Assembly: GCA_048938855.1 (NCBI GenBank)
Contig: JBHLLT010000009.1
Span: forward strand, 43,955 to 107,954
Direction: 5' to 3'
DNA: 64,000 nt
From: Promethearchaeota archaeon
GTDB lineage: Archaea > Asgardarchaeota > Lokiarchaeia > Sigyniarchaeales > SOKP01
Under the pieces are notes generated by a model. The model was not told where the DNA came from and made no database searches. It saw nothing but the letters and a program-made list of their open reading frames with translations. The position numbers were made by a program, and so were the translations under genes. This document shows, piece by piece, positions 1-64,000 of the stretch (its first letter is position 1; the number at the start of each line of letters is the position of its first letter).

Positions 1-372
1 TTAGTCTCTACAATAGATAATTACAAAATCGAATACACGATTCCACTTACTACTTCAAACTGCCCCTTTTGTAATTCACATCCAATGAAATTCATAAATG
101 CAAAGACTAAAAGATTTTTAGTCTGTTCTGATGATAACTGTAAGCAGTTTCTATCATTACCTAAAAATGGAAAATTAGAATTACTAGATTCAACTTGCTC
201 AATTTGTAGCTTTAATCTATTTAGAGTATCTCTAAAAAGAAATAATAAACTTTATAATTATTATTTATGCCCTAAATGCTGGAATGAGGGTTTGAATGAT
301 AAGTCAGGAAAGGGATTTTGTTCAAATTGTGAAGAATTTAAAATTTTTAAGGGCAAATGTATAAGAAAATAA
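1..372 (+). CDS. DNA topoisomerase type IA (Topo III-like), C-terminal zinc-finger region; 5'-truncated by window edge
   Basis: Frame is open from base 1 (LVSTIDNYKIEYTIPLTTSNCPFCNSHPMKF...). Repeated Cys pairs CPFC, CSDDNC, CSIC, CPKC, CSNC and LSLPKNGKL resemble Top3-type C-terminal Zn ribbons. Confidence 0.7.
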   Translation, partial: LVSTIDNYKIEYTIPLTTSNCPFCNSHPMKFINAKTKRFLVCSDDNCKQFLSLPKNGKLELLDSTCSICSFNLFRVSLKRNNKLYNYYLCPKCWNEGLNDKSGKGFCSNCEEFKIFKGKCIRK

Positions 373-381
373 AATAGTCTT

Positions 382-720
382 CTAAAAGTAATATTTTGAA
401 TCAAAACGGTATGCTGCTCTTGTTAATCCCACGTAATTATCATTTAGTTTATAAAGCATTTTTCCATTTACAATCTTTTTTTGTAGATAATTGTTTTTTA
501 TATAATGATTCAATGATGAAACCATGGTACCCAAAGTAACAGCCCCTATAAATTCATGTTGCTTTTTTGTAACTCTTATCAATTCTAACTCAGAATGCCA
601 CTGTCCATCTAGAAGTGCCATTAATATTTCATTTTTTATAGGAGTTGTGATATCTTTTATTTTATTAAATAAGTTAGAGTAGTTGGGTTTATAGAATGGA
701 TTTTCTTCAAAATCTTCCAT
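382..720 (-). CDS. Small winged-helix DNA-binding protein (putative)
   Basis: 112 aa; pattern IKNEILMALLDGQWHSELELIR...YLQKKIVNGKMLYKL fits a wHTH with a beta-wing. Confidence 0.5.
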   Translation of the reverse strand: MEDFEENPFYKPNYSNLFNKIKDITTPIKNEILMALLDGQWHSELELIRVTKKQHEFIGAVTLGTMVSSLNHYIKNNYLQKKIVNGKMLYKLNDNYVGLTRAAYRFDSKYYF

Positions 721-838
721 ATTTTTTTATCTCTTCATATATGATGAATATAATATGAAATAATATTGAGATTTTTTATTTAACAAAATGTATGATCTCT
801 GTATTATTAAGATATTTTCTCAGTAATACAAAGTAAAA

Positions 839-1960
839 TTATAGTAAATTTGGTGGTATTCCTTCATTATAATATTTCGCACGTGTGATCCAATTTTGAG
901 AAAATTCAGGGATCATTGCTAATATTGAACCACCAATCCAGACAGAAAAAGTTCGCTCCATTGGAGCAATAATCCGGACTCCAAGATTTTTCTTTTTCCT
1001 TCTAGCAAGTTCTAATTCTAACTCCTGATAAATACGAGCTTTTAAATTCGGAAACATGGAGGAACCTCCTGAAAGAAAAATGTTGTTTAACAGTTCTGGA
1101 CGAATGTCCAAATCACATGATTCAATTACATCCATGATTGCGACATGTAATGAATCTTCTTCTAACTCAGAGGATGGTTTAAACAATAGTTCTGGAACAA
1201 CAAATCGCTCTTTATTAAGTGAAATTGTAGAACCATCAGGTAAAGAATATTCTTTTTCATATTGTTCACTGCGTTTTAAATCTTCATTATAATCTAATGA
1301 AACAAAGCATGCTTTTTCTTTTAAAACTCTAACCAATTCTCTGCGTATTGAAGAATCAACAGACCATCCAATTGATTCCAACACTTGTTCCATATAACGA
1401 GTTAATACTCTTCCCCCTGTATCTAAGATCCTAACGGCATGCCCTAATTTATATCCCTCATATAATGGAACTATTCTTGTATTACTATCCCCAATCTCTA
1501 CAATTAGGCCAGTTTGGAAACCCCCAGAATATAATGTTAACATTGAATCTAACACCGGATAAAAAGCCATACATTGATATCGTTCTAAAAATAATTCAAA
1601 TATTTTTTCTAAATCTTTATGCGGAAATAACGGATGTACAGCAAATAATACATTAACAAGTGTTGGATCCACTCTTAAATTATAAAAGATATAGTCAATT
1701 ATATTTGCCAAATGAGTCCAATCTACTACAATTCCTTTCTCAATTGGATGGAAAATCTTATACAATCCGATTGATTGAATCTCATCTCCTACATAAGTCT
1801 CATCTTCACGAGACGCTTTACCACTATAATTAACACCAACATCTTGATATTTAGGTTTACCAACCATTGTCAGGAATACTTGAGAGGGCGTATCTTCGCC
1901 TGCAAATCCAATTTTTGTTGAAAACTGCCCAATATCAAGAACAACTGTAAGATTTCCCAT
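839..1960 (-). CDS. Actin-family protein (divergent Asgard actin / actin-related protein)
   Basis: 373 aa with actin motifs: VVLDIGQFSTKIGFAGED (phosphate-1), HPIEKGIVVDW, GLIVEIGDSNTRIVPLYEG (phosphate-2), LKEKACFVSLDY, YSLPDGSTI, ERFVVPELLF, NIFLSGGSSMFP, SVWIGGSILA. Confidence 0.95.
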   Translation of the reverse strand: MGNLTVVLDIGQFSTKIGFAGEDTPSQVFLTMVGKPKYQDVGVNYSGKASREDETYVGDEIQSIGLYKIFHPIEKGIVVDWTHLANIIDYIFYNLRVDPTLVNVLFAVHPLFPHKDLEKIFELFLERYQCMAFYPVLDSMLTLYSGGFQTGLIVEIGDSNTRIVPLYEGYKLGHAVRILDTGGRVLTRYMEQVLESIGWSVDSSIRRELVRVLKEKACFVSLDYNEDLKRSEQYEKEYSLPDGSTISLNKERFVVPELLFKPSSELEEDSLHVAIMDVIESCDLDIRPELLNNIFLSGGSSMFPNLKARIYQELELELARRKKKNLGVRIIAPMERTFSVWIGGSILAMIPEFSQNWITRAKYYNEGIPPNLL

Positions 1961-2089
1961 GCCTAAAGATTTCAGAATTTAATTTATGATAATTACCCTA
2001 AATAACTATATCTAATATACTATTTTAATTTTTAAAAAATACTAATAAAGCTTTGGGTAAAAATAAAAAGAATAAAAATCTTTAGGTTT

Positions 2090-2782
2090 TTATTCTCCTC
2101 TCATGATCTTCTTCAAACGATTTAACTCATCTAACATTTCATCTCGAAGAGAACTCAATCCTCCACCGGCTTTTGGAGCAACTCCGCCTGTTGCAGGTGC
2201 AGGAGCTGGTGCAGGAGGTCCGGGTCGTTTTGCAAATGCTGGCGCTGCTGGTGGTCCAGCACTTGGAGCTTTAGGGGGACCCGCGCCAGGAGGTGCACTG
2301 GGAAGCCCACCACTAGGTGGCAATTTTGGAGCCGGAGGTAAAGTAGGTTTTTTAGGTGGTCCACCACCACTTGGGGGCGCAGTAGGAGGCATTGCTTTTA
2401 TCGGAGGCCCTGTACCAGGAGGTTTAGGAGCAGAAGGAGGCCCACCACTTGGAGGTGCTGGGGCTGCGGGAATAGAAACAGTAGGCGCTGCAGTAGGAGT
2501 TGAAGTAGGTGTTCCACTACTTAATAAAGAGAATAAAGTACTAGCTGCGGCAGTCTTGGCAGTATCACTGCTTGGGGTGACTATTTTTTTAGAGGAAGTA
2601 CTCACAGTTTGAACCTCTTCAACAACAGAGACTTCTTTCAAATCTTTTTGAGCTTTTGCCAATGATTTGATAAAATCATTTATTCCTTTTATTGTGTCCT
2701 CTAAATCATCAGATAGACTCGTGAGTCCTTTTTTCATAAAATTAATTACGCGTTCAATCTTTTTCTGTTCTTTTGAAACCAC
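2090..2782 (-). CDS. Proline-rich protein: N-terminal coiled coil, Pro-rich linker, C-terminal WH2-like helix + LKKI motif
   Basis: 230 aa, GTG start; helical N-terminal ~50 aa; long Pro/Gly/Ala-rich segment; C-terminus GGGLSSLRDEMLDELNRLKKIMRGE. Confidence 0.75.
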   Translation of the reverse strand: MVSKEQKKIERVINFMKKGLTSLSDDLEDTIKGINDFIKSLAKAQKDLKEVSVVEEVQTVSTSSKKIVTPSSDTAKTAAASTLFSLLSSGTPTSTPTAAPTVSIPAAPAPPSGGPPSAPKPPGTGPPIKAMPPTAPPSGGGPPKKPTLPPAPKLPPSGGLPSAPPGAGPPKAPSAGPPAAPAFAKRPGPPAPAPAPATGGVAPKAGGGLSSLRDEMLDELNRLKKIMRGE

Positions 2783-3046
2783 GTTCTTCTCAATTCCTCT
2801 AATGTTATTAAATAATTGATTAAAGTAAAAATTACTATTTATAATCTTTATATTTTTATTATATTAATATGTATTTATAATTTTATTCCATTCTTAATCA
2901 AGTCTATAAATCTAAATATTACGTAGATCTAGAAAAAACGTTAATTATTAAAAAACCTAAACTAATAATATTATATAACATATTTCATTAGTAAGTTTAA
3001 AATTATTAATATTTCAATTTTAAGAAATTAAAAAGGTTTGTATAAA

Positions 3047-3313
3047 ATGCCTAAGCGTGAACTGTTCATTAAACGGGTTTATGAAATTGTTAATGAGCTT
3101 AAAATCCCCCTAATCGATGAAAGAGTTTATGACAGTGTTAAATTCAATACAGGGGCAGCTGTTGCAGCTGTAATTTTCAGGTTTGAGGAAGATGAATCTG
3201 TAATCCGTGGATTTCTTGGTCTTGCTGAATATTTTCATACAGTTGTAATAAAGCGTAAGGATGAATTCTATATTCCCCACGCTTCCATTCTCTTCAGACT
3301 TATAAGTGCTTAG
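3047..3313 (+). CDS. Hypothetical small alpha/beta protein
   Basis: ORF 3038..3313 with more likely ATG at 3047 (MPKRELFIK); protein-like composition, followed by a T-rich tract. Confidence 0.6.
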   Translation: MPKRELFIKRVYEIVNELKIPLIDERVYDSVKFNTGAAVAAVIFRFEEDESVIRGFLGLAEYFHTVVIKRKDEFYIPHASILFRLISA

Positions 3314-3432
3314 GGTGAAGCTTTATCAATTATTAATCCTCCCTTTCTTTTAAAAAATCTTTTTTTTACTTTTCTTTAATGTAACTATATAATCTATTTA
3401 TTTTGAGTCAAAAAAGAATGTTTATCTTTATT

Positions 3433-4797
3433 CTATCCTAAAATTCGCCCTTTATCCTCAATCAATTCATTCATTTTTAAATTTTTATATATCATGGTAA
3501 TTACAATTGCCCAGATGAATAGTAAATAGAAATTCCGAGGTATTAAAAGAACTAGAATAGTTCCTATTATGAAATAAAGAAACCATCTTATCCTGACACT
3601 TCTATTCTCATCTAGTTGATCCTTGAAATGAAAACTTAGCCATAAAATTATAATTGGCACATGAAATGTAAAATAATACTTATAAACACCCCTCGGAAAG
3701 AATATGTGAGAAAAAAAAGCGATATATACGATAATATCTAATAGTTTTAACCAATCCAATGAATTTTGGTAATACCAGCGATGTATCAAAAAAATAACTA
3801 TAATTTCAATTACAATTATTCCCATCGTAGAGAAACTCAAAAATCCAATAATATAGAGTATCCAATATGGGAGATTTAACCCTACCAAAAAACTATACCA
3901 ATGTATCGGAGAATTAAAATTAGGGATATAAAAATCGGGGAGAAATGAGAATCCTTGGGAGACGAATATACATTTTATATAACCATAAGGATTAATAATA
4001 ATCCATGGTAAAGAGCCTAAAAGAATCACTCCAAAAATTATAGCAGAGTAGATTAATAAATTTTTCAAATATTTAATAATGAATTTTCCATTTCTATTTT
4101 TACTAGACTCAATAACCATGTAAGCTAGTATTGGTAAAATAAAGAAAATAGTAATTTGTTTAAATAAAAAAGAAATTGCCAGTACAATACAAGCAAGGTT
4201 GAATCTCTTAATGAATGTTAAGTATAGTGCTGTCATGAAAAATAGAGTTACAAGCGAAGTGTTTAACAGTAAGCCACCGTTATAAAAGACCAACAACGGG
4301 GAAAAGACTGTAGCCAGAAATCCCCATTCCGCAACTTTTTCACTAAATTGTGTTGATAGAAATTTATAAATAATAATCGGGAGTAAATTTGTCGAGAATA
4401 AAAGAGGAATAAAGATAAGATTAATGTCAATTAAACCTGGCAAGGTTATACTGTATAGAAAAAATGGGGGATAAATATAATAATACTGGCTAATCCCAAC
4501 AAATAGATCCCATACAAAAGAAGTCCAATTAGTGTAATTTCCAAAATCTGGAAAGAAAGCGGTATATGGTATCCAATTTTCATGTATAAATTTTTGTACA
4601 AATGACTGATACCAAAATTGATAATCTTGATAAGGTTCAAGAGAATATCTAAAAAACTCATATAAAACGGAGTTTTGAGAAATTTTGGATAACCAATTGA
4701 AATAATTAAATCCTAAAATTAGTATAATCTGGATTGCCAATGAAACTGAAAAAGCTAAAATTAACTTTTTGTGCGTTTTAAGATTGCTTAATCTCAT
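3433..4797 (-). CDS. Multi-pass membrane glycosyltransferase, GT-C fold (GT87/DUF2029-like)
   Basis: 454 aa, about 11-12 TM; acidic loop PYQDYQFWY after TM1, YIYPPFFLY, and AISFLFKQ motif typical of GT-C enzymes. Confidence 0.65.
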   Translation of the reverse strand: MRLSNLKTHKKLILAFSVSLAIQIILILGFNYFNWLSKISQNSVLYEFFRYSLEPYQDYQFWYQSFVQKFIHENWIPYTAFFPDFGNYTNWTSFVWDLFVGISQYYYIYPPFFLYSITLPGLIDINLIFIPLLFSTNLLPIIIYKFLSTQFSEKVAEWGFLATVFSPLLVFYNGGLLLNTSLVTLFFMTALYLTFIKRFNLACIVLAISFLFKQITIFFILPILAYMVIESSKNRNGKFIIKYLKNLLIYSAIIFGVILLGSLPWIIINPYGYIKCIFVSQGFSFLPDFYIPNFNSPIHWYSFLVGLNLPYWILYIIGFLSFSTMGIIVIEIIVIFLIHRWYYQNSLDWLKLLDIIVYIAFFSHIFFPRGVYKYYFTFHVPIIILWLSFHFKDQLDENRSVRIRWFLYFIIGTILVLLIPRNFYLLFIWAIVITMIYKNLKMNELIEDKGRILG

Positions 4798-4832
4798 TTT
4801 TTAGTTATTTATTATCATGACTCATTTATGTT

Positions 4833-5546
4833 TTAAATGTTTACTATATAGTGTTTCGATTTACTTATCATCTCTAGTACTTCAGATTCTGGTACGTCAT
4901 ACCAATGTTGATAGGCATCTGCGACAGCAAACCATAATGTATTCCTTATATCAGGGCAAAAAATCTCATTTACCTCATTTTCTAATCTTTTTATTGTCCT
5001 TAAGGGAGCCGTCGGTACAGCAATATAAATTTTTTTAGGATTATAGGATTTGATCATTTTTATCCCCGCTAACATAGTAAATCCAGAGGCTAATCCATCA
5101 TCAAGTAGGATGATATTCTTGTTTTGTATGTTTTTGACATATAGTTTATATATATCTAATTCTCTACTATAATACTTGATTCGATTTTGTATTTCTTCTT
5201 TTGTAGTCTCAATAGAATTTTGTATTTCTTTTTGGGTTAGATTTAATTGATTCAATAGTAAGTGATTGAATAACACTGTACCATCTGTTGTCATTGCACC
5301 AAATCCAGCTTCCGTATTAGATGGGATCTTTAACTTTCTCACAATTAATATATCATAATAAATATTTAATTGGGAACAGAATCCTTCTGATACTGGAACT
5401 CCTCCATTGGGTATGGCATAGCAAAAAAACTCATTAGGAGATTGTGAGATTTGAATATACAAATCTTTATTCTTATCTTTAATATATTCAGAGAGGATCG
5501 TCCCCGCTTCTACTCTAGATTCATATTTCATTAATTTTACCATCAA
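4833..5546 (-). CDS. Phosphoribosyltransferase family protein
   Basis: AIPNGGVPV, VRKLKIPSNTEAGFGA, PRPP-binding IILLDDGLASGFTM. Confidence 0.9.
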   Translation of the reverse strand: MMVKLMKYESRVEAGTILSEYIKDKNKDLYIQISQSPNEFFCYAIPNGGVPVSEGFCSQLNIYYDILIVRKLKIPSNTEAGFGAMTTDGTVLFNHLLLNQLNLTQKEIQNSIETTKEEIQNRIKYYSRELDIYKLYVKNIQNKNIILLDDGLASGFTMLAGIKMIKSYNPKKIYIAVPTAPLRTIKRLENEVNEIFCPDIRNTLWFAVADAYQHWYDVPESEVLEMISKSKHYIVNI

Positions 5547-5716
5547 ACGCCACTTTATTATAATATTATAATTAGCGGTGTTGAGTTTGTATTAATTTTA
5601 TACTGTAAACAATATTCTTGTTATTCATAATAAAGACATTATCTGATATATTTATATATGTGAAATTGGATTACTATTATAACTATTCTTTAACGTATAA
5701 TAACAGATGAGAATAT

Positions 5717-6538
5717 ATGAGGAAATCTATCCCAATCTTAATATGTTTATTAGGGATCTTTTTCTTTGTACCATTTATAAATTTCTCTAGAGCTGCCCCT
5801 CCAGATTACATTGGTGTTCAAGTTGGTGAAGAATATTCATGGACATTAAATATAAATGCAAATACATTTGCACAATTTGCGACTGATATGGGTCAAACTG
5901 TTCCACCGGAACTCTCTATGTTTGCAACCATGGGGGGAATTCAAATGAAAGGACAGATCGCTTGGATTAGTAATGAACTTACAAATGCATCTTATAATTA
6001 TGTTATAGTCAATGTGTCATTCTCAATGTTGGTTCCGGGATACGGATGGACGCCATATCCGGCTCCAGGAGAGTATCTCCCCGTTTTTGTTTTGAGTAAT
6101 GAGACTTCTAATTATTTTAATAATACTATGAACGCAATGAATGATGTTACTTTAGAACCTCCTTTATATTATGCTTTCCCTTTTTTGATCGTTCCTTATA
6201 ATCTTAATTGGACCTTAGCTGTCAATGGTTTATTGGACCTTATGACCGGTTTTACAGGAGGAATGACTGGAATCACTCTAGAAACGCTAACACACGGATT
6301 TAAAATAACAGTACCAGAACAATTGGTAAATGGCTCTACTGTAAGACAAACTACATATTCAGCTGAATGGAATGAAAAGGGAGTTTTTGGAGCAGGTTTA
6401 ATAACATATGGAGGCGCTCCACTGATGTCTGTGAATATTCCTATCGGAGAAATTCCAGGTTATGAAATCGGTATTTTATTTGGTGTACTTGGAGTCAGTA
6501 CAGTTGGTATTATCTATTATATAAAGAAAAGGAAATAG
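5717..6538 (+). CDS. Secreted surface protein with C-terminal archaeosortase sorting signal (IPGY-TM-basic; Loki-CTERM-like)
   Basis: N-terminal signal peptide MRKSIPILICLLGIFFFVPF; several N-x-S/T sequons; C-terminus EIPGYEIGILFGVLGVSTVGIIYYIKKRK. Confidence 0.8.
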   Translation: MRKSIPILICLLGIFFFVPFINFSRAAPPDYIGVQVGEEYSWTLNINANTFAQFATDMGQTVPPELSMFATMGGIQMKGQIAWISNELTNASYNYVIVNVSFSMLVPGYGWTPYPAPGEYLPVFVLSNETSNYFNNTMNAMNDVTLEPPLYYAFPFLIVPYNLNWTLAVNGLLDLMTGFTGGMTGITLETLTHGFKITVPEQLVNGSTVRQTTYSAEWNEKGVFGAGLITYGGAPLMSVNIPIGEIPGYEIGILFGVLGVSTVGIIYYIKKRK

Positions 6539-6552
6539 ACCCCTAAATTAAA

Positions 6553-6564
6553 TTTTTTTTTTTT
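6553..6564 (+). terminator. Poly-T archaeal terminator-like tract
   Basis: T12 run about 15 nt after the stop of 5717..6538. Confidence 0.5.
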
Positions 6565-6606
6565 ATTATTTTGATTTAAATTAAATAATATACTAATCAG
6601 TATTAT

Positions 6607-6876
6607 ATGAACCTTAATGAATCAATTCTGTTTGTATTTTTTATATTAATCTTGTTATGGATTATCAAGGCAGATTTTCTTTTCATAATTTTAGGAATTG
6701 CTGCATTTTTGTTTTTTCTAATAATTCTTTTCTCAGAAGATCCGTTAGAAATAACGTTTGCTATTTTAAATTTTTTATTCCTAAATCCCTTGGGATTATT
6801 AATAATTTTTATTCCATTGATTTTATATCTCATAAAAGAAGGATTGAAAAAGAGAAAAAATCAAAAAAGAGAATAA
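6607..6876 (+). CDS. Small membrane protein
   Basis: 89 aa, about 3 hydrophobic segments and a basic C-terminal tail. Confidence 0.45.
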   Translation: MNLNESILFVFFILILLWIIKADFLFIILGIAAFLFFLIILFSEDPLEITFAILNFLFLNPLGLLIIFIPLILYLIKEGLKKRKNQKRE

Positions 6877-6882
6877 TTCAAT

Positions 6883-8535
6883 TTATTCAAGTTGATTTAG
6901 TTTTCTAATACCCAAATATAACATTAATGCTGCAATTATTCCAGATATTCCTAGATTAGATAATAAAATAAGAATTATACCAATTGAAGCAGCAATGTTA
7001 GCAGAAAGAATTGGCATTACAATAAAAAGAGATATCAATAGTGATAAAACTTGGACTATGAGAATCAAGTACATATTAAAGAATACATCCTTACCTCTTT
7101 CCTCAAATAAAGGTTTAAAACATTGAATTGCTATTGCTTCTAATAAAATTTCTACACAATATAACATAAATGTAAAGAAAAAAACTAAAATTAATATGAT
7201 ATCAATTTGAAATAAAAAAGAAAAAAATGTAGATAAGCCAATATCTAAAAATAAAATTAAGATGAACATGACATATGCATAAGAGAAAACTAATGAGTTA
7301 ATTCCACGTGGAGATTTCTTATATATAAATAGTAATTCTTTTGATCTAATCAGAATTGATATTCCAATTAAAACGCTAAAAATTAAAGCACCTATCCAGG
7401 CAATTATCAACACTAATAAAAATTTGTGTTGTAGAATTTCTAAGATTAAACTTATACCTAAAGGATTGTCTTCGAGAATTATTGTAGACTGAGATAAGGA
7501 AATAGCCAAAAAAACACCTATGAATCCAATAAAAACAGTACTATAAATAAGCTTAGCGTAGTTTTCCTTTTTTCTGAGAAAATCTTTAAAATGAATAATT
7601 ACTAGTCCCTTCCATTTGTTAGGAGTAATTTTAGCTATATAGTGATAAAATTTCTTTTCCTTTTGAATAATTTTTGATTTTTTTTCAATAGTTCTTTCTA
7701 AATTGTAAAAAATATTAGCCCTTTTATAAGATATATAAAATAACAATAGAGGAATAAAAATTGCAAGACCAACATTTAGCCAAATATTCAAGATATATGA
7801 AGATACCAAAGCTGGATTTATCAGATATAAAGTAATATTAGAATACCAATAAGATGGAAAAAAAATCATCCAAACCTTTAAATTTGGAAAGCTTGATATA
7901 AACTCAAATAGAAAGTGGAAAATATAAAAAATTGAAATTACTATAAAAGATAATATTACAAATACCCAATTTTGTAGTTCCCTTACCCTTTTACTTTTAT
8001 AGATCCTACTTTCAATCCAATTAGATAATATAGTCCCGAGCAATAGAGCAAATATAGAAAGAGTAAATGTAATAGCATAAAATCCAATATAGTGAAGGAA
8101 TCCCATATTAGGGTTTATTTGTCTTAATAAACTTGTACCTAATGGCCCAATTCCTAATAAAAAGAGAAAGTAAAATGGTAATTGACCAATAAATTCACCT
8201 GTGAAAATATCTCCTGGTTTTATAGGAGAAGCAAGGATTATATCTTTAATTCCGATTTCCATTCTTCTATATAATAGGAATAAAGGATAGATTGTATACA
8301 TAACAAATAACATCATAAAAGAATATTCTAAGATAAGAGTTATCAGAGCTTCAAATTGCTCAGTGAAAACCTTTAAAATTTCAGGTAATATCTCATCGAA
8401 AATTACAGGCCCCAAAAAAGCAGCCCATAGTAATAATAATGTATAAATTATAATGAAAAAAAGTCTGCGATTTTTTCTCACTCTAAATGTTTTAAGGCGA
8501 ATTTCTTTTTTTGCAATGATTTTCCAAAGAGACAA
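6883..8535 (-). CDS. ABC-2-type exporter permease-like membrane protein
   Basis: 550 aa in two repeated halves (IAKKEIRL / IIHFKDFLR), ILASPIKPGDIF motif, about 12-14 TM. Confidence 0.6.
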   Translation of the reverse strand: MSLWKIIAKKEIRLKTFRVRKNRRLFFIIIYTLLLLWAAFLGPVIFDEILPEILKVFTEQFEALITLILEYSFMMLFVMYTIYPLFLLYRRMEIGIKDIILASPIKPGDIFTGEFIGQLPFYFLFLLGIGPLGTSLLRQINPNMGFLHYIGFYAITFTLSIFALLLGTILSNWIESRIYKSKRVRELQNWVFVILSFIVISIFYIFHFLFEFISSFPNLKVWMIFFPSYWYSNITLYLINPALVSSYILNIWLNVGLAIFIPLLLFYISYKRANIFYNLERTIEKKSKIIQKEKKFYHYIAKITPNKWKGLVIIHFKDFLRKKENYAKLIYSTVFIGFIGVFLAISLSQSTIILEDNPLGISLILEILQHKFLLVLIIAWIGALIFSVLIGISILIRSKELLFIYKKSPRGINSLVFSYAYVMFILILFLDIGLSTFFSFLFQIDIILILVFFFTFMLYCVEILLEAIAIQCFKPLFEERGKDVFFNMYLILIVQVLSLLISLFIVMPILSANIAASIGIILILLSNLGISGIIAALMLYLGIRKLNQLE

Positions 8536-8941
8536 TTAATTTATTCTCGTTTGCTTTAATTCTCTTCTATTTTAAAATTAATATTGATTAAGAATAAATT
8601 GTAATAAATAAATTTGATTAACATATTAGTTCTATAAATTTACTTATTTTTAAACTATTGGTGTTATCTGAGTGAAGAATTATTGGTTTATTAATATAAA
8701 TAATCTTCATCTCAAAATTAACTTCTATCTCTGAAAATTTAAACATTTAATTAGATTGATAACTAAATTTTTAAAATAAAATTGTCTAATCTAGTCACAA
8801 CTAAATATTTATATTATGTATACTTTCCCTATCTTAATTAAAGATTAACAAATTTTAATTAAAATACAACCTTAAAATATTAACAAAAGAAATGGCTCAA
8901 AATAATATCTCTGAAAAAGAAGATTCTGAGGAGGATGGTAT

Positions 8942-9496
8942 ATGGAGATTCAAGACTCTAAAGGTAAAATTATTAAAGAAACGTTCCCCTCAGAACTCAT
9001 ATCTATTATTGGAGATATCCTAGCAGGGATCCTACTCTCTCTTTTAATTTTACCATTTCATAGTTTTCCTATTTTAATCTTAATGGTTCCAGCGCTTCTC
9101 TCTTTGAGAGGAAATCTGAGTGGTCCATTCATAGCCAGAACTTCTCGCGATTTAATTGTAGGAGACTTTAGTAAAAGAACTTGGATTGAAAATGTACTAG
9201 CTACTTATTCATTATCAATAATAACAGCAATCTTTATAGGGCTCTTTTCTATAATTTTAAATTTTATATTCTTTAGACTGTTCATACTTCCAATTGTATA
9301 TTTTATTCTAATTCCAATGATATCCATTGTTTTAGCACTATTAATTTCTATTCCTTGCTCAACTGGACTAAATTATTTAGCTTTCAAGAGAGGCTTGAAC
9401 CCAAATAATATTGTAAATCCTGTTATGACAGCTATTGATGATTTTTCTACAACATTTTGTTTCCTTTTAACAATAATTATGTTGGGGGTGCCGTAA
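8942..9496 (+). CDS. MgtE/SLC41-type divalent cation transporter, membrane half 1
   Basis: PALLSLRGNL and GLNPNNIVNPVMTAIDD MgtE motifs; purine-rich GAGGAGGA upstream. Confidence 0.85.
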   Translation: MEIQDSKGKIIKETFPSELISIIGDILAGILLSLLILPFHSFPILILMVPALLSLRGNLSGPFIARTSRDLIVGDFSKRTWIENVLATYSLSIITAIFIGLFSIILNFIFFRLFILPIVYFILIPMISIVLALLISIPCSTGLNYLAFKRGLNPNNIVNPVMTAIDDFSTTFCFLLTIIMLGVP

Positions 9497-9538
9497 ATTA
9501 AATATTATTTTAAAATTTTCAAAGAGTCAATAATTATT

Positions 9539-10048
9539 GTGATTATTTCTTCAATTGCAGGATTAATCTCAGGTACAGTCCTTTCATTTAGTAGAGATCT
9601 ATTATATACCATTCCATTGATGCTTTTAATAATTCCTGCATTAAATTCATTAATAGGTGATATGGCAACAGTTTTGGTTTCAAGATTAACTACACATCTA
9701 TATATCGGAACCATACCTCCAAAAATTCAGAAATCGAAAAGACTACTAGAAGATTTTTATGGTTTAATTATAACTCTTTTGTTGAGTCTGGCAGCTCTGC
9801 TAGTAATAGGTTATGTAGTTGGTATTATCTCTGGTATTAGCATTATCCATCCATTATTAATGATTTTTATTATTACATTTACTATTTTATTAATCTTTTT
9901 TATTATGTTTGTTACAATGTTTATAGGTGCTATATTCTTATTTAAACGAGGAAAAGATCCTAATAATTTTTTAATTCCATTTGTTACCTCCTTATCTGAT
10001 TTTCTTACGCCATTTTTCTTAATTCTATTTATAATAATATTTATATAA
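9539..10048 (+). CDS. MgtE/SLC41-type transporter, membrane half 2 (frame open from 9497)
   Basis: PALNSLIGDMA and GKDPNNFLIPFVTSLSD motifs; same frame as half 1, separated by one TAA. Confidence 0.85.
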   Translation: MIISSIAGLISGTVLSFSRDLLYTIPLMLLIIPALNSLIGDMATVLVSRLTTHLYIGTIPPKIQKSKRLLEDFYGLIITLLLSLAALLVIGYVVGIISGISIIHPLLMIFIITFTILLIFFIMFVTMFIGAIFLFKRGKDPNNFLIPFVTSLSDFLTPFFLILFIIIFI

Positions 10049-10067
10049 AATCATAATTATACCAAAA

Positions 10068-11339
10068 GTGAGTGAAAAAAACAATATGACTAAGCTTAGT
10101 AAAAAATTTAAATATAAGCCACTTTCTCTTAAAGATATAATCCGTGAAATGAAGCAAACTATTGATTTAATGATAGATCTGGCTTATAGCGCTATTAAAT
10201 TTGGAATTAAGGAACTTGCTGATGAAGCATATAAAATGGAACAAAGAGTTCATGAACTTACTTTTTTACTCAATTTTCAAATTATCCAAGCACATCCCAT
10301 AGGATTAGATGAAGCAAAAGAGCTAGAACCCATAGTAGTTATGGGATATGCAATTGATAAAATTTCTGATGCTCTATCTGACATTGCAAGAGTAGTGTAC
10401 ATTAATACTGATATATCTTATTTTAGTCAGTTATTTAGTGATATTAGCTATGTACCCGAACCAATAGTAAAAATAACTGTAAGCAAAGGCTGTGAGTTTA
10501 TTGGACAAAATAGAAAAGAGATCCATTTCAGATCCAAACATGGCGTTGATTTAATAGCAATACGGAGAGGAGATAAATGGCTTTTTGACAGAGATGAAGA
10601 GGTATTAAAAGATGATATATTAATTGTTAAGGGGGAGATACAACCGATTATAGATTTAAAAAAAATGAGTATGGATTTAGAGCCTTTTTCCTTTGATATC
10701 GAAGAAAAGGAGAAAGAAGACCTACTCGATCTTGAAAATCCCGAAATTTGTGAAAAGGTGGAGGAAATTCAGAGAAATTATGTTTTAGTAACAGACATAT
10801 CAGAGACTATGATTGAACTAGCATTAGCAGCTTTATTTTTTAATAATGAAGAAGTTGCTGAAGATGTATTAGAGATGGAGGAACTTATGGATGGGTTAAA
10901 TATAGCTTTTGAAAAAGATCTCCTTGATTTAGCAAAACTAGTAGAAGCTCCTCGAGATCTTACGGGTATTATGAGAATTGTGTTCAGTTGTGAACTTATA
11001 GCTGACTCTGCAGCTCATATTGCTGAAATAATTATTAAAGGATTTGAGCCACATAGAATATTACAACAAGCAATTCGAGAGACTGCAGAAATAGTAGTTC
11101 GAGAAACATTATCCGAAGATTCTTATTTTAAAGATAAAACATATAAGGAATTGCAAGATAAACGATACAAGAGAGGATTTCACATAATCGCTTTGAAACG
11201 AAAAGACAAATGGATATATCGATTCAAAGATGATTTTATTTTTGAAGAAAATGATCTCCTTATAGGATTGGGACCTCTAGAAACAGTTATGCAATGGAGG
11301 CGATGTGTAAATCCCGAAAAATATAAAGATGAATCTTAA
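10068..11339 (+). CDS. PhoU + TrkA-C (RCK_C) duplicated-domain regulatory protein
   Basis: Two repeats of a PhoU-like helical unit (LMIDLAYSA / TMIELALAA) each followed by TrkA-C (GVDLIAIRRGDKW / GFHIIALKRKDKW). Confidence 0.85.
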   Translation: MSEKNNMTKLSKKFKYKPLSLKDIIREMKQTIDLMIDLAYSAIKFGIKELADEAYKMEQRVHELTFLLNFQIIQAHPIGLDEAKELEPIVVMGYAIDKISDALSDIARVVYINTDISYFSQLFSDISYVPEPIVKITVSKGCEFIGQNRKEIHFRSKHGVDLIAIRRGDKWLFDRDEEVLKDDILIVKGEIQPIIDLKKMSMDLEPFSFDIEEKEKEDLLDLENPEICEKVEEIQRNYVLVTDISETMIELALAALFFNNEEVAEDVLEMEELMDGLNIAFEKDLLDLAKLVEAPRDLTGIMRIVFSCELIADSAAHIAEIIIKGFEPHRILQQAIRETAEIVVRETLSEDSYFKDKTYKELQDKRYKRGFHIIALKRKDKWIYRFKDDFIFEENDLLIGLGPLETVMQWRRCVNPEKYKDES

Positions 11340-11353
11340 CTGGAGAGTTTGAA

Positions 11354-11749
11354 TTGAATGATTTATTAGAAGTTAGACATATTTCTGAGAAAAAAGGTAG
11401 AGGGGTATTTGCGAAAATTGACATTCAAAAAGATACTATTATCGACATTGCCTATGTTGTCCCAATTCCAAATAAAGATTATAATAAGATTAGAAAAACA
11501 ATTTTATATAATTATTGTTATATTTGGGAAGATCCTGAACATATGCCTGCATTTAGAAATGCTATAACTTTAAGTATAAGTCAATTTATCAATCATTCAT
11601 TTGAACCAAATGTTAAATATCTTTATGATTATGAGAATAAAGCAATTGAATTTTCAGCTATAAGAGATATTACTAAAGGCGAAGAAATCTTAGTAAATTA
11701 TAATGGACTCGTAGAAGATCAAAGTCCTATGTGGTTTGAAGTAGAATAA
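11354..11749 (+). CDS. SET-domain protein-lysine methyltransferase
   Basis: KGRGVFAKIDI, FINHSFEPN, RDITKGEEILVNY. Confidence 0.9.
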   Translation: MNDLLEVRHISEKKGRGVFAKIDIQKDTIIDIAYVVPIPNKDYNKIRKTILYNYCYIWEDPEHMPAFRNAITLSISQFINHSFEPNVKYLYDYENKAIEFSAIRDITKGEEILVNYNGLVEDQSPMWFEVE

Positions 11750-11855
11750 TAAATTCTTGAATCTTAAATACTATAGATTACTTTTCTTTATAGAAAAAAT
11801 TAATTAAAATACATATTTAATTTCAGAATCGATAAGTACTCGATCAGTTAATTCA

Positions 11856-12251
11856 ATGGATAATCTAATAGAAGTAAGATTTATCTCAGAACATAAAGGA
11901 AGAGGAGTTTTTGCAAAAATTGATATAAAAAAAGGAAAAATAATTGATATAGCTCACATAATCCAAATTTCTGACCATGATTGGGATTTACTCGAAGATA
12001 CAGTCTTAGCAAATTATTCTTTTGAATGGGACGATCCTAAAGATAAAGGAGAATATGACTCTGCAATCTCACTAAGTATTAGTCAGTTCATAAATCATTC
12101 TTATAACCCTAATGTTAAGTATCGTTATAATTATAGAGAAAAAACAATTGAATATATTTCAATTCGAGATATAACTAAAGGGGAGGAAATTACTGTAAAT
12201 TACAATGGAAGCCCTTTTGATGAATCTCCCGTATGGTTTAAGATAGAATAA
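11856..12251 (+). CDS. SET-domain protein-lysine methyltransferase (tandem paralogue)
   Basis: KGRGVFAKIDI, FINHSYNPN, RDITKGEEITVNY; same length as its neighbour. Confidence 0.9.
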   Translation: MDNLIEVRFISEHKGRGVFAKIDIKKGKIIDIAHIIQISDHDWDLLEDTVLANYSFEWDDPKDKGEYDSAISLSISQFINHSYNPNVKYRYNYREKTIEYISIRDITKGEEITVNYNGSPFDESPVWFKIE

Positions 12252-12252
12252 T

Positions 12253-13122
12253 TCACTTTTTCCTCAAGGATTTTAGTATTTTTAGGTTCATTATATCTTC
12301 TTTCATATCTTTACCTTTCGGCGTTTCTAAAATCCCTGGCATATCCTTAAACCGATCATCATTAATAAAAAAACCAAATGCTTTTTTTCCTATTTTTCCT
12401 TGGTCAATATGAGTATGTCTATCTACTCTCGACCCACACTCTTTATCTGTATCATTTAAATGGAAAGCGAACAGGTATTTTAAACCAACAATATCATCAA
12501 ATTCCCTCCACATTTCTTCATATCCTTTTTTAGTTGTAAAATCATATCCAGCTGCAAAAGAATGAGCTGTATCAAAACAGATTCCAATTCGACTTTTGTT
12601 TTGTATTTTATCTATTATAGTTTTAAAATGATGGAACTTATTTCCTAATCCTTTCCCTTGTCCTGCAGTGGTTTCAAGTAATATAACTGCCTTTGATGAT
12701 TTTGTAGCTTCCATTAATTTATTCAAATAATCTGCAATTTGAGTAAATGCCTCTAATTTTGTGATTTCATTCTTATCGCTTACTGGGATTACTCCAGGGT
12801 GCATATTTTCATATTCAATTTGTAATTGGTCTACTTTGGTAAGCTCATCTAGCATAGCATCATATGATTTCTCTAACTTTTCTTTATCTAAGCTCGCTAA
12901 ATTTACCAGATAACTGTTATGGGAGATTACAGGCCAAATTTCATATTTTAGTTCTTCTTTTTTATTTATAAAATTATCAATTTCTTCTTGTTTTAAAGGT
13001 CCAGAAGACCAACCTCGGACATTTCGGACAAAAACTTGAATTGCTTCACATCCTAAATCTCTAGCGCTCTCAAACGCTAAATATTTGCCACCAGAAACAC
13101 TCATATGAGCTCCGATTCTCAA
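12253..13122 (-). CDS. nfo: Endonuclease IV (AP endonuclease)
   Basis: GAHMSVSGG, HNSYLVNLAS, HPG, LLETTAGQG, CFDTAHSFAAGYD, HLND, DRHTHI, ILETP. Confidence 0.95.
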   Translation of the reverse strand: MRIGAHMSVSGGKYLAFESARDLGCEAIQVFVRNVRGWSSGPLKQEEIDNFINKKEELKYEIWPVISHNSYLVNLASLDKEKLEKSYDAMLDELTKVDQLQIEYENMHPGVIPVSDKNEITKLEAFTQIADYLNKLMEATKSSKAVILLETTAGQGKGLGNKFHHFKTIIDKIQNKSRIGICFDTAHSFAAGYDFTTKKGYEEMWREFDDIVGLKYLFAFHLNDTDKECGSRVDRHTHIDQGKIGKKAFGFFINDDRFKDMPGILETPKGKDMKEDIMNLKILKSLRKK

Positions 13123-13263
13123 TGAAATCTCCTAAATAATTTATAGTAAAACATTATATATAAAAATGAAAAAAAAAAGAATACTTTATCCATTATAAAG
13201 TAAATATTTCAAGTTTTAAAAAAAAATTTGAAATTTCATAATTAAAAATTAAAAGGTTTTACT

Positions 13264-13839
13264 TTAGATTTCTTTTTGCAACAGTTTAGTTGTCTTTAGA
13301 ATATTAAATCCAAGAATTTCTGCATGTTTTAACCAGATCTCTTGCTTTAAAACATCACCTGGCTTACTAGCTACAGCTTTTACTCCACATAATTCCCCAG
13401 GGACACAAATAATTCCACACGAAAGCATCCATGCGTAAATAGCATTAATTGCTAATGTTTGACCTCCTGATGTTCCACCACCAACCGCAATAGCTCCACC
13501 TACTTTCCCTTCTAAAGGTTTTTCAGCATCTACTGCGTAATGTCTATTTAGTAAAGTAAGCAATTGGGCACTTATATTTAGGAAATGAACAGGACTCGAG
13601 ATAATAATCGCATTACACCAGCGAAATGCATCGTAAATCCCTTGCATATCATCATTAATAATGCATGTACCCGTTTCTCGACATGAATTACATGCCTCAC
13701 ACGGTTTGATTTTTAATTCACTTAAAAGATATGTTTTGATTTTCCATCCGTCATTTTCAAAAGGTGTGAGAGCATATCTTAAAAGAAGTTCACTATTCCC
13801 TTTCTTTCTTGGTGTTCCTGATATTCCAATAACATTCAT
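13264..13839 (-). CDS. Iron-sulfur flavoprotein / flavodoxin-like FMN reductase
   Basis: GTPRKKGNS, PCEACNSCRETGTCIINDDM, SSPVHF, AVGGGTSGGQ. Confidence 0.9.
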   Translation of the reverse strand: MNVIGISGTPRKKGNSELLLRYALTPFENDGWKIKTYLLSELKIKPCEACNSCRETGTCIINDDMQGIYDAFRWCNAIIISSPVHFLNISAQLLTLLNRHYAVDAEKPLEGKVGGAIAVGGGTSGGQTLAINAIYAWMLSCGIICVPGELCGVKAVASKPGDVLKQEIWLKHAEILGFNILKTTKLLQKEI

Positions 13840-13932
13840 ACTTTTTTTACTTTCTTTTCAGCTCATGGCTATATTATATTTCTATCATTAACAAAAGAGA
13901 TCTTATCTAGTTTGAGTCAAAGTTCCTTTATA

Positions 13933-14016
13933 TTAACAACATGAACTTTTAGATTCATTATCTTCTTTTTCTTCCTTTGTACTTTTTGCACAACAATCTG
14001 AATCGTTATCTTCCAT
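13933..14016 (-). CDS. 27-aa acidic peptide with two Cys-Cys motifs (not in ORF track)
   Basis: Read by hand: MEDNDSDCCAKSTKEEKEDNESKSSCC-stop; GAGGT Shine-Dalgarno-like site about 7 nt upstream of ATG. Confidence 0.6.
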   Translation of the reverse strand: MEDNDSDCCAKSTKEEKEDNESKSSCC

Positions 14017-14066
14017 TTTATTTACCTCTATTTTAGAAATTTTTTTTTATGATTATTAGTTGTTTG

Positions 14067-14124
14067 ATAGTTAGGAACCTAACTATTTAAAGGTTTCGTC
14101 CCTAATTATTATGATCCTAACTAT
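14067..14124. promoter_or_regulatory. Probable MarR operator: palindrome ATAGTTAGG-AA-CCTAACTAT plus degenerate second copy
   Basis: Perfect 9-bp inverted repeat at 14067..14086; 16/20 copy at 14105..14124; lies upstream of the CC-peptide gene. Confidence 0.65.
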
Positions 14125-14173
14125 TAAGAAAAATCGAATTTGAAATAAAACTACCAGATTCTAAAAAAAATTA

Positions 14174-14635
14174 TTACAATCTTAGAGAATTTAACAATTT
14201 CTGTAATAGTTCGGCTAACTTCTCTATTTCATCTTGATTAATTTCTGGACAGCAACCATTTACTATTGAGTTTATTGGAGGGGTAGTATTTTTCAATTTT
14301 TTGCCTTTTTCTGTAAGTTTAACGAGAGTACTTCTTCTATCTGCTGGATTTTTTTCTCGTTTTACTAATTTATGTTCTTCCATAGTATCAACAACCCCAG
14401 TGATTGTGGATCTTGTGCAATCACATGAATCTGCTAACTCTTTAAATTGCTTTCCATTATTCCTCCATAATTCTCTCAAGATTAAATGCTGAGTAGGAGT
14501 TAAATTTAGTTCTTTAATATTTTTGCGTTGTAGTTTTTCATATTTCTTATTTATCTTGCTAATTAGTTCAAAAACATCTGCAGTCTTTTCAGGACAACAT
14601 TGGGAATTGTTGCTGTTCTCAGAATTTTCTTTCAT
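14174..14635 (-). CDS. MarR-family transcriptional regulator, Cys-rich
   Basis: LTPTQHLILREL, ELA, STITGVVDTMEE, DRRSTLVKLTEKG; Cys motifs SQCCP, SCDC, GCCP. Confidence 0.9.
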   Translation of the reverse strand: MKENSENSNNSQCCPEKTADVFELISKINKKYEKLQRKNIKELNLTPTQHLILRELWRNNGKQFKELADSCDCTRSTITGVVDTMEEHKLVKREKNPADRRSTLVKLTEKGKKLKNTTPPINSIVNGCCPEINQDEIEKLAELLQKLLNSLRL

Positions 14636-14798
14636 TTTAACAACTTTATTATTAGGTACTTAATAGTTAATACCCTTATTAAAGATATGGTTATAGTGCT
14701 ATATTAAGTTTTCAATCCATACATTGAAGAATCTTTAGAAAATATTTTATATATTTTGATGTCTTCTTTATTGAGTGATTATTATTAATTAATCCAAA

Positions 14799-15464
14799 TT
14801 GAAATATCAATTCAAAGCTATTATGAGTGAACTGCCTCAAGTTCAAAAATTACATGAAGAACAAATTGAAGAAGCAAGTAGAGTACTTGGTCGAGCTTTT
14901 CAAGATGATCCCTTATTTGCTTACTGCATTCCAGATCCTACTGAAAGAAAGAAAAAATGTGCTATTCATTGCAAATGGCTTATTTTACTTGGGTTTTTGA
15001 CTGGTGAAGTATATTCTTCATCCAATGATATTGAAGGTGTTGCTATTTGGCATCCATATGATATAAAAGAAAAAAATGTAGAAGAACAACCTAAGGAACT
15101 CTTGATAAAATTGCGAAAAGTGAGAAAAGAACTATTCTCTGATGCTTTATACTTAGAAAGAGTAACTAATTTTGAAGAAATAGCAAATTCTTTTCAAAAA
15201 GAATGTGTGGATTTTCCTCATTGGTATCTAACTATGGTGGGAGTAGACTCTAATCATCAAGGTAATGGATACGGCAGTAAGTTAATAGAAATTAGATTAA
15301 ATAAATTTGATAATAATAACTTACCGTGCTACTTACATACAGAAAACGAAAAAAATATTAAATTTTATGAACAATTTGGATTTGAACTTATTGGAAAAAT
15401 CAAAATCCCTGATTCAAATGTTGTTTTTCACCCAATGCTCCGAAATAAGAAAAAAGAAAATTAA
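14799..15464 (+). CDS. GNAT N-acetyltransferase
   Basis: HWYLTMVGVDSNHQGNGYGSKL, NIKFYEQFGF. Confidence 0.85.
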   Translation: MKYQFKAIMSELPQVQKLHEEQIEEASRVLGRAFQDDPLFAYCIPDPTERKKKCAIHCKWLILLGFLTGEVYSSSNDIEGVAIWHPYDIKEKNVEEQPKELLIKLRKVRKELFSDALYLERVTNFEEIANSFQKECVDFPHWYLTMVGVDSNHQGNGYGSKLIEIRLNKFDNNNLPCYLHTENEKNIKFYEQFGFELIGKIKIPDSNVVFHPMLRNKKKEN

Positions 15465-15467
15465 TAA

Positions 15468-17198
15468 TCAAAATTCGTGGCTATCTAATCTTTTCCAAAA
15501 CGTCTTTAATTCATCAATTTCAAAGGAGTATTTTAACTCTACAGGGTGTGAGGGTTCTTCCCTGAAAAATTTTGGTAAGGTATTCATTTCTTGAGTAATT
15601 CCTGCTTTCTTATTAAAATCAAGTTCAGTTCTAATAATATCAATACCCATTTTAATTATATCCTCTCTTGTTAGAGTTAAATCATACATAGCATTAATTG
15701 CTTTTGTTATAATTTCCATGTTTTCATAACTAGGACCAATAAAATAGCAACAACCCATTAAATCCATTACAGCTGTATAAATCTGTAGTTCGAAAGATAA
15801 ATCTAGTTTGTTATCGTTTTTAGTTAATTCTCCATAGTCCTTATGAAGACTTGGAACACGGTTAGCGATAGCTGCTCCTGCTGTATGGTCCGCACCCATA
15901 GGTGAAGTAGCATAAGTAACCCCCATTGCTTTAAAAACTCTACTATCATACGCTGAGATTCCTTGACCTTTTACTTGTGGAATTCGATCGGCATTGAGGT
16001 TTTCTCCTATTATTTTAACACCATTTCCATAAAACTGTCCAACTTCAGTATTATATCGAATTTCTTTATCTAAAATTTCAAAAACTTTTTCAGCATCTCC
16101 CCAATCTATTCTTCCACACTCCATAGCTACACCTACTGTTCCACCAAATTCAATAGTATCAATGCCTAAATCATCACATAAGTGATCTATTTTCGCTATA
16201 CTATCTAAATCATCAATCATCAAGTTGCTACCGTTTAACGCCATAGTTTCATATTCTAAACTTGATGTTATATGATTCCCTTGTTCATCAACCACTAAAT
16301 TTGAGCATTTAATTACACATGTTGGAGAACAAGCTAGTCTCTTTTTACCTCCTCTCGCAACTACAAGTTCATGTAATTTCTCTCCTGAGATGTTTTCAAT
16401 CTTATCATAGGAACCCATTCTAAAATTCTTTGTTGGTATCCCTCCATATCCACTCATGGGTGCCATCATCATAGGTGTACCGAATATTGAAAACTTCTCT
16501 TTAGCTTGAGCTAATTCTTTCGCAAAAGGGGTTGAAACTTCTCTAAATTTTTTTAAGTCATAAATATTAGCTTTTGATGTTTTTGGAGGTTTGATTACAA
16601 TTGCTTTGATGTTCTTTGAACCCATAATAGCCCCTAATCCCCCTCTCGCAGCATGTCTACTTGGATATCCTTCTAAATCATTTGCTCCTACAGTAGCAGA
16701 TTTCATTAAGTATTGCCCAGCAGGACCAATAGAATAAATTCCAATTTTTTTACCATATTTTTGTTGTAATATCGAATGGAGTTTATAATTACCTATATTA
16801 TTATATTCCTCAGCGTTTTCTAAACTAATACCATTATCATCAATTAAAATAAGTTTTAATGAAGGTGAAATACTTTCTAAAATTAATGCTCGTATACCAT
16901 GTCTAGCTAACATCATAGCAGGTTTTCCTCCTAAATTAGCTTCCTTTATTCCATTTGTTAATGGACTTTTCGCTCCAACTGATGTACGAGCAGAACATGG
17001 AAATGGAGATCCGGCGAGAAGACCATTTGTAATTATTAATTTATTTTCCTCTCCCAAAGGATCGCAAAGAGGGGCGACTTCACTATAGATTATAAAAGAA
17101 CTTAATCCTCTTCCACCAAGTAAGAAATATTTCGAATCTGGAGTAATTTCTTCATTTTGAATATTTTGACTCTCAACGTTTATTCTTACTATTTTCAT
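15468..17198 (-). CDS. Aldehyde:ferredoxin oxidoreductase (W/Mo-pterin AOR family)
   Basis: GGRGL, KSPLTNGIKEAN, ARGGLGAIMGSKNIKAI, LEYET, CDDLGIDTI, ATSPMGADH. Confidence 0.92.
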   Translation of the reverse strand: MKIVRINVESQNIQNEEITPDSKYFLLGGRGLSSFIIYSEVAPLCDPLGEENKLIITNGLLAGSPFPCSARTSVGAKSPLTNGIKEANLGGKPAMMLARHGIRALILESISPSLKLILIDDNGISLENAEEYNNIGNYKLHSILQQKYGKKIGIYSIGPAGQYLMKSATVGANDLEGYPSRHAARGGLGAIMGSKNIKAIVIKPPKTSKANIYDLKKFREVSTPFAKELAQAKEKFSIFGTPMMMAPMSGYGGIPTKNFRMGSYDKIENISGEKLHELVVARGGKKRLACSPTCVIKCSNLVVDEQGNHITSSLEYETMALNGSNLMIDDLDSIAKIDHLCDDLGIDTIEFGGTVGVAMECGRIDWGDAEKVFEILDKEIRYNTEVGQFYGNGVKIIGENLNADRIPQVKGQGISAYDSRVFKAMGVTYATSPMGADHTAGAAIANRVPSLHKDYGELTKNDNKLDLSFELQIYTAVMDLMGCCYFIGPSYENMEIITKAINAMYDLTLTREDIIKMGIDIIRTELDFNKKAGITQEMNTLPKFFREEPSHPVELKYSFEIDELKTFWKRLDSHEF

Positions 17199-17350
17199 AG
17201 TTGAATTATAGTAGCTAAATTTATTTTATCTTTACCTTTATATCGTTTATAATATTTTAAAATATTAATCTACCTTCTAGTAAATATAATAAGTCAAAAA
17301 TACTATTAAATTTCTGAACTTGTTATAAAATTATTGGTGCTTTCTTTAAA

Positions 17351-17638
17351 TTGATTATTTATGGTCGAAAATCAAAGAATGGTGAATCAAAGCAGAAAAA
17401 AAGAGAAATCCTTAAATTTGTCGAAGAATGTGAATTGTTCATTAATTTCTTCTTAGGAAAAAATAGAGGGAATGCATTTACAACAAATGTTTTAATGAAA
17501 AAAACAGAAATTATTGTTCAAAATCCCGAATTAATGGAATATTTATCAAAAAATATAAAGGAAATACTGGAACGAATGGTTAAAAAGGATTTTGCCAACC
17601 ACATTGAAAAAAATGGGGTATTCTTCTTCCTTCTTTAA
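17351..17638 (+). CDS. Hypothetical protein (possible winged helix)
   Basis: 95 aa, TTG start; helical with a C-terminal beta-hairpin-like segment. Confidence 0.4.
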   Translation: MIIYGRKSKNGESKQKKREILKFVEECELFINFFLGKNRGNAFTTNVLMKKTEIIVQNPELMEYLSKNIKEILERMVKKDFANHIEKNGVFFFLL

Positions 17639-17656
17639 TATTAAATATATTTAATC

Positions 17657-18520
17657 TTAATATTTTCGATTATTATTCTTTTTTTTAGGGATACCATTAG
17701 AACATGAAACTCCTACTTGACAAAGACCACAAGCATAAATATCTATTCCATAAGTTTGATTTATGAACGGGATCGTACTTATCAAATGTGAAGAGCATTT
17801 CATTTTATCATGACCTTTTTCAAATGTTATAGCATTAACCGGGCATCTAGAAATACAATCAACACATTCAAAGCAAAATTGATAAGGATCTTTTGGGCGA
17901 TTAACTGCATCAGATGGTAGTTTTAAATCAATTATCATGCTTCCACACCTCATCGCTTTTCCGCGTGGATTTATAAATCCATCGGATAAGCCAAATGAGC
18001 CCATTCCTGCGGCATAACAATTATGTCTATGAGACCAATTTGAGGCCCAAATCTCTTTGTTAACTTTAAATAATCTTCTATCAAGAGTAGGAGCGAAAGC
18101 ATTAATTTTTAGTTTATTTAACTCATCTACTAAAAATACTTGGATTTTCTTATTACATTCTTCACCAAAAAGTCTTGTATTAGCCCATCTTTCTGATGGC
18201 ATAGTTTTAGAAAAAACTAAATTTTCCTTTTTAGTTTTTTGGTTGATTGGAAGAATATAAGCAACCACACTTAGATTTTTATTTTCAAATTTGATATGAT
18301 TCATTTTACAATACCATCTATAAGCCTCAGAAGGAGTTAAATGAAATTCACCAATAATTTTTTTATAATCATAATAAATTGTATCATTTCCATCAGCAAT
18401 GCCAACAAGCACATTCGGTTCGTATATAAATGAGCCATCGACTTTATTCATTCTATTACTCTCATCATCTTTTAAGAATCCATTGATTTTGTCAATAAAC
18501 CATTCTTTATTTATATCCAT
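17657..18520 (-). CDS. QueG/reductive-dehalogenase-like 4Fe-4S protein
   Basis: WSHRHNCYAAGMGSFG, CFECVDCISRCP, CGLCQVGVSC. Confidence 0.8.
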   Translation of the reverse strand: MDINKEWFIDKINGFLKDDESNRMNKVDGSFIYEPNVLVGIADGNDTIYYDYKKIIGEFHLTPSEAYRWYCKMNHIKFENKNLSVVAYILPINQKTKKENLVFSKTMPSERWANTRLFGEECNKKIQVFLVDELNKLKINAFAPTLDRRLFKVNKEIWASNWSHRHNCYAAGMGSFGLSDGFINPRGKAMRCGSMIIDLKLPSDAVNRPKDPYQFCFECVDCISRCPVNAITFEKGHDKMKCSSHLISTIPFINQTYGIDIYACGLCQVGVSCSNGIPKKKNNNRKY

Positions 18521-18661
18521 ATTCTTAATCTCTATGGATTTCTTGATATTAGTTTAAATCTCAAGTTTTTAATTATTAATTAATTTTGTTCTTAAACTAA
18601 AAATTATTTAAAATATTGGACTAACTAAAGAAATTTAATCTTAATTTAATTTTATAGAATT

Positions 18662-19573
18662 ATGGATGAAATCGATCTCAAAATCATTCTACTCTTAATG
18701 AATAATTCAAGACTAACATATAGAGAGATATCAGACCATTTAGCTTTATCTGTTAATGCTGTATATAAGCGGGTACAAATTCTTATCGATCTAAAAATTA
18801 TACAAAAATTTACTGCCAGATTGAAGCCTTATGCCATCAATGCTATTTATGCGTTCATATTTGGTCAAAGTAATGCTCAAAATATAGATAACGCAATATT
18901 AGAATTAGGAAAACACGATAATACTTGGCAAATAATATTGTCTAGTAGAAATTATGTTTATATTGGGTCAATGTTAGAAAACATTCATCAATTAGATGAT
19001 TTTTCTTCATATGTGTCTCAAATTCTCGAAATTCAATCTCCAAAAATTGGACTTCTTTCAGGCGTACAATATACGACTCCAATACGATATGTTGTTCCTA
19101 AGTCAAGATCAATGAACTATGACAAACTTGATTTAGAAATTATTCGATCGTTACAAGGAGATTCCCGAAAACCCATATCTGAGATCGCAGATGATGTTAA
19201 TAGCACAGCAAATACAATTCGACGTCGTTTAGCCAGAATGATTGAGGAGGGCATAATCGATTTATCTATTAATTTTAATCCTGAAGACTCTAATGATATT
19301 TTTTCTTTATTTCAAATAACTTTGAACCCTTCAGTCGATAAAAGTGAATTTGCTAAGTATCTGAATGAGAAATATGAACCTAATCTCTTCTATTGTTGGA
19401 CTTTTAGTAATTTGCCAAATCTAGTAGTATGCTGGGTATGGTCAAATACAATGAAAGAATTGACTGATTTAGTTGATAGTATAAAACAAGAAAATATTGA
19501 TTCAATTGTTTTTGATATCATGTATAAAGTGTATTACTTTGATACTTGGAAAGAAAAATTGTTATATGAATAA
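18662..19573 (+). CDS. Lrp/AsnC-family regulator with duplicated HTH-RAM units
   Basis: MDEIDLKIILLLMNNSR...AVYKRV and DKLDLEIIRSLQGDSRKPISEIA...TIRRRL. Confidence 0.9.
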   Translation: MDEIDLKIILLLMNNSRLTYREISDHLALSVNAVYKRVQILIDLKIIQKFTARLKPYAINAIYAFIFGQSNAQNIDNAILELGKHDNTWQIILSSRNYVYIGSMLENIHQLDDFSSYVSQILEIQSPKIGLLSGVQYTTPIRYVVPKSRSMNYDKLDLEIIRSLQGDSRKPISEIADDVNSTANTIRRRLARMIEEGIIDLSINFNPEDSNDIFSLFQITLNPSVDKSEFAKYLNEKYEPNLFYCWTFSNLPNLVVCWVWSNTMKELTDLVDSIKQENIDSIVFDIMYKVYYFDTWKEKLLYE

Positions 19574-19606
19574 AAAAATGTTATTTGTATTTGAGATAAC
19601 TATGAA

Positions 19607-20449
19607 TTAAATTACGCATAGACTTATCCAAATAGTAACTCTTACAAAATGTATAATATAAGTAGTAATACCTCCAATTAAAATAATCTTCTGTAAATTT
19701 TGTTTTTTAAGAGCACCGATTTGATTTATCTCTAATTTCCATAATATTAAAGTTGAAATTCCTATAATTCCTACTACTCCTGATAAACATATTTCTGAAA
19801 AGAGAAGAAACCATGAAAAAATTGGATTAATTGTACCAAAACAATCACCACCCGTACTTGCAAGATAAATTGCTCGAATAAAGAAAAAAATTGGCCCCCC
19901 ACCTAAAAGAATCCATTTTAATCGATTTAGGTATAAGTGAAAACTTGAATTTATTAAGTTAATACTATTTTGATTAATCTCTTTTTTAATTTTATGATTA
20001 TTTACCTCATCTGAGATACTTAAACCAACTTGTTCCATTAATTCTAAAGATTTTTCCAGTAATGGACCTTCTTTATCGAGTACTATTCCCGTAATGGGTG
20101 AATGGATTATCTTCAAGTTCATCTTTTTTAGGTATCTTATAATTCGTTTGGCAGCAGAACCAGCTAATCGAAAATCTCCCTTTGTTTCAAAAGCAAAACC
20201 ATATTTTCCATCCATTTTGAATAGTTTAATTCTGTTTAGGAATAATTTTATCTCTTTTGAGGCTCCATGAAAGTGTGTTGGACCTCCAATTCCAATAATA
20301 TCATAGTTTTTAACTTCTTTTGTATCAATATTCTGTATTGACTTACAGTCTACATAAATCCCTCCCGCTTCTAATCCGCGGCTTAATGACATTGCTACTC
20401 TTTTTGTATTTCCATATACAGAATCATACAATACTAATGCTTTTTTCAT
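19607..20449 (-). CDS. Flavodoxin domain fused to C-terminal 3-TM segment
   Basis: YDSVYGNTKRVA, GGPTH, AFET; last ~100 aa hold three hydrophobic helices. Confidence 0.75.
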   Translation of the reverse strand: MKKALVLYDSVYGNTKRVAMSLSRGLEAGGIYVDCKSIQNIDTKEVKNYDIIGIGGPTHFHGASKEIKLFLNRIKLFKMDGKYGFAFETKGDFRLAGSAAKRIIRYLKKMNLKIIHSPITGIVLDKEGPLLEKSLELMEQVGLSISDEVNNHKIKKEINQNSINLINSSFHLYLNRLKWILLGGGPIFFFIRAIYLASTGGDCFGTINPIFSWFLLFSEICLSGVVGIIGISTLILWKLEINQIGALKKQNLQKIILIGGITTYIIHFVRVTIWISLCVI

Positions 20450-20667
20450 ATTTTTCCCTCACTTTTTAATGTCTGAAGCATTGCGTAATTTTTTCGATAG
20501 AATAATTTTGTAAACCAACCATGTTCTCTTTCACAAAAAGGTACGCTATTTGATGCGGAATGATTTTTTTTGCATTGTTCACACTTTCCGTGATTAGAAC
20601 ATTCTGTTTTTGGACAAGGGCAATTAACGTTTATAAAAATCACCTCATTTATATTTAATTTATGCAT
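20446..20667 (-). CDS. Small Cys/His-rich metal-binding protein
   Basis: CPCPKTECSNHGKCEQCKKNH...PFC; ATGA overlap with downstream gene. Confidence 0.65.
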   Translation of the reverse strand: MHKLNINEVIFINVNCPCPKTECSNHGKCEQCKKNHSASNSVPFCEREHGWFTKLFYRKNYAMLQTLKSEGKI

Positions 20668-20743
20668 AGAATACTTCTAGATATAAATCCGAGTTCAGAG
20701 ATGAGTATGCAAAACTCCTAATTTCCATATCAAATTTAATTAG

Positions 20744-20767
20744 ATTTTCAACGAGTTGGTTGAAAAT
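20744..20767. promoter_or_regulatory. Inverted repeat in divergent promoter region (putative operator)
   Basis: ATTTTCAAC-N6-GTTGAAAAT perfect 9-bp inverted repeat. Confidence 0.45.
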
Positions 20768-20915
20768 TCCACACTAAAATCTGTGTTATTTTTTGAATTT
20801 AGTTGAAAAAACTCATCATATAATACTCTAATTTTGATATTTTGTCCAACTTTCATCATACATGGAAATATATGAGAATTATCGCTGTTAACAAATTAAC
20901 TCAAAATTATATGAG

Positions 20916-21251
20916 GTGAAAAGTTTGGAAAAAAATATAAAAACATTGAAGAAAGTAATGAAAAGTGTTATAAAATCAATTCTATTGCTATTTTACATAA
21001 TTTTTGTAGTGTCTTTAATAGGTGGAGGAATTTCAGCAGGTATTATGACTTTAATTCCTGATGATGCGAGTAAATTGTGTTATTTAGGTTATTATGCACA
21101 TTGTTCATTTACTCCATTTAGTACATTGATTTTATTTGTTATGGCATTTGTAGGAACAATTCTTTTAACAAAATTCATAAAATATTCTAGAAGAAAATAT
21201 CGCGAGATAATAGAAACTAGGCCAATTTTAAAAAATGTGATCAGAAGATGA
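20916..21251 (+). CDS. Small 2-TM membrane protein with Cys loop
   Basis: Two TM helices flanking LCYLGYYAHCSFTPFST. Confidence 0.6.
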   Translation: MKSLEKNIKTLKKVMKSVIKSILLLFYIIFVVSLIGGGISAGIMTLIPDDASKLCYLGYYAHCSFTPFSTLILFVMAFVGTILLTKFIKYSRRKYREIIETRPILKNVIRR

Positions 21252-21286
21252 AAATTAAATCCTTTTTTTTTAAAATTTTATTCTAT

Positions 21287-22420
21287 TTATTTAATCCTTT
21301 TAATTCTTCTAAAGTTTTTATCTTCTTTCCTTTTTTCTTGAAGTATCAATTTACTTTTTGCAATAGCTTGATATAAATCTGAAAAACTTTCAGGTGGTAT
21401 TGATTCTTTTGACTTTTTAACTAAATTACGAGCATTCTCAGGACAAACTGGAATACATACACCGCATCCTATGCAATAACCAAGATTAACTTCACATATT
21501 CCTTCATCATTGATAATGTTTGCTTCCATATGGCAACTAGTAATGCATTCGACACAACCTGTACATAAATCACTGTCAACTTCTACAAAAAAATTTGAAT
21601 TAATATATTGAGCAGGATTTGCATATTTCTTAAGATTACTAAGGACTATACAAGAACATCCGCAGCAAGAGCATATCATAAATGGTTTTTGGGCGTTACT
21701 GGGGCAAATTACCATTCCTTTATCTTGTGTCTGTTGTAAAATTTCAAGTGCTTCCTCTTTTGTAATCTCACGACCTTGTTCAAGAAATATCCTAGGATTC
21801 ACACCAATTGAAATACATGTTTCTATCGGATGATCACATCCTTTTCCTTGAATTTTTTTTGATTGTCTACATATGCAAGGACATAAATATAAAGTTTTAT
21901 CAACATTTTCTATAATAGTTTTAATTTCATCGAAATTTGATACATTAAATTCCAAATTAATGCTCTTTTCTATGGGAATAGTTCTTACCTGTAAAATGCC
22001 ATTCTCTAACATTGCTGAAGTGAAACCCTCGTCCATATATCTATCACAATCTTCTGCAAATTCTCTAGTTAACTTATCTACTTGGTAATCATAAAATCCC
22101 ACCATTAAAAATGCTATAGAATAATAATTTGTTCCATCTCTTCTTCGAATCCAGTTTATTGAACCTTTTTTAGCCATTTCTAGAAGGGCTTCAGAAAATT
22201 GCTCGAATGTCCAGCCTTTTTTCTTGAAAGGTCTAAACATTGCTTTTGGCTCTTGAGGAATAACTTTTAGATTTAAAGCTATCTCTGCTTCTTGAGGTGT
22301 AAATAGATGTTTTAATATCTTTATTTCTACACCTGATTCTGTCTCAGGATAATCAACTGGAAGAGAATCTAGGTATTGCTGGAGTTTTCGATAAATCAAA
22401 TCTTTACTATTGGAACTCAT
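21287..22420 (-). CDS. 4Fe-4S dicluster-domain protein with N-terminal wHTH-like region
   Basis: CPCICR, ICSCCGCSC, CTGCVECITSC, CIGCGVCIPVCP. Confidence 0.85.
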   Translation of the reverse strand: MSSNSKDLIYRKLQQYLDSLPVDYPETESGVEIKILKHLFTPQEAEIALNLKVIPQEPKAMFRPFKKKGWTFEQFSEALLEMAKKGSINWIRRRDGTNYYSIAFLMVGFYDYQVDKLTREFAEDCDRYMDEGFTSAMLENGILQVRTIPIEKSINLEFNVSNFDEIKTIIENVDKTLYLCPCICRQSKKIQGKGCDHPIETCISIGVNPRIFLEQGREITKEEALEILQQTQDKGMVICPSNAQKPFMICSCCGCSCIVLSNLKKYANPAQYINSNFFVEVDSDLCTGCVECITSCHMEANIINDEGICEVNLGYCIGCGVCIPVCPENARNLVKKSKESIPPESFSDLYQAIAKSKLILQEKRKEDKNFRRIKRIK

Positions 22421-22741
22421 AGACTTTATTTATTTTTTATTTTATAAAAATTTGACATTTAGATTTACTTTGATTTTATATTCTTATAACTGAAATTATT
22501 TTATCATAAGTTCAATTTTAGGACAATAATTTCCCATTATATTCCCCTAATTAATAAAATTGAGGTAGAATTTGTATACATTTTTTAAAAAATGATTAAA
22601 AATTTTCAATTTGCCCAATAGATTTAAATATCCAACTTTCGTATATAAGCATATCACGTATATTAAGTATTTATTGAATTTTTAATAACCGTGATTTTTG
22701 TAGTTAACGCTTTTCTAACAACTTATTATTTGTGAACAACT

Positions 22742-23668
22742 ATGAATGAGCAGTTCCGTACTTTTCTGAAAAATAACAAAATCGATGAAGATACACTCCC
22801 TCGTAAAAATTGTTGTAACAATCCATTTATTGAATCTAGGGATGGGAATAAGGTTTGTTTGAACTGTGGGGTAATCTTCGAAAGAACTTATGTTGGAAAT
22901 GAGAGAAGGGCATATACAATTGAAGAGATACAGAATCGGCGTAGAACAGAGCCACGTTGGCGGGATTTTGGCCCTCGAACAATGCTTCCAACAACTAAAA
23001 CCGATAGTAAAGGTAAAAGTATTGGTGCAAAAGAACAAGCGCTTTTCTCTCGTCTTTCAAAAATTCAGAATTCACTAATATCAAGCATCGAAAGAAACTT
23101 TTGGGAAGCAAAACCAAAATTGAAGATGCTTACGTCAAAACTTAATGTGCCAGAATATATTGCAGAAACAGCATGGAAAATATATAGTTTAGTAGCTAAA
23201 AAGAAATTAACTATGGGAAGATCAATAAATGGTTTTATTTCGGGATCACTATATGCTGCTATTCGTGTTCATGATTTTCCACGGCTTTTAGATGAAATTT
23301 GTGAAGCATCACTAACACCTAGAAGAACTGTTCATAGAAGTCTAGCAATGATTATTCGTGAAGTATTACCTGAACTCAAGTTAAGATACCAGCCAATTAC
23401 GGCTGAAAGTTTAGTATTTCGTTTTGGTAATGAATTAGATTTACCAATTTCGATACAAAAAAATGCTATAAATATGTTAAAAGATGCTTCTAAAAATGGT
23501 TTGAAGCGAACTGGGAAAGATCCTAAAGGATTAGCCGCTGCATGTATATATATCGCTGCAAAAAATGGTGCAATTCGTAAAACTCAATCCAAAGTTGCTG
23601 ATGTAGCAAAGATTACCGAGGTCACGTTGAGATCTCGTGCTAAACAAATAAAAAGCAAATTAACTTAA
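22742..23668 (+). CDS. tfb: Transcription initiation factor IIB (TFB)
   Basis: Zn ribbon CCNN...VCLNCG, cyclin repeats with MGRSI and GKDPKGLAAACIYI, TQSKVADVAKITEVTLR. Confidence 0.92.
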   Translation: MNEQFRTFLKNNKIDEDTLPRKNCCNNPFIESRDGNKVCLNCGVIFERTYVGNERRAYTIEEIQNRRRTEPRWRDFGPRTMLPTTKTDSKGKSIGAKEQALFSRLSKIQNSLISSIERNFWEAKPKLKMLTSKLNVPEYIAETAWKIYSLVAKKKLTMGRSINGFISGSLYAAIRVHDFPRLLDEICEASLTPRRTVHRSLAMIIREVLPELKLRYQPITAESLVFRFGNELDLPISIQKNAINMLKDASKNGLKRTGKDPKGLAAACIYIAAKNGAIRKTQSKVADVAKITEVTLRSRAKQIKSKLT

Positions 23669-23674
23669 AACTTT

Positions 23675-24250
23675 TTAATCTTTTACATTTTTTTCTTGTT
23701 TTTCAGCTTCTTCTTGTAAGAGAGACCATTTTATACCAACAGCAGTGATACATAATCCAAGTAGTAAATAAAACGTATTCACTGAAAGAAAGAAAATCCA
23801 AAATAACGCAGCACTGTAGGAAGTAATTGTAGGACTGTAAAGAGCAGATTGAAACCGAATGGTGGTAAAAGTGGATGTGATTTTAGTCTTTCCTAACAAC
23901 ACTAAAAAATCCATTTTAACTAAACCAGCCAATAAAGCAACCATACCGATGATTATTATAAGTTTAGCTAATGCACTGCTTTCAATTTTCTTTTTTGAGG
24001 AGATTTTAAAAATGAAAATACCCAAAATTAAAAAACATACCATAGAAATAATCACAAATAACCATAATAATGTTCCCGAAAATGGAAATATAGTAGAGGA
24101 GTATACAAATTCAGATAACATTAAAATGTTCCCATCAAGAATAAAGGGAGTAAAATTCAATATTACTATATATGCTAATTCGATTATTGAAATAATGATA
24201 AATGTAGAACCTACAATTTCAAGAAATTTAAGAACTTTTTCGTATTTCAT
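23675..24250 (-). CDS. 4-TM membrane protein
   Basis: ORF track start 24361; ATG at 24250 (MKYEKVLK) is more plausible; four hydrophobic helices. Confidence 0.6.
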   Translation of the reverse strand: MKYEKVLKFLEIVGSTFIIISIIELAYIVILNFTPFILDGNILMLSEFVYSSTIFPFSGTLLWLFVIISMVCFLILGIFIFKISSKKKIESSALAKLIIIIGMVALLAGLVKMDFLVLLGKTKITSTFTTIRFQSALYSPTITSYSAALFWIFFLSVNTFYLLLGLCITAVGIKWSLLQEEAEKQEKNVKD

Positions 24251-24401
24251 ATTTAACACGTTGAAATTTTGTAAAAAAGCAAGAAAATTTTTTATGCAAT
24301 TATACTTATTATTGTTTTTGAAATTAATAAAAATTTTTAATATTAATGTTTTTTTTATCAATTTTATTTAAAAATAATTAATCTCCCATAATGATTTTAT
24401 A

Positions 24402-25367
24402 TTGAAAAAGCAAAAAAAGCTAGACACAGAAATAGCAAGCTGTTCTCATAAAAATATCAAACAAGATAGTGGATTTATCGTTTGCCAAGATTGTGGATTG
24501 ATCATGGAAGAAAATGTAGCATTTGAAAATACAGTATCAAGCAGTGAATACTTTGACGATTCACAGAGAGACTATGAGAGAAGAATTAAGATAGGTGATT
24601 CAAAAGCACTCCAAGATCCTATCATAAAAGAGAAATATGATCGTATTAAAACTCTAGAAAAATGGTTTAGAGATTATGAGTCTGATTTTACTGAACAGAA
24701 AAAGACAATTGAATTACTTAAAAGTCATGGAATCGGATTAAACATTGATAACGTTAGATATAAAGAGATTAAGGATAGATACCTGAAGTACAATAAATAT
24801 CATCGACATAATTATCAAAACATGGTGATAATTTTTCTTGCAATTGTATGGATGCAAATAAAAGATACTACAAACATTAGAATCGAGGATTTCATTAATA
24901 CTTCAAGAAGTCTAGGACACAAAATAAATAAAAAAATGTTAAACAATGCTATGTTAAAAATTAAGCGAACTGAAAAAATCTTCAAAGAAAAAAAAGGAAC
25001 TGTAGAATTAGAAAGAGAAATTAAAGGAAAAATTAAAATTGTCTTTCAAAAAGATTTAAACAACATTCCATATGAAAAAGTGCAAGAATTTTTTAATAAT
25101 CAGGTCGAATTTGAAAAAATAAAAATCGAAATGCAATTATTGGCAGATAAAATATTAAATAAAATAACATATCAGCAGATTCAGAGTCTTAATTATAAAG
25201 CCTTTACAGCGGGTTTAATCTATTATATATCGCAAACTTTGTCCAATAGAAAGATTTTTACGCAAAGTTTAGTTGAAAGTACTAGTAAATTTTCAAGTAC
25301 TACAATTAGAAAAAAATATCATTTCCTAAAAGATTTATTGGGAGATCCCCAGAATCTTAACCTCTGA
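24402..25367 (+). CDS. Divergent TFB-like protein
   Basis: N-terminal CSH...VCQDCG Zn ribbon; C-terminal AFTAGLIYYI...TQSLVESTSKFSSTTIRKKY resembles the TFB final cyclin-repeat HTH. Confidence 0.65.
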   Translation: MKKQKKLDTEIASCSHKNIKQDSGFIVCQDCGLIMEENVAFENTVSSSEYFDDSQRDYERRIKIGDSKALQDPIIKEKYDRIKTLEKWFRDYESDFTEQKKTIELLKSHGIGLNIDNVRYKEIKDRYLKYNKYHRHNYQNMVIIFLAIVWMQIKDTTNIRIEDFINTSRSLGHKINKKMLNNAMLKIKRTEKIFKEKKGTVELEREIKGKIKIVFQKDLNNIPYEKVQEFFNNQVEFEKIKIEMQLLADKILNKITYQQIQSLNYKAFTAGLIYYISQTLSNRKIFTQSLVESTSKFSSTTIRKKYHFLKDLLGDPQNLNL

Positions 25368-25422
25368 TTTTCAAGTCTATATTAAATAATATTTATTTAG
25401 AATTATAGTTTTAATAAATAAA

Positions 25423-28299
25423 ATGTCATTATCTCAGAAACGAAATGAAATCTATTATTACAATCAACCAATAGAGGAAATTGTAAAAGATTTAAATACA
25501 AATATAGAGGTTGGATTAAATTCCTCTGAATTAGATGAACGCTATCAAAAATCGGGCTTTAATGAATTACCAAAAATTAAAAAGTCTATTTGGAGAATAT
25601 ATCTTGCCCCAATTTTTAATTTTTTAATAATGATCCTTCTGATTGCAAGTATTATAATTGTAATATTAGGATCTCCAGGAGAAACTCTTATTACGTTCAC
25701 AGTCGTAATAATTAACTCAGTTACAGCAATAGTTCAACAATATCGTGCTCAGAAAGCCCTAGAGTCTTTAAGAGAAATATCCGCTTTAAAAACAACTGTT
25801 CTACGAGATGGAAAACGGATTGAAATAAAGACGAAAGATATTGTTCCTGGAGATATTGTTATTTTAAATCAAGGAGATAAAATACCTGCAGACGGTAGAA
25901 TATGTGAATTCACAAATTTTACTGTTGATGAAGCTCCTCTCACTGGAGAAAGTGAACCTGTTGAAAAAAATAGTTTTATTTTAGATAGTATAAATATTCC
26001 TCTTCAGAATCAATCGAATATGGCATTTATGGGAACATATGTACGAACGGGAAGAGCAAAAGAATTAGTTACTAGAACAGGTATTAATACAGAAATTGGA
26101 AAAATTTCCCAAACTCTAAACGAGATGGGAAGTATTGAAGATATTCCATTAACTAGAAAATTAAATCATTTAGGACATATCCTTGGAATCCTTGTAATTA
26201 TAAATCTTTTCATTTTGTTAGGATCGAAACTTGTAATACTAGCCATTCAGGGAAATCTTATTCAAAATTTTGTTATTGAGGCAATTACGGATTCAGTAAT
26301 AAGATCAATGAACATTGTTCCTATAAATCTACCTTTACTATCAACTTTAGTTCTTATCACTGGTGTTTTAACAATGGCTCAAAGTGGTGTAATTATCAAG
26401 AACTTGTCCGCAATTGAATCTCTTGGAAGAGTTTCGGTAATTTGTTCAGATAAAACAGGTACAATTACCAAAAATGAAATGACCGTAGAAAATTTTTGGA
26501 TAAATGAACAAGAATATGAGGTAACCGGATCTGGATATAATGCAGATGGTCAAATCTTTAAAGATCATACTCCAATAAATTTAAACTCTAATAGTACATT
26601 CATAAAATTTCTTAATTCTATTGTTATAAATAATACTGCTACTTTAGAATTTGAAGATGTTAAAGTTAAGTTAAAGGAGGTTAAAGAGAAGGCAATAAGA
26701 AGAGCATTAGGCTCACCTACGGAAGCAGCATTACTAGTCTTAACTGAAAAAGCTAAGATATATCCTTATGACATTGAAAAGCAATTTACTAAGATTGATG
26801 AATTTTCATTTAGTTCAGAAGAAAAACTAATGACAACGCTAGCTAAAAATTTAAGAAATAATGATGAAATATTTGCATTTTCGAAAGGTGCTCCAGAAAA
26901 AATACTTTCACTATCCTCCCAAATTGAAATTGATGGAGAATTGAAAGATTTTGATTATGGTTATAAAAACATAATTCTTGATCTTATCAATAAACGTGCA
27001 GAACAAGGATTTAGAACTTTAGGAATTGCTTATAGAATTTTAGGTAAAATTAATGGATTAAAAAGAGAAGAAATTGAGAAAAACTTAATTTTCCTAGGTT
27101 TTGTATCTATTATGGATCCTCCACGTCCAGATGTTAAAAAAGCTGTTGAAGAGTGCCAAGCAGGAGGTATAAAAGTAATTATGATAACTGGAGATCATCC
27201 AGCAACAGCAAAAACCATTGCCTCACAAATGGGCATTTTTAGAGAAGGTGATTTTGTAGCTACTGGCAACCAAATCGAAAATCTACCTATGAAAGATTTT
27301 AATAAAACAACAGTATTTGCTCGAGTTGAACCTAATGATAAAGAAATAATAGTTAAAAATTATCAGAACCAGAATTATATTTGTGCTATGACTGGAGATG
27401 GTATCAATGATGCTCCTGCTCTTAAATTAGCTAACGCGGGGATTGCTATGGGAATTACAGGAACCGATTTAGCTAAAGAAACTTCTGATATGGTAATTAC
27501 AGATGACAATTTCTCTTCTATTAAACAGGGGGTCAAAACAGGAAGAGGAATCTTTGCCAAAATAAGAACTATTATTTTCTTCTTTATATGTATTAACATT
27601 GTAGAAGGGATAATATTTTTTACTTTCGAACTAATAAAGCCTTTCATAGGATTCGCACTTTTTGCATCAAACTGGCAGCATATCTATATATTTGGAATTG
27701 TTCATTCCCTTCCCTCATTAGCTTTAGTAATTGATACTCATCCAAAAGATATAATGAATGAACCACCTAGAGATGAAGAACAATTATTAAACAAGAATAT
27801 GTGGATCATGCTATTAGTCCAGGCTTTTCTAATTGGTTTAGGTTTAATTCTCGCCTTACAATTAACATTAAACGGATTAATTCCTTTAAATGAATGGAAT
27901 TTAAATCCAATTTTAAGTTATATTCCATCATCCATTCCTTTAGATCTTGTAGCTCAAAAAGCAAGAACAATGTTTATTACTACAATATTCATTGTTGAGA
28001 CTAATTTCATATGGACATTTAGAAGACCTAATAAATCTATGTACAAAAGTTTCAAAGAAGAACTTAGCTATTCATTATTAGTAGTATGTTTATTTACTTT
28101 GGCATTACATGTTTTATATATTTTGTTCTCCTATACCGTTAATCATTATGTAAATGATGTATTTGGTTGGCATCTAAATATTAATTTCATGTTTCTTAGT
28201 GGAACAGATTGGCTAATTTGTATTTTACTAGCATTACCGGGATTTATTGGAGTTGAAATTTTTAAATATTTTGCCCGAGAGAGAAATATTCATTTTTAG
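25423..28299 (+). CDS. P-type ATPase (P2A-like scaffold, atypical ion-binding residues)
   Basis: LTGES, CSDKTGT, KGAPE, MDPPR, ITGD, TGDGINDAPAL; M4 NIVPINLP. Confidence 0.95.
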   Translation: MSLSQKRNEIYYYNQPIEEIVKDLNTNIEVGLNSSELDERYQKSGFNELPKIKKSIWRIYLAPIFNFLIMILLIASIIIVILGSPGETLITFTVVIINSVTAIVQQYRAQKALESLREISALKTTVLRDGKRIEIKTKDIVPGDIVILNQGDKIPADGRICEFTNFTVDEAPLTGESEPVEKNSFILDSINIPLQNQSNMAFMGTYVRTGRAKELVTRTGINTEIGKISQTLNEMGSIEDIPLTRKLNHLGHILGILVIINLFILLGSKLVILAIQGNLIQNFVIEAITDSVIRSMNIVPINLPLLSTLVLITGVLTMAQSGVIIKNLSAIESLGRVSVICSDKTGTITKNEMTVENFWINEQEYEVTGSGYNADGQIFKDHTPINLNSNSTFIKFLNSIVINNTATLEFEDVKVKLKEVKEKAIRRALGSPTEAALLVLTEKAKIYPYDIEKQFTKIDEFSFSSEEKLMTTLAKNLRNNDEIFAFSKGAPEKILSLSSQIEIDGELKDFDYGYKNIILDLINKRAEQGFRTLGIAYRILGKINGLKREEIEKNLIFLGFVSIMDPPRPDVKKAVEECQAGGIKVIMITGDHPATAKTIASQMGIFREGDFVATGNQIENLPMKDFNKTTVFARVEPNDKEIIVKNYQNQNYICAMTGDGINDAPALKLANAGIAMGITGTDLAKETSDMVITDDNFSSIKQGVKTGRGIFAKIRTIIFFFICINIVEGIIFFTFELIKPFIGFALFASNWQHIYIFGIVHSLPSLALVIDTHPKDIMNEPPRDEEQLLNKNMWIMLLVQAFLIGLGLILALQLTLNGLIPLNEWNLNPILSYIPSSIPLDLVAQKARTMFITTIFIVETNFIWTFRRPNKSMYKSFKEELSYSLLVVCLFTLALHVLYILFSYTVNHYVNDVFGWHLNINFMFLSGTDWLICILLALPGFIGVEIFKYFARERNIHF

Positions 28300-28416
28300 A
28301 TTTCTCTTAAATCTTTAATTTTTTAAATCATGATTATTATAGGTTATTTATTATATTGATTAGATATTTTTAGTCAATTTTTTTTTAATCACACAAAAAA
28401 TTGTGGATGAGCCACT

Positions 28417-31308
28417 ATGGAATCAACACAGAAAAATTATTATAATCTCGAATTAGGACAAATCTATAAAGAACTTGAGACTGACCCTGAAGAGGGATTG
28501 AGTGAAAAGGAAGTTAAAATACGGCAAGAAAAATATGGTTATAATGAGATCCCTAAAGTATCTAAAGGTTTTGTTAAAATATATTTGGCTCCGCTGTTTA
28601 ACTGGCTGATCGTGATATATTTGATTGGTGCTGTTATTTTGTTTTTAGCAGCTGTCTTCGGAGGACAGGGATCTCTAATGTTTATTGGTTTAACATTAGG
28701 GATAGTTTTTCTAAATTGTCTAGTCGCCATTGTTCAACAATATAGAGCAACAAAGAAGCTTAAAGCTTTACGCGAATTAACAGCACCTACATCAACTATT
28801 ATTAGAGATAGTCAAAAACAAGAGATCCCCACTAGAGAAATCGTAAGTGGAGATTTATTAGTTTTAAATCAAGGGGATAAAATTCCCGCTGACTCTCGTA
28901 TAATTGAATCATATAATATGGTAGTGAATGAAGCTTCGTTAACAGGTGAGTCTGAACCAGTAAGAAAATTAGAAAAGGGTGATGCTTTACAAAAGAAAGA
29001 TATTTCTATTGGAGAACGAAGTAATATGGTGTTTTATGGAACCTTTATAAGTCAAGGGAATGGTAAAGCAATTGCTGTAAAAATTGGTGGTGATACCGAA
29101 ATTGGAAAAATTTCTCATGGTTTAGAAGAGGCGGGTACAAGTGAGATTCCAATACGTCAGAAAATGAATCATTTTGGAAAATGGTTAGGATTGACTATTT
29201 TAGTTTTTTGGTTTATAACATTAATAATTTTATGGGTAGCAAGAGGATCTGCTGATATTGTAGGAAGTATGAATTCTGCCCTAGATCTAATGCCTCTTAA
29301 CATTCCGTTATTATCAACTATTATTTTGATTACAGGGGTTTTAGCTATGGCACGGTATGGTGTTATTATACGAAATCTTGCTTCTGTTGATAGTTTAGGA
29401 CGAGTAAGTGTGGTTTGTTCCGATAAAACCGGTACATTAACCAAAAACCAGATGTCAATACAACATGTCTGGACAAATGGTTCTATTTTTAGAGTAACTG
29501 GAAGCGGTTATACTCCCGAAGGGGATATAATTCTTATGGATAACCCCAAAAACCCCACATATATTAAACATATCGATGAATATCAATACTTGAAGTTATT
29601 ATTAACTGCGGGTTTTCTGAACAATAATTCAGCATTAATAAAAAATGAATTAGAGGTTGGGGGTAAAATAATTCCAAAATGGGATGTTATTGGTTCTCCT
29701 ACAGAAGGAGCTCTAATGGTTTTATTTCAAAAAGGTATGGGTGATTACCTTCTCGATGATTTTGAAGCAATTACAGAATACCCTTTTGATTCAACAGTTA
29801 AGAGAATGACCAAATTATACAAACGAGGACTTGAATATTATTCGTTTACTAAAGGTGCTAGTGAAATTCTGATTCCACTTTGTACAAAAATAATTTATAA
29901 TGATGCTGAAATCGAATTCAGTCAGGAAATTAAAAATAAGGTAATGGAAATTGTAAATATTTATGCTAATCAGGGCTATCGAATATTAAGCCTTTGTTAT
30001 AAAGTAATGGATATAGTACCACCTGAAGGAGATGAGGGAAGAAAATTAAGTGAATCTGATATGGTATACATTGGTTTTGTAACCATTCTTGACCCACCAA
30101 GAGAAGGAGTTAAAGATTCAGTGAAGGAATGCCATGAAGCTGGAGTAGACGTTGTAATGATCACAGGAGATTCTCCTGCTACTGCCCGTGCAATTGCTTC
30201 TCAAATTGATATTATAACTGATGAGAATGAAACAGCTAAAGAGGGTAGAATGGTAAAAGATATTGAAAGTTTTAAAGAATTTAATTCAATTAAAGTATTT
30301 GCGAGAGTCTCGCCAGAACATAAAGAGGATATTGTGGAAAAATATCAAGAAGAAAGAAAAGTGGTTGCCATGACGGGAGATGGAGTAAACGATGCTTTAG
30401 CGCTAAATATGGCTGATGTTGGAATTGCTATGGGTATAACGGGTACTGATGTAGCTAAAGAAGCCTCTGATATGGTTATTTCTGACGATTCTTTTAACTC
30501 AATTGTTACAGGTATTCATCAAGGAAGAGGAATATTTGCTAGAATCCGTGCTATGGTTTTCTTTTATATTTGTATAAATATTTTTGAAGGTTTAGTGCAA
30601 TTCATTTTGTTTGTAATATTGGAATTACCTTATTTCCTAACTACAGAATTTTACCTTCAATGGATATTTCTCACTATAACAGTTCATACATTTCCGGGAT
30701 TAATCCTTACTTTTGACACTACCTCTAAAGATGTAATGAAAGAAAAACCACGAGATTCTGAAGAAATACTCTCAAAAAATACATTCATTCTAATGTTTGT
30801 ATTTGGTGTTTTGATGTCTGTGAGCATGGTATTGGTTTATTTTATAATCTTTAGTGGGTTATATCCAGTTTTTCCTGAAAACTTAGTTCCTGGATACCTC
30901 TATTATGATGGTAGTTTACTACCAACAGAAATTAATGGAGTACCAGTAACTCTACAACAGATTCAAGTTATTGGCAAAACTTTAACAATGTTGATGTGTA
31001 CACTCTTTATCTGTGAATCTACTCTTGTATTTCAGATAAGACGGCCAAATAAATCATTAATTAAGAGTCTAATTGAAGATAGAAATAAATTTATGTTTAT
31101 CCTTATCGGTCTAGTGTTTTTCATCTTTATTGCAGTTTTATATATACCTGGTGTTCAAATTTTCTTAGCACAAGAAATAGGCATAAATTTTATGTTTATG
31201 TATTTAACTGGATTTGATTGGTTAGTGTGTTTCTTAATTTCTTTAATCTGTATTGCGGGTTTTGAGATTGTCAAATTTATTGCTCGTAAGATGGATATCA
31301 AATTTTAA
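28417..31308 (+). CDS. P-type ATPase (tandem paralogue, atypical ion-binding residues)
   Basis: LTGES, CSDKTGT, KGASE, LDPPR, ITGD, TGDGVNDALAL; M4 DLMPLNIP. Confidence 0.95.
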   Translation: MESTQKNYYNLELGQIYKELETDPEEGLSEKEVKIRQEKYGYNEIPKVSKGFVKIYLAPLFNWLIVIYLIGAVILFLAAVFGGQGSLMFIGLTLGIVFLNCLVAIVQQYRATKKLKALRELTAPTSTIIRDSQKQEIPTREIVSGDLLVLNQGDKIPADSRIIESYNMVVNEASLTGESEPVRKLEKGDALQKKDISIGERSNMVFYGTFISQGNGKAIAVKIGGDTEIGKISHGLEEAGTSEIPIRQKMNHFGKWLGLTILVFWFITLIILWVARGSADIVGSMNSALDLMPLNIPLLSTIILITGVLAMARYGVIIRNLASVDSLGRVSVVCSDKTGTLTKNQMSIQHVWTNGSIFRVTGSGYTPEGDIILMDNPKNPTYIKHIDEYQYLKLLLTAGFLNNNSALIKNELEVGGKIIPKWDVIGSPTEGALMVLFQKGMGDYLLDDFEAITEYPFDSTVKRMTKLYKRGLEYYSFTKGASEILIPLCTKIIYNDAEIEFSQEIKNKVMEIVNIYANQGYRILSLCYKVMDIVPPEGDEGRKLSESDMVYIGFVTILDPPREGVKDSVKECHEAGVDVVMITGDSPATARAIASQIDIITDENETAKEGRMVKDIESFKEFNSIKVFARVSPEHKEDIVEKYQEERKVVAMTGDGVNDALALNMADVGIAMGITGTDVAKEASDMVISDDSFNSIVTGIHQGRGIFARIRAMVFFYICINIFEGLVQFILFVILELPYFLTTEFYLQWIFLTITVHTFPGLILTFDTTSKDVMKEKPRDSEEILSKNTFILMFVFGVLMSVSMVLVYFIIFSGLYPVFPENLVPGYLYYDGSLLPTEINGVPVTLQQIQVIGKTLTMLMCTLFICESTLVFQIRRPNKSLIKSLIEDRNKFMFILIGLVFFIFIAVLYIPGVQIFLAQEIGINFMFMYLTGFDWLVCFLISLICIAGFEIVKFIARKMDIKF

Positions 31309-31387
31309 AATTCTCATAATTTATTTTCTTCTCTTAAATTTTGTAATTATACATAATTTTTTATTTAAATATTAATTAACTCATTCT

Positions 31388-31936
31388 ATGTTAGAGGGTA
31401 AGAGAGTCAGACTAGGTCCTATTAAAAGAGAATACATAGATTCCTTTCTCAAATGGTTTAATGATCCTGAGATAACTCAATATCTAGCGGCCTATCTGCC
31501 AATGACTCGAATGGCTGAAGAAGCATGGATGGAGAATCTAAAAGATCGCGATAATACAATTCGGTTCTCTATAGTACTTCCTCAAGAAGATGGATCCGAA
31601 AAACTAATTGGTAATTGTGGAATCCATAATATTGACTGGAAAAATCGAGTTGCTGAAGTAGGAATAGTTATCGGAGATAAAGAATATCAGAATAAAGGAC
31701 TTGGAACTGAAGCAATGGAACTTTTGTTAGAATATGCTTTTAATACTGTAAATTTACACAGAATCGAATTATTTACCTATGAATATAATATAGGCGCTCT
31801 AAAAAGTTATAATAAAGTTGGATTCGTTGAAGAGGGAAGAAGAAGGCAATTTATGTATTTTAAAGGGAAATATTATGATGCAATCTTGATGGGTATTTTA
31901 GCAGAAGAATGGAATGATAAAAAAAATAAGGATTAA
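31388..31936 (+). CDS. RimJ/RimL-type GNAT acetyltransferase
   Basis: IDWKNRVAEVGIVIG, YQNKGLGTEA, LHRIEL, KVGFVEEG. Confidence 0.9.
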   Translation: MLEGKRVRLGPIKREYIDSFLKWFNDPEITQYLAAYLPMTRMAEEAWMENLKDRDNTIRFSIVLPQEDGSEKLIGNCGIHNIDWKNRVAEVGIVIGDKEYQNKGLGTEAMELLLEYAFNTVNLHRIELFTYEYNIGALKSYNKVGFVEEGRRRQFMYFKGKYYDAILMGILAEEWNDKKNKD

Positions 31937-31939
31937 TAT

Positions 31940-33022
31940 TTATTTATCCAATTCTTTAAAATAGGGGATAATCTTATCTCGAAAGATTTCATAAACTTGA
32001 TTAACATCAGGTCCTCGATTCATAAGTATCATTGATGTTGCCCCTGCTTCTTTATATTTTTCTATACTTGATATAACATCATCAGTAGAACCCAAACAAT
32101 TGGTATCTTCGAGTACAGTCTCAGGAAGATTATCCACGCATGATAATTGTTCATTAGCATCTTTTACTTGCATATCAAAATTATGAATTGTATAATCAGT
32201 TGGAAGACATAGGTCAGGATAAATTTGATTAGTTTTTGTTGGATTCAGTACATAAGTCGCTCTAAAAAACTCACAACGCTTAACAGCATTTCCTGGATTA
32301 TCATCATCAATAGCTACAAAACAATTATAAGTATAATCAATTTCTTCTGGATTACGACCGGCATTTTTTGCAGCTTCAACGATTTCTCTCTTGTTTTCTC
32401 TAAAAGATTCTGGAGATTCTACAAAAGGATACCATCCATCACCTAATTCTCCTGTCATTTTTCGTGTTTTGGTACCATTTGCAGCTATATATATGGGAGG
32501 TGTTTTTTGAATCGGCTTAACTTGGATATAAGCCCTATTAATATTACCCCAAAAATCACTTTTTTTACTTACTTTACGTTTTGTCCAAAAATCTCTTAAT
32601 AACTCAATATATTCTCTTAATTTTAATATAGATCTGTCGCGATTTAATCCATACATATCAACATTCATTTTTTCACCAGCACCTAACCCTATCATCGCTC
32701 GTCCATTCGAGATTTGATCTAAAGTAGCTACCTTTTGAGCCATTAATGCAGGATGAAACCGGTGAGGATCTGAAACACCTGTACATAACTTAGCGTTATT
32801 AGTGACCATCGCTATTGATGTGAGAAACATAAATGCGTCATAACAAGTTCCAGGTCCTGGAGGTAGCATTACAGTATGATCAGCATAAAAAACGTATTCA
32901 AAACCGCATTTCTCTGCCTTTTTAGCTCCATCATACATATAATCAAGCCGAGGAGTAGGAACTGGGATTGAAAATCCAAACTTCATAATAACAAAAATCA
33001 TTTGAATCTTAAAAACTTCCAT
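31940..33022 (-). CDS. LLM-class (likely F420-dependent) oxidoreductase
   Basis: YADH, RFHPALMAQKVATLDQISNGRAMIGLGAGE, IYIAANG, GELGDGW. Confidence 0.88.
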   Translation of the reverse strand: MEVFKIQMIFVIMKFGFSIPVPTPRLDYMYDGAKKAEKCGFEYVFYADHTVMLPPGPGTCYDAFMFLTSIAMVTNNAKLCTGVSDPHRFHPALMAQKVATLDQISNGRAMIGLGAGEKMNVDMYGLNRDRSILKLREYIELLRDFWTKRKVSKKSDFWGNINRAYIQVKPIQKTPPIYIAANGTKTRKMTGELGDGWYPFVESPESFRENKREIVEAAKNAGRNPEEIDYTYNCFVAIDDDNPGNAVKRCEFFRATYVLNPTKTNQIYPDLCLPTDYTIHNFDMQVKDANEQLSCVDNLPETVLEDTNCLGSTDDVISSIEKYKEAGATSMILMNRGPDVNQVYEIFRDKIIPYFKELDK

Positions 33023-33121
33023 ATTCTCCTTTAATTTCAGTTAGTTTACAAACTAAAAGAATAAGCTATAAATTATTTTTAGATGATATATTTTTAGAAT
33101 TAAATTTTAGAAAGTGATTTT

Positions 33122-34252
33122 ATGGATATTAGTGATATAAAAATCGGTACGGAAGGGAGTTTTATCGGTCCATTTGAAAATGGAATTGCTCAAGTCAAGA
33201 GGATAGAAGAAAATGGGTACGATTCGGTATGGTTTGCAGACCATTTAATGGGCTGGACACCAGAAAGTATATGGACCCCGGATATTCTAAGAGCTGCTGA
33301 ATTCATACATAGTCCACACATATTTCAAGAAGTTTATTCTGTTATGGCTGTAGCCGCTTGGAATACAAATATGATAAAATTAGGAACAAGTGTAACTGAA
33401 ACATTTCGAAGACATCCTGCTGTTTTAGCGCAAACCCTATTAACTCAAGATCATATCTCCAAGGGCAGAGTTATATTGGGTATTGGAACAGGAGAAGGTG
33501 AAAATGTAATACCTTATGGGATTAAATGGGAGAATCCGGTTGGTAGATTAGAAGAATCTATTAATGTTATTAAGTTATTATGGGAGAGCGATAAGAAAGT
33601 AAATTTTGATGGAAAATTCTGGAATTTAAAAAATGCGGTTCTTACTTTAAAACCGTTCAAAAAAGGAAAATATCCTCCAATTTGGATCGCTGCACATGGG
33701 CCCAAGATGCTTGATTTAACAGGAAGATTAGGGGATGGTTGGTTTCCTGCTTATTCTGATCCTGAATCATATAAATATAGACTAGACCAAATCAAAAAAT
33801 CAGCTAAAAAAGCAAATAGAGATCCTGAGAAAATAGTTCCAGCACTTTTTAGTTATCTTTTAATTGATGAAGAACATAACGTTTGCGATGATATGCTTGA
33901 ACACCCTGTAATAAAAAATCAATTCTTAACAATGCCTCCATCCATGTATAAAAAATATGATGCTATTCATCCTTTTGGAGAAGATTTTTATGGATTACTC
34001 GAATACATTCCCTCTGAATATGATAAAGAAACAATATTAGAAGCTATAAACAAGATCCCTACAAAGATGTGCGATGATAATACTTTACATGGAACCCCTG
34101 ATGAGGTTATTAGCAGAATTGAAGAATATGCTAAAGTGGGTTTAAAACATATTGTAATTTATAATACAACATATTTAGCAGATATTACTAAAATAAAAAG
34201 TTCCTTTGGCTTAATGAAAAAAGTATTACAATATTTTCACGATGAGAAATAG
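33122..34252 (+). CDS. LLM-class (likely F420-dependent) oxidoreductase
   Basis: WFADH, RRHPAVLAQ, GRVILGIGTGE, IWIAAHGP, GRLGDGW. Confidence 0.88.
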   Translation: MDISDIKIGTEGSFIGPFENGIAQVKRIEENGYDSVWFADHLMGWTPESIWTPDILRAAEFIHSPHIFQEVYSVMAVAAWNTNMIKLGTSVTETFRRHPAVLAQTLLTQDHISKGRVILGIGTGEGENVIPYGIKWENPVGRLEESINVIKLLWESDKKVNFDGKFWNLKNAVLTLKPFKKGKYPPIWIAAHGPKMLDLTGRLGDGWFPAYSDPESYKYRLDQIKKSAKKANRDPEKIVPALFSYLLIDEEHNVCDDMLEHPVIKNQFLTMPPSMYKKYDAIHPFGEDFYGLLEYIPSEYDKETILEAINKIPTKMCDDNTLHGTPDEVISRIEEYAKVGLKHIVIYNTTYLADITKIKSSFGLMKKVLQYFHDEK

Positions 34253-34258
34253 AAAGGA

Positions 34259-35104
34259 TTGATGGATTTGTACATTGATTGTCATGCCCACCTATTTTTT
34301 AGCCCGATTCCTAAAGAAGCTATAGATAAAGATATTGAAGGTGAAATACCAGAACCTACTATAGAATTTATAAATAGAATGATATCTAGTGCAAAAGAAA
34401 AAGAAGTAAGCCATATTGTTGGAGTTATTAGTAATCCAGATGATTTTCCAAGATATAAGGAACAGTTGGAGTTTGAAAATGTTGTTAATGTTATTGGAAT
34501 CTCAAGAAATCATTCGCTTGAAAACCATTCTTTTCTAATTTCTCAATTAAAAAAAGAAATTGAAAGAAAAATACCTCATGGAATAGGAGAGATTGGTTTA
34601 GATTATTCTTATGGTTTTGATAAGTTAAATGAGGACGAAAAGATTAATATTAGGAAAAAGCAGCAGGAATTATTTAGAAGACAAATACAACTTGCTAAAG
34701 AAATTGATATACCAGTTGTTGTTCATGCGGGATATGGTACAGATAAAGATATTGTGAAAATCTTAAAACAAGAGAAAGCTCATAATATAGGAGGTCAAAT
34801 ACATGGATATATGTCTAAAGAGAATTTAGTTTCTGAACTCCTTGAAGAGGGTTACTATTTTTCTTTTGGCTATATCCATTCAAGAGAAGAGGAATTGAAA
34901 AGAATTATTGAAATAACTCCCCCAGAAAAGATGCTTATTGAAACTGATTCTCCATATCATCTAATGGAATACCCTAAACGTTTTATTCTTCCAGAAAATG
35001 TAATTCTAATAACTAAAGAGATTGCTAAATTTAAGGAAATTAAAACCCAAGACCTTGCTAATCAAGTTATGAAAAACTGTAGAGCACTTTTTAATTTCAA
35101 TTGA
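34259..35104 (+). CDS. TatD-family hydrolase
   Basis: IDCHAH, IGEIGLDY, PVVVH, IH, LIETDSPY. Confidence 0.88.
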   Translation: MMDLYIDCHAHLFFSPIPKEAIDKDIEGEIPEPTIEFINRMISSAKEKEVSHIVGVISNPDDFPRYKEQLEFENVVNVIGISRNHSLENHSFLISQLKKEIERKIPHGIGEIGLDYSYGFDKLNEDEKINIRKKQQELFRRQIQLAKEIDIPVVVHAGYGTDKDIVKILKQEKAHNIGGQIHGYMSKENLVSELLEEGYYFSFGYIHSREEELKRIIEITPPEKMLIETDSPYHLMEYPKRFILPENVILITKEIAKFKEIKTQDLANQVMKNCRALFNFN

Positions 35105-35107
35105 AAT

Positions 35108-35440
35108 TTAGAAAATTTCAGTGTTTTGCAAAAACACATTTTTTATCCTTCTCAACATTGATCCTTCAGCACCATAAGTTACTCCTAATAACCCATGTTT
35201 GCCTCCTGCAACAATAATATCAATTTGATATCGATTTTTATCAATAGGATCAATTATTATTGTTGCTGCTAAATTTGATTCAATTCTAAAGTAAAATCTT
35301 TCAGCGATTAGGATAATTGTCTTTCCCTCATTGGAGTTATATTGATATAAAGTATCAGTCTCTTGATTAATACCCATAATTATGTTATTTAAGTCCACTC
35401 GGTTAATTTTAAATCTATCACTTTCCATTTTTAAACTCAA
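35108..35440 (-). CDS. Hypothetical protein (DUF6054-like)
   Basis: ERFYFRIESNLAATIII...IIVAGG pattern. Confidence 0.55.
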   Translation of the reverse strand: MSLKMESDRFKINRVDLNNIIMGINQETDTLYQYNSNEGKTIILIAERFYFRIESNLAATIIIDPIDKNRYQIDIIVAGGKHGLLGVTYGAEGSMLRRIKNVFLQNTEIF

Positions 35441-35541
35441 TTTAATTGTTTAAGCCCTTTGGTTAAAATATAATGTTTTGCAATTAAAAATTTAATGGTT
35501 GTTTGATAGGACAGATTCAGAATTAAATAATAAAAAAAAAT

Positions 35542-36312
35542 CTATTTAAATCCCTGACAGAAAGAATCTACATTTTTAGGTAATACTGAATGATTGTATC
35601 CTCCCTCCAGTAATGCATAACGTCTTCCTTTACATAATTTTTCTGAATATTCCTTCATTAATTTGCCTAATTCTGTATAATCTTCTGGATATAAGAGATG
35701 ACCCCAATCATCGATACCTTGATCAAATCCTGCGCTTGCTACAAAAATATCAATCTCCCCTAAATTTTTCATATATGATTTAACTTCTTTAATATAACCA
35801 GTTCTGCCACTAGAATCAGGATTAAGAATTTTTACTTTGAAGTTATCATTTCTATTTGTTAAAATGTTTATATTACCGTCACCCGTGTGAAGGTCAAAAT
35901 CCAAGATAAACGCAGAATCAATTTTTTTTTCAGAATAGAGCTTTAAAAGACTGATACTAATATTATTGAAATAACAGAATCCCCAACAAGAATCAGCTGA
36001 AGCATGATGACCTGGAGGTCTTATTACAGCAAATGTAGGATTAGCTTTAAATCCTTCTTCAGCAGCCATTATTGCACCTCCAGCTGCTAATGAGGCTAAT
36101 TCATATAGTAAAGAATTACTTTTTATATTTTGAAGGTGCCTTTTGGTGTGAGCTCTTAGAATATCCTCATCCGTTGCCGGATTAGGGGTAATAATTTCAT
36201 ATTCTTTTTTTTCTGAAATTACTTTCATAATACCTTCTAAACGTCCTACTGCCGCAGCTGGATCCCATGCATACTCAGAATTGTAATATTTCTCATGAAA
36301 TACGATTTTCAT
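35542..36312 (-). CDS. Histone deacetylase (Zn-dependent HDAC/AcuC) family protein
   Basis: RPPGHHA, GFCYFNN, DFDLHTGDG, SAGFD, LEGGY. Confidence 0.92.
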   Translation of the reverse strand: MKIVFHEKYYNSEYAWDPAAAVGRLEGIMKVISEKKEYEIITPNPATDEDILRAHTKRHLQNIKSNSLLYELASLAAGGAIMAAEEGFKANPTFAVIRPPGHHASADSCWGFCYFNNISISLLKLYSEKKIDSAFILDFDLHTGDGNINILTNRNDNFKVKILNPDSSGRTGYIKEVKSYMKNLGEIDIFVASAGFDQGIDDWGHLLYPEDYTELGKLMKEYSEKLCKGRRYALLEGGYNHSVLPKNVDSFCQGFK

Positions 36313-36400
36313 TGTTTTTTCACCATTATTTAATTACATTTAAAAAACCATATGATGAATATTATTTTAATCATTTTAATAGATTTATTGACTCTTATCA

Positions 36401-37504
36401 TTGAGTAAGAAAATGTCTAATGAAAATGAAATATTTCGTAATTTACAGATACATTTAGATCAATTTCCTATAGGATTACCTGCAACTCCGACTGGAATTG
36501 AAATAAAAGTTCTAAAACATCTCTTTACAGATGAAGAAGCATTTATTGCAACAAAATTAACTTGGGAATATGATCCTCTCGAAAAAATCTATAAGCGTTT
36601 AGAAGGAGAAAATTTCTCTCCGGAATCTTTAGAACTTTTACTTGATACTATGATTAAAAAAGGAACTATAAAATACAAGAAAGTGAAGAGTAAAAAGCTG
36701 TATGCAAATCTTCCACTTGTGGTCGGAATTTTTGAATATCAGGTAAATAAGCTCACAAAGGAGTTTTTTGAGGATTTTGATGAATATTTGATAACTGCAT
36801 TTGGAGCAGAATTATTAGGTACCAAAATTTCTCAATTTCGAACCATTCCAGTAGATAAAAGTGTTACTTCTGATACTGTTATTTCAAATTATGATGAGAT
36901 AAGGAAAGTGATTCAAAATTCTGAGGAACCAATAACTGTGACAAATTGTGTTTGTCGTCAGAGTCAAGACCTGTATGATAAGCATTGTAAACAAACTACT
37001 CTTAGAGAGACTTGTTTCTATTTTGGAACCACGGGACAATTATTCCTAGATCAAGGATGGGCGCGCCAAATTAGTAGAGATGAAGCTTTTGAAATATTAT
37101 ATCAAGCTGAAATAGATGGATTAGTTTTACAATCTGGAAATACCGAGCAACCAGAATTTATTTGTAGTTGTTGTGGCTGTTGTTGTGCTATTCTCACTAA
37201 ATTACAGAAGCTTCCAAGGCCCTCGAGAGTAATATCCGCTAATTTTCATGCCAACATTAATGCTGATTTATGTGCTGGTTGTGGGACGTGTGTCGATCGA
37301 TGCCAAGTAAATGCAATAAAAATAACTGACAATAAATCAAAAGTTATATTAAAAAGATGTATTGGATGTGGTGTGTGTATTCCATCTTGTCCTGAGGGAG
37401 CAATTCAACTTATAAGGAATGCAAATGAAACAATCCCACCATCTTCAAAACAGCATTTATATTCTCAAATTATGGCAAAAAAGCAAGAATTAAGAAAAAA
37501 ATAG
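36401..37504 (+). CDS. 4Fe-4S dicluster-domain protein (paralogue of 21287..22420)
   Basis: CVCRQ, ICSCCGCCC, CAGCGTCVDRC, CIGCGVCIPSCP. Confidence 0.85.
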   Translation: MSKKMSNENEIFRNLQIHLDQFPIGLPATPTGIEIKVLKHLFTDEEAFIATKLTWEYDPLEKIYKRLEGENFSPESLELLLDTMIKKGTIKYKKVKSKKLYANLPLVVGIFEYQVNKLTKEFFEDFDEYLITAFGAELLGTKISQFRTIPVDKSVTSDTVISNYDEIRKVIQNSEEPITVTNCVCRQSQDLYDKHCKQTTLRETCFYFGTTGQLFLDQGWARQISRDEAFEILYQAEIDGLVLQSGNTEQPEFICSCCGCCCAILTKLQKLPRPSRVISANFHANINADLCAGCGTCVDRCQVNAIKITDNKSKVILKRCIGCGVCIPSCPEGAIQLIRNANETIPPSSKQHLYSQIMAKKQELRKK

Positions 37505-37538
37505 TGAATAGAAAATGATTAATACATCATTTTAAGAA

Positions 37539-38372
37539 TTATTTGGATCCATAAGCGAATATAACGGATTTCTGAAAAGTGTATCCTCCTTTATTTTTAA
37601 AATTTGACAGTCCTTGTGGTAACATATTGTTTTTAAGATCAATAAGTTTATTTGAATCGTTATTTAAGGTATATCTCATTATCCAAGCAACATATTTCAT
37701 GATATCCCACCACTCCTCCATTGATGAATATACAATATTAAAATCCTTTTTAGAAACTTTAATATTTTTAAAGCCTGCATCTCCCATAATCATATTAAAA
37801 CCATCGATTGATTCCTTACTATAACTAATAGATAAATTTTCGATTTGATTTTTTGTTTTTAAATTTTTTAATTTGAGATATTTTTGTAATAAGGCTCTAG
37901 CGGTTTCAATATCTTGTTGTAATGCCCAGGTACTAAAAGCGGCTTCTCCCGCTGGTTTTAGCACTCTGAAAATTTCTTTCATTTTTGCATTATTAATAAG
38001 TTTGTTTGTTTCAAAATCATAAGAATCACCAAACCCAATAAATCCGCATAAAACATTATCAAAGCTATTATCATCAAACTTTAGATCACTAGCTTCCATA
38101 ATATGAAATTGTACATCTCTCGCATGGATATTTTTAAAATTATCACGTGCTTGAGAAATTTTAGTAGCATTCTGATCAATCCCAACTAAATGACAATTCC
38201 CTTCTAATTTATCAGTAGCGGCAACTAAACAAGCTCCGCTTCCTGTCCCTACATCTAGAATCTTTCCATTAAATTTTAGATTTGCAAATTTAACTAATTC
38301 TTTGGCAAAATCTGACCAATAATCTAAACTTATATTTGGTAGATTGTTAGTAGGATTATCCATTGATTTCAC
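37539..38372 (-). CDS. Class I SAM-dependent methyltransferase
   Basis: ILDVGTGSG, LKFDDNSFD, EIFRVLKPAG. Confidence 0.88.
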   Translation of the reverse strand: MKSMDNPTNNLPNISLDYWSDFAKELVKFANLKFNGKILDVGTGSGACLVAATDKLEGNCHLVGIDQNATKISQARDNFKNIHARDVQFHIMEASDLKFDDNSFDNVLCGFIGFGDSYDFETNKLINNAKMKEIFRVLKPAGEAAFSTWALQQDIETARALLQKYLKLKNLKTKNQIENLSISYSKESIDGFNMIMGDAGFKNIKVSKKDFNIVYSSMEEWWDIMKYVAWIMRYTLNNDSNKLIDLKNNMLPQGLSNFKNKGGYTFQKSVIFAYGSK

Positions 38373-38409
38373 CTTTTCTTATAATTTGTAAAATAAAATC
38401 AAAAAAAAG

Positions 38410-39363
38410 TTATTTAAGCCGTTTGGTTAAGATTTCTATCATATCTTTCGTCATAGAAGCTAGATCATAGGAAGGATTCCAATTCCATTCTTCTCGTGCT
38501 AAAGAGTCATCTATTGATTTTGGCCAGGAATTAGCAATTTCTTGCCTAAAATCAGGGACATATTCGATTTGAAAGTCTGGAATGTGTTTTTTAATCTCAG
38601 TAGCTATTTCTCCAGCGGAAAAACTCATGCCAGTAATATTATACACTCGGCGTTTTAATTTTGAATCATCTGCTTCTAAAATATCGATCATGCACTTAAG
38701 ACAATCAGGCATATACATCATTGGTAATACTGTATCTTCTCTCAGAAAGCATGTGTATTTTTTATTCTTTATGGCTTCATAGAAAATTTCGACAGCATAG
38801 TCAGTAGTCCCCCCTCCAGGAAGAGTTTCACTACTTATTATTCCCGGGAGCCGCATTGATCGAATATCAAGGCTATATTTTTTGTAATAGTATTCTGCTA
38901 AGAGTTCTCCCGCAACTTTGGTAATTCCATACATTGTGGTTGGTTGTAATACTGTTATGTTAGGCGTATTATCTCGCGGAGTTGTAGGGCCAAATGCGGC
39001 AATGGAGCTAGGCCAAATTACATTTTTAATGTTATATTTTCTGCTAGCTTCAAGGACATTGATTAAACCATTTATATTTATATCCCACGCAGTTTGAGGC
39101 ATTTTTTCCCCTGTGGCAGAGAGAATTGAAGCCATATGAAAAACTGTATCTATTTCGTATTCATAAAAAACTTTAGATAGACTCTTAGCTTCCAAGGCAT
39201 CAAGATAAATTACTGGCCCTGAATTTTTTATTACTTCTGGAAGAGGAGTTTTTCTTCCTGTAGCGATTACATTATCGTTTCCATATTTTTCCCTCATAAA
39301 GGGTACTAATTCACTCCCAATTTGTCCCGCTGATCCGATCACAAGGATTTTTCTTTTAATCAT
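38410..39363 (-). CDS. L-threonine 3-dehydrogenase (SDR/epimerase type)
   Basis: GSAGQIG, LSATGE, PSSIAAFG, YGITK, PGGGTTDYA, LPMMYMPD; divergent from kbl. Confidence 0.9.
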   Translation of the reverse strand: MIKRKILVIGSAGQIGSELVPFMREKYGNDNVIATGRKTPLPEVIKNSGPVIYLDALEAKSLSKVFYEYEIDTVFHMASILSATGEKMPQTAWDININGLINVLEASRKYNIKNVIWPSSIAAFGPTTPRDNTPNITVLQPTTMYGITKVAGELLAEYYYKKYSLDIRSMRLPGIISSETLPGGGTTDYAVEIFYEAIKNKKYTCFLREDTVLPMMYMPDCLKCMIDILEADDSKLKRRVYNITGMSFSAGEIATEIKKHIPDFQIEYVPDFRQEIANSWPKSIDDSLAREEWNWNPSYDLASMTKDMIEILTKRLK

Positions 39364-39533
39364 AAACTATCTCATTTGTGTGTTTAATTATTAGTATAAT
39401 TCATAATTAACTCCATAAAAAAAGGTTTATTCATATATGTCCCATCTTAAGACTCCTAAAATAGGATGAGTAAAACTCAAATACTTTTCAAAATACACAT
39501 AATCACTTATTCGAAAAAAATTATGGTGATATT

Positions 39534-40721
39534 ATGAAAAGAGATCCGGTTGCTTTTCTTAAGGAAGAAATGACTGAATTAAGAAATAACAACCTTGAAT
39601 GGATAATAAGATATCTTGAACAAGGGTCTAAACCACATTCTGTAGTTGATGGAAAAGAAGTTTTAATGCTCAATACAAATAATTATCTAGGTTTAGCTAC
39701 TCATCCAAGAATAATACAAGCATCTATTGAAGCTACAAAGAAATATGGGGCAGGTGCCGGAGCAGTACCTGTTATTGCAGGTTCATTTGATTTAACAAAA
39801 CAATTTGAGAAAAAATTTGCCGAATTCAAAGAAGTAGAAGCCTCAATTCTTTGTCAAACAGGATTTGCAGTAAATTCAGGATTAATCCCTATGCTGGTTG
39901 GGAAACCTGATATTGTAGTATCAGATGAATTAAATCATGGTTCTATAATTGATGGAGTAAGACTGTCCGGGGCTAAGAGAATTATTTATAAACACCGTGA
40001 TATAGGGGATTTAGAAAGACAATTGAAAGAAGCTGAAAAAGAAGAAGCTAGAAGAATCTGTATTATTACTGATGGTGTTTTCAGCATGGATGGAGATATG
40101 GCACCTCTCGATAAAATTGCGAAAGTTGCTGAGGAATTCGGAGCTATGATTTTCGTTGATGATTGTCATGGAGAAGGAGTACTTGGGGAAGGTAGAGGTA
40201 TTGTAGCTCACTTTAAATTACAAGGAAAGGTTCATGTTGAAGGTGGTTCCATGAGTAAAGGTTTTGGAGTATTTGGAGGTACAGTCGCGGGTTCAAAAGA
40301 TTTAATCGAATTTTGTGCTAATAAAAGTAGAACATATCTTTTAAGTACAGCTCATCCTCCTGGGGTCGTAGCTGCAAATAAGGCTTCAATAGAAGTTGTT
40401 GAAAGTGAACCTGAACATGTTAAAAAAGTCTGGGACCATACAAATTATTTTAAAAAAGAAGTTCAAAGTATGGGTTATAATACTGGAAATTCCCAAACAC
40501 CAATCATTCCATTGATAATTGGCGATCCTGGCAAGGCCCAAGAGCTTGCAAGAATTCTTTTTGAGGAAGAGAATATTTATGGTACTCCAATTGTATTTCC
40601 CATGGTTGCTAGAGAACTTTCTCGAATTAGAGTTCAAATGAACGCGCTACTTACTAAAGAAGACCTAAATATGGCTTTAAGTGCTATAGAAAAAGTTGGA
40701 AAAAAATTAACCATTATTTAA
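39534..40721 (+). CDS. kbl: Glycine C-acetyltransferase (2-amino-3-ketobutyrate CoA ligase)
   Basis: NNYLGL, SDELNHGSIIDG, TDGVFSMDG, VDDCH, PLP lysine in SMSK, RIRVQ. Confidence 0.88.
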   Translation: MKRDPVAFLKEEMTELRNNNLEWIIRYLEQGSKPHSVVDGKEVLMLNTNNYLGLATHPRIIQASIEATKKYGAGAGAVPVIAGSFDLTKQFEKKFAEFKEVEASILCQTGFAVNSGLIPMLVGKPDIVVSDELNHGSIIDGVRLSGAKRIIYKHRDIGDLERQLKEAEKEEARRICIITDGVFSMDGDMAPLDKIAKVAEEFGAMIFVDDCHGEGVLGEGRGIVAHFKLQGKVHVEGGSMSKGFGVFGGTVAGSKDLIEFCANKSRTYLLSTAHPPGVVAANKASIEVVESEPEHVKKVWDHTNYFKKEVQSMGYNTGNSQTPIIPLIIGDPGKAQELARILFEEENIYGTPIVFPMVARELSRIRVQMNALLTKEDLNMALSAIEKVGKKLTII

Positions 40722-40750
40722 TTTATAATATTTTTTATCTTTTTTTTGGT

Positions 40751-41335
40751 TTATAAGGGTTTAGCTAAAATAGCTTTAACTCGGAGCTGATCAAATAAAC
40801 TTGTCGGCATTGCTTTTATCAAACAAACTGTATCCACACCACGGCCAGTACCACCTAAACAAATAACATCCTTTTCGATATCTTTAATTAATCCCGCATC
40901 AGCAGCCATACATGCAATCTCCATACATACTTTTACACCTTGGCTGAAAATAGTTCTAAGATATTTTGCTAGAATCTCTATAGGAAGCCATTGTTTTAAT
41001 GATATTCGCACACTTCTTTCAAGGCCCGCCATTGCATGAGTTCCAGAAAAAACTGTTAACCCTTGTTCTCTTAAGTTTTCCATCAAATCTTCTGAAAATT
41101 CTTGACGGCGTTCAGGTCCACCAAAATAGTATGAGTGTGTAATAATTACAATATTATACTTTTTTGGATTGAAAAATTCTAATGCATTGGAAGCAGTACT
41201 TCCAGTAGTACTTGCGATAATAATATCTCGAATTTCGAATTGATCAGCATATTTTTTTGCAATTTCTAAAGTTTTTCTTGTGTTTTGAATTCCACCTTTC
41301 TCAAAATATGTGACTTCAATATTTAAATCAGTCAT
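40751..41335 (-). CDS. Pyruvate-kinase C-terminal-like (alpha/beta) domain protein
   Basis: YFEKGGIQNT, IASTTG, QGVKVCMEIACMAADAG, GGTGRGVDT. Confidence 0.8.
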   Translation of the reverse strand: MTDLNIEVTYFEKGGIQNTRKTLEIAKKYADQFEIRDIIIASTTGSTASNALEFFNPKKYNIVIITHSYYFGGPERRQEFSEDLMENLREQGLTVFSGTHAMAGLERSVRISLKQWLPIEILAKYLRTIFSQGVKVCMEIACMAADAGLIKDIEKDVICLGGTGRGVDTVCLIKAMPTSLFDQLRVKAILAKPL

Positions 41336-41530
41336 ATTACATCAAATTTCTTAATTTTTAATATTAAAAAGAATATTTCCTTTATTACTTTAAAATTATT
41401 ATTGCTTATTTAATGAATTTTCTGAGATTTTAGATATTTTAAATAAGTTTGATATAGTTTTATAAAGATTAAAATTTAAATACATTTAATCAATTTTTTT
41501 GTTTTTATAATGAAAAATTAGGGATAGATT

Positions 41531-42937
41531 ATGAGTGAAAGAACTGTATCATTAAAAGAGAAAATATTGTTCGGATTAAGTGGTTTTCCTGATCAGTTGA
41601 CGTATCAAGCATTTACGATTTATGTATTTACATTTTATTTCGCAGTTGTCGGTCTTTCAATAATAGAAATGTGGACTGGATTTGTAATATGGGGTATTTG
41701 GAATATGTTTAATGATCCTCTTCTGGGGACTTTAAGTGAAAGAACTAAACAAAAAGGTAAATTAGGAAAACGGAAATTTTATTTGATAATTTCATTTGTT
41801 CCATTATCATTAATAATGATCCTTTTATATACAACGCCATCTAATTTTAAATTCTGGTATTTCTTGATTATAATTTTTGCCTTTGAATTGTTCTATACAA
41901 TGTTTTCAGTAAATACAAATGCTATCTTTCCTGAAATGTTTCCAACTCAAAAACAAAGGGGGGATGTAAATGTGTTCTTAAAGATTTTTACATTGATTGC
42001 AATAATCCTTGCTTCATTACTTCCGACATTAGTTATTAAACCTTTAGTACCGACTACTTATCCTCCTGATCCATTGGAAGCTGCAGCAATTCAATTTAAT
42101 TATATCATTTCAGGTATAATTTTAGGTTCAATTGTTCTTATTATGGCAATATTATTTATTTTCTTTGGAGTAAGGGAAAAAGAGGAACGAGCAATTGATC
42201 ATGCTAAAAGACCAGGTTTTTTTAAATCTTTGAAAATAACTTTTTCAAACAGAACATTTTTAAAATTTACTTTTGGAAATATGCTCATTTGGTATTGCCT
42301 AAATATCTTATTAACAGGATTCCCATTGTTTTCTGTTTTTGTTCTTGGGAGAACTCAAGATTCATTCTTGATAGGAGTTACATTGGCAATAGTACTTATA
42401 TCAGCAGCAATATTTATACCATTACAATCTCGAATTGCATCAAAATATGGAACCCGTAAAGGGTTAATATTCGGATTAGCAATGTGGATTGTTTCTTTGT
42501 TTCCATTAGTCTTTTTGTCAAATAATGAAATTAGCAGGATATTATCAATGGTAATATTCTTTGCAGCAGGATATGGATTGTCTGCAGCATTGTTTTATAT
42601 TGATTTAATTCATGGTGATGTGATAGATCAAGATGCCCTTAAATTTGGTGTAAAAAGAGCAGCTAGTTATTATGGTGTAAATGCTTTCATACACAGATTT
42701 TCAATAATACTAGTAATTTCTACTATTGCAATTGTTTTTAGTGGGACCGGATGGAGCAGTTATACACCAATTCCATTAGATCCATTTTTAATTGAACTTG
42801 GATTAAAATCAATAATGTTTCTATTTCCCGCTATAGCACTTGTAGGCTCAATTCTTTTTTGGAAATATTACGATTTACACGGTGAAAAACTCAGATTAAT
42901 GAGAGAGGAGTTAGAAAAACATCCTGAATTACAATAA
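41531..42937 (+). CDS. MFS transporter, GPH (MelB-like) family
   Basis: WNMFNDPLLGTLSER, GKRKFY, GDVIDQD; about 12 TM. Confidence 0.88.
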   Translation: MSERTVSLKEKILFGLSGFPDQLTYQAFTIYVFTFYFAVVGLSIIEMWTGFVIWGIWNMFNDPLLGTLSERTKQKGKLGKRKFYLIISFVPLSLIMILLYTTPSNFKFWYFLIIIFAFELFYTMFSVNTNAIFPEMFPTQKQRGDVNVFLKIFTLIAIILASLLPTLVIKPLVPTTYPPDPLEAAAIQFNYIISGIILGSIVLIMAILFIFFGVREKEERAIDHAKRPGFFKSLKITFSNRTFLKFTFGNMLIWYCLNILLTGFPLFSVFVLGRTQDSFLIGVTLAIVLISAAIFIPLQSRIASKYGTRKGLIFGLAMWIVSLFPLVFLSNNEISRILSMVIFFAAGYGLSAALFYIDLIHGDVIDQDALKFGVKRAASYYGVNAFIHRFSIILVISTIAIVFSGTGWSSYTPIPLDPFLIELGLKSIMFLFPAIALVGSILFWKYYDLHGEKLRLMREELEKHPELQ

Positions 42938-42939
42938 AA

Positions 42940-42952
42940 TTTTTTTTTTTTT
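42940..42952 (+). terminator. Poly-T terminator-like tract
   Basis: T13 run immediately after the MFS stop, between convergent genes. Confidence 0.5.
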
Positions 42953-42965
42953 AAATAATTTAAAA

Positions 42966-43895
42966 TTATCTCAATCCTAACATTTTTCTCGCTTCATCAA
43001 TATTAGCTGGCTCTCTTCCTATTTCTTTAGCCAAACGAACCATTCTTTCTACTAATTGGGCATTACTTTTAACAAGCTCACCTTTACGATAGTAAACTGT
43101 ATCTTCTAGCCCAGTTCTAATATTACCACCCATGCACATTGCAATCATGGTCGTTCTTAAACAATATCTTCCAATAGTCACCACTTGCCATGTAGAACCT
43201 TCAGGAAGTAAATCAACCATATTCAAAAGATTTCTAATAGATGCAGGAGCACCACCTTTTATTCCTAACACAATGCTAAAATGAAGTTTTTCATTTGGTT
43301 TGAATACACCCATATCAATTAGTTCTATGATATTTGCAATATGACTTGTGTCATAAACTTCAATCTCAATTCCAACTCCTATTCTTTTACATCCCGTAAC
43401 ATATTTTTTATTGAAATTTATTGGGTTATTGAAAATTGAGTTTGTTTCCATACCTCTCATATTGGTTCTGAACTCAAATGTACCCGCATTTATAGTAAAC
43501 ATATCCGGTTGAGGATTAATATTCAATAAATTTAATCTCTCCTCTAGAGTCGCCATTTTAAGGGCTTGACCATATCTTCTCCCAGATTTACTTACTTTAA
43601 CTCCATATTCTACCCTTGCTCCTATTCCATTACCGATTTGGGTAATAATAGGGCACTTTTCCTTGATTAAACTTACGGTTTTATTATAAACATTAAGATC
43701 TGCTGTTGCTAAGCCATCTTTACCCCTCACATGTATATGACAAACTGTAGCCCCAACTTCATAACACTCTAAGGCATCTTTAGCTTGTTCTTCAGGTGTA
43801 ATCGGTAAGTTGGGATTTGACCATTTTCCGTGAGCTCCTCCTGTAATAGCAGCAGTTATTATTACTTTTTCTTCAGATAAAAGATTTGGTTTCAT
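42966..43895 (-). CDS. Beta-keto acid cleavage enzyme (BKACE / Kce family)
   Basis: IITAAITG, PITPEE, HIHVR, EIEVYD, GGNIRTGLED, SNAQLVER. Confidence 0.92.
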   Translation of the reverse strand: MKPNLLSEEKVIITAAITGGAHGKWSNPNLPITPEEQAKDALECYEVGATVCHIHVRGKDGLATADLNVYNKTVSLIKEKCPIITQIGNGIGARVEYGVKVSKSGRRYGQALKMATLEERLNLLNINPQPDMFTINAGTFEFRTNMRGMETNSIFNNPINFNKKYVTGCKRIGVGIEIEVYDTSHIANIIELIDMGVFKPNEKLHFSIVLGIKGGAPASIRNLLNMVDLLPEGSTWQVVTIGRYCLRTTMIAMCMGGNIRTGLEDTVYYRKGELVKSNAQLVERMVRLAKEIGREPANIDEARKMLGLR

Positions 43896-44109
43896 AATTA
43901 TCCTAGTCCTTTCATATTATTTAGCTTTAAATTATAAAATGATCTTATGATAGATTTATAATTATCTTTTTCATATAATCCTCATGTATTAATTTATTAC
44001 TAAATTGTCGAGGATAAAGAACTTCTATTTCTAAATTTTTTATTATAAAATCAATTTTTCCTTTTTTTCTTTGTCGGATCAATGACTAATAGAAAAATTT
44101 AGTTACTAT

Positions 44110-44871
44110 TTAATCAATAGGGTTCTTAAGAGAACAGGGAACTCCGCAAGCGCATTTTCCACATACATCTGATAAACCTATATGAGAATAAATTCGATTA
44201 TTTGCTAAACAAACTTTATAACATTTATGTCGATCAAATGAATCGAGATTTAAAATGCCGTAAACACATTTATCAATGCATTTTCTACAAGATTTATTAT
44301 AAAAGTATAAACAATATTCTTTATCTTGTCTTTTTGTGACCTCAACTTTAGCAGAAGTTATTAAGCTTCCTAATCTACCACAACATCCTTTCTCTGTTAT
44401 TATCATTTTGTGCAATCCAAATTTTCCTAATCCGGCAATATAAGCAACATGTTTATGAGACCAATAGCTTATTAGCTTAGTTTCGTCAAAATTGTGAGTT
44501 GCTGGGATTTTTGCTGAATCAAATTTTTCTTTTTTTAAAAATTTCGCTAAAGTTTTATTTAATTCTGTTATTAAATCATTTGTTTCAATATAAGCAATTG
44601 CCCATTCTTTTGAAGCGAGTTTACCATTAGAATTGCTTGAAACAACTTCTTGATTAAAAGGAATAAAATATGAAATGACTGTTTTAGCATTACTTAGTAT
44701 TTCATTTGGTAATTTATGGTTTTCATCAACAACATGTTTTAATTGTATAAAACCGGGATCATTTGCTTCCGCAAATCCTATTATTGGATCCTCCCATTTA
44801 GTCTGAGAAGTAGTAGATTCTTTATAAGTATGGATAAATTTATTAACCAGATCCGCAATTATCTCCTTCAT
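44110..44871 (-). CDS. QueG-like 4Fe-4S protein
   Basis: WSHKHVAYIAGLGKFG, CRKCIDKC, CGKCACGVPC. Confidence 0.8.
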   Translation of the reverse strand: MKEIIADLVNKFIHTYKESTTSQTKWEDPIIGFAEANDPGFIQLKHVVDENHKLPNEILSNAKTVISYFIPFNQEVVSSNSNGKLASKEWAIAYIETNDLITELNKTLAKFLKKEKFDSAKIPATHNFDETKLISYWSHKHVAYIAGLGKFGLHKMIITEKGCCGRLGSLITSAKVEVTKRQDKEYCLYFYNKSCRKCIDKCVYGILNLDSFDRHKCYKVCLANNRIYSHIGLSDVCGKCACGVPCSLKNPID

Positions 44872-44898
44872 AATCCTTTAAATAAAAAATGTATTAAT

Positions 44899-45753
44899 TT
44901 ATTTTTTTTTTATCCAAGTGTAAAAGCCTTTCCCAGATTTCATTCCTAGATCTCCATGATCAATCATTTCTTTAAGTTTATCAGGAGGTTTATCTCTGGG
45001 ATCATCACTTTCATAATAATAACTCATTTGAACTGCATATACTGTATCTAACCCAATTCCATCCATTAGAACAAATGGACCCATTTTCATACCTGTAAAT
45101 GTCTTCCATGCTAAATCTATGGTTTCAATATCAGAATAACCTCCTGCCCATAGTTTTAATGCTTCTCTCCTTGCAGCATGCCACATTCTATTGAAAACAA
45201 ATCCATGGGATTCTTTTTTTAATATAATTGGATGGCATCCGATACTTTCTATCCATTTTTTACCACTTTCAAAAGTTTCATCACTAGTTTCTGAGCCTCG
45301 CATTATATCAGCCATAGGGCGTGTGGGAATTGGAGGATAAAAGTGAATGTTTAGGACTCTATCTTTATTACTCACGGCATCTTCAATCTTAGAGACTGGA
45401 ATTGAGGAGCTGTTGGTGGCGATTATAACATTTTTTGGGGCATATTGTTCTATTTGTGAGAAAACTTCTTTTTTCAATTCTATGTTCTCCGGGATTGCCT
45501 CGATAACTAAATCCGCTTCTTTAACTGCTAATTCCATTTCACTGTGAAATTTAACGTTATTGAATAAATTAAGTTTTCTGTTTCGTTTCAGTACTCCATT
45601 AATGTATTTTTTTGCTACTTCTAATATTTCTAAGTTAATATCGAAAACCCCCACATCATAATTATATAATGCGGCGGTTGCGGCTATCTGCTTTCCTGTA
45701 AAACCAGCTCCTATAACTGAGACCTTTTTAATTTCACGCATATAATCATTCAC
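44899..45753 (-). CDS. 3-hydroxyacyl-CoA dehydrogenase
   Basis: VIGAGFTG, VIEAIPE, ATNSSS, HFY, GFVFNR, MGPFVLMDGIGLD, GMKSGKGFY. Confidence 0.92.
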   Translation of the reverse strand: MNDYMREIKKVSVIGAGFTGKQIAATAALYNYDVGVFDINLEILEVAKKYINGVLKRNRKLNLFNNVKFHSEMELAVKEADLVIEAIPENIELKKEVFSQIEQYAPKNVIIATNSSSIPVSKIEDAVSNKDRVLNIHFYPPIPTRPMADIMRGSETSDETFESGKKWIESIGCHPIILKKESHGFVFNRMWHAARREALKLWAGGYSDIETIDLAWKTFTGMKMGPFVLMDGIGLDTVYAVQMSYYYESDDPRDKPPDKLKEMIDHGDLGMKSGKGFYTWIKKK

Positions 45754-46016
45754 ATAATTTTTACATTATTCAAAGCATATTATTGATAAAATAATAAGAT
45801 TTGTAAATGCTACTTAGTTAATGGCAGATTTCACACATTCAAGAATTTAAAAATTTCAAAAGAAATTCTAGATTTCCTCCTGATTCTTTTAGCTTTTTTA
45901 TGTATGCTGTAAGGATTGAAATAATAATTATTTGACTGGAAAATTTAAAATAAAACATTTTTAAACTTATAGAGCAATATTTAATTAAGATATATTTAAT
46001 AAAGAGATGTAGAAAA

Positions 46017-46250
46017 TTGACTATATGTTTTGTTTTAATGAATACGCAAGCAGGTTACGTAGAAACCGTTGTCCATGGTTTGAGAGAGATAGAAGAAGTT
46101 AAAGAAGTTTACCCTGTAACAGGGGGTATTGATATAATTGTTAAGGTTGAAGGTAAGGATGTAGAAACTATCGCTAAAACTATTCTGGCTAAAATCCATA
46201 ATATAGATGGAGTCTCTCGTACAGAAACTCATATTGTTGTCCCACTTTGA
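46017..46250 (+). CDS. Stand-alone Lrp/AsnC ligand-binding (RAM) domain
   Basis: 77 aa, VYPVTGGIDIIVKV, GVSRTET. Confidence 0.85.
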   Translation: MTICFVLMNTQAGYVETVVHGLREIEEVKEVYPVTGGIDIIVKVEGKDVETIAKTILAKIHNIDGVSRTETHIVVPL

Positions 46251-46476
46251 ATAATAGATAAAGAATTAGGCAAACAGGAATTACTTAAAAACTCTAAAAT
46301 ACAATTTTTTTTACTATTCAACTCTCTTGTATATTATAAGCTATTTTCTTGATAAAGATTTTAATACTTTTTATACAATATTGTAACTTCTGAATTTTTC
46401 TAATATAACCTTTATATCTCAATTTGATATTCATATTTAAGAGTAAATTTGAATCCAAATTTAACATAACAAAAAC

Positions 46477-47052
46477 TCAGAAGATTCTAAAAATTATTTC
46501 ATCTAAAGGCCGCTTTGGAACATGCATCTGGCCATCAGGTGTTTTCCAATACTTAAAAGAGTCTTTATAGATTTCTATTTTAGATTCTTCATCTGGGTAA
46601 CCTAAACTAATAACATGCTTTATCTCATAATAATCAGGCACATTGAGCAATTCCCTTATTTTATTTCTATTTATAGAGCCCATCCAACAACTTCCTATTC
46701 CATAATAAACAGCACCTAGTAATAAGTTTTCTACTGCGGCTCCAACATCAAAATCTACATAAGTTGATTTGATATTAGTGTTTAATAAAACCACAATATA
46801 TGCTGTAGGTTCTCTCCCTTTTTCAGGTGTTCGTTGCTCTGATGGTAATGATCCTGCCCAATTAACTAATGGAAACAGACTTTCTCTTATCTCAGAATTT
46901 TGGACAATAATAAATTCAAGAGCTTGAATGTTTCTAGCCATAGGAGCAACTCTGGCAAAATCTATTAATTTCTTTAAGATGTTTAAATCAATAGATTCTT
47001 GTCTAAATCTACGGATGGTTCGCCTTTTATAAACAATCTCCTCAAAATCCAT
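46477..47052 (-). CDS. Nitroreductase family protein
   Basis: RRTIRRF, APMARNIQ, DVGAAVENLLL, GIGSCW, ISLGYP. Confidence 0.9.
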   Translation of the reverse strand: MDFEEIVYKRRTIRRFRQESIDLNILKKLIDFARVAPMARNIQALEFIIVQNSEIRESLFPLVNWAGSLPSEQRTPEKGREPTAYIVVLLNTNIKSTYVDFDVGAAVENLLLGAVYYGIGSCWMGSINRNKIRELLNVPDYYEIKHVISLGYPDEESKIEIYKDSFKYWKTPDGQMHVPKRPLDEIIFRIF

Positions 47053-47072
47053 ATTTAAAATCCAAAAATTAA

Positions 47073-48116
47073 TTATTCATTTAATTTAAGTAAAGTTTCA
47101 GTTAATTTAAAGAAAGATTCTTCCACATTTTTTCCTGTTAAAGCGGATGTTTCTACATATTCAAGATTAAGTCTTTGTGCCATTAGTGATGATTCTTCAA
47201 AACTAATAGCTCTCTGATCGCTTAAATCTTCCTTGTTACCTAAGATAAAACCTAATATTTCATCTTGAATGTGAATAATATTTCTTTCAACATCTTTGTA
47301 CCAATTTAGGATACTTTCAAAAGATTTTCGATTAGTGAGGTCAAAAATAAAGATTACAGCTTCTGCGCCTTTATAAAAATGTCTACGCATAGCTTCAAAT
47401 TTAATTTGTCCGGCAATATCCCAAATGATAAGTTTGATTTTTATTTTGTTAATTTCTACATTTTTCTCTGAGATGTTCACCCCTAGAGTAGGGATGTAGG
47501 TTCTCGTGAAAGCATCCTCAGTATATCTTAGAATTGTTGAAGTTTTTCCTACACCAGGATCTCCGCAAACCACAACTTTAAAATTATATTCAACTAGTGA
47601 TTCTCCATCAATCTCCTCTTCGGGAAAAGCTTCTGAATCTAGAATTGATTTCTCTTTTTTTTGTAAATCACTTAATATTTCTGAAATTTTAAGGTTGAGT
47701 TTATTTATTTCGTAAAAAATGTCATCAGTATTAGCACCTTTATATTTTAATTCAATGATCCTTTCGGCAGTGACATTAAAAGCAGACTCAAGATAGTTTA
47801 TATATTTGTAAAAAATGAGATCATCTGCTTCATCAAACAGTAGAGTTATCGTTGATATTGCTGTGCCTCCTTTAAATTTATCTGTTTCCCTCTCAATATA
47901 CTTTACAATTCCTTTTAAATTGAATGAGGGAAAAGGTAATACAACTGTAGATTTAGGTACAACTCCCTGATCGGTTGTTAACATTGTAATAGATTTAATT
48001 GCTACTGACATGCGAAGCTTTTCTGATAAATCAAGAGGATTCCATAGTACTGGGATTGGCCCTGATCTTTCATTAAGTTCAGTGTAAACGATAGCTTTAA
48101 TTATATCTGTAGTCAT
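47073..48116 (-). CDS. Longin/uDENN-like domain fused to Rab-like small GTPase
   Basis: Likely ATG at 48116 (MTTDIIK). GTPase: GDPGVGKT, YIPTLGV, WDIAGQ, GNKED, ETSAL. N-domain YTELNERSGPIP. Confidence 0.88.
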   Translation of the reverse strand: MTTDIIKAIVYTELNERSGPIPVLWNPLDLSEKLRMSVAIKSITMLTTDQGVVPKSTVVLPFPSFNLKGIVKYIERETDKFKGGTAISTITLLFDEADDLIFYKYINYLESAFNVTAERIIELKYKGANTDDIFYEINKLNLKISEILSDLQKKEKSILDSEAFPEEEIDGESLVEYNFKVVVCGDPGVGKTSTILRYTEDAFTRTYIPTLGVNISEKNVEINKIKIKLIIWDIAGQIKFEAMRRHFYKGAEAVIFIFDLTNRKSFESILNWYKDVERNIIHIQDEILGFILGNKEDLSDQRAISFEESSLMAQRLNLEYVETSALTGKNVEESFFKLTETLLKLNE

Positions 48117-48425
48117 TATTAGGAAAACAAATGGGTATGTATTAGACAAAAACAGTTTAATAAATAAAAAAACTTCAAGTTATTAAAAATTTGGAAATCC
48201 AATTTTTTACCTTTCGTATTAGAAAAAATACATGAAACTCAGTTTAGCTTAGAAAAGGTATAAAGTTTATACTTTGAATATAATATTCACACAAGTAGTT
48301 TAGTTTCAGAAATTCAACTAATTCTTTAAAAGAAAAATTAATAATTTATAATCCCTAGACTTAACTTTTTTATATTTCTCCCTATAATATCTAAATTCAG
48401 TTTAATTATCATGAAGTTGTGAAGA

Positions 48426-49664
48426 ATTATAAACGTAGAGCCTAAATTTTCAGAAAAAAAATTTGAAAAAAGGCTTATAATTATTTTTATAATTCAATTT
48501 ACAGAAGTTTTAGGTTTTAGTAGTGTTTTACCAGTAATCCCCTTTCTTGGGTTATCTTTAGGCCTGAACACTCTTGAAATAGGATTGATCCTTAGCATTT
48601 TTAGTATATGTCAACTTTTTGCCAGTCCAATTACTGGCAAACTTAGCGACAGATACGGAAGAAAGCCATTGTTGTTATTCAGTCAAACAAGTACTTTTAT
48701 TGGATTTATATTACTTGGTTTAGCAAGTAATGTTTGGATATTAATTGCTGCAAGATTAGTAGATGGGCTTTTAGGAAGTAATATGACAGTTAGTCAAGCA
48801 TACATTAGCGATGTTACCAATCCTAAGTATCGAACTAAAACATTTGGGTATTCAAGTGCAGTCTTCGGTGCAGGCCTAATATTTGGTCCAGTTATTGGAG
48901 GTTTTTTATTATCAATTAATTTTTCGGCTCCTTTTTTCTTTGCTGCTGGAATAAGTCTTCTTTCAATCATTTTGGTATTTATTTTATTACCTGAATCATT
49001 AAAAAGAAGAGAAGACAAACTAGAGTTTAAGTTTAGAGATATAATTCCAATTAAAGAAACTAAATATTTCTTTAAATCTACTGCGATAAGGGGCCTAATC
49101 TTAGTTTTTTTCATATATAATTTTGGTTTTTTTCTTTTTATTAACACCTTTCCTCTTTTTGCTAAAATGCAAATTAACGCTACACCCCAACAAGTAAGTT
49201 TTTATATGGCTTGGATTGGTGTTCTTAGGGTGATTTTTCAGAGTGTTCTAATAAATTCCATACTGAAAAAACTAAGTGAAAATAAAACGCTTATAATTGG
49301 TATTTTCGCAATGATATTTGCTATGATCTTTCTTATATTCTCTACTAGTTACTGGATAGTTTATCTTCCATTTTTTTTCTTAGCATTTGGGACAGGTGTA
49401 GCACGCCCCATTCTTACAAGCAAATTAACTAATATTGTTAAAAAAGAGGAAACAGGCAGTTTATTAGGAGTAAATAACGCTTTAACCAGTATTGGTCAAA
49501 TAATAACTCCAATTCTAGGAGGAATAATGCTACAATTTCTTCCTACACAAATATTACCAGCTGTATCAGCAGCGATATTTGTGCTTATAATTATCCTTTG
49601 GAATCGGATGATTATTTCCCCGAATGAAGAAATAAAAGAGCCCATAATAGAGATTAAAGCATAA
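48426..49664 (+). CDS. MFS transporter, TetA/DHA1-like; start uncertain
   Basis: GKLSDRYGRKP, ARLVDG, AYISD, GPVIGG. Frame is open from 48423 and encodes the expected TM1 (LIIIFIIQFTEVLGFSSVLPVIP) upstream of the called TTG at 48585. Confidence 0.85.
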   Translation: MINVEPKFSEKKFEKRLIIIFIIQFTEVLGFSSVLPVIPFLGLSLGLNTLEIGLILSIFSICQLFASPITGKLSDRYGRKPLLLFSQTSTFIGFILLGLASNVWILIAARLVDGLLGSNMTVSQAYISDVTNPKYRTKTFGYSSAVFGAGLIFGPVIGGFLLSINFSAPFFFAAGISLLSIILVFILLPESLKRREDKLEFKFRDIIPIKETKYFFKSTAIRGLILVFFIYNFGFFLFINTFPLFAKMQINATPQQVSFYMAWIGVLRVIFQSVLINSILKKLSENKTLIIGIFAMIFAMIFLIFSTSYWIVYLPFFFLAFGTGVARPILTSKLTNIVKKEETGSLLGVNNALTSIGQIITPILGGIMLQFLPTQILPAVSAAIFVLIIILWNRMIISPNEEIKEPIIEIKA

Positions 49665-49752
49665 AATATTGATTTCTATTGTAACCTTATTTCGCTTCAA
49701 AATTGAGTAATATTGCATTATTTCTAAATTATTATTCTAGGATTAGGATTTA

Positions 49753-49776
49753 TTCGTGAAACTCAACTTTCACGAA
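49753..49776. other. Inverted repeat/hairpin between convergent genes (possible terminator element)
   Basis: TTCGTGAAA-CTCAAC-TTTCACGAA. Confidence 0.4.
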
Positions 49777-49793
49777 GATATATAATCGAGTTA

Positions 49794-50834
49794 TTATAAT
49801 CGTGATTTGAAAAGTAAATTAGCAATTGTAGAAAAAGCATAGTCAACATTTTTACCTAGAAGTGCTGAAGTCTCAATATAACCAAGACTTAATCTTTCTA
49901 TCATTTGATCTACCATTTCTTGAGTTATAAATATTTGATCTTTCAGATCATTTTTATTTCCAATAATAAATCCTATTAATTCTTCGGGAACTTTAACTTG
50001 TTCAATCACATCAGAATACCAATTAGGAATAGTATTAAAAGTCTCTGGTCTTGTCAAATCAAATATTAAAAATACTGCATCAGTTCCTCTATAAAACTGT
50101 TGTCTCATGGTTTGGAATTTTTGTTGACCACCAATGTCCCATAAGGTTAACTGGACAACATTGTCTTCTATCTTAAATATCTTGTCTGAAACCATCACTC
50201 CTAGGGTAGGTACGTAATTTCTCCTAAAAGCATTGTTTGTATATCGTAGAATTAATGACGTTTTACCGACATTTGGGTCTCCTACTAAAATTACTTTGAA
50301 TTGGTAATCAATCAAGGTTCGATCCACAATTTTTTGACTTGGAAACGCCTCACTCTCTTGTTCAGTAGTTTCTTGTAATTTTAATTCCTCTAAAAGGGTG
50401 GAAATATTAAAATCAAGATGTTCGAGAACTTCAATATATTCTTTTCTTGTTGATCTTAATTTTTCTAACTTTGTTATTGATGGAGCGAGATTATTGAAAG
50501 GAATTGAAAGCTCATTAATATATTTGTAAAAAATTACATCATGTTGCTCCTGAAAAAGCAAAACTAAAGCAGATTGTCCTATCCCTCCCCTCCTAGATTC
50601 ATCATTCCATTTTATGTACTTAATCAATCCTTTTAAATTCATTGAAGTAAAGGGAAGAATAACTAATGATTCTGGAATAAGTCCTTGTTCTCCTGTTAAC
50701 ACGGTTAAGGTTTTTATGCTAATATGCATTAGTTCCATTTGAGTAAATGTAGCGGGTACCCAAGCAAATGGATTAGGTCCAACTTCATCATCCATCTGAA
50801 TGTAAGCAATACCTTTTACTATCGGGTGCGTCAT
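49794..50834 (-). CDS. Longin/uDENN-like domain fused to Rab-like small GTPase (paralogue)
   Basis: GDPNVGKT, YVPTLGV, WDIGGQ, GNKND, ETSAL; N-domain YIQMDDEVGPNP...NDESRRGG. Confidence 0.88.
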   Translation of the reverse strand: MTHPIVKGIAYIQMDDEVGPNPFAWVPATFTQMELMHISIKTLTVLTGEQGLIPESLVILPFTSMNLKGLIKYIKWNDESRRGGIGQSALVLLFQEQHDVIFYKYINELSIPFNNLAPSITKLEKLRSTRKEYIEVLEHLDFNISTLLEELKLQETTEQESEAFPSQKIVDRTLIDYQFKVILVGDPNVGKTSLILRYTNNAFRRNYVPTLGVMVSDKIFKIEDNVVQLTLWDIGGQQKFQTMRQQFYRGTDAVFLIFDLTRPETFNTIPNWYSDVIEQVKVPEELIGFIIGNKNDLKDQIFITQEMVDQMIERLSLGYIETSALLGKNVDYAFSTIANLLFKSRL

Positions 50835-50956
50835 AATTACATGAAATTTTTCCAGTAGATCAAGTTTTGTTTTGATATACTGTAAATTTTTCGGTTTTAA
50901 CTAATAATATAATTTTTTTAAATAAATAATAATTGCTGAAAAAAAAAGATTTTAGA

Positions 50957-51667
50957 TTATGATTTTAATCCAAAATACATAAACCAAAAGCTACTTAAAT
51001 ACCCAATTCTTACGAATATAACCCAAATTCCAGGAACTGTTAAGCCCTCTAATAACCCAAATATGCAAAAGCAAAGAGATCCTAATGAGAGATAAAGAAA
51101 ATTTTTACGGATCGCTCCTGTCGATTGAAATGCTTTATAAATAAATCCCAAACCCAAGAATATAATAACCGATATCAATAGACCTCCCATTAAGTACCCG
51201 GCGATAGTATTTAGATTAACATTATAATCAATTAAATTATTTATTGGAACCGCTGGTGGAGGCGGATTGAAATTGAAAGATTGTATAGGAAATATAATTA
51301 CAATAATTTCAAAGAAAATTGAGATCCCTAAATAAATAATAACAATATACAATTTCAATTTAGGAGTCAACAATTTAGCACCTATGAACATTGCTGTAAC
51401 TATTACGGGAGCAAACCATATGTAGGATAATATGGCAACACTACCATTATTAGGCATATTCTGTTGAACAATAAGAACCGAAAGAAAGTCCAAAAATACA
51501 CCAAAGAACATAAGCCCCGCAAGAATGTTTGCTAGTCCTAAATATGATAATAACTTAGCTTCTGTTTTTCTTGATCGATATATAAAAAATGAACCAAATA
51601 TTATACCGAAAATTACCACCCCTGAAGCAGTTATTCCATCTATCCAACCATTAATATCTAATGGCAA
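50957..51667 (-). CDS. Stand-alone 7-TM membrane protein
   Basis: 236 aa, seven hydrophobic segments counted by eye, no cytoplasmic output domain. Confidence 0.65.
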   Translation of the reverse strand: MPLDINGWIDGITASGVVIFGIIFGSFFIYRSRKTEAKLLSYLGLANILAGLMFFGVFLDFLSVLIVQQNMPNNGSVAILSYIWFAPVIVTAMFIGAKLLTPKLKLYIVIIYLGISIFFEIIVIIFPIQSFNFNPPPPAVPINNLIDYNVNLNTIAGYLMGGLLISVIIFLGLGFIYKAFQSTGAIRKNFLYLSLGSLCFCIFGLLEGLTVPGIWVIFVRIGYLSSFWFMYFGLKS

Positions 51668-51822
51668 AATTAAGACTCACCATATATAATATGTAATATT
51701 TCTAAATAATACTATTACTATTTGTTCATTATATGGTCTTCTACTCTAATAAATAAGACTGAAGATTGCAGAAATTGGTTGATTATATTTAAATAGCAAA
51801 GTAAAAAATATTTTCAGTGAAA

Positions 51823-52098
51823 TTAATCTTTAACTTTTTCTAAAACAGAGATGATTCGGTAAATTGTAGTTCGCGCGTGGAAGGGGATATTCGGATCCTG
51901 GCTCAGATCATCCACCATATACATTACATTGCTAGCAAGGACTCCGGGAGTTTCATCTTCCCTATGAAGTTCATTAATACCCCTTTGTGCAATTCTTTTA
52001 ATATTTCGAGGAACACTTCTGTCTTGCATCATTCCATTTAAAAGATATTCAACATTTTCAAAGGCTTGTTTTTCTTCATCTGTAGGTGCCCTTGGCAT
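51823..52098 (-). CDS. UPF0147 family protein
   Basis: QDRSVPRNIKR, SQDPNIPFHARTTIY; likely ATG at 52098. Confidence 0.88.
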   Translation of the reverse strand: MPRAPTDEEKQAFENVEYLLNGMMQDRSVPRNIKRIAQRGINELHREDETPGVLASNVMYMVDDLSQDPNIPFHARTTIYRIISVLEKVKD

Positions 52099-52192
52099 AA
52101 AAAATTTCACCAAAAGAAGTGTATTTAATAAATAAGCAATTAACAAGTAAAATTAATTTTATAATATAATTTTTTTGATTTTAAATAAATCT

Positions 52193-55105
52193 TTAGTAGA
52201 TTCCGAATTCACGAATTTGTCGTATTAAATTTGGGATTGCTTCATCAAATTCTATTAATTGATTTTGGAATTTCTCGAAAGATCTCTCAAATTCTTCAAT
52301 TTCACCTTGATTAATTTCTTTTACGAAATCATGAGAGATTTTTTGAATAGTGTTAAAAAAATTCTCAAATTGCTTAGTCGAATTGAGAAGGTTTTGATCC
52401 ACATTTTTACCTTGCTTTCTTACCATATTACGGAGTTTACCACGGGGGATTCGAATTCTCTCGATCAATTTATCACAGTTATTAAGGAATTCATATGATT
52501 GAGTTTTATTTTCCTCATTGAGTTTCGCTTCAATAATTTCTGTTCTCCATGTATTCATTCTTCCACTAGCAAAAGTATCAAAATTCAATGATATTGAATC
52601 AATACCTTCTCTTACAAGAAATCGCAGGAAATCAGGATCATCACTTGGAGCTTGACCGCAAATCCCAACCTTTTTTCCTTTTTGATGAGCAGTTTTTATC
52701 AAATGACTTACAGATCTTCGTATAGCTTCGCTATTAGTTGTGTATTTATAATCTTTTGCTATGGGAATTAGTTTAGAACCATCTCTATCGACACCATACG
52801 TCAACTGGGTAAGATCATTGCTTCCTATTGAAAATCCATCGAAAAATTGGCAGAATAAGTCAGCACAGATAATGTTTGAGGGTATTTCCGCCATTACATA
52901 GACTTTTAGATCATCTTCTCCTCGTATTAAACCTTCTGTTTCCATTATCTCGATTATTGCTTTTCCTTCTTCAGCGGAACGACAGAAAGGGACCATTGGA
53001 ATCACATTTCTTAGACCCCAATCTCGAGCTTTTTTAATTGCTCTTAATTCTAAAATAAAAGCCTGCTGAAATTCATCAGAAACATACCGAGAAGCACCTC
53101 TGAAACCCATCATTGGATTATTTTCATCACCTTCATAAATCCACCCCCCAATTAGATTCATATACTCATTACTTTTGAAATCTGATAATCTTACTACACA
53201 TTCAGCAAGAGTTTCATCTGGTAATTTTTTCCATACACCTGCGGCAATAGTAGCAATTCCTTCGGCAATTTTATCAACATAAAACTCTTCTTTATCATCA
53301 TAACCAACCGTAAGAGATCTAATTTTGTCTAATGTTTGTTTTAGTTTGAAAATTTCTTGATTGAATGGATCCTTATGATATAAATCACTTTTTTTAATAT
53401 TTTCAATTTTTTTTCTTTGTTCCAGCAAAATATCATATCTCATTACTAAAGCTTCGAAATCTATTAAAGCATTTGGATGAATTTGAGCTTCATCATTAAT
53501 TATGAATTCTAATCTTGCTAAACCTGTTCCATCAGGATATTTCCCAGAAGATAATGCCCCTTTCGGTATCCCTAAATTTACTAGTACCTTTGTTTTTGTT
53601 TGGGGGAGTTTTGCAAATTCAATTGTATCATAATCATATTCCACATCTTTCAACCAAATTCTTGGTTCTCCTTCACTACAATCAATTGTTACATATTCTA
53701 ATCCGTTCCGTTCTTTCTCCTTCATAATTTGGACAATATCATCAGCTCCTACTATTGATGCGATGTTTAGTTCTCGTGAAACAATAGCTGCATGACAAGT
53801 AGGTCCCCCTCTTTCTGTGATTACACCCCCTAAATTTTGCATATATGAAGTCCAATCAGGATTGGTTTCTTCCGTTATTAAAATATCTCCTTCGCGCAAT
53901 AAGTAAGCACCATTTATGGACTCAATAATTTTAATTTTTCCGTATCCAATTCTTCTTCCTATAGCGATACCAGTATTTTCAACAAATAACCTTTCTTCTT
54001 TTAATTTATCAGGATCCTCCAAAAGATAAAAAATCTCTTCCACGTCACCTTTAATACTATGAACTGTTTCAGGGCGTGCTTGAACAATATAAATTTTACC
54101 ATTATTCCCTACTGCCCATTCAATATCCATTCTCTTTCCATAATGTTCTCTAATTTTTTGAGCATACTTGGCTAGAGTTAAAACTTCGTTTTCAGTTAAA
54201 CAATATTTCATTTGCTTTTCTTGAGGTACATTGACTATTTCTGTTCCGATTTTTTCAATTCCTTTTGAAAAGATCATCATTTTTTCTTTTTTTACGAGTT
54301 CATGACGTATTATTCTAAGTTGATTAGGATCATGTTTAAAGACGATAAATTCATCCCCTTTTTCTACACCTTGAACAATTAATTCTCCTAACCCCCATGT
54401 ACCTCTAATAACTACTACATTAGGATTACCTGAATCTGGGTCTTCAGTGAACATTACACCAGAAGATTTTACTCCTCCTACCCCTCCCGCCATTTCTTGA
54501 ATGCCAACTGATAATTTTACAGCAAAGTGATCAAAACCTGCTCTCTCACGGTACATTGTGGCTCTTGTAGTAAAAACTGAAGCCATATCTTTTAGAATAT
54601 ATTCCAAAATTTCTTTCTCTCCGGATATGTTTAAATGTGTATCTTGTTGCCCAGCAAAGGAAGCGTCAGGAAGATCTTCTGCTGTAGCGGAGCTTCTAAC
54701 AGCAAATGTTGAATTTTCTCCGATTTTTTCTATTAATTTATTATAGGCTTCTAGAATTTCATCAGCAAGAGAATCAGGGATTTTCGATTGTTCAATAACA
54801 TATCTAATATTGGCACATATTTTATCGACTATTTCAACTGCCTTGATATCTTCAGATTTTAATTCATCAGATATTTTATTAATATCTCTTGCAATTAACT
54901 CTCGAAGTGAAACCTCTTTTTCTTTAATGGTATAATAATTTGTATCTAATACATAATCAAAAGCTTCTGATGTTACTGCAAACCCTAGTGGAACGGAGAT
55001 TCCAAAACTTAATAGCTCTCCTAAAGATGCATTTTTCCCACCTACAAGAGGTATATCGTCCACTCTAACATCTTCAAAGAACTTAATATATCTAAAATCA
55101 TTCAT
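52193..55105 (-). CDS. ppsA: Phosphoenolpyruvate synthase (pyruvate, water dikinase)
   Basis: VGGKNASLGE, AVRSSATAEDLPDASFAGQQDT, QARPETV, GGPTCHAAIVSRE, SIGSNDLTQ, GICGQAPSD. Confidence 0.95.
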   Translation of the reverse strand: MNDFRYIKFFEDVRVDDIPLVGGKNASLGELLSFGISVPLGFAVTSEAFDYVLDTNYYTIKEKEVSLRELIARDINKISDELKSEDIKAVEIVDKICANIRYVIEQSKIPDSLADEILEAYNKLIEKIGENSTFAVRSSATAEDLPDASFAGQQDTHLNISGEKEILEYILKDMASVFTTRATMYRERAGFDHFAVKLSVGIQEMAGGVGGVKSSGVMFTEDPDSGNPNVVVIRGTWGLGELIVQGVEKGDEFIVFKHDPNQLRIIRHELVKKEKMMIFSKGIEKIGTEIVNVPQEKQMKYCLTENEVLTLAKYAQKIREHYGKRMDIEWAVGNNGKIYIVQARPETVHSIKGDVEEIFYLLEDPDKLKEERLFVENTGIAIGRRIGYGKIKIIESINGAYLLREGDILITEETNPDWTSYMQNLGGVITERGGPTCHAAIVSRELNIASIVGADDIVQIMKEKERNGLEYVTIDCSEGEPRIWLKDVEYDYDTIEFAKLPQTKTKVLVNLGIPKGALSSGKYPDGTGLARLEFIINDEAQIHPNALIDFEALVMRYDILLEQRKKIENIKKSDLYHKDPFNQEIFKLKQTLDKIRSLTVGYDDKEEFYVDKIAEGIATIAAGVWKKLPDETLAECVVRLSDFKSNEYMNLIGGWIYEGDENNPMMGFRGASRYVSDEFQQAFILELRAIKKARDWGLRNVIPMVPFCRSAEEGKAIIEIMETEGLIRGEDDLKVYVMAEIPSNIICADLFCQFFDGFSIGSNDLTQLTYGVDRDGSKLIPIAKDYKYTTNSEAIRRSVSHLIKTAHQKGKKVGICGQAPSDDPDFLRFLVREGIDSISLNFDTFASGRMNTWRTEIIEAKLNEENKTQSYEFLNNCDKLIERIRIPRGKLRNMVRKQGKNVDQNLLNSTKQFENFFNTIQKISHDFVKEINQGEIEEFERSFEKFQNQLIEFDEAIPNLIRQIREFGIY

Positions 55106-55180
55106 ATTGATGAGAAACCCCTAAGAATTGGAATTATACGAATTTCTCTTAATAATAATTATTATTCTTCTGATTATAAA

Positions 55181-55210
55181 TTAAACGTTAATAAAAAAAA
55201 TAACGTTTAA
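55181..55210. promoter_or_regulatory. 10-bp inverted repeat upstream of ppsA
   Basis: TTAAACGTTA-N10-TAACGTTTAA with A-rich loop (U-rich on the minus strand). Confidence 0.4.
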
Positions 55211-55216
55211 ATATGT

Positions 55217-55735
55217 TTAAATTAACTCCTTTTCGAAAACTTCAAAATCAGAAGCAGTAAATAGGCAAAAAATCACTTCTTTAATTTGAGTTTCCCCTTG
55301 TAAATACTTCTTTATGGTTGTAATCATAATTTCAGCGCATCTATCAATAGGATATCCAAAAATTCCTGTTGATATAGCGGGAAATGCAATTGAGTTAAGG
55401 TTATTTTCATCCATTAGCTTTAAACTATTGAGTGTTGCCTTTTTTAATTTATCATCTTCGTTTCCTTCTCCCATTCGAGGTCCTACAGCGTGAATTACAT
55501 ATTTAGCTTTGAGATTTCCCCCTGTTGTTATAACAGCTCCTCCTACAATGGTACCACCAATTTTATTGCATTCTTCTTGAATGCTTGGGCCTCCTTTCCT
55601 CCTGATAGCTCCAGCTACACCTCCTCCTAATCTAAGTTGAGCATTAGCAGCATTTACTATTGCATCCGTATCTAGATTTGTGATATCCCCTTGAACTAAT
55701 CTTATCCTTGAATTCTTTACTTTTAATTCTCTCAT
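55217..55735 (-). CDS. Macro-domain protein (ADP-ribose binding/hydrolase)
   Basis: GDIT, AIVNAAN, GGGVAGAI, IHAVGP, AFPAISTGIFGYP; likely ATG at 55735. Confidence 0.95.
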   Translation of the reverse strand: MRELKVKNSRIRLVQGDITNLDTDAIVNAANAQLRLGGGVAGAIRRKGGPSIQEECNKIGGTIVGGAVITTGGNLKAKYVIHAVGPRMGEGNEDDKLKKATLNSLKLMDENNLNSIAFPAISTGIFGYPIDRCAEIMITTIKKYLQGETQIKEVIFCLFTASDFEVFEKELI

Positions 55736-55783
55736 AATAAACAAATCAAATTCATATTATAAAAAATAAGGAGTAAAAAAAAA

Positions 55784-56491
55784 TTATTCTTCACGGTTTT
55801 TCTTGAAGATTTCATCAAGTTTAGCTTTATCTTCATCACTCATCTTACTCATTGCTTCAATGTTTTGTCGCATTAAATCCATCATTATTTTTTGAGAGAT
55901 CATCTGATTTAATACAGGTAAAGCAATCCTCATTCGAGTTAATTCATAATGCATTGTTTTTGCTGTCTCTCGCATTTCTTTTAACTCTTCAGGAGTCATG
56001 CCTTCCTCACCCACTCCTGGACAATCAGCATCAACAACAATAAAATTTTTCCCATCAAACTCAAGTGGATATGTCCGGCAACTTAATGGACGATTATCAT
56101 AGACTAAACACTTTTTATCATCTTTATTATACAAAGGACATTTAACAGTAAGTAGTTCTTCAATAGGAACTGCACCAAAAGGATCTTTTGGTTCTGCTTT
56201 TTCTTCTCCTTCTTCTGGAGGTGGAGCTAGTGGTTTTAAAATTAAGTCAATCCCCCCATCAGGTTTATTGTAAATGTCCAAGTAAGGCATAAAATTAGCC
56301 ACAACTCCATTACGTGCCCACATTTCTAAATCCCAGAAAGTTATTGGAATCGGACCACGAGCAAGGCAACAGTCATCACATCTAGTACATTTAAATGTAA
56401 ATTTTGCTTTAGGTTTATCTGTTTCGGTATCTTCATCCTTTTTTACTTCATTATCTTCTGGAGTTTGAGGTTCTTTTTCTTCATCTACCAT
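55784..56491 (-). CDS. YkgJ-family cysteine cluster protein
   Basis: FKCTRCDDCC, CPLY...CLVYDNRPLSCRTYP, CPG. Confidence 0.88.
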   Translation of the reverse strand: MVDEEKEPQTPEDNEVKKDEDTETDKPKAKFTFKCTRCDDCCLARGPIPITFWDLEMWARNGVVANFMPYLDIYNKPDGGIDLILKPLAPPPEEGEEKAEPKDPFGAVPIEELLTVKCPLYNKDDKKCLVYDNRPLSCRTYPLEFDGKNFIVVDADCPGVGEEGMTPEELKEMRETAKTMHYELTRMRIALPVLNQMISQKIMMDLMRQNIEAMSKMSDEDKAKLDEIFKKNREE

Positions 56492-56595
56492 TTATTTAAT
56501 CACTTAATATATATTTTCTGAAGATCTATTTGAGAAAGAAGAATTCAAACTAGAAAAAAAATTTTATTTTAATGTTATAAAAAAAAAGTATATTT

Positions 56596-57198
56596 TCATG
56601 ATGTCATGAAAAACTTTTCTTCATCAAATAGGCGTCCAAGATTCATTAATGCAGGTTCAATATCATTTTTCTTATGAATTCCAGTACAAACGACTTTTCC
56701 TGAATTAAATATCAAAAAAACTGACTTAATTGGCTTAGTGGACCGATAAATCAATCCTGGAAAGATTTCTGGTTCATAAATGGTATCTGGCAGTTTTAAT
56801 AACACTCTATCAAGATTAATATGATTAAAAAAGTTAGCGGTTATTACAATATTTACAATTTTGGGACGAATTGAATTTAAAGCAATATTTGTTTCAATAA
56901 TTTCATTTAGTTTTAAAATCAATCTATTTAATGCTATTTTAATATGATTGAATGATTTTAATCCAGTTAATATCATTTTTCCATTCTTAAAAAGAATTAT
57001 GACACACTTTGGATGATTTTCTCTAATGAAAAGTCCTGGAAAACGTTCTGAATTATATTCTGTGTTTTGTATTCCTTCTGAAACTTTATTTAAATCTATT
57101 TGTTTTCCCAGATTGAGAGAAGTCTTAGCAACTATATTTTGAATAGTATATATTAAACTTCTACTATGATCCTCTGTGGCGAGGTCAATATCTGTCAA
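56596..57198 (-). CDS. tbp: TATA-box binding protein (TBP) family
   Basis: Two repeats: IQNIVA...ERFPGL...LFKNGKMILTG and IVNIVI...YEPEIFPGLIYR...LIFNSGKVVCTG. Confidence 0.92.
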   Translation of the reverse strand: MTDIDLATEDHSRSLIYTIQNIVAKTSLNLGKQIDLNKVSEGIQNTEYNSERFPGLFIRENHPKCVIILFKNGKMILTGLKSFNHIKIALNRLILKLNEIIETNIALNSIRPKIVNIVITANFFNHINLDRVLLKLPDTIYEPEIFPGLIYRSTKPIKSVFLIFNSGKVVCTGIHKKNDIEPALMNLGRLFDEEKFFMTS

Positions 57199-57487
57199 CG
57201 GACTCCCAAAATGTTATTAGTTTAAAGTAAAGTCATTTAGTTATTAAGTTGGCATTCTATTTAATTATAATTCTTCCGTTTTTCTCAATCATAAATATTT
57301 TTGGAAAGATATTTGGAAAAATCTATAAAAACAAGGTTAGAAATTAATAATAAATTTGTATTTTAAACAGCTCTCAGAAATATTATAACAATCAAAATTA
57401 AATAGACTGATGATATAACCTTTCTAATAAAAATTTTTAATTAAGCTAAATTTCTACTTTTATAATTGATTTTTTTGTACATCTATC

Positions 57488-57721
57488 ATGAAGCACATTA
57501 TTTTGAAAAAAATATTCATTTGGATATTACTTACAATCAACTTATTATTCGCGTTTGTTATTGGTTTAACAATTCCCTTACTGCAAGCAGCGAGTTTTAT
57601 GAATCTTGGATTTGTAATGATTCCATTATTAATAATTCTTAACTACGTAATTATAGATAGATTTCATTATTATTTAAGGCATAGAAATGATAAAGGAGAT
57701 GATATAGATGCAAATATTTAA
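57488..57721 (+). CDS. Small 2-TM membrane protein
   Basis: 77 aa, two hydrophobic helices; overlaps the archaeosortase start. Confidence 0.55.
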   Translation: MKHIILKKIFIWILLTINLLFAFVIGLTIPLLQAASFMNLGFVMIPLLIILNYVIIDRFHYYLRHRNDKGDDIDANI

Positions 57722-58577
57722 AAAATTAAGTAAAATAAAAAAACCAATTATTGAATATTACGAGCGTAAGTATATTTTTTCTTTGAGATCCTTGATAATA
57801 TTAGCTATTGGAGCTCCCTTATCTGCCTATTTAATTTACTTGTTTTTCGATATGCCATACAATAGATGGTTGCATGAAATAGTGGTGAAACAGACCACAT
57901 ATTTTCTAAATTTGTTTTTCAATATGGGCGCAGAAGCTCAATTTGCTCCAAGTGGAATTTATGATTGGAGATTTCTTATTCCTGGCAGAACTCCGATATA
58001 TTTTGAGACATTTTGTACAGGAATTCAAGCTATTTGTATTTTTGCAGGAATTATTATTTTTACACCACATAGTCAAGATCAAGATACTAAAGAAGATATT
58101 ATATGGAGAAAAACGAAAGCTCTTGTAGTTTCTTCAGCAATTTTTTATGTAGTAAATATTATTCGAATGATAATACAATTAGAATTATATTATATTGGCT
58201 ACGAATGGAACGATATACACGTATCAATATCTGCAGCTTCTTCCTTTATAGCTGCTATTATTGTTTTATTAATGCATAAATGGATTCCCGAATTCATTTT
58301 GTCAATAATTTATGTTGGTACTCTTGTAAGTGAACCAATAAAGCAAAAACGGAAAAAAATAGTAAAAGAAATGGTAAAACAGCAAAATAAAGTTGATCTG
58401 AAAATAATGCGTAAAGTATTAAGGATTAATAAAAAGAATTTTTTAAGAGAAATCGAAGCATGGTCTGAGAAATTTGGCTATCATATTGATGAAAAATATC
58501 TAGTAATATCCCCCAATGATGTTTCCACTTTTATTACTTTATTAATGCAAGATAAACCATTTAAAGAGGAAACGTAA
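57708..58577 (+). CDS. Archaeosortase/exosortase family protein with C-terminal soluble extension
   Basis: Catalytic Cys in FETFCTG, Arg in NIIRM, His in WNDIH; multi-TM. Confidence 0.85.
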   Translation: MQIFKKLSKIKKPIIEYYERKYIFSLRSLIILAIGAPLSAYLIYLFFDMPYNRWLHEIVVKQTTYFLNLFFNMGAEAQFAPSGIYDWRFLIPGRTPIYFETFCTGIQAICIFAGIIIFTPHSQDQDTKEDIIWRKTKALVVSSAIFYVVNIIRMIIQLELYYIGYEWNDIHVSISAASSFIAAIIVLLMHKWIPEFILSIIYVGTLVSEPIKQKRKKIVKEMVKQQNKVDLKIMRKVLRINKKNFLREIEAWSEKFGYHIDEKYLVISPNDVSTFITLLMQDKPFKEET

Positions 58578-58631
58578 CTATAACTGCTTTTTAACATTAG
58601 TTTTTATTAATCATTATTTTTTCATTAAATT

Positions 58632-59534
58632 ATGTTAGATATTGAAACAGATCAAAAAGAAATCCAAGTGGATAATGTAATATTTGGTGGCCAGCCCGGA
58701 AAAAATCCAATAGTTATGATAGCAACTGTTTTTTATAGAAAACATGCCGCTTTATTGGATGAAAAAAAGGGTGAATTTGATAAACGTATCCTAGAAAAAG
58801 AATTGAATGATTACACTGAAGTTATTGAAGATACAAAATTACAGGGAGTAATCGATGTTGTTGGTTCTTATCCAGATGCTTTAATAAAACAATGTGAATA
58901 TATCGCAGATATTGTAGAATATCCATTCTTAGTTGATGGTTTAAATGATTCATCCAGAATTCCAGCTATGAAAGGGTTGAGAGAAATAGGACTCCTTGAT
59001 CGTGCTATTTTAAATAGTATTGATGAAAATACAACCGAAGAAAGATTAGAAGAACTAAAAGCTATTGGAGTAAAAAATGCTGTACTATTAACATTTGGAA
59101 ACAGATATATCTTTCCAAAACAGAAATTGAAATTCTTAAAAGAAACGTTAATACCTAAAGCAGAAAAAGCAAATATTGAAAATATAATTGTGGACACAGC
59201 TGTGTTAGACCTACCATCAATATCAATCAATTTTGAGACAACAGGGCTAATTAAAAAAGAATTAGGACTCCCGACTGGGTTTGCTCCGGCGAATGCGATA
59301 TACGGATGGAATTTTGTTAAAAAATATGGCGAGGTTGCTCGATGTGGAGCAATTGCTTCTATAATGACATATTGTGCTTCAGCTCCTAGTGATTTTATTT
59401 TATTTGGCCCAATAAAGTTTGCAAAATGTGTTATACCTGCAGTATCTTTAATCTCGGGTGTAAACTCTTATTATCAAAAAAGAGTTAAAAGAAATAAAAT
59501 ATCTGAGAGGAGTCCGCTACAAGTTATTTTTTAA
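58632..59534 (+). CDS. MtrH-family methyltransferase (pterin-binding methyl acceptor subunit), stand-alone
   Basis: GGQPGKNP, VFYRKH, RAILNSI, IVDTAV, GLPTG, DFILFGPI; no other mtr genes adjacent. Confidence 0.85.
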   Translation: MLDIETDQKEIQVDNVIFGGQPGKNPIVMIATVFYRKHAALLDEKKGEFDKRILEKELNDYTEVIEDTKLQGVIDVVGSYPDALIKQCEYIADIVEYPFLVDGLNDSSRIPAMKGLREIGLLDRAILNSIDENTTEERLEELKAIGVKNAVLLTFGNRYIFPKQKLKFLKETLIPKAEKANIENIIVDTAVLDLPSISINFETTGLIKKELGLPTGFAPANAIYGWNFVKKYGEVARCGAIASIMTYCASAPSDFILFGPIKFAKCVIPAVSLISGVNSYYQKRVKRNKISERSPLQVIF

Positions 59535-61033
59535 GCGATATATCTTAGTAATAGGTCTCCTGTATAATTTAAAAATGAAGATAGTTCTCTCTTTATCTTG
59601 TCCTTTTTGCTTTCATCATCAACTAAAAATACGAAGAACATGACATTATCTTCAATTTGAATTCTTTGAAATATAATTACTGAGTCAGTTACCTTAAAGA
59701 CTGCTTCATCTTGTTTAAGAGCTTTAAATCTATCAAAAATTTTAAATAAGACAGCAAATTGAGGAGCAGATACTTCAAAAACATTAATAACTTCTGATTT
59801 TGGAATTTTAGTTAATTCCATTGCTTTATTACTGTAGTAATCAGCAAGTACTAACCCATCGGCACTCAAAAGTTGTGTTAGATAGGTTTCTGTTAATATT
59901 GAAAATTTTCTAAGATTATGGTTGATCAAATCTCTATTAGGACTTAACTTTGAGATTCCGGAAGAGAATGCACGTAAAATTGTAAAAATCTGAAAAATAC
60001 TTGTTATATAAAATTCTATATGTTCATTTTGATTAATTTCTTTTAACTTATTTTCAATAAATTCAATATTATTTTGTATTTCTTCGGTCTTCAAGAGATC
60101 TAAATCTCCTTTTGATAATATATAGACAATAGGTGTATCTTGATTGAATTCTTTAAGGACATCTTTTAGATTCTGTAGATATACAATACTTTCATCGAAT
60201 CTCTCTTTATTTTTAATATCTATAAAATAAAACATTAAATCTGCTTCATATAGATAAATTTCTGCTTTATCAATATATTTCTCTCGAAATCTTTTTTGTC
60301 CTCCTAAATCCCAAAGGAATATAGTCGCCCCTAACGCTTCAATGGATTTAATACTAGCTCCTGTTGTGGGTTTAAGACCAATCAATTTACTATATTTTCG
60401 ATCCACTGATAATAAAAAACTAGTTTTACCTGAATCATCTAAACCCGCAAATAAGATTTTCATCTTTCTATGTGTCGTAATTGGAGTTGAGGGGTTATGT
60501 TCAATTTCAATTATATTTGAAAGAAGATCTTGAAATTTTAGTTCTATTTCTTCACGTGGAGGATAAGAATCACTCATTTCTTTATCAAATTCATCGAAAA
60601 ATTTAAAAACTACTGGTTTAATCCGATTTATATTATTATATAAAAAACTGCGTTTATTTTCTTCAACTAATATTGAAAATGCTGTAGGTACTGGAGGTTT
60701 TTTAGTATCAATTCTAATAAAATGAAAATAGGTGAGTGAAGTAGTGTTAAAATCGGGATAAGGTAAAATAGCAAAATATTGAATTTTTTCAAGATCTGTT
60801 TCCTCTTGAATAAATTTATCACTAATAAATAGACTTAAGTTTTTGATGGAAATTTGTGTTATATCTCGATAAGATAAAATAAGATGATCCTGATTCTTCC
60901 TATCAATATTAAGCTCCTTTAATTCTTTCTCAGTAACGTAATTTGGGAATGTATAAATTGGCGTAGGACCTAATTCACCATACACACTAAATATGAACCC
61001 CTTTACTATTGAAGATTTAAGTAATTCTTCCAT
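59531..61033 (-). CDS. Three-domain protein: longin-like + Arf/Rag-like small GTPase + roadblock-like C-domain
   Basis: Likely ATG at 61033 (MEELLKSS). N: FSVYGELGPTPIYTFP; GTPase: AGLDDSGKTS, PTTG, WDLGGQ, SKGD; C: LLSADGLVLADYY. Confidence 0.8.
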   Translation of the reverse strand: MEELLKSSIVKGFIFSVYGELGPTPIYTFPNYVTEKELKELNIDRKNQDHLILSYRDITQISIKNLSLFISDKFIQEETDLEKIQYFAILPYPDFNTTSLTYFHFIRIDTKKPPVPTAFSILVEENKRSFLYNNINRIKPVVFKFFDEFDKEMSDSYPPREEIELKFQDLLSNIIEIEHNPSTPITTHRKMKILFAGLDDSGKTSFLLSVDRKYSKLIGLKPTTGASIKSIEALGATIFLWDLGGQKRFREKYIDKAEIYLYEADLMFYFIDIKNKERFDESIVYLQNLKDVLKEFNQDTPIVYILSKGDLDLLKTEEIQNNIEFIENKLKEINQNEHIEFYITSIFQIFTILRAFSSGISKLSPNRDLINHNLRKFSILTETYLTQLLSADGLVLADYYSNKAMELTKIPKSEVINVFEVSAPQFAVLFKIFDRFKALKQDEAVFKVTDSVIIFQRIQIEDNVMFFVFLVDDESKKDKIKRELSSFLNYTGDLLLRYIA

Positions 61034-61126
61034 GCTAGTAGATGAATTATTTTGTATTTTGCATTTTAAATTTCTTAAATTAATTAAAGTAAAGTTAATT
61101 ATTAATAACTTTATATTTAAATATAG

Positions 61127-62089
61127 ATGTTTCTTAAAAAAATCGCCGAAAGCATTAGGAATAATCAATATATCATAGAAAAAAAAGAAATTAATCCTAT
61201 TGTACAATATATTGATAACAATTCTTTTAAAAGCTCAAAAATTTTTACTGATATTGGTGAAGATTCAGCTTCAATAGAAGAAAATGAAAAGCTAATCTTA
61301 GTTACCACAGATAGAATACGCACATCATTTATTGAGAATTTTCCTTTTGGAGCAGGTTTTAGTTCCATACTTGTAAGTGTTGATGACATATATGCATGTG
61401 GAGGAACGCCTTTAGCTGCTAGTATTATTATTTCTGTTAAAGATTCTAATGTTTGTAATGAAATATTAAGAGGAATTTGTGAAGGCTCAAATAAATTTCA
61501 AGTTCCTATTATAAGAGGGCACACTAATGTTCAAACCAAATGTTTTGAGTTAAGTTCTACCATGATCGGTGAAATAGATAAAGAGGATTATATATCTGCC
61601 GGTGGTGCTCAAATTAATGATGATATTATATTAGTGGTTGATTTTGATGGAAAAATAGGAAAAGCGAGTAAACTATATTATGATACGACTACTTTTAAGT
61701 CATCAAAAGAAGTACTTAATAAAAGAAAAGCCATGAATGAGGTAGCAAAAAATCATTTACTACATGCCTCAAAAGACATCTCAAATGGTGGAATCTTTGG
61801 AACATTATTGCAAATGATCAAATATTCCGAAGTTGGAGCTGATATTAACATTAAAACAATTAAAATACCTCCGCTTTTATCCCGAAATAAATATGATTTA
61901 GAGACTTATATTAAAATGTATTTAACTACTGCGTATATAGTAACAGCCCCAGAATACAATTCTAATAAGGTAATTGAATTATTTGAAGAATATAAATTAT
62001 ATGCAAATGTAATAGGCAAAATTATTGATAAAAATAATCTATTAATGATAAATGATGGTGATAAATCTATTGAAGTTATCAAATTTTAA
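61127..62089 (+). CDS. AIR synthase-related (PurM/ThiL/SelD fold) protein, methanogenesis-marker-2-like
   Basis: IGEDSA, SILVSVDDIYACGGTP, RGHT, SKDISNGGIFGT. Confidence 0.75.
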   Translation: MFLKKIAESIRNNQYIIEKKEINPIVQYIDNNSFKSSKIFTDIGEDSASIEENEKLILVTTDRIRTSFIENFPFGAGFSSILVSVDDIYACGGTPLAASIIISVKDSNVCNEILRGICEGSNKFQVPIIRGHTNVQTKCFELSSTMIGEIDKEDYISAGGAQINDDIILVVDFDGKIGKASKLYYDTTTFKSSKEVLNKRKAMNEVAKNHLLHASKDISNGGIFGTLLQMIKYSEVGADINIKTIKIPPLLSRNKYDLETYIKMYLTTAYIVTAPEYNSNKVIELFEEYKLYANVIGKIIDKNNLLMINDGDKSIEVIKF

Positions 62090-62633
62090 AAAAAATATTA
62101 ATGGTGTAATCAGTGTAATTGGAGCAAGTGAAATTTCTAAAGATATTCGAGAAAAAACTGTTGAAATCGGGAGATTAATTGCTAAAAATAATTATGCTAT
62201 AGCATGTGGAGGACTTTCAGGTGTAATGGAAGCTGTATGTAAAGGTGCAAAAGAAGAAGGAGGTTTTACTATTGGTATAATTCCATCTATTGAGAAGACA
62301 AATGCCAATAAATATATAGATTTAGTAATTCCATGTCCGTTTTCACAAGCGAGAAATATTGTCGTTGTTCTAACTGGTGATATAGTTTTAGCAATAAGTG
62401 GTAAAGCCGGTACTTTATCTGAAATATCTTTTGCATGGATATATCAAAAACCAATTGTAGCATTAACAGAAGTAGATGGTTGGTCATCAAAAATAGCTAA
62501 CCAAAAATTAGATGATAGAAGATCTGATATAATTTATGGAGTGAAAACTCCTCAAGAGGCAATAAATAAAATAAATGAATTATTTTTAAAAATTGGGCAA
62601 AAAAAAGATTTGGATTTTATAAACAATTTCTAA
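62052..62633 (+). CDS. LOG-family Rossmann nucleotide-binding protein (TIGR00725-like)
   Basis: ISVIG, CGGLSGVMEAVCKGA, ARN, GKAGTLSEI. Confidence 0.88.
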   Translation: MMVINLLKLSNFKKNINGVISVIGASEISKDIREKTVEIGRLIAKNNYAIACGGLSGVMEAVCKGAKEEGGFTIGIIPSIEKTNANKYIDLVIPCPFSQARNIVVVLTGDIVLAISGKAGTLSEISFAWIYQKPIVALTEVDGWSSKIANQKLDDRRSDIIYGVKTPQEAINKINELFLKIGQKKDLDFINNF

Positions 62634-63388
62634 TATTTCTGTAATTTCAAAAAGAAATAATCTCCTTCTACTTTTTGATCAATAATGCTAAAACCTGTAT
62701 TTTTTGCTAAATCAATAAAATAATTAATATCTTGTTCCTTCGCAATCCAGCGTGTTCCATAACCAGTTATTACCTCTCTATCATAAATTTGGATTCTAAT
62801 TAAAACAACATATAATTCCTTTTTTTTATCTTTTCTTTTGGGGATTATTGGATCCCATATTATAAATTCTCCTTTTTCTCTTAAAACTCGACGAATTTCA
62901 TCAAAGATATTAACATGATCTTTATTAGGCATATACATGATTGAAAAAAAGGCTGTAACAGTATCAAAAGAATTATCAAGAAATTTCAACTCTTTTGCAT
63001 CCATAACGATTTTAAGACTCTCAGTGTCTCCTGCTTCAAGAGCTTCTTTAAGCTCATTTTTTCTACGATCTATTGAAACAACATTTTCTCCTTTTAATTG
63101 ACCTATTATACCTTCTCCTCCACCACCTATGTCTAGAATTCTTCCTTTCAGATTTATGGTACTTAAATTGATCTTTAGAGGGTGTGTGAAAAAAATACCC
63201 GTACCCTCTTTTTCTGTAACGAAATCTTCAATTTGTTCTTTAGTAGCATACCAATTTTCTTCAATTTTTTTTCCTTTTATCTTCCCATTTTCAAATTGAT
63301 TTCTAATAGTTTCTTCAGTTTCTCCACTTGTGAACATCTTTGCAATTTCAAAAATATCATAATATCTAACATTGTCTATTTCTCTCAT
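62630..63388 (-). CDS. HTH (MerR/excisionase-like) domain fused to class I SAM methyltransferase
   Basis: N: YDIFEIAKMF...EETIRNQFENGKIKGKKIEENWY; C: ILDIGGGGEG, MDAKELKFLDNSFD. Confidence 0.75.
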   Translation of the reverse strand: MREIDNVRYYDIFEIAKMFTSGETEETIRNQFENGKIKGKKIEENWYATKEQIEDFVTEKEGTGIFFTHPLKINLSTINLKGRILDIGGGGEGIIGQLKGENVVSIDRRKNELKEALEAGDTESLKIVMDAKELKFLDNSFDTVTAFFSIMYMPNKDHVNIFDEIRRVLREKGEFIIWDPIIPKRKDKKKELYVVLIRIQIYDREVITGYGTRWIAKEQDINYFIDLAKNTGFSIIDQKVEGDYFFLKLQKY

Positions 63389-63551
63389 AATAAACCTAGC
63401 TTTAAGCTATAATATAATTTTATTATATCTTTACCTTTTAACACACCATGCAAAATCTAAATAAGGGATGCTATAATTTTTTATCTTACAAAAAGAATAT
63501 ATTATTTATATACCAGTTACTTTTATAACTTTAAATAGGTGAAATTTAACT

Positions 63552-64000
63552 GTGGAAAAAAATATAAAACAATCCATTCTTTATTTGAAAAAGGAAGAAC
63601 CAACAACCCCTGTAACTACAAATAAGCTTTTATTTACTGGATTAGATTCGGCAGGCAAAACTAGTATAATTTTATCACTTCAGAGAGAATTCTCCAAAAT
63701 TGCTATCCTCTCTCCAACTAGAGGAGCACAAAGGCGAGTTTTTGATTTTTTGGGAAAAGAAATAGCGGAATGGGATTTAGGAGGACAATTGGCTTATCGA
63801 ATAGCCTACTTGAAAAATCCTGGTAAATATTTTGAAGGCACAGAAATTGCTATATATGTAATCGATATTCAAAACAAAGAGAGAATTGCCGAAGCAGTAA
63901 GTTATTTTAAAGATGTAATAGACCAATTTAAAAAATTAGAAATTGAACCTCCAATATATGTATTTCTACATAAATATGATCCTGCTCTTAGAAGAAGTGC
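63552..64000 (+). CDS. Arf/Rag-like small GTPase, 3'-truncated by window edge (not in ORF track)
   Basis: Translated by hand from GTG at 63552: KLLFTGLDSAGKTS, PTRG, WDLGGQ, YVID, FLHKYD; AGGTGA SD-like site upstream. Confidence 0.88.
   Translation, partial: MEKNIKQSILYLKKEEPTTPVTTNKLLFTGLDSAGKTSIILSLQREFSKIAILSPTRGAQRRVFDFLGKEIAEWDLGGQLAYRIAYLKNPGKYFEGTEIAIYVIDIQNKERIAEAVSYFKDVIDQFKKLEIEPPIYVFLHKYDPALRRS

Follow-up and report, generated by a model that had tools for sequence, protein, structure and literature searches.

Actin regulation in Asgard archaea seems to run mainly through gelsolins and profilins (PMC13716822). Elsewhere in the Archaea, the Pyrobaculum protein arcadin-2—a regulator of crenactin encoded beside this actin homologue in the crenarchaeal arcade cluster—combines a core, a non-conserved linker and a conserved C-terminal helix, and that helix alone binds the hydrophobic groove of crenactin at 31 nM (PDB 5LY3; PMC5173319). 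In WH2 proteins (WASP/WAVE, thymosin beta-4, Spire; PF02205) and in the LKxV linkers of Asgard gelsolins (PMC9433394), a helix bearing a hydrophobic triad is followed by a basic L-K-K-x segment, and WH2 proteins carry proline-rich sequence ahead of the helix and occur as tandem arrays. The Lifeact/ITPKA SFM is a short helix with anchors at P1 (V), P4 (L), P8 (F) and P9 (E), portable across very different proteins, sometimes repeated, and described as a late, convergent eukaryotic invention (PMC13364712). MIM1-like helices have been described in Asgard ESCRT-III proteins (Vps2/24/46), where a charged, leucine-rich C-terminal helix follows a disordered linker (PMC7240154), while in ZipA (FtsZ) and CdvA (ESCRT-III) an anchor or oligomerising coiled coil is joined through a long proline-rich spacer to a terminal element that recruits a cytoskeletal polymer.

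The locus described here lies in a 64,000-nucleotide stretch of DNA from a Promethearchaeota archaeon (the window). The product of one of its genes, gene X, shares with arcadin-2 the order of core, linker and C-terminal helix and a position beside an actin homologue; with WH2 proteins and gelsolin linkers the helix triad and the basic L-K-K-x; with WH2 proteins, at the level of its family, the preceding proline-rich sequence and tandem arrays; with the SFM a short, portable and sometimes repeated helix; with ESCRT-III a terminal charged, leucine-rich helix after a disordered linker; and with ZipA and CdvA the succession of anchor, spacer and a putative recruiting end. Protein X is one form of a widespread, undescribed pan-Asgard 'proline-arm' adaptor family. 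It may hook onto actin, and is not demonstrably of WH2/WASP type, because an actin-like gene adjoins it in just one family. The features of the locus are:

382–720, minus strand: 112-aa protein downstream of the actin paralogue, third member of a family-specific block (no Pfam family)
839–1960, minus strand: divergent, ARP-like actin paralogue of 373 aa (Pfam Actin match)
1961–2089, minus strand: AT-rich 129-nt spacer from gene X to the actin paralogue (read from the sequence)
2090–2782, stop codon included, minus strand: gene X, a 230-aa coiled-coil, proline-rich-arm and docking-helix adaptor (no Pfam family)
2093–2167, minus strand: C-terminal docking motif, aa 206–230, with a predicted 21-aa helix at 208–228 (conservation and AlphaFold2)
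2162–2518, minus strand: proline-rich disordered arm, aa 89–207, about 120 aa (sequence, alignment and AlphaFold2)
2519–2563, minus strand: short conserved helix, aa 74–88, motif [L/I]-[F/W]-x-[L/F/V]-L-x-G (alignments; low-confidence AlphaFold2 helix)
2627–2773, minus strand: long N-terminal helix, aa 4–52, a likely oligomerising stalk (AlphaFold2)
3047–3313, plus strand: 88-aa protein (91 aa from an alternative start at 3038), divergent and about 265 nt from gene X; steadiest genomic partner of soluble gene X

Gene X is a genuine gene and a chance ORF could be dismissed: protein X has about 200 homologues (lowest E-values 1e-103). Full-length relatives occur in 107 of 301 Asgard genomes, and the GTG start lines up with the M of MVSKEQKK in orthologues. 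The 230-aa product has the C-terminal end GGGLSSLRDEMLDELNRLKKIMRGE. A first-pass annotation had placed a 230-aa protein about 130 bp upstream of a co-oriented actin-family gene, which was borne out at 129 nt with both genes on the minus strand. It was also right about the anatomy, an oligomerising helix followed by a proline-rich arm and an amphipathic C-terminal helix that is conserved.

AlphaFold2 predicted a helix at residues 4–52 of protein X (pLDDT >90), a weak helix at 74–88, disorder from 89 to 207 and a terminal helix at 208–228 (pLDDT ~88). The N-terminal helix, likely an oligomerising stalk, has many invariant positions within Lokiarchaeia and drew only weak coiled-coil-type Pfam matches; Pfam scans with the whole protein, its N-terminal 100 residues and its tail returned nothing but sub-threshold coiled-coil noise. 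The short motif at 74–88 reads TLFSLLSSG in protein X and was found in the soluble (type A) forms of Loki, Odin-type and f14 lineages. Along the arm run GGPPKAP-like repeats, whose number differs among orthologues, around two fixed islands, LPPAPKLPP (2315–2341) and FAKRP (2222–2236), both invariant in the orthologue alignment (A1); FAK[RS] directly precedes the tail in membrane-anchored forms too.

Across the family the tail conforms to [S/G]-L-[R/K]-x-E-M-[L/M]-x-E-[L/I]-x-R-[L/I]-K-x-[hydrophobic]-[M/F/I]. Its conservation far exceeds what would be expected: it is invariant within Lokiarchaeia, and the residues L212, M216, E219, R222 and K224 do not vary between Asgard classes or between architectures. 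Loss of this motif from orthologues had been listed in advance as the first test that could refute an actin regulator; orthologues keep a near-invariant tail, so the regulator is not refuted on this count. The motif was found in 258 of the 301 Asgard genomes (about 86% of those sampled), Hodarchaeales-labelled ones included, and in 73 representative proteins among 1.84 billion; in its own genome protein X is the only significant match to the tail HMM (43 bits). Seven families yielded no detectable motif, f19 and f22 among them. Searching the PDB with the single tail sequence returned nothing, and searching it with a profile returned only non-significant GCN4 and M-protein leucine-zipper look-alikes; protein-atlas look-ups with the tail and with the 88-aa neighbour gave no usable match.

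The motif is modular. It forms the end of Ras-family GTPases and of membrane proteins, both single-TM and polytopic, is also fused to Cys4 plus C-terminal globular domains, and is repeated two to three times in tandem in proteins that carry Hod- and Odinarchaeota labels. The positive-inside rule, applied to the anchored forms, places the motif in the cytosol, as does the fact that the soluble form lacks a signal peptide. Outside the one actin-adjacent family, the gene surroundings in the lineages examined are of a housekeeping kind (rpiA, purine-synthesis genes and S25e, for example), and both membrane-anchored kinds of motif protein adjoin rpiA.

The neighbouring actin gene is not the Lokiactin of this genome: it scores 299 bits against Pfam Actin, compared with 441 bits for the Lokiactin-type copy at C79:23378–24490, to which it is ~40% identical, and relative to yeast actin its nucleotide site carries the changes S14Q, G15F, Q137D, D154E, G158S and H161R. 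Its orthologues (51–58% identity) occur only in the same taxonomic order, none being found in Odin-type and other lineages that keep gene X. Within its own family, spanning several genera, gene X sits directly upstream of the paralogue at 27 of 30 loci, with varying genes farther upstream where the adjacency is kept, and the 112-aa protein lies downstream of the paralogue in L004–L007 and wherever the flank permits. In the sister family gene X and the paralogue are 44–70 kb apart and the 112-aa protein does not adjoin the paralogue; outside the one family gene X was near no actin gene in the lineages examined. The synteny with actin that the first-pass annotation expected thus holds in a single taxonomic family and breaks down in its sister family and in lineages without the paralogue, and the dedicated actin/Arp pair that it proposed does not survive this restriction.

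A steadier association is that with the 88-aa gene, which adjoins gene X at 27 of the 30 family loci and also in f4, f5 (Odin-sized genomes), f14, f21, f23 and f3, making the two genes neighbours in seven families; in one sister-family genome (G165) they are 3 kb apart and in another (G213) 24 kb. The 88-aa protein has no Pfam family, and its 386 homologues are all labelled 'hypothetical'. AlphaFold2 predicted for it the order alpha-beta-beta-alpha-beta-beta-beta (pLDDT 92.5, pTM 0.84), for which a Foldseek fold search gave no clear match (E ≥ 0.3, best Z 4.5). Paralogues of the 88-aa protein stand alone.

How the tail works can be read in several ways. Read strictly, the first-pass annotation amounts to a nucleation or elongation factor of WASP/WAVE/VASP type that serves the adjacent actin/Arp gene and has a genuine WH2 motif and a polyproline stretch for profilin. 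The layout of protein X does resemble such a factor, the adjacency to the actin paralogue is kept within the family, tandem motif copies exist as in WH2 nucleators, and a WH2-type hydrophobic triad (L-L-x-x-I type) is present as M216-L217-x-x-L220, conserved as M-[L/M]-x-E-[L/I]. However, PF02205 found no match in the whole of protein X (E ≤ 1) or in its last 30 or 50 residues (E ≤ 10), searches in which HMMER filters may drop very weak matches. Only N-R separates L220 from L223, so the LKKI segment begins two residues past the triad as against about five, three residues too early for WH2 and inside a predicted continuous helix. Neither the second K of LKK nor the fourth position is conserved, the segment reading IKE, IKG, LKS, LKR or LKA across the family before an I, M, L, Y or F. 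The domains that accompany such motifs in WASP and VASP proteins are absent as well: Pfam gave no WH1, EVH1, GBD or SHD in protein X, which ends ...KKIMRGE and has neither an acidic CA region nor an acidic/Trp tail. Protein X also greatly exceeds the neighbouring paralogue, whose nucleotide-site residues are altered, in age and in spread. The polyproline of VASP is reportedly not bound by profilins from Loki or Odin (PMC8410842), which makes it doubtful that profilin passes actin on along the arm. Protein X is not homologous to WH2 or WASP proteins, and we consider a dedicated factor of this type very unlikely.

Nor do we think it likely that the tail is a MIM1-type MIT-interacting helix with which protein X and its membrane-anchored relatives recruit or regulate the ESCRT ATPase Vps4, even though the MIM1-like helices of Asgard ESCRT-III invite the comparison. 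The helix of protein X occupies the equivalent place, at the extreme C-terminus behind a disordered linker; both ESCRT-III proteins of the genome have a comparable charged helix at their end (…ELEKELNRLKSDE and …LKDEIDKLRKELEG), one of them having the hexapeptide ELNRLK in common with protein X; ESCRT-III tails in other Asgard genomes read LExEIxKLK; and LPPAPKLPP resembles the LPxxP stretch ahead of ESCRT-III tails. Family f19 has neither ESCRT-III nor the motif, and one membrane-anchored member gave a sub-threshold CdvA-like coiled-coil match (19.9 bits against a cut-off of 30), the one trace of homology between the X family and ZipA or CdvA; the terminal element of ZipA is a folded domain, whereas that of X is a peptide. 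Of 5763 ORFs, a hand-made C-terminal pattern retrieved no more than four, namely X, both ESCRT-III proteins and a junk ORF, and we rejected this line of evidence as post hoc, two profile tests having failed: the tail HMM gave the ESCRT-III tail 7 bits (E = 2, rank 5), and an HMM of 11 ESCRT-III tails from other genomes ranked the genome's own ESCRT-III first (16.8 bits) and X 200th (1.1 bits). The strict MIM1 consensus is (D/E)xxLxxRLxxL(K/R), from which the tail departs by one register in its N-terminal half, and protein X has an extra invariant N-terminal half, L-R-x-E-M. The distribution of the motif is not linked to ESCRT-III either: ESCRT-III is present and the motif missing in f22 (7/7 genomes) and in four single-genome families, two genomes have the motif without ESCRT-III, and no ESCRT gene lies near gene X in any lineage examined. 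The genome encodes a single true MIT domain, that of Vps4 at C70:77389–77583. The helix could dock on some other conserved Asgard partner, such as a component of the expanded signalling network of small GTPases and roadblock proteins, or pair with itself like a zipper, making X a non-actin, non-ESCRT scaffold; this we judge possible, if on the improbable side. The fusions to Ras-family GTPase and Cys4-plus-globular domains speak for another partner, as do a genomic context that is uninformative outside one family and a steady neighbour that is no cytoskeletal gene and has no clear fold match. That neighbour, the 88-aa protein, cannot itself be the receptor of the tail and was rejected as such, because it was not found in lineages that have only membrane-anchored forms. 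A zipper would suit the d-a-d-a spacing of M216-L220-L223-M227 and the PDB look-alikes, the best of which, though non-significant, are GCN4 zipper segments (ARLKKL); yet two heptads make a short zipper if it is to stand on its own, and a peptide ligand lying in a groove agrees better with the invariant polar residues E219, R222 and K224 and with the tandem copies, which sit on flexible linkers.

We propose, tentatively and at rather less than an even chance, that protein X is a docking adaptor whose leading candidate partner, by analogy with arcadin-2, is an actin-family protein that would take the helix in its groove. In such an adaptor an anchoring module would carry a long, flexible proline-rich spacer ending in the 21-residue amphipathic docking helix. 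In protein X the anchor would be the long oligomerising helix, probably in concert with the 88-aa protein encoded next door; elsewhere its place is taken by one or many transmembrane helices and, in other lineages, by a Ras-like GTPase domain. The hydrophobic stripe of L212, M216, L220, L223 and M227 would enter the groove of an equally conserved cytosolic partner, and the display of helices on oligomers or in tandem would make binding multivalent. An actin-family partner is favoured by the adjacency to an actin paralogue within gene X's own family and by the layout in common with arcadin-2, and because the partner must match the conservation of the tail and Lokiactin has been called the best-conserved actin homologue of Asgard archaea (PMC9834061); the partner might be Lokiactin in general and, in gene X's own family, the neighbouring paralogue in addition. 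The helix would sit in the barbed-end hydrophobic groove, the place taken by the C-terminal helix of arcadin-2 on crenactin and by WH2 and Lifeact-type helices on actin. The soluble forms and their membrane-anchored relatives would then hold actin at a site or a membrane, or bring it there.

The case for actin also draws on the match of the M-L-x-x-L triad to the WH2 helix and on the C-terminal half of the tail, where L220, L223 and M227 fit the P1, P4 and P8 hydrophobic spacing of Lifeact-type helices in all members, a pattern that is generic to any amphipathic helix and to that extent counts against actin. P9 is R in X and E in some lineages (f14, L055), and the f14 sequence IKRIKEIFES fits the SFM down to its F-E; in most members, however, P9 is not Glu, and L212, M216, E219, R222 and K224 fall largely outside the SFM core. 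No sequence similarity to arcadin-2 was found, in a search whose PDB sequence library takes entries of at least 20 residues and so leaves out the 17-residue arcadin-2 peptide; protein X differs from arcadin-2 in the proline-rich arm, in its motif and in an actin adjacency confined to one family. Among the seven motif-less families, five have no gelsolin match and two lack ESCRT-III, which favours actin; against it, the motif occurs without a gelsolin match in three families (f5, f10, f17), and f19 and f22 have Lokiactin-type actin and no detectable motif. Phyletic profiles thus tilt slightly to the actin toolkit over ESCRT-III, the informative families being mostly single or incomplete genomes.

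Docking helices on proline-rich arms are a concrete candidate for the link that attaches Lokiactin filaments to the membrane, both on the cell body and on its protrusions. If this is true, the family would provide the first Asgard actin–membrane tether or recruiter beyond profilins and gelsolins, acting in the manner of WH2 or Lifeact and of independent origin. In its broadest form, which we regard as conceivable and on balance unlikely, the proposal makes the tail helix a pre-eukaryotic archaeal actin-binding short linear motif, portable on coiled-coil adaptors, TM anchors, Ras-like GTPases and tandem arrays, that links Lokiactin filaments to membranes and GTPase signalling. Should the partner not be actin, the motif would still mark an uncharted pan-Asgard interaction hub.

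At the nucleotide level, oligo-T runs stand right behind the stop codon of gene X and TATA-like stretches ahead of the ATG of the paralogue, so that the two genes are probably, on this slight evidence, separate transcription units, with an operon disfavoured; the signal is weakened by a whole-genome content of ~72% A+T. GC over gene X climbs to 0.48 against a background of ~0.28, owing to its Pro, Gly and Ala codons. A 169-aa ORF on the plus strand (2103–2612) is an antisense shadow of gene X.

The 230-aa protein encoded beside an actin-family gene (hereafter X) represents a previously undescribed pan-Asgard family of adaptors, in which a proline-rich arm carries an invariant docking helix; no account of the family was found in the literature searched. 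Its locus contains the following features:

1-372, plus strand: C-terminus of topoisomerase IA (Cys-rich zinc-ribbon), in a gene that runs beyond the window edge
382-720, minus strand: 112-aa gene, 3′ of the actin paralogue, without a Pfam family
839-1960, minus strand: actin-family gene, 373 aa (Pfam Actin, 299 bits)
2090-2782, minus strand: X, 230 aa, with a GTG start aligning with the Met of orthologues; a spacer of 129 nt leads to the actin-family gene
2103-2612, plus strand: 169-aa Gly/Ala/Pro-rich ORF, not a gene but an antisense shadow of the arm of X
3047/3038-3313, plus strand: 88-91-aa gene, divergent, upstream of X

Oligo-T runs 3′ of X, just past its stop codon, together with TATA-like stretches ahead of the next ATG, weakly suggest, in a genome of 72% A+T, that X and the actin paralogue are separate transcripts. 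This topoisomerase also comes after the X block at two related loci (L005, L006). The middle part of the 112-aa protein resembles a winged-helix or HTH segment.

An AlphaFold2 model of X, built from a 24-sequence alignment, comprises one long helix (aa 4-52, pLDDT above 90), a weak helix (aa 74-88), disorder (aa 89-207) and a confident C-terminal helix (aa 208-228), with no tertiary packing (pTM 0.22). Conservation of the tail in orthologues was confirmed: across 33 Lokiarchaeial homologues, with an overall identity of only 62-83%, the sequence GGGL[S/G]SLRDEML[D/E]EL[N/T]RLKKIMRG is essentially invariant. Four more islands are as fixed as the tail (the N-terminal helix, TVSTSSK, TLF[S/N]LLS and LPPAPKLPP…FAKRP), and GGPPKAP-like repeats vary in number. 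Other Asgard lineages, among them Odinarchaeial-sized genomes, also have full-length relatives; L212, M216, E219, R222 and K224 are unchanged in all of them, and the tail “LKK” varies (IKE, IKG, LKS, LKR or LKA). Within its own genome, X is the sole significant match to the tail HMM. A gene elsewhere in that genome (contig C81, 70143-70580, plus strand), preceded by a 209-aa coiled-coil gene, is paralogue-like and encodes 146 aa in an X-like layout, with a coiled coil, a Pro/Gly-rich arm and a diverged C-terminal helix, SLRGAIMGELKQLFAKRQQGS, that the tail HMM does not detect. Two short contigs of the same assembly, C37 and C19, give Arg/Pro/Ala-rich six-frame translations; as these imply a high GC content in a genome of ~28% GC, both are probably contaminants of the bin, whose listed contamination is 7%.

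The tail behaves as a module. A 30-column tail profile, searched against 1.84 billion representative proteins, matched 73. Besides the soluble form, the motif is carried by membrane proteins of two kinds (one with 1-3 transmembrane helices and a SHOCT-like coiled coil, the other polytopic and 510-580 aa long), by Ras-family GTPase proteins, whose GTPase domain is N-terminal and which end in the motif, and by proteins in which 2-3 tandem copies precede a Cys4 element (the last two types represented by P0128, P0169, P0177, P0131, P0162 and P0154). The tandem carriers, labelled Hod- and Odinarchaeota, have in common a globular domain at the C-terminus and the conserved Cys4 element, which reads C-x2-C-G…IPCC-x-C. 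In both soluble and membrane-anchored forms, a Pro/Thr-rich arm ends in the motif; by the positive-inside rule, the arm of the anchored forms is predicted to be cytosolic. One protein, P0165, fuses a transmembrane segment, an X-like part and a TIR domain. Source labels of motif proteins and homologues span Loki-, Odin-, Thor-, Wukong-, Hermod- and Hodarchaeota, and a genome-level search of 301 sampled Asgard genomes recovered the motif in 258, among them 84 of the 90 of high quality, and in none from families f19 (0/5) and f22 (0/7) or in five single-genome families. The gene for ribose-5-phosphate isomerase A (rpiA) adjoins single-TM and polytopic carriers in five lineages (L046, L052, L053, L055, L094), which suggests that these are positional orthologues of each other.

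The actin gene beside X is one of three in its genome. It is a divergent paralogue, ~40% identical to the Lokiactin-type copy on contig C79 (the best of the three, 441 bits). Relative to yeast actin, it is altered at nucleotide-site and catalytic positions (S14Q, G15F, Q137D, D154E, G158S, H161R) and at several residues of the barbed-end groove (T148Q, T351E, M355N), substitutions that give it the look of an ARP and not of a canonical ATP-hydrolysing filament former. Within the window's taxonomic family, 27 of 30 loci, from several genera, have the paralogue immediately 3′ of X, and the 112-aa gene follows it throughout; genes further upstream vary. Synteny with actin does not extend to the sister family, where paralogue orthologues (51-58% identity) are separated from X by 44 and 70 kb and the 112-aa gene does not adjoin the paralogue, or to f4, Odin-sized genomes and f14. 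In these last three groups, no actin gene occurs within 5 kb of X and the best actin match to the paralogue is ~40-42% identical, the level of Lokiactin itself; X is therefore much older than its actin neighbour, and the tie between the two genes is only local.

The first-pass annotation had read X as a WH2/WASP-like factor dedicated to this actin. Its observation of X upstream of a co-oriented actin-family gene was borne out, and the interpretation is supported only in part: the WH2 identity fails and the dedicated pairing does not hold beyond one family. The M-L-x-x-L triad of the tail mimics a WH2 helix, but LKKI follows it after two residues (about five in WH2), sits within one continuous predicted helix and is not conserved as such; Pfam WH2 gave no match, even to the isolated tail at E ≤ 10. 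A Pfam scan found no EVH1, WH1, GBD or acidic region of a WASP/VASP-type regulator. Asgard WH2-like elements have been described only within gelsolins, as LKxV linkers (PMC9433394; 10.1101/2025.11.30.690169), and published work reports no binding of VASP polyproline by the profilins of Loki and Odin (PMC8410842). We rank last, as very improbable, the literal reading of X as a WH2 nucleation factor.

Among candidate partners for the tail, we place the groove of an actin-family protein first, at somewhat under an even chance. Actin-fold proteins generally accept helical peptides in that groove. This reading draws on the family-level synteny, on arcadin-2 as a precedent for a groove-binding helix (PMC5173319) and on the resemblance of the motif to WH2 helices and to motifs of the Lifeact type (PMC13364712). 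Phyletic profiles lean weakly in this direction: five of the seven motif-less families also lack gelsolin matches and only two lack ESCRT-III. Actin is present in all five genomes tested from the motif-less f19 and f22, and three families have the motif and no gelsolin match. That the tail binds some other partner or self-associates ranks second and is rather unlikely; its best PDB look-alikes were GCN4 zipper segments, none significant. Docking on the MIT domain of Vps4, as an ESCRT MIM1, is improbable and comes third. The tails of both ESCRT-III proteins of the genome are also charged helices resembling that of X, the hexapeptide ELNRLK occurs in X and in one of them, and a hand-made, post hoc pattern picked out just X, these two proteins and a single junk ORF; profile tests, however, do not support this, since the tail HMM gives an ESCRT-III tail 7 bits (E = 2) and a search with an HMM of 11 ESCRT-III tails from other genomes places the genome's own ESCRT-III first and X 200th.

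A steadier genomic partner of X than the actin paralogue is the 88-aa protein, whose gene adjoins X in 27/30 loci of the window's family and also in f3, f4, f5, f14, f21 and f23; in two sister-family genomes the distance between the two genes is 3 kb and 24 kb. All 386 homologues of the 88-aa protein carry the label hypothetical, and it belongs to no Pfam family; no solved structure is clearly related to its confident model (pLDDT 92.5). Its distribution tracks the soluble form of X, with none found where membrane-anchored forms alone occur, and we therefore rejected it as the tail receptor. More likely, it would work with the N-terminal stalk or LFxLL helix of X, taking the place that a membrane anchor has in other lineages. 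Some genomes of the window's family (G030, G159, G019 and others) hold 2-4 copies of the 88-aa family, the extra copies lying in varied contexts without a motif-bearing neighbour.

Follow-up and report, generated by a model that had tools for sequence, protein, structure and literature searches.

Tandem P2-type ATPases from an apparently undescribed, essentially Asgard-only clade with a putatively rebuilt ion-binding site

Two P-type ATPase genes in tandem

The analysed window, 64,000 nucleotides from the genome of a member of the Asgard archaea (Promethearchaeota archaeon), contains two adjacent genes on the forward strand, each of which encodes a full-length P-type ATPase. The gene of paralogue A (P0001, 958 amino acids) spans 25423..28299, as judged from the ORF and its translation, five Pfam domains and an AlphaFold2 (AF2) model, and is followed, at 28417..31308, by the gene of paralogue B (P0002, 963 amino acids), the product of which shows 41% identity to A. 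A preliminary description of the locus gave the coordinates of both ORFs and of their M4 motifs exactly, and all the catalytic motifs that it reported as intact were found in both proteins. Specifically, A and B contain TGES in the A domain (25942..25953 in A), DKTGT (26449..26463 in A, with the phosphorylated Asp343), DPPR and GDGxND, and additionally TGD, which together comprise the signature of the P-type superfamily; the superfamily model TIGR01494 is matched at 280 bits, with a cut-off of 62. The Pfam domains Cation_ATPase_N, E1-E2_ATPase, Cation_ATPase, Hydrolase and Cation_ATPase_C all score above the respective cut-offs in both proteins, and the presence of Cation_ATPase_N and Cation_ATPase_C, along with TGES and the ten-helix architecture, places A and B among the P2 (type II) ATPases.

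Within the P2 ATPases, the two proteins are most similar to the P2A calcium pumps. The best sequence matches in the PDB are LMCA1, SPCA1 and SERCA (E from 1e-124 to 1e-102), and the AF2 model of A (pLDDT 82.9) retrieved P2 pumps only (SERCA, SPCA, LMCA1 and Na,K-ATPase) among the best 50 Foldseek matches. A contig search on the universal motifs CSDKTGT and GDGxND returned, among the matches listed, ordinary bacterial P2A pumps with 30-37% identity, which give no guide to the distribution of the family, and a feature search of the ESM Atlas yielded only P2-type clusters. The best-scoring NCBIfam models for A and B are those of the PMR1 type (TIGR01522, 466 and 456 bits vs a cut-off of 798) and of the SERCA type (TIGR01116, 453 and 412 bits vs a cut-off of 703), and in both cases the scores fall below the cut-off, whereas canonical relatives reach 690-820 bits on P2A models. 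Indeed, A and B miss all NCBIfam equivalog cut-offs by more than 250 bits.

Conserved replacements at the ion-binding positions

As the preliminary description had it, M4 lacks the PEGLP motif and reads N-I-V-P300-I301-N302-L-P in A (26311..26334) and D-L-M-P-L-N-I-P in B (29284..29307), that is, P-I/L-N-L/I-P in the two proteins, with I301 and N302 of A replacing, respectively, Glu309 and Gly310 of SERCA. The suggested likeness to the N-x-x-P of P4 ATPases holds for paralogue A but not for B, which has Asp in place of the Asn in all 60 orthologues, and elsewhere in the family this position is variable (S/N/T/A/K). In M6 of A (QHIYIFGIVHSLP, 27676..27714), the SERCA ligands Asn796, Thr799 and Asp800 are replaced with F757, V760 and H761, and M6 of B (QWIFLTITVHTFP, 30658..30696) likewise has His at the Asp800 position; with Phe/Thr, Val and His at the ligand positions of A and B, the Asn...Thr-Asp set of SERCA- and PMR1-type pumps is missing. 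A HMMER alignment of A to the Ca2+-ATPase LMCA1 of Listeria places I301 opposite the M4 Glu and H761 opposite the M6 Asp ('IFGIVH' opposite 'INLVND'), and this alignment, together with the orthologue columns examined below, upholds the earlier report of the M6 changes. The alignments also agree with that report as to what is retained, namely, the Asn and Glu of M5, which correspond to Asn768 and Glu771 of SERCA (N725-I-V-E728 in A, 27595..27606; N-I-F-E in B, 30577..30588), and the Glu of M8, which corresponds to Glu908 (I-V-E859-T-N in A, 27991..28005; I-C-E-S-T in B, 31009..31023).

The columns of the M4 Pro, N302, N725, E728, H761 and E859 are fully conserved in the orthologues of both A (60/60) and B (60/60), so chance or a sequencing error can be ruled out. 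The M4 Glu position is occupied by Ile or Leu in all 120 of these sequences; by contrast, the matching columns of 60 canonical relatives contain Glu (60/60), Gly (55/60), Asn, Glu, Asp (53/60) and Gln/Glu. The same pattern extends to a broader set of about 30 clusters, hereinafter the P-x-N clade, in which the M4 consensus is P-[ILVFW]-N-[ILF]-P. Among 30 such clusters, none has Glu at the Glu309 position (Ile, Leu, Val, Phe or Trp instead), Asn is found at the Gly310 position in 27, His at the Asp800 position in 29, Phe, Tyr or Thr replaces Asn796, and Thr799 is lost, with variable residues in its place. Across 30 diverse members, P300 and E728 are invariant, whereas N302, H761, E859 and Q752 are at least 90% conserved. 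One member, P0277, has N302, N725, H761 and E859 all altered, i.e. four of the five site residues, which is as expected if these residues form a single site. Taken at the level of sequence, the nearly invariant buried set of Asn, Glu, His and Glu is indicative of an ion site, not of a groove for lipids.

Phylogeny and distribution

Representatives at 50% identity fall sharply into either the approximately 30 P-x-N clusters or the PEGLP pumps. In a tree that sampled the P-x-N clade and PEGLP, P3A-like and P1B pumps, the P-x-N clade was monophyletic (SH-aLRT 99) and adjoined the prokaryotic PEGLP pumps of the P2A type, the two being joined at SH-aLRT 96, with the P3A-like and P1B pumps outside. 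With a single exception, the labelled members come from Asgard archaea; the only cluster labelled as Korarchaeota has exclusively Asgard relatives and lies next to a gene for an Arf/Ras-type GTPase, and we therefore reject a reach of the clade into Korarchaeota. We found no description of this clade in the literature on P-type ATPases or flippases of Asgard archaea and Lokiarchaeota, and a literature query with its motifs returned unrelated words only. Thus, as far as sequence comparison goes, A and B belong to an undescribed clade that is, so far, essentially Asgard-only and sits beside the prokaryotic P2A Ca2+ pumps.

Within the clade, B represents the widespread form, and A belongs to a separate subclade. 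An earlier estimate of 66-95% conservation across Asgard phyla, which relied on NCBI labels (Thor, Odin, Hod, Hermod, Loki), was dropped after GTDB-based sampling, in which A-type orthologues with at least 57% identity were confined to the family of the source genome itself, with 66-68% in genomes of the same genus. The A-B tandem is accordingly lineage-specific rather than pan-Asgard. Since most Asgard families have a single copy or dispersed copies, an obligate A-B heterodimer, for which no support was found, is rejected.

Calcium pumps, flippases or something else?

The suggestion that A and B are not ordinary Ca2+ pumps stands, given that the equivalog cut-offs are missed, the site II ligands are gone and two canonical PEGL pumps are encoded in the same genome. 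This genome also encodes two P3A-like and two CPC pumps, so the A-B pair appears to add a function rather than to replace a Ca2+ pump. Probably, these proteins are neither Ca2+ pumps, as currently annotated, nor relatives of the eukaryotic lipid flippases.

With regard to the latter, the preliminary description proposed lipid transport and, possibly, a link to the origin of the P4 ATPases, and neither idea fared well. A transporter of lipids or large organic substrates, convergent with or ancestral to the P4 flippases of eukaryotes, is brought to mind by the Asgard host, by the absence of the usual cation ligands from site II and by M4, in which the P-x-N clade shares with P4 flippases (ATP8A1, Drs2, Neo1) the P-I-x-L motif and the hydrophobic residue at the Glu309 position (Ile/Leu in A and B; the Ile of the P4 hydrophobic gate), and paralogue A the extended form N-x-x-P-I-x-L. 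However, the Asn three residues upstream of the M4 Pro is matched by A only, the invariant Ser of the P4 PISL motif is replaced with Asn, and the membrane core of A and B, in which two buried Glu, one His and two Asn are conserved, is charged, in contrast to the largely uncharged P4 groove. Ile in place of Glu309 is, moreover, encountered in P3A proton pumps as well. The P4 model TIGR01652 (cut-off, 431 bits) assigns 105 and 92 bits to A and B, which is no better than the background of ordinary P2A pumps (66-102 bits; other P-x-N members, 89-147), and a true P4 ATPase, with a score above that cut-off, was found in none of 151 Asgard genomes (best score, 84 bits). The M4 segment alone, when compared with the PDB, matched MgtA, SPCA1, Pma1 and SERCA, with no P4 chain among 34 matches at E<=10, and P4 folds are absent from the best 50 Foldseek matches, so that A and B show no greater affinity to P4 flippases, in sequence or fold, than any P2 pump does; the position of the clade beside the prokaryotic P2A pumps, in the tree of P-x-N, PEGLP, P3A-like and P1B pumps, points the same way. 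A search for Cdc50 (PF03381) gave no match in the source genome and was equally blank in the control genomes; the Cdc50 beta subunit is a partner of P4A flippases only, and P4B flippases function without it. Finally, both proteins carry TGES instead of the DGET that is found in the A domain of P4 flippases (PMC11225554), a caveat that had been raised at the outset. We consider a P4-type substrate very unlikely. That the clade comprises the surviving archaeal kin of the lineage from which P4 ATPases arose, already moving an amphipathic or lipid substrate, rather than an ion, along M4, appears about as improbable; the present evidence weighs against such kinship, and the clade has no present bearing on the origin of eukaryotic flippases.

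Among the ions, a hard cation (Ca2+, Mg2+, Na+ or K+), pumped one per cycle via site I only, in a mirror image of the site II-only pumps LMCA1, PMCA and SPCA, would fit the partial retention of SERCA site I (three ligands out of five), the added Asn302, a typical ligand of hard cations, the adjacency of the clade to P2A pumps in the tree and the current annotations, all of which specify Ca2+ (including those in PMC7997004). The M4 segment is also closest to that of the Mg2+ ATPase MgtA (E 5e-5), but this similarity lies mostly downstream of the M4 motif. Moreover, His takes the place of Asp800, the bridge between the two Ca2+ sites, in nearly all clusters, and imidazole is a poor ligand for each of these ions; with canonical PEGL pumps coexisting in the genome, such a pump seems rather improbable. 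A proton pump, in which the hydrophobic M4 and a protonatable cluster of His761, Glu728 and Glu859 would support P3A-like H+ export for membrane energisation or pH control, is unlikely as well, but because P3A proton pumps have as their hallmark a hydrophobic residue in place of Glu309, H+ is a serious alternative. The clade consensus of M4 conforms to this hallmark, the M4 segment is a better match to Pma1 (E 0.2) than to SERCA (E 0.65-1.3), the M6 His of A and B falls exactly at the position of the proton-carrying Asp of P3A pumps (Asp684 of AHA2), and an ATP-driven H+ exporter could serve fermentative Asgard archaea. Nevertheless, the P3A model TIGR01647 scores below the P2A models and far under its cut-off (362 and 339 bits for A and B vs 615.5), the clade groups with PEGLP pumps apart from the P3A-like pumps of the same genome, two of which are already available for this role, and a polar site of five residues, two of them Asn, exceeds the needs of a proton.

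The substrate that we favour, ahead of H+, is a divalent cation of the transition-metal type. On balance, it is somewhat probable that A and B are catalytically competent P2-type cation pumps in which one ion site, a rebuilt site I, remains. In the proposed mechanism, hydrophobic side chains would fill site II, and site I would be remodelled by retaining the equivalents of Asn768, Glu771 and Glu908, replacing Asp800 with His and gaining a new Asn at the Gly310 position, in the unwound part of M4. Homology with site I of SERCA suggests that the five residues cluster and that this single Asn/Asn/Glu/His/Glu site would take up one cytoplasmic cation in the E1 state. The ion would become occluded when Asp343 of A, or Asp336 of B, is phosphorylated, and the E2P state would discharge it to the outside, with the two Glu and the His probably taking up protons in return. 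A rebuilt site I and a filled site II imply that the substrate is unlikely to be Ca2+ handled in the canonical manner; the mixed set of imidazole, carboxylate and carboxamide ligands would best suit Mn2+, Fe2+, Zn2+, Co2+, Ni2+ or a similar divalent cation. Alternatively, the M6 His might serve as a built-in counter-ion. Paralogues A and B seem to be old duplicates with the same first-shell residues and different second shells; the two proteins probably differ in ion or affinity and need not form a pair.

Further clues to the substrate were sought in metal-binding tails, gene context and missing transporters, and each yielded nothing, which counts against the metal reading: the 30 P-x-N members have no His/Cys-rich metal-binding tails, the gene neighbourhoods in five lineages contain neither metal-related genes nor regulators, and the source genome encodes four CDF exporters, CorA and MgtE, so there is no obvious gap in metal efflux to fill.

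Comparison with known P-type ATPases

The annotation 'Ca2+-transporting ATPase' is attached to hundreds of Asgard proteins, and a study of the Asgard transportome read such annotations as evidence of the importance of Ca2+ signalling in these archaea (PMC7997004). The site chemistry of the P-x-N clade makes this inference unsafe. LMCA1 (PDB 6zhf/9euq), SPCA1/PMR1 and SERCA have the same domain order, catalytic motifs and ten-helix fold as A and B, and the M5 and M8 ligands of SERCA site I are shared as well, but these P2A pumps possess the M4 PEGLP and the M6 Asn/Thr/Asp set that the P-x-N clade has replaced. Furthermore, LMCA1, SPCA and PMCA have kept site II and lost site I, whereas in the P-x-N clade the reverse holds: site I persists, site II is filled and His stands in for the bridging Asp. 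This inverse design frames a testable question, namely, what cargo is carried by a P2 scaffold in which Asp800 is replaced with His.

The P3A pumps Pma1 and AHA2 resemble A and B in the hydrophobic Glu309 position within the P-x-x-x-P kink of M4 and in placing a single key ionisable residue where M6 of SERCA has Asp800. P3A pumps use Asp for this purpose, in contrast to the His of A and B, and M5 of P3A contains Arg where the P-x-N clade has Glu. A precedent for an essential M6 His in transition-metal pumps is offered by the PIB-4 ATPases, in which the His of an HEGxT motif is proposed either to bind the metal or to serve as a built-in counter-ion (PMC8880997). In sCoaT and CtpD, this conserved His is next to a Glu-containing site, which is chemically similar to the site of A and B; however, PIB-4 ATPases have the P1B topology, with SPC in M4 and no Cation_ATPase_N or Cation_ATPase_C, so the likeness is chemical, not phylogenetic.

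A precedent for a family defined by a rewritten M6 Asp is provided by the P6 ATPases, such as CtpE of Mycobacterium, a P2-like prokaryotic clade that was proposed as a new family because of the replaced TM6 Asp and its distinct position, in a 2023 review that anticipated further prokaryotic (sub)families of P-type ATPases (PMC10654040). Likewise P2-like, prokaryotic and distinguished by a substituted TM6 Asp, the P-x-N clade makes a clear-cut candidate for one of these. It differs from P6 in that CtpE, a bacterial protein shown to import Ca2+, retains the Glu of PEGL in TM4 and carries Ile in TM6, whereas A and B, from an Asgard clade, have neither, with His in M6.

Results

Two neighboring P-type ATPase genes of the window, paralogs A (25423..28299; 958 aa) and B (28417..31308; 963 aa), lie on the same strand, 117 nt apart, and encode proteins with 41% identity over the full length. 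Both contain the five Pfam domains of type II P-type ATPases and all of the motifs TGES, DKTGT, DPPR, TGD and GDGxND. The combination of intact catalytic motifs with an altered M4 and M6, reported in the preliminary description with exact motif coordinates, was confirmed by HMMER and joint alignments. Upstream are a TFIIB gene (22742..23668, plus strand), a gene for a small multi-helix membrane protein (23675..24361, minus strand) and one for a 321-aa TFIIB-like protein with a weak match to the TFIIB zinc ribbon (24402..25367, plus strand), and this gene order, through A and B, is kept within the window's lineage (loci L001 and L002 of two other Asgard genomes). The TFIIB gene marks the window as archaeal; its GC content is about 30%. 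At about 9086..10027, two adjoining short ORFs, of 188 and 183 aa, both score above the Pfam cut-off for the MgtE membrane domain and could be a pair of Mg2+ channel proteins, split or half-size.

Site II of SERCA comprises Glu309, Asn796, Asp800 and M4 carbonyls, and site I comprises Asn768, Glu771, Thr799, Asp800 and Glu908. In the HMMER alignment with the Listeria Ca2+-ATPase, the M4 Glu falls opposite I301 of A, and the M6 Asn and Asp opposite F757 and H761, respectively. Columns were counted in a joint alignment of 60 orthologs of A, 60 orthologs of B, 30 diverse members of the P-x-N family (relatives of A and B, typically with Asn in M4 where the PEGLP pumps have Gly) and 60 canonical relatives. 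The Glu309 column (SERCA numbering) contains E in all 60 canonical relatives and I, L, V, F or W, but never E, in the family; the Gly310 column, G in 55/60 and N in 27/30, respectively; the Asn796 column, N in 56/60 as against F, Y, S or T; and the Asp800 column, D in 53/60 as against H in 29/30, which upholds the earlier view that A and B are not ordinary Ca2+ pumps. Asn768, Glu771 and Glu908 are kept in both groups (N 26/30, E 30/30 and E 28/30 in the family), in agreement with the reported retention of the M5 Asn and Glu and the M8 Glu; among the 30 diverse members, N302, E728, H761 and E859 (numbering of A) are invariant or at least 90% conserved. By homology to SERCA, site II would be filled by hydrophobic residues, and site I would retain three ligands, with the bridging Asp replaced by His and an extra Asn where M4 is unwound. 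In one divergent family member, P0277, four of the five site residues are altered together (N302S, N725S, H761F, E859Q) and the catalytic motifs are kept, as expected if these residues work as a unit; this protein may be a natural 'site-dead' or re-specialized variant.

When 1.84 billion sequences, each representing a cluster at 50% identity, were scanned, about 30 clusters had the M4 pattern P-[ILVFW]-N-[ILF]-[PVI]; they were followed, at about 530 bits, by a sharp change to PEGLP pumps. Maximum-likelihood analysis of 76 proteins (LG+G4) placed the P-x-N proteins in a single clade (SH-aLRT 99) that joined the PEGLP pumps (SH-aLRT 96), with the P3A-like pumps of the genome and P1B pumps outside; given the short search and a canonical sample biased to proteins resembling A, a position as sister to P2A should be taken to mean a place next to, or inside, the P2A radiation. 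The duplication that gave rise to A and B is old, since they belong to separate subclades. The two pumps of roughly 820 aa encoded elsewhere in this genome (contigs C62 and C83) have the M4 sequence I-P-A/V-A-L-P, stand outside P2 on a long branch of their own and are probably proton pumps of the P3A-like type. Five double-length proteins (P0275, P0294, P0296, P0329 and P0339; 1550-1700 aa), each with two DKTGT motifs, a degenerate M4 in the N-terminal half (e.g. CPAAV or SPALA) and a normal PEGLP in the C-terminal half, have the appearance of P-type ATPases fused in tandem and may be CtpH/CtpI-like.

The nearest relatives are labeled Promethearchaeota or Hermodarchaeota, both Asgard, and every named family member is Asgard except one cluster labeled Korarchaeota (L092, GCA_012974725.1). 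This label is doubtful because the relatives of the pump are all Asgard and an Arf/Ras/Roc-type small GTPase gene adjoins it on the contig; the genome or contig is probably Asgard. Among 71 Asgard genomes sampled on the basis of GTDB, full-length matches of the family type were distributed over roughly 10 of 21 families. A-type proteins (at least 57% identity) are limited to the window's own family, where they are invariably encoded directly upstream of B; a tandem is also present in one further family, and other families have one or two dispersed B-like copies. Thus, the pair is a lineage-specific arrangement and not a pan-Asgard module. In 28 pairs of A and B orthologs, both partners share a contig, in some cases of just 7-8 kb. 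The NCBI phylum labels of close A orthologs (66-74% identity) span Thor-, Odin-, Hod-, Hermod- and Lokiarchaeota, whereas the GTDB-based sample confines such identity to one family; submitter labels are an unsafe guide to the distribution of these orthologs.

Discussion

The preliminary description had likened M4 to that of P4 flippases and suggested a link to their origin. The Asn three residues before the M4 Pro, however, is confined to A, being Asp in every B ortholog and variable in the rest of the family, and P3A proton pumps, too, are hydrophobic at the Glu309 position. P4 flippases are defined by DGET, by a PISL motif whose Ser is invariant, by an M6 Asn that binds lipid and, in the case of P4A, by Cdc50 (PMC11225554). 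A and B have TGES, as already described, not DGET, and Asn in place of the PISL Ser. They score 105 and 92 bits with the P4 model TIGR01652 (cut-off 431), compared to 89-147 bits for four other family members and 66-102 bits for four canonical P2A pumps, so that the family has no meaningful extra affinity for P4; P5 model scores are equal in family members and canonical P2A pumps. When just the 53 residues of the M4 segment were compared with every sequence in the PDB (E<=10), the matches were to MgtA, SPCA1, Pma1, SERCA, Na,K/H,K-ATPases and CopA, and no P4 chain was among them. The best 50 Foldseek matches to the AF2 model of A (pLDDT 82.9) are P2 pumps only, and none of 151 Asgard genomes contains a P4 match above the cut-off. 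A CDC50 search of the genome, run without a positive control, gave no match. A and B are probably not P4-related, and a lipid or organic substrate is highly improbable. The earlier interpretation thus stands for the departure from ordinary Ca2+ pumps and fails for the P4 connection.

The best explanation, judging from sequence comparison, is that A and B belong to an undescribed Asgard clade of P2-type, single-site cation pumps. The buried Glu pair, the His and two Asn point to a predicted ion site rather than a lipid groove, and imidazole together with carboxylates would suit cations of the Mn2+/Fe2+/Zn2+/Co2+/Ni2+ type; a divalent cation of this transition-metal type is, by our rough estimate, the leading candidate substrate, which we put forward tentatively. 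Alternatively, protons could be the sole cargo of this residue cluster, on the model of P3A pumps; the rank of Pma1 above SERCA in the M4-segment search fits the hydrophobic Glu309 position in P3A. We consider proton transport unlikely. Slightly less likely still is a hard cation bound at site I, with its three retained ligands and its His in place of the bridging Asp. Metal-binding tails were not found in the family members examined, and the gene contexts examined gave no clue to the substrate. The same genome also encodes CorA, MgtE, four CDF proteins, two PEGL pumps, two P3A-like pumps and two CPC pumps.

The sole paper that mentions proteins of the A/B type treats them as orthologs of a putative Ca2+-ATPase (TC 3.A.3.2.21) and counts them as support for Ca2+ signaling in Asgard archaea (PMC7997004). 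The P6 family (CtpE) was set up on a TM6 change comparable to that of the P-x-N clade, in a 2023 review that expects further prokaryotic families (PMC10654040), and PIB-4 pumps have an essential M6 His, a parallel to the conserved H761, that serves either as ligand or as built-in counter-ion (PMC8880997).
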